From: Opitutia bacterium
Lineage (GTDB): Bacteria; Verrucomicrobiota; Verrucomicrobiia; Opitutales; T3Sed10-336
DNA: 14,623 bases
Assembly: GCA_050506795.1 (NCBI GenBank)
Contig: JBJHCF010000016.1
Location: 77,304-91,926, forward strand
Direction: 5' to 3'
Shown here: piece by piece, positions 1 through 14,623 of the stretch
Layout: each line of letters begins with the position of its first letter
How positions within the stretch are numbered: the first letter of the stretch is position 1
The notes under the pieces: model-generated
What the model saw: only the letters and a program-made list of their open reading frames with translations
Databases searched by the model: none
Told to the model about the DNA's origin: nothing
Made by a program: the position numbers and the translations under genes

Positions 1-728
1 GTGTAATTGCCCTGATCGGATCCACCGGAAATCGCGATGTCGGTTACGGCAACCGTTTTCCCTTCGCCCACTGAAGCGTCTGCAAACGCGGCGTCAAAAG
101 TGAACTCAAGCTCGTCGCCTTCGAGGCGGTCGTCATCGAACCCAACCCCAATCGCATCGGTGGTCCCGTCATAGACTTTGCTGTCAGCCGTGAAGCCACT
201 GAGCATCAATTCCCGGGCAGTGATGTCCGCCGTCAGGCCTTCCGGCTGGGTCAGCGAGTAGTTGCCGGCATCTTCGCCGGTCAACGTCAGCGACGCGGTC
301 ACCGCGATTGCTTCGCCCACTCCCGACTGCGCAAAACTCCCCGCGAGCGAATCGAACGAAACATCATCGTCGCCGACCACACCGTTTAGCTCCACTCCTG
401 TAATCGTCGCGACGGCGGTGCCGTCGTAAACTTTGTTTTCCGCTACCGCGCCACTCACCGTCAGCGCCTTCGCCGTGATATCGGCGGTCGCTTCACCGGT
501 CGTAGTCGCAAGGGTATAATTCCCCTGATCGGCTCCACCGGAAATCACGATGCTGGTTACATTAACCGCCTTGTCCTCTCCCGCCGCGGCGTCCGCGAAC
601 GCGGCGTCAAAGGTGAACTCAAGCTCGTCACCTTCGAGGCGGTCGTCGTTGAAACCCACTCCGGCCACATCCGTGGTCCCGTCGTAAATTTTGCCGTCCG
701 CCGTGAAGCCGCTGAGCATCAATTCCCG
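1..728 (-). repeat. Intragenic direct repeat of a YDG unit: 1-215 vs 514-728 (offset 513 bp = 171 codons), with a different YDG variant between them
   Basis: Shared blocks such as GCGGCGTCAAA.GTGAACTCAAGCTCGTC.CCTTCGAGGCGGTCGTC and GAGCATCAATTCCCG (201-215 and 714-728). Confidence 0.9.
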
Positions 729-3700
729 AGCCAGAATTTCAAAATCTGCGGACTGAAATGTGATGGCGTAGTTATCCCCAGCGGAAAGATTTCCCAAATT
801 CAGAGTATACAGCCCCGCATTTTCGCCTTCTTCGCGATCGAGCGCACCTGACAGAATCTCATCGGTTTCTTCATACACAAAACCGCTCGCAGAAAAGCTG
901 AAGGAAGGATCCTCCTCACCGTAATCCTTCGCCTGGCCGGAATCGGCAACAACAGTCAGCTCCGCCTTTACAATCGTCACAACCTGCTCCACCGGATCGG
1001 CTGGGGCGACGTCGTCGTTTCCGGATTGGGTCGCGGTCACCTTCGTCGAACCGGCCCTCAAAATAGTCGCCATATTGCCTTCGATACTGATCACATCCTC
1101 GTGTTCAGCGGTATAGGTGACCGTCAGACCTTCTGATGACGTTTCCGGGCCGAGCTGGAATTCGTCGTCGCCCCAGGTTTTGTGGGCAACCGGATCAAAA
1201 GCGATCTCCTGCAGAATAAAAAGCGTTGTAAAACGCCAGGTTCCGGACTCCCGGTCGAAGCCCTCAAACAAGTTGCCGGCATCGTCCATCACCGTTCCCT
1301 CGCTCATGGAAACCGTAATATCGGTGCCTGCCGTAAATGCATGATTCGGGTCGATCGTGAGGGTCAGCCTGTCGCCGGACAGAGACAGTTGATCCCTGTC
1401 GGAAGGATCGGAAAGTTCCAGAGAAATCACAGGAGTTGAATCCGAACCTTCATAAAAATTAATCCAACCGGCAGTTCCCGGAAAGACCGTTTCATCAAAC
1501 GTTATAACCAATTCCGTATCACGTATAATCCCGTCCGCATCGGGTTGCGGGTATAGTAAAACGAATTCAGGCTTTGTCCGGTCCGATTCGATTTCGAAAG
1601 TAACGGAAGCCACGTTGTCATTGCCGGCTGCATCTTGAGCCGAGCCCTGGGGAACATCTATGGTTACCGGCCCGTCGCCCTTGGGAACTACTGTTACGCT
1701 GAATTTGGTGTCGCCGTCATTACCGCTGAATCCGGAGAGCTGAGCGTTTTCGGCCACAATATCGCCTTGGGCAAAATTGAATACCGGCTGGTCAAAAGTT
1801 ATGGTTATATTAAAATCATCGGCGTTGGTCGGTCCGGATTCCTGGGAACTGATGGCTACCTGCGGTGGAGTCACATCGTAGGTAATCGCAAATTCACTGG
1901 AAGCCTCGTTTTGGTTTCCGGCAGCATCACTCAGAACGTTTTCGCTCAGTTGAATGCTGATCTGCCCTTCCTGCAGCGATTCGACGGTCAACACAAATTC
2001 GGGATTCGCCGCATCATCAATACCGGTAATCTGGCCGCCACTGATGACAAAATCCGCGGCGGATAGTCTACTGACCGGCTGACCGAAGATTTCGGTAACC
2101 GTCAGTGTAGCCTCGAAAGTTTCGGCGTTGGTTGGATCCTTTTCGCTGCTGGACAGCACCGCAGTTGGCCGGGTATCTCCAAATTCTATGGTAAAGTTCT
2201 CCTCATCAGCCTCATTGCTATTGCCGGCAAGGTCTGAAAATACCCCGGCGGGCACGCCCACTTCGATGACGGCGGATGAGATCGTCACCGGACCGGCGGC
2301 GATGGTTATGCTGAATTCAGTATGGTCGCCGGTCGAGAAACCCGTGGCCGAGCCGTTGGTTACACTCAACTTTGATTCGTCGAAGTCGGCGATCTCCTTG
2401 TCGAAGGTGATAACAACATCAAATTCTGTTTGGTTGGTCGGGTCGCTCAACCCTGCTGATCGCGCGATAGAGGTAATTGTTGGGGCGACCGCGTCCACCA
2501 ACACACCAACCGTGGAGCCCACGGAATTCAGCGATGTGTTCAGGTCGTTGCCCGCGGCATCGCGCAGAGTGCCGCCATTGGCGTCGATCGAGGCGGCGAC
2601 GGAAATGCCGTCGGTATCGTTATCTCCCGCCTGGACGGTATAACGAAACACCAGCGCTGAAGTGCCGCTGCCACTGAGGTAGCTGGCCTGCCGAGTGGTC
2701 GCGCCCACCGTCAGGGCGATTTGCGGCGTGCCGCCGGTGGTGTTCACGGTGACGTTCTGGTCGGTGTTGACGATAAAATCGAGATTCTGCCCGGCCACAT
2801 AGGTACCGTCGGCAGGCACGCTTACGCTGGTGACTGTCGGGGGAATACTTGCAACAGGTGAGGTGACCTGAATGTTATTGATACTGTGGTTTGTGGTACC
2901 ATCTCCAGCCCATCCAGCGTCGCTGATATAGATCCTTACATCATCTACATTAGAAAATGATTCGCTTAACGTTACTGTTATGGGAACATAATCCGCGGCA
3001 AAGCCATCGAATGTCATCGAAGCAACCTCGGTGCCGTCTCGATATCCTTTTATGGTATTGGTAAAAGATTCGGATTCTCCCCAGTTATAATAGGTAAACT
3101 GAATCAGGCGAAATTCACTGCCGTCTGCAGATTTCACAGACATCCCTTTTGTGCCTTCGTTGTTATTATCATACGTAAGCCCTGAATAATCCGGATCACC
3201 ACTGAAAAGAAAATCATGACCTTTCCAGTCAAGAGAATCCAAAAACGTCCCGTCCTCATCAGAGATATTGAAAATCTGGATATCAATATCATTGATGGAT
3301 TGGGAGCCTCCCTCACCATCTGATGCAATATTGTCACCTGTAATATCGGCGGAGTTCTTAGTGAATGTTAATGTGGGGCTGGTGCTTAAGTCTACTGATG
3401 GAGCCTCAGGATCCGGCGCTTCGGTACTGGCGTTTTTAATAGTAAACTCCACCAAATTGAACACATCGGGCGGGGTTTGGCTATTGGTTGTGAAGGTGAT
3501 TCGAAAGCGATCAATTTGAAGTCCCTCAAAAACAGAATAGTCTATGGGGTATCTGGTTTCTTCGTTATCGGATTGGCTGGTAAACGGAATAGTCTCGGCC
3601 ACAACCGTCTCACCCTGAAACCCCTGTACGATTACGTTTTGAAAACGGGCAACACTTACGCCATAGTCATACTCACCAATAAAAATATCCTCAACTTCAA

Positions 3701-4064
3701 ATCCTCCCAGATCAGAAGCCGGGTTTGGCGTAATCTCAAACCAATCGGTTTTCTCAATTCCCCCGGCTTGCGAATCACTCAGATACGCACCCCATTGATC
3801 AGCATTTATTCTATCAGGCCGTGAGGCATTCAGAATAAAAAAATTATCCGGGCTTATCCAGCGATCAGTTCCGTCATTCATATTACCATACCCGGTAAAA
3901 TCCTGTGTGGCATCGGGCAAAGCCTGCGCATTTACAGACTGTACGGAAACTAATGATAAGAGCATTGCCACGAATAGAGGTAGAATCTTATTCAAAAACC
4001 TGCCGGAATTCTTCTGTGGGAGTCTATGATTAATGCGCTCGATATGGGTTTCGAAGTGATTCAT
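1..4064 (-). CDS. Large secreted surface protein/adhesin (5' part, >1350 aa, continues beyond the left edge): two N-terminal beta-rich domains, several Ig-like repeats, an MBG-like domain and YDG repeats
   Basis: Manual translation from ATG at 4064 gives MNHFETHIERINHRLPQKNSGRFLNKILPLFVAMLLSLVSVQSVNAQA (signal-peptide-like). The frame matches the frame at position 1 (GSDQGNYT), and no stop was seen in the parts translated. Repeat motifs: DAAGN/DLAGN Ig-like units (~1225-2845), KDYGEEDPSFSF..GENAGLYTL MBG-like (~733-963), KVYDGT/KIYDGT YDG units (1-730). Confidence 0.9.
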   Translation of the reverse strand, partial: MNHFETHIERINHRLPQKNSGRFLNKILPLFVAMLLSLVSVQSVNAQALPDATQDFTGYGNMNDGTDRWISPDNFFILNASRPDRINADQWGAYLSDSQAGGIEKTDWFEITPNPASDLGGFEVEDIFIGEYDYGVSVARFQNVIVQGFQGETVVAETIPFTSQSDNEETRYPIDYSVFEGLQIDRFRITFTTNSQTPPDVFNLVEFTIKNASTEAPDPEAPSVDLSTSPTLTFTKNSADITGDNIASDGEGGSQSINDIDIQIFNISDEDGTFLDSLDWKGHDFLFSGDPDYSGLTYDNNNEGTKGMSVKSADGSEFRLIQFTYYNWGESESFTNTIKGYRDGTEVASMTFDGFAADYVPITVTLSESFSNVDDVRIYISDAGWAGDGTTNHSINNIQVTSPVASIPPTVTSVSVPADGTYVAGQNLDFIVNTDQNVTVNTTGGTPQIALTVGATTRQASYLSGSGTSALVFRYTVQAGDNDTDGISVAASIDANGGTLRDAAGNDLNTSLNSVGSTVGVLVDAVAPTITSIARSAGLSDPTNQTEFDVVITFDKEIADFDESKLSVTNGSATGFSTGDHTEFSITIAAGPVTISSAVIEVGVPAGVFSDLAGNSNEADEENFTIEFGDTRPTAVLSSSEKDPTNAETFEATLTVTEIFGQPVSRLSAADFVISGGQITGIDDAANPEFVLTVESLQEGQISIQLSENVLSDAAGNQNEASSEFAITYDVTPPQVAISSQESGPTNADDFNITITFDQPVFNFAQGDIVAENAQLSGFSGNDGDTKFSVTVVPKGDGPVTIDVPQGSAQDAAGNDNVASVTFEIESDRTKPEFVLLYPQPDADGIIRDTELVITFDETVFPGTAGWINFYEGSDSTPVISLELSDPSDRDQLSLSGDRLTLTIDPNHAFTAGTDITVSMSEGTVMDDAGNLFEGFDRESGTWRFTTLFILQEIAFDPVAHKTWGDDEFQLGPETSSEGLTVTYTAEHEDVISIEGNMATILRAGSTKVTATQSGNDDVAPADPVEQVVTIVKAELTVVADSGQAKDYGEEDPSFSFSASGFVYEETDEILSGALDREEGENAGLYTLNLGNLSAGDNYAITFQSADFEILARELMLSGFTADGKIYDGTTDVAGVGFNDDRLEGDELEFTFDAAFADAAAGEDKAVNVTSIVISGGADQGNYTLATTTGEATADITAKALTVSGAVAENKVYDGTAVATITGVELNGVVGDDDVSFDSLAGSFAQSGVGEAIAVTASLTLTGEDAGNYSLTQPEGLTADITARELMLSGFTADSKVYDGTTDAIGVGFDDDRLEGDELEFTFDAAFADASVGEGKTVAVTDIAISGGSDQGNY

Positions 4065-4248
4065 ATTCTTTTCTAAGTGGCTGGGCGTGATGGTTGAAGT
4101 ATCGACGGTTGTTGAAAACCTTTTCAGAGCTATAAAAGGGCCCTCACGAAGATGTGGCATAAACGCGATAATAGGACTTTGGTTTGCTCGCGTCTCCGTG
4201 GGGGAGCATGATACGGGCATCGTTTGAGAAAAGGTTGCGGCTCCGAAA

Positions 4249-5028
4249 TCACGAAAACCGCTTGGACCGACGCCTCCGAAGAAGCGTCCCTCCCAACATC
4301 AGGGCTCCGAGGAGCGCGGCATACGTGCCGGGCTCGGGAATGGCGTAAACGGCATTGGTGAAGAAATCGACTCCTTGGGCATGGTTTGCAAAGACGTCGT
4401 TCAGGAGGCCGATGCCCATGACCCGCCCACCGGGAAACGTCCTGACCACGGCGGCTTCGCCGTTGCCGAACTCGGCCAGGAGGTCACCCTCGCCCGGTTC
4501 CACGCTCAAGCCGAACGAGTACTCAAACCATCCCGGGCTTTGCAGGTCGATCGGTCCCCCTATCTCGTTCGGCGAGTTCAGGGACGGATCGATCACAGTC
4601 AAGGTATCCTGATTGAAATTACCTGTGTATTGAAATCCGAACTGCGCCGCCCGCTGATTGGCGATCGCCAGGTCGGCCGCGGCCGTCCAGTCCGCGTACA
4701 TCGCCCATCCTCCGGCGGCCGCGAACTGGGCCAGGGCGTCGATAGACGCATAGTTCGTGGAAGAGCCCTGAATAAAAAGGATTCCCAGGTCGTAGTCGCC
4801 GGAGCCAATTTTCTGGGCGAAGGCGGCGTCGCTGGTCGCCGTTGTGATGGAGTCAAACTGCGCGGACGTAGCCAGCCCGTCGAGAGCCGCTGCCATGGCG
4901 TCATCGCCAATCACTTGGTCCGTCCAATACAAAATCGATGTTTCGGCCGGGAGGCTCGGCTGCAGGAACAGCAACAGCGTCAGCACTGAAAGCGTGTGAA
5001 TTCGTTTGATTTTTCTGATTTTGAGCAT
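4249..5028 (-). CDS. PEP-CTERM sorting-domain surface protein (259 aa)
   Basis: C-terminus IPEPGTYAALLGALMLGGTLLRRRRSKRFS (PEP + TM helix + Arg cluster). The ATG at 5028 gives a signal-peptide-like N-terminus MLKIRKIKRIHTLSVLTLLLFLQPSLPA. Confidence 0.92.
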   Translation of the reverse strand: MLKIRKIKRIHTLSVLTLLLFLQPSLPAETSILYWTDQVIGDDAMAAALDGLATSAQFDSITTATSDAAFAQKIGSGDYDLGILFIQGSSTNYASIDALAQFAAAGGWAMYADWTAAADLAIANQRAAQFGFQYTGNFNQDTLTVIDPSLNSPNEIGGPIDLQSPGWFEYSFGLSVEPGEGDLLAEFGNGEAAVVRTFPGGRVMGIGLLNDVFANHAQGVDFFTNAVYAIPEPGTYAALLGALMLGGTLLRRRRSKRFS

Positions 5029-5220
5029 TTTAGGAAAAAATTTACAGTGATGTGACGGGGAGGATACGCACGTCTCATTGGAGTGTATCGCAGCGTTATT
5101 ACGATACCGCCATTCGGGTTCGAACAGGAAGTGCATGACTACCAACGTTCCCAGGACCTGAGACCCATTCCAAACGGCTGAAAGGCGCGTCCTTAACAGA
5201 GCCCAAGGAGTAATCTATCT

Positions 5221-5260
5221 TAGGTCAACACCTATAGGGGAAAACCCTAGGTTTTCCGTA
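5221..5260. promoter_or_regulatory. Tandem TAGG-N6/7-CCTA inverted repeats, candidate NarL/LuxR-type operator
   Basis: TAGGTCAACACCTA (5221-5234) abuts TAGGGGAAAACCCTA (5235-5249) and overlaps GGAAAACC-CTA-GGTTTTCC (5239-5257). It lies in the AT-richer intergenic region upstream of the PEP-CTERM gene. Confidence 0.5.
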
Positions 5261-5443
5261 ATACTTCACTTACTTTTGGCCGTAGGTATCCGTCTCCTGA
5301 GAGTAAAACCCCAGAAGTTCGATCATGGACCGTCGACCAAGCCGCATCCACCTTCCAGTGTACGACGTTCTAAAACCTCATCCGCAGATTACCCCCCTGG
5401 TAATCAGTCACATCGAGCTAACACACGGCTTCGCGGCAGGCAA

Positions 5444-5962
5444 TCATTGACGCACGGGTTTCCAGGTACGCCGCCCCCAATCAGCACGTTCAAATCGATA
5501 CACGCGGCAGACGTCGTCGCCAAAAGTGCGCTCCTCCACGAACCGGAAGCCAAGCCGTTCATAAAACCGGTGCGCGCGGGTGTTGTTCGCCATGGGATCA
5601 ACCAGTACGGCGGTGACTTCCGGCGATTCGAAACACCGCGCCAACGCCTGGCGCATCATTTCCGAGCCGTAACCCTGTCCGAGGCAATCGGCTTCGCCGA
5701 TCCAAATGTCCACCGCCCGCAGTTCCGACCCAACATCGCCCCAATACTTTTCCTCGTCACCGGATGGATCGATGATTTCCAAGAACCCGATCGGACGGCC
5801 GTCGAGTTCGGCGATAAACGGCTCCTTCCAGGACGCCTTGTCGGCCAATTCGGTCTCCCAGGCCCAATCCTCGTCTCCTTTGGCGGCGCGCACGTGCGGC
5901 GCTTTGTCCCATCGACGGAGCAAAGGGGCATCACCAGAAATCGCTGGACGCAAATGGATCAT
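5444..5962 (-). CDS. GNAT N-acetyltransferase, aminoglycoside AAC(6')-like (172 aa)
   Basis: Motifs IAELDGRPIGFL, RAVDIWIGEADCLGQGYGSEMM (acetyl-CoA binding) and LVDPMANNTRAHRFYERLGFR. Start taken at ATG 5962 (MIHLRPA). Confidence 0.88.
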   Translation of the reverse strand: MIHLRPAISGDAPLLRRWDKAPHVRAAKGDEDWAWETELADKASWKEPFIAELDGRPIGFLEIIDPSGDEEKYWGDVGSELRAVDIWIGEADCLGQGYGSEMMRQALARCFESPEVTAVLVDPMANNTRAHRFYERLGFRFVEERTFGDDVCRVYRFERADWGRRTWKPVRQ

Positions 5963-6164
5963 GGCTGAACGACCTGAAGGCTTGAAAAATGGATCTTCGC
6001 AATTCGCGGTAGGCTCCAAAGCAGTGACTTCCTGGAAGTTGCGCCCCCGGAATTGTCCGGCTGAAGCACGGACCTACGCGAAAGGACCATTATCGAGTAG
6101 TGCCGTGCTTCAGCCGGCCCATGAAAGCCACACCAAACAGCGAGGCATCTGAAATAATCACGCA

Positions 6165-6851
6165 TCAGTCACTCGACAATCCCGCGTGCCGTAGAGCGTC
6201 CTTCAGGACCGCTTTACCTTCCGTTTCGATAATGGTTCCATGCCCGACCACCACACGCTGGAAATCCCACTGTTCGAGAACCGCCCCCATTGAACGTCGG
6301 AACGCGTCCCGGTCGCGGATCATGCTTCGATAGAGGCGGCTGACCGAAGGTCGCCCGTAAGCCCGGTTCACCCAGCCCATCATAAAACGTGTCCAAAAAT
6401 CCGCCCCCGGACCAATGTTGAAAAGCAGGTCGCAGAGGACGAGAGTCCCACTGGCCCTGTGATAGAAAAGATGCTCCTTGGCCGACGGCATGCCCTCGAT
6501 TTCCCGGATTTCGACCTCCCGGGCCACGTCGACGGCCCAGTCGCTGAAATTCCGTCCGCCCTCGGCCCAGGGCCGCGACGTATCGGGTGCAAAGTAGAGA
6601 ATCTCCGGAAAGGCCCGTCGTCCTTCCGCGGCGAACGTGTCATGGAACAACGTCGCTTCGACCAGGAACGCCGGTTCTCCCAGGGAACGAACCTCAGCCA
6701 CGTCGCCCTCGGAGAACGGCGCCGTCGAATGGATCACCAGCCGTCCGTCGTCCAAACGCATCACCGTCGTCCGCCTGCCCAGCGACATCCCCATCATCCG
6801 GAACACGAAATCCCGGACCCAAAGATTTTCCGCTAATTGCCGGAAGCCCAC
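6165..6851 (-). CDS. DUF4336-family protein (metallo-beta-lactamase-like fold)
   Basis: RTTVMRLDDGRLVIHS, LVEATLFHD, EHLFYHRASGTLVLCDLLFN and WDFQRVVVGHG match the pattern I recall for DUF4336. GTG start. Confidence 0.8.
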   Translation of the reverse strand: MGFRQLAENLWVRDFVFRMMGMSLGRRTTVMRLDDGRLVIHSTAPFSEGDVAEVRSLGEPAFLVEATLFHDTFAAEGRRAFPEILYFAPDTSRPWAEGGRNFSDWAVDVAREVEIREIEGMPSAKEHLFYHRASGTLVLCDLLFNIGPGADFWTRFMMGWVNRAYGRPSVSRLYRSMIRDRDAFRRSMGAVLEQWDFQRVVVGHGTIIETEGKAVLKDALRHAGLSSD

Positions 6852-6915
6852 AATTCCAACAACCTAAACCCCGGAATGCCTCTGGCAATCGCAAAGACCC
6901 GCGGCGGCCCCCCCC

Positions 6916-6945
6916 TTGACCGGTAAGGACGCTACGGGGTATCCT
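6916..6945 (+). promoter_or_regulatory. Candidate sigma70 promoter for a leaderless hemolysin-III transcript
   Basis: TTGACC (6916-6921), 18 bp, TATCCT (6940-6945). The in-frame ATG at 6952 is 6 nt after the -10 box, leaving no room for a Shine-Dalgarno site. Confidence 0.5.
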
Positions 6946-6951
6946 GGTGTG

Positions 6952-7665
6952 ATGAGCGCGGGGCGGCCTGAGAACGAACGTGAACGGGAAATTGCGGATC
7001 GGCGCTCGCTTGACGCCAGCGCGATGAATGCTCCCGCCTACACCCGGCAGATGGATCGGTGGCACGCGTACTCGCACGCGCCCGGAATCTTGCTTGGCGT
7101 GGCGGCATTGGTACTGACGGTAACCCAGGCCGCCCGCTTCGGAGGAGCGGCGCTGGTGGTGGGATGCGCCCTGTACGGCGTCAGCGTGATTCTGCTCTAC
7201 GGCGCGTCCACCTGTTATCACGCGGCCCGGAACCCCAGCGTTAAGCGATTCTTTCGAGCCTGCGACCACGCCTGCATCTACCTGCTGATTGCCGGCACCT
7301 ACTCGCCGTTTGCCATGGGTCCGCTTGCGGGACCGTTGGGCTGGACGATTTTCGGTCTGATCTGGGGCTTCGCGCTCGCCGGTGTTGCCAAGGCCATCAT
7401 CTGGCCGGTGCGGGGCGGTATCCTTTCCACAGTATTCTATCTCGGCATGAGCTGGCTCGCGATCATAGCCATCGTCCCGCTTTGGCAAAACCTCCCGGCC
7501 TCCGCCTTCTGGTGGCTGGCCACCGGCGGCCTCGCCTACACTGCGGGGACCGCCTTTTACGGATGGAGAAACCTGCCCGGCAATCATTTGATCTGGCACG
7601 GCTTCGTCCTCGCCGGAAGCGCCTGTCACCTCGTCTCGATCCTGATTTTCATCACCGCGATGTGA
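6952..7665 (+). CDS. Hemolysin III / PAQR (TrhA/YqfA-like) membrane protein
   Basis: About seven hydrophobic segments with the family motifs YSH, STCYH, DHACIYLLIAGTYSPF and HLIWHGFVLAGSACH. Start is uncertain (6952 preferred; 7024 possible). Confidence 0.92.
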   Translation: MSAGRPENEREREIADRRSLDASAMNAPAYTRQMDRWHAYSHAPGILLGVAALVLTVTQAARFGGAALVVGCALYGVSVILLYGASTCYHAARNPSVKRFFRACDHACIYLLIAGTYSPFAMGPLAGPLGWTIFGLIWGFALAGVAKAIIWPVRGGILSTVFYLGMSWLAIIAIVPLWQNLPASAFWWLATGGLAYTAGTAFYGWRNLPGNHLIWHGFVLAGSACHLVSILIFITAM

Positions 7666-7710
7666 GGCGGCCTATCCGGCTCCGCATACGCGAATCGGAA
7701 TTCCGAAATA

Positions 7711-7775
7711 GAAGTAGCGCACGCATCTTGCGTGTGTGCGGTTTTCGGTCGCACGCAAGATGCGTGCACTACTTC
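7711..7775. repeat. REPIN: inverted pair of GTAG-type REPs between convergent genes
   Basis: GTAGCGCACGCATCTTGCGTG (7714-7734), 17-bp spacer, CACGCAAGATGCGTGCACTAC (7752-7772). Flanks GAA/TTC extend the inverted repeat. Confidence 0.9.
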
Positions 7776-7791
7776 CAGCCAATCCCTCAAC

Positions 7792-7809
7792 TGAGTGCCG
7801 TTGCACTCA
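7792..7809. terminator. Small hairpin between convergent genes, possible terminator
   Basis: TGAGTGC-CGTT-GCACTCA, 20 nt downstream of the M48 stop. There is no clear U-tract. Confidence 0.3.
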
Positions 7810-7828
7810 ACACGTTGTTATTATTTCC

Positions 7829-8575
7829 TTACGGCACCCTCACAATTGGTTGATCTCCAGGGACCTCGGCCAACCGGGCTTTTCTTTCCTTCCAGTCGGG
7901 CATGTGGCGACTGAGCAGGCGATAGAAGGCGGGGCTGTGGTTGTGGATCTTGAGGTGGCAGAGTTCGTGAACGATGACGTAATCAATGCAATGCCGGGGC
8001 GCTTTGATTAATTCGAGATTGAGAGAAATCGTTCCCAGCGGAGAGCAGGTGCCCCAGGCCCGCTTCATGGTCCGGATCTGGAAGCGGAGGGTTCTCGGTC
8101 TCAGCGACGGGGCGGTTTCCAATAATCGTTCAATTTGTTCGCGAAATACACGTTCGGCCCGCGAACGATACCATCCGTTGAGGGCCGTAGCGACCTTGCG
8201 CGGGTTATCCGGCGCGGGTGTGCCAACCTGGAAATAACCGCCGGAGAGCTTCACTTCCGTCCGCTCCGCCTTTTGCACCCGGAGCCGATATTGGCGCCCG
8301 AGGTAGAGATGGGTCTCTCCCGAAACATAGCGCCGGGGTTCGGGCGCCGGAAGGTATTGCTCAAAATGTCGGCGTTGCCGGATGATCCACTTGCGCCGCC
8401 TGTGCAGATGCGCGATGACTTCATCGACCGACCGCCCGGCCGGGGCGATAGCCGTCACGGAACGGTCGGGATGCACAGAGAGGCTCAGTCGCTTGCGGTC
8501 GCCAAAGGACACCGCCACGGGAATCGTCTCGCCGCCGTAGGCGAGATGTACCGTTGTACGAAATTCGTTAGTCAT
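7829..8575 (-). CDS. M48/SprT-like YgjP (DUF45) zinc metallopeptidase-family protein, typical hsdR neighbour (248 aa)
   Basis: YVSGETHLYLGRQYRL, MKRAWGTCS, IDYVIVHELCHL (HExxH) and NHSPAFYRLL..MPDW. Confidence 0.92.
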   Translation of the reverse strand: MTNEFRTTVHLAYGGETIPVAVSFGDRKRLSLSVHPDRSVTAIAPAGRSVDEVIAHLHRRRKWIIRQRRHFEQYLPAPEPRRYVSGETHLYLGRQYRLRVQKAERTEVKLSGGYFQVGTPAPDNPRKVATALNGWYRSRAERVFREQIERLLETAPSLRPRTLRFQIRTMKRAWGTCSPLGTISLNLELIKAPRHCIDYVIVHELCHLKIHNHSPAFYRLLSRHMPDWKERKARLAEVPGDQPIVRVP

Positions 8576-8732
8576 GGATGGGAATGAGGCGCAGCCCAAA
8601 GTAGTGCACGCTTCCAGCGTGCGAAATCAATCTCGCGTGCACGCTTCCAGCGTGCGAATACGGCGGATGCACGCTGGCCCGCGACGAGCTCGGCCGAGTC
8701 GAAGCGTGCGCTACTACGATAAATTCACCCAT
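8568..8732 (-). other. REP-encoded mini-ORF (54 aa) bridging hsdR stop and M48 start; translation unproven
   Basis: ATG at 8732 overlaps the hsdR end (ATGGGTGA). TAA at 8568 overlaps the M48 start (ATGACTAA). Peptide MGEFIVVAHASTRPSSSRASVHPPYSHAGSVH... Confidence 0.35.
8601..8714. repeat. REP cluster between hsdR and M48 gene
   Basis: Intact forward REP 8601-8621. GTAG-less forward copy 8637-8655. Reverse REP 8670-8714 split by a 24-bp insertion. Confidence 0.88.
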
Positions 8733-11700
8733 AACGGCTTCTCGCGATTTCGAGGACTTTTTCCAGGATGGCGTCGATTTCTTCGAAGGTGAGCGCCACA
8801 TCCCGTTCTTCCTTCAACTCGAACAGATAGTCTTCGATGGCGCCCATCATCCGGTTCTGCACGTCGGTGTTGTCGGTCCAGTTGACGATACGGTTTTGCC
8901 GGATGATCTCATCGATCGCCAGACTGGCCTCCGTGCTGACCGGACGCGGGTCGAACTCGTCGTCGCCGTAATCGGCGAAGACTTCCTGCAGGATGCCAAA
9001 AAACGCCTTGGCCACATCGTGCCCGACCAAATCGGGAGGGATGTCGTCGCCGGTCCGATTGCGCACCTTCTCCGCGATTTCGGTGACTTTGCGCAGGTAC
9101 TCCGCGTCGGAGAGCCGCTGTTCGCGAAAGGCGCGGATGGCGTCTTCCAGCATCTCCGAGAACCGGCGGTAAAAGGCCGGGTCCTCCTGCATGCGATCGT
9201 GAATCGTCCGCTTGGTGCGGTGGGCGATGGTGTCGGCCTTGGAGGCGGTGCCTTCCAGCTTTTCGACCTCTTTGGCAAACGCGTCGGCGTCGAAGATGTT
9301 CACGAGATTCGTGATCGTCTCGATCTCCCCGGTCCCCACGTGTTGATCGACCAGCTTCTGAATCCGCGCCTCGTACTCCCGGAAATCGACCACCTCGGCG
9401 TAACGCTTGCGCACCGACGTCCGCAGTTGCATGAAGAACCGGAGATCCTCTTTGTACTTCTCCAGTTTCTTTTCCGGCGTGTTTTCGAGAAACGAGCTTG
9501 CAGACAACGCGATGCCGAGCGTCCGGGAGTAGGCGCTGAGGCGTTCGTAGAACTTCTCCCGCAAGACCTCGTCGGCCAACAGGCGTTCGTAAGCCTCCTC
9601 GTCGCCCTTGTTCCGGACGGTCTTAAAGACCTCCCAGAGATCCGAATGCCTCTGGGGCAGTTTACGGACCTCGGTGGAAACGTCGTTCAGGGCAGTACAC
9701 AGGTCGTCGAGTCCGTCCTGGTCGAACTCCGAAAGCCGGCCGTAGATGTCCAGCGCCTCGTCGAGGTTCTGCAGGACGCCCCGGTAGTCGATGATATAAC
9801 CGAAATCCTTCCCGTCGCACAGCCGGTTCACCCGGGCAATGGCCTGGAGCAGCGTGTGGCCCGTCAATTTTCGAGTGAGGTAGAGAACCGTGTTGCGGGG
9901 CGCGTCGAACCCGGTCAGGAGTTTGTCCACCACGATGATGATCTCCGGCTCCTCGCCGTGTTTGAAACCGCTGATCAATTGACGGTTGTATTCCCTTTCG
10001 CTCCCGTACCGCGCGATCATCTTTCTCCAGAACGCCTTGACCTCGTCCTGCGATTCCTCGTGAACGTCCTCCTCCCCCTCCCGTTCATCCGGACCGGAAA
10101 TCAGCACCTCGCTTTTCACCAAACCGAACTCGTCGAAGAAATGCTTGTAAAGCAGGGCGGTCGCCTTGTCCTGGGCGACGAGCTGGGCCTTGTAGGGGGT
10201 TCCCTGCCAGTTGTCGCGAAAGTGTTCCCCTACGTCCCAAGCGATCCGCATGACCTTCTGCTTGGCCTTGTTCAACTGGTCGGTGGACGCGAACTTCTTC
10301 TTCAGGTCGGCCTTCTGCTCCTTCGAAAGCGTCTCCGTGATGCGCTCGAACCAGGCATCGATCGACTCCGTATCCACCCGCTGGTCCACGTGACGCCCTT
10401 CGTAGAGGAGCGGGACGACGGCCTTGTCCTTGACCGCCTGTTCGATCGTGTAGGTGTCGATCAGGCCGCCGAAGCGTTCGATGGTGTTCTTTTCCTTTTT
10501 CAACACCGGGGTGCCGGTGAAGCCGATAAAGCACGCGTTCGGCAGCGCCTTCTTCATCTTCGCGTGCAACTCGCCGTACTGGCCCCGGTGGCTTTCATCG
10601 ACGAGGACGAAGATGTCCGGATTGTCGTCGCGCACCCCGGTTTTGCCCACCGCCAGCTCGAATTTGTCGATCACCGAAGTGATGATCCGCGCCTTTCCGT
10701 CCTGCAGGAGGGTCGCCAGATGCCGGCCCGTTTTCGCCTGCACCGGGAGCGTGCCGCAGTGATGGAAGGTCTTGTAGATCTGGTCGTCCAGGTCCACCCG
10801 GTCGGTCACCAGGATGATTTTATAATTGTCGATGCCGCCCTCCAGGGCGATCGCCTCGGCCAGCATCACCATGGTCAGACTCTTTCCGCTCCCCTGGGTG
10901 TGCCAGACCACGCCGCCGAGCCGCGTGCCGTCGCTCTGTGTCCGACGGATGCGATCCATGATCCGGGTCACGCAAAAATACTGCTGGTAGCGGGCAATTT
11001 TCTTTTCGCCCGCGTCGAAGAGAATGAACCGGAACGTCAGCTCCAGCAGCCGTTCCGGACGGCACAACGCGTACAACGTCCGGTCCTGCTCCGTAACCTG
11101 CCGTTCCAGCCGTCCGTAGGCCGCCCGCTCCTCCTTCAATATCAGATCGCGGTGAGCGAACAACCGGTCGATCTGCTCCTCGGTGAGCGGCAGGCTGACC
11201 AGTTCCTTGAGGTGGCTTTCACCCTCTTCCGAGAAATCCTCCTTCCAGACCGCCCAAAACTTCGCCGGTGTGCCCACCGTGGCATACTTCGCCGCGTTCT
11301 TGGCAACGGCGAGGAGTATCTGGGCGTAATGGAACAAACGCGGAATCTGGTCCCGCTGCTGGTTGCGAACGTGCTGGCTGACCGCCTGGCCGATCGGATC
11401 CTTCGCGTCCGGACGCTTGCACTCGATCACCGCCAGGGGAATGCCGTTGACAAACAACACCAGGTCCGGACGCCGCGTCTCGTGACTCCCGCTCCGTTCG
11501 ACGACAAACTCCTCCGTAACGTGAAACGCGTTCCTCTCCGGATGCCGCCAGTCGATCGATTGCGGCAGCGCCTTCCCGAGAGTCAACAAATCATAGACCT
11601 TTTCATTGGTCGGAATCAGGCCGTCATCCGCCACGTCCTTCAACGCCTGCACCGCCGCCAAAATGTTTCCCTCGCTGAAAGGATAGGTTCCGCCTTTGTA

Positions 11701-11883
11701 GCGGATGGTGTTGATCGTCCGAAGCCGCTCCGCCAACACCCCCTCCAGCAACACCCCCGCCAATCGACCCCCACGGGCATTGAGAGCCTCCTCCGGACTC
11801 AAGTAAGTGTACCCCAGCTTCTGCAACAGCTCCAACGCCGGAACCTGCGAGATGTTGTCTTCCTTGAACGAGGGAGTCTTCAT
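8725..11883 (-). CDS. hsdR: Type I restriction endonuclease subunit R (1052 aa)
   Basis: Nuclease motif RPDLVLFVNGIPLAVIECK, Walker A HTQGSGKS, DESH box, FTGTP, LLTGFDAP and QAIARVNR. GGAGG lies 6 nt upstream of ATG 11883 (MKTPSFKED). Confidence 0.97.
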   Translation of the reverse strand: MKTPSFKEDNISQVPALELLQKLGYTYLSPEEALNARGGRLAGVLLEGVLAERLRTINTIRYKGGTYPFSEGNILAAVQALKDVADDGLIPTNEKVYDLLTLGKALPQSIDWRHPERNAFHVTEEFVVERSGSHETRRPDLVLFVNGIPLAVIECKRPDAKDPIGQAVSQHVRNQQRDQIPRLFHYAQILLAVAKNAAKYATVGTPAKFWAVWKEDFSEEGESHLKELVSLPLTEEQIDRLFAHRDLILKEERAAYGRLERQVTEQDRTLYALCRPERLLELTFRFILFDAGEKKIARYQQYFCVTRIMDRIRRTQSDGTRLGGVVWHTQGSGKSLTMVMLAEAIALEGGIDNYKIILVTDRVDLDDQIYKTFHHCGTLPVQAKTGRHLATLLQDGKARIITSVIDKFELAVGKTGVRDDNPDIFVLVDESHRGQYGELHAKMKKALPNACFIGFTGTPVLKKEKNTIERFGGLIDTYTIEQAVKDKAVVPLLYEGRHVDQRVDTESIDAWFERITETLSKEQKADLKKKFASTDQLNKAKQKVMRIAWDVGEHFRDNWQGTPYKAQLVAQDKATALLYKHFFDEFGLVKSEVLISGPDEREGEEDVHEESQDEVKAFWRKMIARYGSEREYNRQLISGFKHGEEPEIIIVVDKLLTGFDAPRNTVLYLTRKLTGHTLLQAIARVNRLCDGKDFGYIIDYRGVLQNLDEALDIYGRLSEFDQDGLDDLCTALNDVSTEVRKLPQRHSDLWEVFKTVRNKGDEEAYERLLADEVLREKFYERLSAYSRTLGIALSASSFLENTPEKKLEKYKEDLRFFMQLRTSVRKRYAEVVDFREYEARIQKLVDQHVGTGEIETITNLVNIFDADAFAKEVEKLEGTASKADTIAHRTKRTIHDRMQEDPAFYRRFSEMLEDAIRAFREQRLSDAEYLRKVTEIAEKVRNRTGDDIPPDLVGHDVAKAFFGILQEVFADYGDDEFDPRPVSTEASLAIDEIIRQNRIVNWTDNTDVQNRMMGAIEDYLFELKEERDVALTFEEIDAILEKVLEIARSRYG

Positions 11884-12083
11884 AGCGTGCCTCCATCCCC
11901 CGCCGAACTCACGCCCGAAGTAGCGCACGCATCTTGCGTGCCACTATTCCATACAGACCTCACGCCCGGAGTAGTGCACGCTTCCAGCGTGCGTATGCCT
12001 CCATTCCATACAAGACTCACGCTGGAAGCGTGAACTACTTCTGAAACCATCCTTCTTTCAAGATTCCTCATAACGATCTCCAT
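11880..12083 (-). other. REP-encoded mini-ORF (up to 67 aa) between RAYT stop and hsdR start; translation unproven
   Basis: Begins 5 nt after the RAYT TAG (alternative ATGs at 12071 with upstream GGAG, and at 12050). Reads VVHASSV..TLEACTT..TQDACAT. Its TGA overlaps the hsdR ATG (ATGA). Confidence 0.4.
11884..12038. repeat. REP cluster 3' of RAYT
   Basis: Half REP AGCGTGC (11884-11890), forward REPs 11920-11940 and 11971-11991 (51-bp period), reverse REP 12018-12038. Confidence 0.92.
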
Positions 12084-12088
12084 CACGC

Positions 12089-12832
12089 CTACGGCACAAT
12101 CACGGGAAGGCCCGCCTTTTTCGGGTTGTCGAGAATATATCGCGACAGGTGAAACAGCTCGCCGGGCGAACGGACGAGGTGATCGTACGATTCCCGTTGC
12201 CAAAGCTCGCCGGAACGTCCTTCGCGTTTGTTGATTTCATTGGAAGTGTAGGACTTCCAGGAGTGCAAAATGGCTTTGGGCTTGTACGGTTCAATCGCCT
12301 GGAAAATCACGTGCACGTGATTCGGCATGACCACCCATTCGCCGAGATGATACCGTTTTCCCGAAAAGAACCCGAGCGCATCCGCCACGACCCTCCCGTT
12401 TTCAGGCTCCCCGATAAGACACGATCCCATGCCGGCATCGAGCCACTCATGAAGGCGGTCGGGAAAACGTTCGGCATACTCCGCCCATTGCTCGTCGGTA
12501 CGCGGTTCCGGATTTCGCTTCAACCACTCCTCCCGCTCCGCCATCCATACCCGCAACTTCTCCCGCGGAATCGAATCCCCGAGCCGAAACGTAACGAAGT
12601 AAGTCGCCCCATCCTGATACCAGTGAGGAAGACGACGCCTCGAAACATCGATAGGAGCTCGCGGATCAAAAAAAGTAGTGCACGCTTCCAGCGTGCGACC
12701 CCTCCCCCCAGAACTCGCGCCCGAAGTAGCGCACGCATCCTGCGTGCGTACACTCCCTACGGAACTCACGCTGGAAGCGTGAGCTACTTTATCGCCCACC
12801 GGCCGATCCGCAGTTTTCGAACGAGCCATCAT
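12089..12832 (-). CDS. REP-associated tyrosine transposase (RAYT/TnpA-REP, Y1 HUH superfamily), 247 aa with a REP-derived N-terminal extension
   Basis: RRRLPHW, YFVTFRL, HUH motif VVMPNHVH, SWKSYTS, LWQRESYDHLVR and catalytic-Tyr helix YILDNP. Flanked on both sides by GTAG REPs. ATG 12832 overlaps the dprA-like TGA (ATGA). Confidence 0.93.
   Translation of the reverse strand: MMARSKTADRPVGDKVAHASSVSSVGSVRTQDACATSGASSGGRGRTLEACTTFFDPRAPIDVSRRRLPHWYQDGATYFVTFRLGDSIPREKLRVWMAEREEWLKRNPEPRTDEQWAEYAERFPDRLHEWLDAGMGSCLIGEPENGRVVADALGFFSGKRYHLGEWVVMPNHVHVIFQAIEPYKPKAILHSWKSYTSNEINKREGRSGELWQRESYDHLVRSPGELFHLSRYILDNPKKAGLPVIVP
12675..12787. repeat. REP cluster inside the 5' end of the RAYT ORF
   Basis: Forward REPs 12675-12695 and 12726-12746 (51-bp period), reverse REP 12767-12787. 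Translates as VAHASSV..TQDACAT..TLEACTT. Confidence 0.92.
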
Positions 12833-14259
12833 TTTCGCGCCACGTACTTTTGAGGTTTCCTCGTTTTCTCGACCAATCCGTCCTCGCAAAGCCGATCGAG
12901 CCAACGCTTGAGCACAATGCCTGAAACCCCGGATTCTTCCGATAGCTCCTTCAACGAACGGGGAACAGACAACGCCTTCAACAACACAAGCCCAACAGCC
13001 CGGAAAATGGCATCCTCCAACCCAACCGAACCGGCGTCGACTTTCTCCGCCGCCGTCTTCCCAGCACCCGACGTGTCAACCTCGGGAATTCCTTCGGACG
13101 GCTCCAGAGTGGCCTCCGTCACCCGCATATCCGTAAACAAGCTCACCTGATACGGTACGGGCTCGCTCATCCGTTGAGTTTCGGCCTCCGCTTCGAGACA
13201 ATCCTTCAGCTTCTCGGATGAAAGATCCGCCGGCCAAACGCGCGCTCCCACTTCGATCAACTTCCGATTCCCCTCCGGCATGGGATCCTCCCCCCGCACG
13301 TACACGGGACAAAAACGCAACCGGCGCAATTGCTCATCCGCCCCGGCCCACGTACCGCCCTTCTTATGTTCGACACACATGACCAATCCCGCCTGAGCCA
13401 AAGCGTAGATGTATTTGTTTCGCTGCATCGCGTTCCCCACGTTAAAGCCCGCCGCCGGATCGAACGGAGACAGCAGGAGGAGCTTTCGGTCTCGAATCGC
13501 CTCCCGGCTCCAGGCCGCCACCGCCGCCCGCGCCAGACTGTCAGCCAACACCCCGACCGCCGCTCCCCCGGCTTCAAGTGCCCCTTCCATCGCGGCGCTG
13601 TCAATCCCGCGCGCTCCACCCGAAACAATCGTTACGCCGGCCTCCGCCGCCATTCGCCCGACCTCACGGGTCGCCTCGAGTAGCGCATCGCTCGCTTTTC
13701 GCGAACCGACCACCGCGAGACCTCCGTTTTCGGCAATCGAAGGTTCACCGCATCCGTACAGGATGGGCGGGGCGTTTTCTCTCAGCTTGGACTTGATCCC
13801 CTTCGGGTAGGCGGGATCCGCCCGGCTGACCACCCATATCGAACGCGACTGCCACGCGTTTACGGCCTGACTCAACTGGAAACCTCGGGAAAGGAGCGTT
13901 TCCAGGCGCTTCGGATCAAAATGACTTTTCCACCGTTGCAGCAAATCCGACGCGGAGTCCCCCAGAAAGTCCGCCGGCCCCAATCCCGCGTCCCGCAGCA
14001 GCCGCGCAAGCTGGTTATACTCCTTCGGTTTCAATAAAGCGGCCTCTGATCGGTCGCCCTTCTTTACAATCAGAGGCGCCGTCAGGAGAAGAATTGCTTT
14101 TGCGTTGTCGGACAGTATCAAAGTAGAACACGCATCCTGCGTGTGTCTATTTCGACAACTCACGCTGGAAGCGTGAGCTACATTAAACGGAAGTCTCGAC
14201 CGCATACTGCGGCACGCATCCTCCGCTCGGAAAGCCAAACCATTTCCAACATCTTCCAT
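12829..14259 (-). CDS. dprA: DprA/Smf-like (SLOG fold) DNA-binding protein with C-terminal winged helix; non-canonical, probably defence-associated clade
   Basis: SRADPAYP..APPILYGCG, LAVVGSR, VSGGARGID, AMQRNKYIYALA and GGTW. C-terminal SLKELSEESGVSGIVLKRWLDRLCEDGLVEK. ATG 14259 overlaps the upstream TAA (TAATG). An alternative TTG start at 14121 lies directly after the REPIN. Confidence 0.88.
   Translation of the reverse strand: MEDVGNGLAFRAEDACRSMRSRLPFNVAHASSVSCRNRHTQDACSTLILSDNAKAILLLTAPLIVKKGDRSEAALLKPKEYNQLARLLRDAGLGPADFLGDSASDLLQRWKSHFDPKRLETLLSRGFQLSQAVNAWQSRSIWVVSRADPAYPKGIKSKLRENAPPILYGCGEPSIAENGGLAVVGSRKASDALLEATREVGRMAAEAGVTIVSGGARGIDSAAMEGALEAGGAAVGVLADSLARAAVAAWSREAIRDRKLLLLSPFDPAAGFNVGNAMQRNKYIYALAQAGLVMCVEHKKGGTWAGADEQLRRLRFCPVYVRGEDPMPEGNRKLIEVGARVWPADLSSEKLKDCLEAEAETQRMSEPVPYQVSLFTDMRVTEATLEPSEGIPEVDTSGAGKTAAEKVDAGSVGLEDAIFRAVGLVLLKALSVPRSLKELSEESGVSGIVLKRWLDRLCEDGLVEKTRKPQKYVARK
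14123..14181. repeat. REPIN inside the 5' end of the dprA-like ORF
   Basis: GTAGAACACGCATCCTGCGTG (14123-14143), 17 bp, CACGCTGGAAGCGTGAGCTAC (14161-14181). A degenerate fragment GCACGCATCCT lies at 14212-14222. Confidence 0.9.
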
Positions 14260-14496
14260 TACACCTGATCCTCCGCCCCTATACTGAGATCCACCAAGAA
14301 AACGTGGACGGTTATATTTCGCCCCTCATCGGCGTCCGATCGGATCGTTGCCCGCCATTCGTGAGAATGCCCGGACTTTTCCCACCGAACAAAACCGGGA
14401 TGAGCCTCAATAAAGCCAGCCAAATCGCCCTGTAGCTTAGAAAACTTCTTGTTCGCCTTATTCCAGAAAATGAGCGCTGCACGAGTATCCCGCCAC
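14259..14496 (-). pseudogene. 3' fragment of a conserved hypothetical (possibly restriction-endonuclease-fold) gene, apparently interrupted
   Basis: WRDTRAALIFWNKANKKFS..HPGF..EWRATIRSDADEGRNITVHVFLVDL resembles, from memory, the C-terminus of a family with ECKFW..IDQLLxYLxWRDTKAA. The resemblance stops abruptly just upstream of WRDT. Confidence 0.5.
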
Positions 14497-14623
14497 CACT
14501 GCTGTCCAGTTAAGTTCAGTTTCAAAACTCGTAAGTGATTGATATTATGCCTAATGCGATTGGAGAAGCATGTGACGCATCTGAAACTCGCATTCCCGGA
14601 ATGGGTCATGATTGCACACCCGG
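14497..14623. mobile_element. Probable terminal end of an insertion sequence (IS4-family-like), continuing beyond the window
   Basis: Begins CACTGCTGTCCAGTTAAGTT, resembling IS4-family (DUF4372-type) terminal IRs as I recall them. It is followed by AT-rich GTAAGTGATTGATATT and coincides with the point where the protein resemblance ends. The second IR, target duplication and transposase are not visible. Confidence 0.45.

Follow-up and report, generated by a model that had tools for sequence, protein, structure and literature searches.

A coupled RAYT gene and its likely cognate REP repeats in a partly decayed type I restriction-modification island

The role of RAYTs and REPs in their hosts is unsettled, and in the current view RAYTs stay put; the cited sections of Bertels and Rainey (bioRxiv 2021.07.10.451892) find self-movement of RAYTs to be without evidence. 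The 14,623-nt stretch of DNA analysed here (the window) raises the question of how a RAYT, apparently from a mobile lineage, came to lie in a defence island saturated by what are likely its own REPs, a pattern that repeats in related genomes. Should the REPs do no more than colonise, the locus illustrates how repeats persist within coupled operons; should they exchange genes as well, it would be a new route to defence-island variation.

The island and its decay

The window holds the right half of a type I restriction-modification (R-M) island. The left half, with an hsdS-like gene, SoFic, a DUF6036 gene pair, hsdM, hsdS and PDC-S54, lies on contig C63. The halves are on separate contigs because an IS splits PDC-S54 and breaks the assembly: the window ends, together with its contig, inside the end of this multi-copy IS (14497-14623), next to a 9-bp target duplication (14488-14496). 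The 3' part of the candidate defence gene PDC-S54 (14259..14496, minus strand) matches positions 338-407 of the PADLOC profile and the 5' part (C63:16912-17943) positions 1-341; in the related genome G006, the gene is uninterrupted. The split gene and the duplication join C63 to the window, placing hsdM, hsdS and hsdR in one locus with the gene order of G006. Another copy of the same IS shows a 9-bp duplication between contigs C45 and C28.

Profile searches confirmed the gene order and identities of the original prediction, all on the minus strand: a DprA-like protein of the DprA/SLOG type (12829..14259), here identified as an orphan PsyrA (PADLOC, E 1.5e-125), a RAYT of the HUH/Y1 transposase type (12089..12832; PF01797, E 3e-7), HsdR (8725..11883; profile matches and relatives), and a YgjP/M48 metallopeptidase (7829..8575; Pfam PF01863, E 9e-61). 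The predicted overlap of psyrA and the RAYT gene also stands, with the ATG at 12832 and the TGA at 12831-12829, and the RAYT is a coupled member of the operon. The M48 gene is the standard last gene of such hsd operons, and 67 of the 80 related hsdR loci have it. A REP doublet (7714..7772) at the right border of the island separates it from a convergent HlyIII-family gene.

The operon follows a known type of type I R-M operon with cargo slots (hsdS-like, hsdM, cargo, hsdS, cargo, hsdR, M48), sharing both its backbone of hsdS-like, hsdM, hsdS, hsdR and M48 and its kinds of variable cargo: the 80 related hsdR loci hold PDC-S54 in 6, Fic in 10 and DUF6036 in 3 cases. This related backbone exchanges cargo without REPs. 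The island is partly decayed. Besides the IS in PDC-S54, hsdS has a nonsense codon at position 110, and the N-terminal nuclease region of HsdR has a 12-residue deletion compared with all six closest relatives shown. The separate one-domain hsdS-like gene is open, but owing to the hsdS stop and the HsdR deletion the set of type I R-M subunits is not intact.

REP clusters and the frames that cross them

The repeats have the consensus GTAG-NN-CACGC-WTCYW-GCGTG. They agree with the REP definition in the cited methods text of PMC6006769, having GT[AG]G followed after 0-2 nt by a hairpin of at least 7 stem pairs, at most 1 kb from a RAYT gene, with inverted doublets and genome-wide copies. The original prediction placed one REP family at five boundaries, and all five clusters are present and fold (z -4.6 to -9.7). 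The element at 11884 is, however, only a half REP (3' arm, 11884..11890, plus strand), flush with the hsdR start codon, and the first whole copy there starts at 11920. A direct repeat (D4) starts at this half REP and pairs with 12690-12771. The triplet downstream of the RAYT (11920/11971/12018; 11920..12038), spacers included, forms a direct repeat of 79% with the triplet upstream (12675/12726/12767; 12675..12787). The latter lies inside the RAYT frame and translates as VAHASSV ... TQDACAT ... TLEACTT. Both triplets were recognised by family match and folding. The inverted doublet at the island border (7714/7752; z -9.7) and the doublet in the psyrA leader frame (14123/14161; 14123..14181) have counterparts at the matching places in G006, the latter orthologous, and the cluster in the hsdR-M48 gap (8601-8720) consists of family matches at 8601 and, in degenerate form, at 8634.

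The family is concentrated at this locus. The genome holds 75 copies in 42 clusters, and the reversed genome none. Five of the 42 clusters fall within 6.9 kb of the window (0.06 expected, p 4e-9), and the predicted enrichment extends to the whole island, with 11 clusters in 15.6 kb (0.13 expected, p 1e-18), a density about 85-fold above the genome average. Every one of the island's 11 gene gaps carries a cluster, as do both borders, and the sole REP-free junction is within the overlapping DUF6036 pair. The genome's two further REP families, with 137 and 14 clusters, have none in the island. Three clusters extend into the 9.4 kb to the left of the island, on junctions of non-defence genes. Of these, the ZnR-RtcB junction has no copy of the family in G006, and the TPR-ACAD junction none in G002, G009 and G006. 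The halo is one-sided: as originally noted, the 7.7 kb of the window to the left of M48 has no copy. A doublet of another REP family is found in that part, at 6057/6097.

The clusters in the operon are crossed by reading frames. Those at 12675-12787 and 14123-14181 lie inside frames opened by the coupled ATGs at 12832 and 14259. The RAYT core starts at 12673 without an ATG of its own after the REP, its frame opening at the ATG that overlaps the psyrA stop. The conserved part of psyrA starts at 14121 with a TTG that is a single base away from the REP foot, where its relatives have Met; psyrA also lacks an ATG after the REP, and its frame opens at an ATG that overlaps the stop of PDC-S54. A frame at 12086-11880 spans the downstream triplet and ends on the hsdR start. 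Another (8568..8732, minus strand) opens at an ATG within the final hsdR codons and continues across the 8601-8720 cluster to the M48 start, an arrangement that G006 repeats over a longer and different cluster. Each of the six gaps between hsdM and M48 has a frame that starts at the upstream stop and crosses the REP cluster; for one of them the shuffle probability is 0.75. Under a post hoc criterion, read-through occurs at 6 of 10 junctions of the source genome, compared with 1.9 expected from spacer shuffles (P 6e-4), and at 8 of 15 junctions (2.1 expected, P 1e-5) when those of G006, which are not independent, are added and the end window is widened once, from +14 to +20, admitting the G006 hsdM-hsdS junction.

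The RAYT lineage and its DprA-like neighbour

The RAYT retains the motifs NHVH (171-174), WQ and YILDNP (Y232), with an HUH-Y spacing of 60 residues, and exceeds the cut-off of the PF01797 profile. Its best PDB match is E. coli TnpA-REP (4ER8; E 0.007), with both motifs aligned. The NCBIfam profile for REP-associated tyrosine transposases (NF047646) scores 69 bits, under its cut-off of 80, an insertion of some 55 residues limiting the match to the C-terminal part. Of 80 related RAYTs, 35 have a copy of the REP family no further than 400 nt away, and the 80 hsdR loci have none, which makes the RAYT the likely cognate enzyme of these GTAG REPs as judged from sequence. Many of the 80 RAYT loci lack distant REP clusters, and the two other RAYTs of the genome, one of them at a contig end, have flanking repeats only.

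The locus shares with the REPtron/REPIN-RAYT systems, such as E. coli TnpA-REP, the HUH and Y motifs 60 residues apart, the WQ motif, a GTAG that precedes a 7-bp stem by two bases, inverted doublets, flanking REPs, and a genome-wide REP family with one repeat family per RAYT. The nearest class by motif is subclass 2.7 of Quentin et al. ([ND]HVH, WQ, YI[LR][NQ]NP), which has an N-terminus that is long and variable: the first two motifs match, the third, here YILDNP, departs from the consensus at one position, and the REP here is a short hairpin, whereas subclass 2.7 has long canonical REPs. Unlike in known REPtrons, the RAYT lacks its own ATG, the REPs fill the whole operon rather than the flanks, and the relatives lie in frame within many host proteins, switching hosts on the tree. 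Among 1126 proteins of 343-2000 aa that match the RAYT at E<=1e-30, the best 120 have more than 100 host residues on either side in 108 cases, the HUH motif in all, the Y motif in 114 and adjoining REP-type peptides in 108. The embedded relatives occupy at least a dozen types of host gene and are also flanked by direct repeats of REP clusters. Along a quick tree, the host label changes 31 times, with a minimum of 17. The nearest relative sits among unrelated genes, and two genomes of the same genus (67% and 92% complete) have no match to the RAYT at E<=1e-20. These data do not display the fixed locus and vertical inheritance of a domesticated gene. The RAYT belongs to an apparently mobile lineage whose members are frequently embedded in frame in host proteins.

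The DprA-like protein matches the PADLOC PsyrA profile PDLC03927 end to end (positions 3-396 of 398). It scores below the cut-off for the housekeeping DprA (TIGR00732, 92 bits against 191). PsyrA is described as an antitoxin of the anti-phage system PsyrTA/RqlHI in the cited part of bioRxiv 2022.05.11.491447. In 10 of 12 relatives, the gene of the RecQ-PRTase toxin PsyrT lies directly upstream of psyrA. Here, unlike in that system, the upstream gene is PDC-S54, a TTG beside a REP stands in place of the psyrA start codon, and PsyrT was not found in the source genome (98% complete, broken at the IS), in which the best match to the query reached 34% over residues 24-391 only. The gene is a leftover orphan antitoxin and an improbable partner of the RAYT.

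The suggestion that the RAYT and the DprA-like protein serve the R-M system as a functional arm acting on single-stranded DNA accordingly fared poorly, and we regard it as very improbable. The two genes are coupled in one operon, psyrA recurs 11-24 kb from an hsdR with an embedded RAYT in G197 and G095 and, in G005, immediately upstream of an hsdR, and the best 120 longer RAYT relatives include a single DprA-RAYT fusion (P0108). That fusion is, however, one among at least 12 host types and has a REP-like peptide at the join, and the R-M genes of the island are damaged. The predicted co-occurrence of RAYT, dprA-like and hsdR genes was not borne out: PsyrA matches none of the 80 RAYT loci, and of the 80 hsdR loci one has a RAYT, a divergent one of 26% identity, and another a short PsyrA match. 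No RAYT lies within 1.5 kb of PsyrA in 12 PsyrA loci, and neither gene occurs in wider stretches around 10 of the 13 further hsdR matches of the order. These counts exclude a conserved RAYT-DprA-HsdR module. REP studding as a general trait of the hsd family was also rejected, since any 13-mer recurs in three separate places in only 3 of the 80 hsdR loci, and none of the 80 has four or more GTAG/GTGG hairpins; in the wider loci, a 14-mer recurs in at least three separate places in 2 of 10.

How the REPs might have filled the island

In other genomes of the order, RAYTs and REP-dense type I R-M islands do recur. In members of another genus, REPs form halos around a RAYT embedded in HsdR, with 23 of 81 copies in 80 kb of G095 (1.5 expected), 15 of 105 in 75 kb of G197 (1.75 expected) and 12 of 67 in 60 kb of G211 (0.8 expected), these windows having been positioned with the REP positions already known. 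G006 has REPs at 7 of 9 matching gaps; it has no match to the source RAYT, and the stretch expected to hold it is unassembled. Gene order is the same in the two genomes despite identities of 0.33-0.75 at fourfold sites, and their REP positions are orthologous, which implies that many REPs are older than the split of the two genomes or than a transfer.

We consider local colonisation of a decaying R-M island by the REPs of a resident RAYT, with reading frames preserved, the best and a somewhat probable explanation. The RAYT might have arrived as a REP-RAYT-REP unit of the lineage that lands in frame, using the ATG at the psyrA stop, and would nick its own REPs by analogy with E. coli TnpA-REP, which, according to the cited part of PMC8266576, cuts and rejoins single-stranded REPs in a GTAG-dependent manner. 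Acting chiefly near its own gene, it could have produced a halo that reaches adjacent non-defence junctions. Selection for translational coupling may have filtered the insertions, copies within the operon being likely kept only if ribosomes read through them, and psyrA might be ordinary cargo that has lost its toxin. Whole import of the island from a donor with REPs in most junctions would make the density a relic and local activity unneeded. It could account for the orthologous positions, for the different flanks in the source genome and G006, and for an hsdM of the island type at >90% identity in only 2 of 12 genomes of the family. Such an import appears unlikely: REPs occur at three junctions outside the island, two of them REP-free in relatives, the family is present in G009 and G011, where the island was not found, and cluster content differs at the same gaps of the source genome and G006, which implies turnover in place.

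Cassette reshuffling at REPs, as originally proposed, would fit three REP-flush start codons and the swapped order within the halos of two other genomes. Here REP doublets would serve as recombination sites at which the RAYT or homologous recombination moves REP-bounded genes in frame, as in an integron-like array, a reading that we hold possible though less probable than colonisation. The position of psyrA one base from a REP with its usual partner missing, the RAYT core and hsdR start likewise flush with REP sequence, the direct repeats around the RAYT as in its embedded relatives, and the restriction of the only REP-free junction to an overlapping pair all agree with it. So do the clusters at borders whose neighbours differ between the source genome and G006, and two block pairs swapped between the halos of G197 and G095, with psyrA being REP-bounded in G095. 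Against it, the order in the source genome and G006 has remained unchanged despite their divergence, cargo turns over in operon versions free of REPs, REPs occupy junctions at which relatives have none, and of 72 homology-block ends just 3 come as close as 5 nt to a REP (leaving out 11 rows of one internally repetitive gene). Flanking genes are also reordered in relatives at junctions without the GTAG family, and PsyrT was lost elsewhere by internal deletion rather than at REPs. More speculatively extended, and to be held just as tentatively, a mobile RAYT lineage might use REP doublets as frame-preserving recombination sites and insert itself in frame into operons and proteins, turning the surrounding defence island into a cassette array whose genes, psyrA among them, meet at REP feet and keep their translational coupling via REP-coded linker peptides, a HUH-driven analogue of integrons. 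The REP-flush starts of psyrA, the RAYT and hsdR fit REP recombination and colonisation equally.

The borders were also compared with relatives. In G009 and G011 a different gene follows the HlyIII-family gene, and homology stops 23-36 nt before the REP, so it defines no exact island border; in a search for an empty site, the flanks of the G006 copy gave no usable match in relatives. Examined for signs of excision, the contigs of sequencing runs X1, which may be the source of this DNA, and X2 gave joints whose short side never exceeded 21-81 letters, a kind often due to repeats or other organisms; most were within hsdR or between REP copies, and X2 consists of scattered low-depth pieces only.

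Our literature search, over main texts and few subscription journals, found no paper on whole RAYT domains embedded in host proteins, REP-saturated defence islands or translated REP bridges, points to which the supplementary intragenic REP list of PMC3733652 and the supplement of PMC6006769 may be relevant. In their cited parts, Di Nocera et al. (2013) describe in-frame REPs in Opitutus terrae and GTAG arrays flanking EPS genes of Thauera, and Quentin et al. (2018) in-frame REPs inside tnpA-REP of subclass 2.4. Tolerated in-frame REPs and REP arrays that surround the genes of a single cluster are common to these cases and ours, whereas the defence island, the stop-start coupling frames across REPs and whole RAYT domains in host proteins go beyond those descriptions. 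The cited part of Laurenceau et al. (bioRxiv 2020.03.09.984088) proposes that TnpA-REP diversifies neighbouring prochlorosin genes in picocyanobacteria, and the proposed diversification of an adjoining gene set is a likeness to the island described here.

A REP-saturated restriction-modification island

The arrangement is real, specific and recurring, a REPtron variant within an ordinary, decaying R-M island. The right edge of the window is the end of contig C16, and the locus, about twice the size of the window, continues on contig C63 of the same genome (G000). At the end of C63 lies the 5' portion of a gene, and its matching 3' portion is at window 14259-14496. Because both halves match PADLOC PDC-S54 (profile positions 1-341 on C63 and 338-407 in the window) and adjoin a multi-copy IS at its ends, the break is bordered by a 9-bp duplication, and the gene is unbroken in the related genome G006, the island order can be followed across both contigs: hsdS-like, SoFic, DUF6036 and its partner, hsdM, hsdS, PDC-S54, psyrA, RAYT, hsdR and M48. 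The order and identities of the four originally predicted genes were correct, as was the overlap of the RAYT start with the DprA-like stop, the RAYT frame beginning at ATG 12832. The island is decaying: codon 110 of hsdS is a stop, HsdR has lost 12 residues and PDC-S54 is split by the IS.

The REP consists of GTAG, two bases and a 7-bp stem. Five clusters of this one family lie in the window, at the five boundaries first noted, although position 11884, given for one of them, is only a half REP that abuts the start codon of hsdR. In the genome (4.94 Mb, 82 contigs, 59% GC) the 75 copies form 42 clusters; its reversed sequence contains no copy. The suspected local enrichment was borne out, as 11 of the 42 clusters fall within the 15.6-kb island against 0.13 expected (p 1e-18). 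All 11 island gene gaps, both borders counted, carry a cluster, and the sole REP-free junction is an overlap within the DUF6036 pair. Two other repeat families, seen next to the genome's two other RAYTs, have 137 and 14 clusters, none of them in the island. Some REP variants (C63 locus L001:8137-8209 and 15389-15449; window 8660-8717) carry, in place of the short loop, an insert of 40-50 nt that is common to several copies and G006 and is possibly a second small element inserting into the REP loop. A doublet of the second REP family of G000 (332 copies by a looser pattern) lies at window 6057-6122; this family flanks a RAYT with an internal stop on contig C27.

The DprA-like gene matches PsyrA with E 1.5e-125 (PADLOC profile) and scores under the housekeeping DprA cut-off, which identifies it as the antitoxin of PsyrTA, a defence pair that Millman et al. 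describe as a toxin with a DprA-like antitoxin (bioRxiv 2022.05.11.491447). Of 301 genomes of the order, 13 were found to carry psyrA, G000 among them, and in 10 of the other 12 the gene immediately upstream is psyrT. G005 retains a stub of PsyrT, psyrT of G095 (L315:7620-7720) is a 33-codon frame joining the first and last residues by a clean internal deletion, and a search of G000 for PsyrT matched only a RecQ-like gene; the orphan antitoxin is therefore a recurring decay state.

Left of the island (L001:1-9451, C63) lie a YefM/YoeB-like pair (by eye), a PIN pair, and genes for a Zn-ribbon membrane protein, RtcB, LuxR-TPR, TPR and acyl-CoA dehydrogenase. These reappear in relatives (L220-L227) in other orders and beside the HlyIII-family gene, and the site is therefore a variable hotspot even without R-M genes. 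The window itself opens with a large repetitive surface protein (3-4220) that continues beyond the left edge, followed by a small protein whose tail resembles PEP-CTERM (4249-5145), both assigned by eye.

Colonisation or exchange at the REPs

The original prediction also held that RAYT and the DprA-like protein might form an ssDNA accessory arm of the R-M system. This idea fails, since the DprA-like protein is PsyrA and the linkage is not conserved: among the best 80 of 325 loci of RAYT relatives, none had a PsyrA match and one a weak match to the window HsdR. At least 369 hsdR relatives exist, and the best 80 of them carried M48 in 67, PDC-S54 in 6, Fic in 10, DUF6036 in 3, a distant RAYT in 1 and a short PsyrA match in 1, counts that are lower bounds because these loci span 2 to 23 kb. 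A RAYT-DprA-HsdR module was accordingly rejected. The window REP family was absent from these 80 hsdR loci and lay within 400 nt of the RAYT in 35 of the 80 RAYT loci; the hsd backbone exchanges cargo without REPs, and the REP travels with the RAYT. An unrelated RAYT (26% identity) with translated repeats inside (L106:9201-9812) immediately precedes an hsdR of 79% identity; two RAYT types have therefore landed in the same slot.

We lean, with reserve, towards local colonisation of the island by the REPs. Gene pairs left of the island whose junctions bear the REP in G000 lack it in G002, G006 and G009, the hsdS-PDC-S54 junction is an overlap in G006 where G000 has a REP doublet, and the island gene order is identical in G000 and G006, all of which favours colonisation. 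That the REPs are sites of gene exchange, as in the proposed reshuffling of REP-bounded cassettes, is the less likely reading. In its favour, the psyrA start is a TTG one base off the REP foot, where relatives have Met, the RAYT core and hsdR start are also flush with REP sequence, and REPs stand at both island borders. Between G197 and G095, the cargo differs (CBASS and Hachiman versus Lamassu), psyrA sits at different places and two block pairs are in swapped order, but only 3 of 72 homology-block ends come within 5 nt of any REP.

The pattern recurs in relatives. G006, of the same family but a different genus, has an orthologous island (68-86% nucleotide identity) with different neighbours, REPs in 7 of the 9 gaps that can be compared, and 12 of its 27 REP copies on the two island contigs; psyrA and RAYT were not found in G006, where the stretch expected to hold both is unassembled. 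Its hsdS (L199:6511-7104) is half-size and single-domain, and that of G000 two-domain and interrupted. A different HsdR with an in-frame internal RAYT, followed by M48, occurs in G095, G197, G211, G074 (another family) and G066 (a third family). The genome's own REP is dense around it: G095 has 23 of its 81 copies within 80 kb (1.5 expected), G197 15 of its 105 within 75 kb (1.75) and G211 12 of its 67 within 60 kb (0.8). These stretches were set after the positions were known, and the three genomes belong to one genus.

Reading frames and the in-frame RAYT lineage

Each of the six gaps between hsdM and M48 holds a frame that begins no more than 10 nt from the upstream stop and either runs on into the following gene (psyrA, RAYT) or terminates at the start of that gene. 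It crosses the REP cluster in five; the doublet of the sixth lies within the hsdS end. The four upstream island gaps have no such bridging frame and likely hold promoters. With REPs fixed and spacers shuffled, bridging frames number 6 of 10 G000 junctions against 1.9 expected (P 6e-4), and 8 of 15 against 2.1 with G006 included, where they persist despite changed cluster length (372 versus 199 nt and 245 versus 149 nt). The first REP reads VxHAS in every crossing frame, the same frame as in embedded relatives. As the criterion was adjusted once the junctions had been inspected, and as the two genomes are related, these frames are suggestive of REP clusters inside the operon that ribosomes may read through.

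The window RAYT (12089-12832) has unbroken catalytic motifs, and its closest relatives are Opitutales or Puniceicoccaceae records, in line with a probably verrucomicrobial host. Relatives very often lie in frame within long proteins, with REP-coded peptides alongside (for example VAQASSL and KQDACAT). A host domain was found in 27 of 31 frames scanned, a selection from 51 long ones: type IIG R-M (10), B12 radical SAM (7), exonuclease VII (3), EcoEI-type HsdR (2), and single cases of helicase, Fic, GNAT, ValRS and LeuRS. At E<=1e-30, 1126 longer proteins match; HUH is kept in all of the best 120 and the Y motif in 114, 108 have more than 100 host residues on both sides, and one is fused to DprA. 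A quick tree of 138 rows, with host labels assigned by hand from Pfam lists, requires 31 changes of label, against a minimum of 17 and a mean of 88 after shuffling; the domain is stable in XseA (1 change) and DinG (2), and scattered in type IIG hosts (9 changes, 5 forced by strong branches). The window RAYT clusters there with a stand-alone copy (SH-aLRT 94). It fits the in-frame lineage: its core has no ATG after the REP, and a REP cluster with spacers flanks it on both sides as a 79% direct repeat.

RAYTs are described as non-jumping and vertically inherited in PMC5581495 and bioRxiv 2021.07.10.451892, whereas the relatives here occupy many host proteins. Published work covers genes with in-frame REPs, above all those of Opitutus terrae, and a Thauera gene cluster surrounded by REP arrays (PMC3733652), as well as in-frame REPs within subclass 2.4 tnpA-REP genes (PMC6006769), REP cleavage and strand transfer by three enzymes (PMC8266576), and a diversifying role beside prochlorosin genes, proposed and later qualified (bioRxiv 2020.03.09.984088). 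Searches of open-access main texts yielded no account of a defence island saturated with REPs, of translated bridges or of RAYT domains within host proteins.

In G010, of the same family as G000, a RAYT-like segment shares one frame with HsdR, followed by M48 (L209:586-3690). Close RAYT relatives at L101:7720-8301 and L208:7907-8713 lie, judged by eye from translations, in an apparent type III CRISPR-Cas locus and beside a type III R-M pair.
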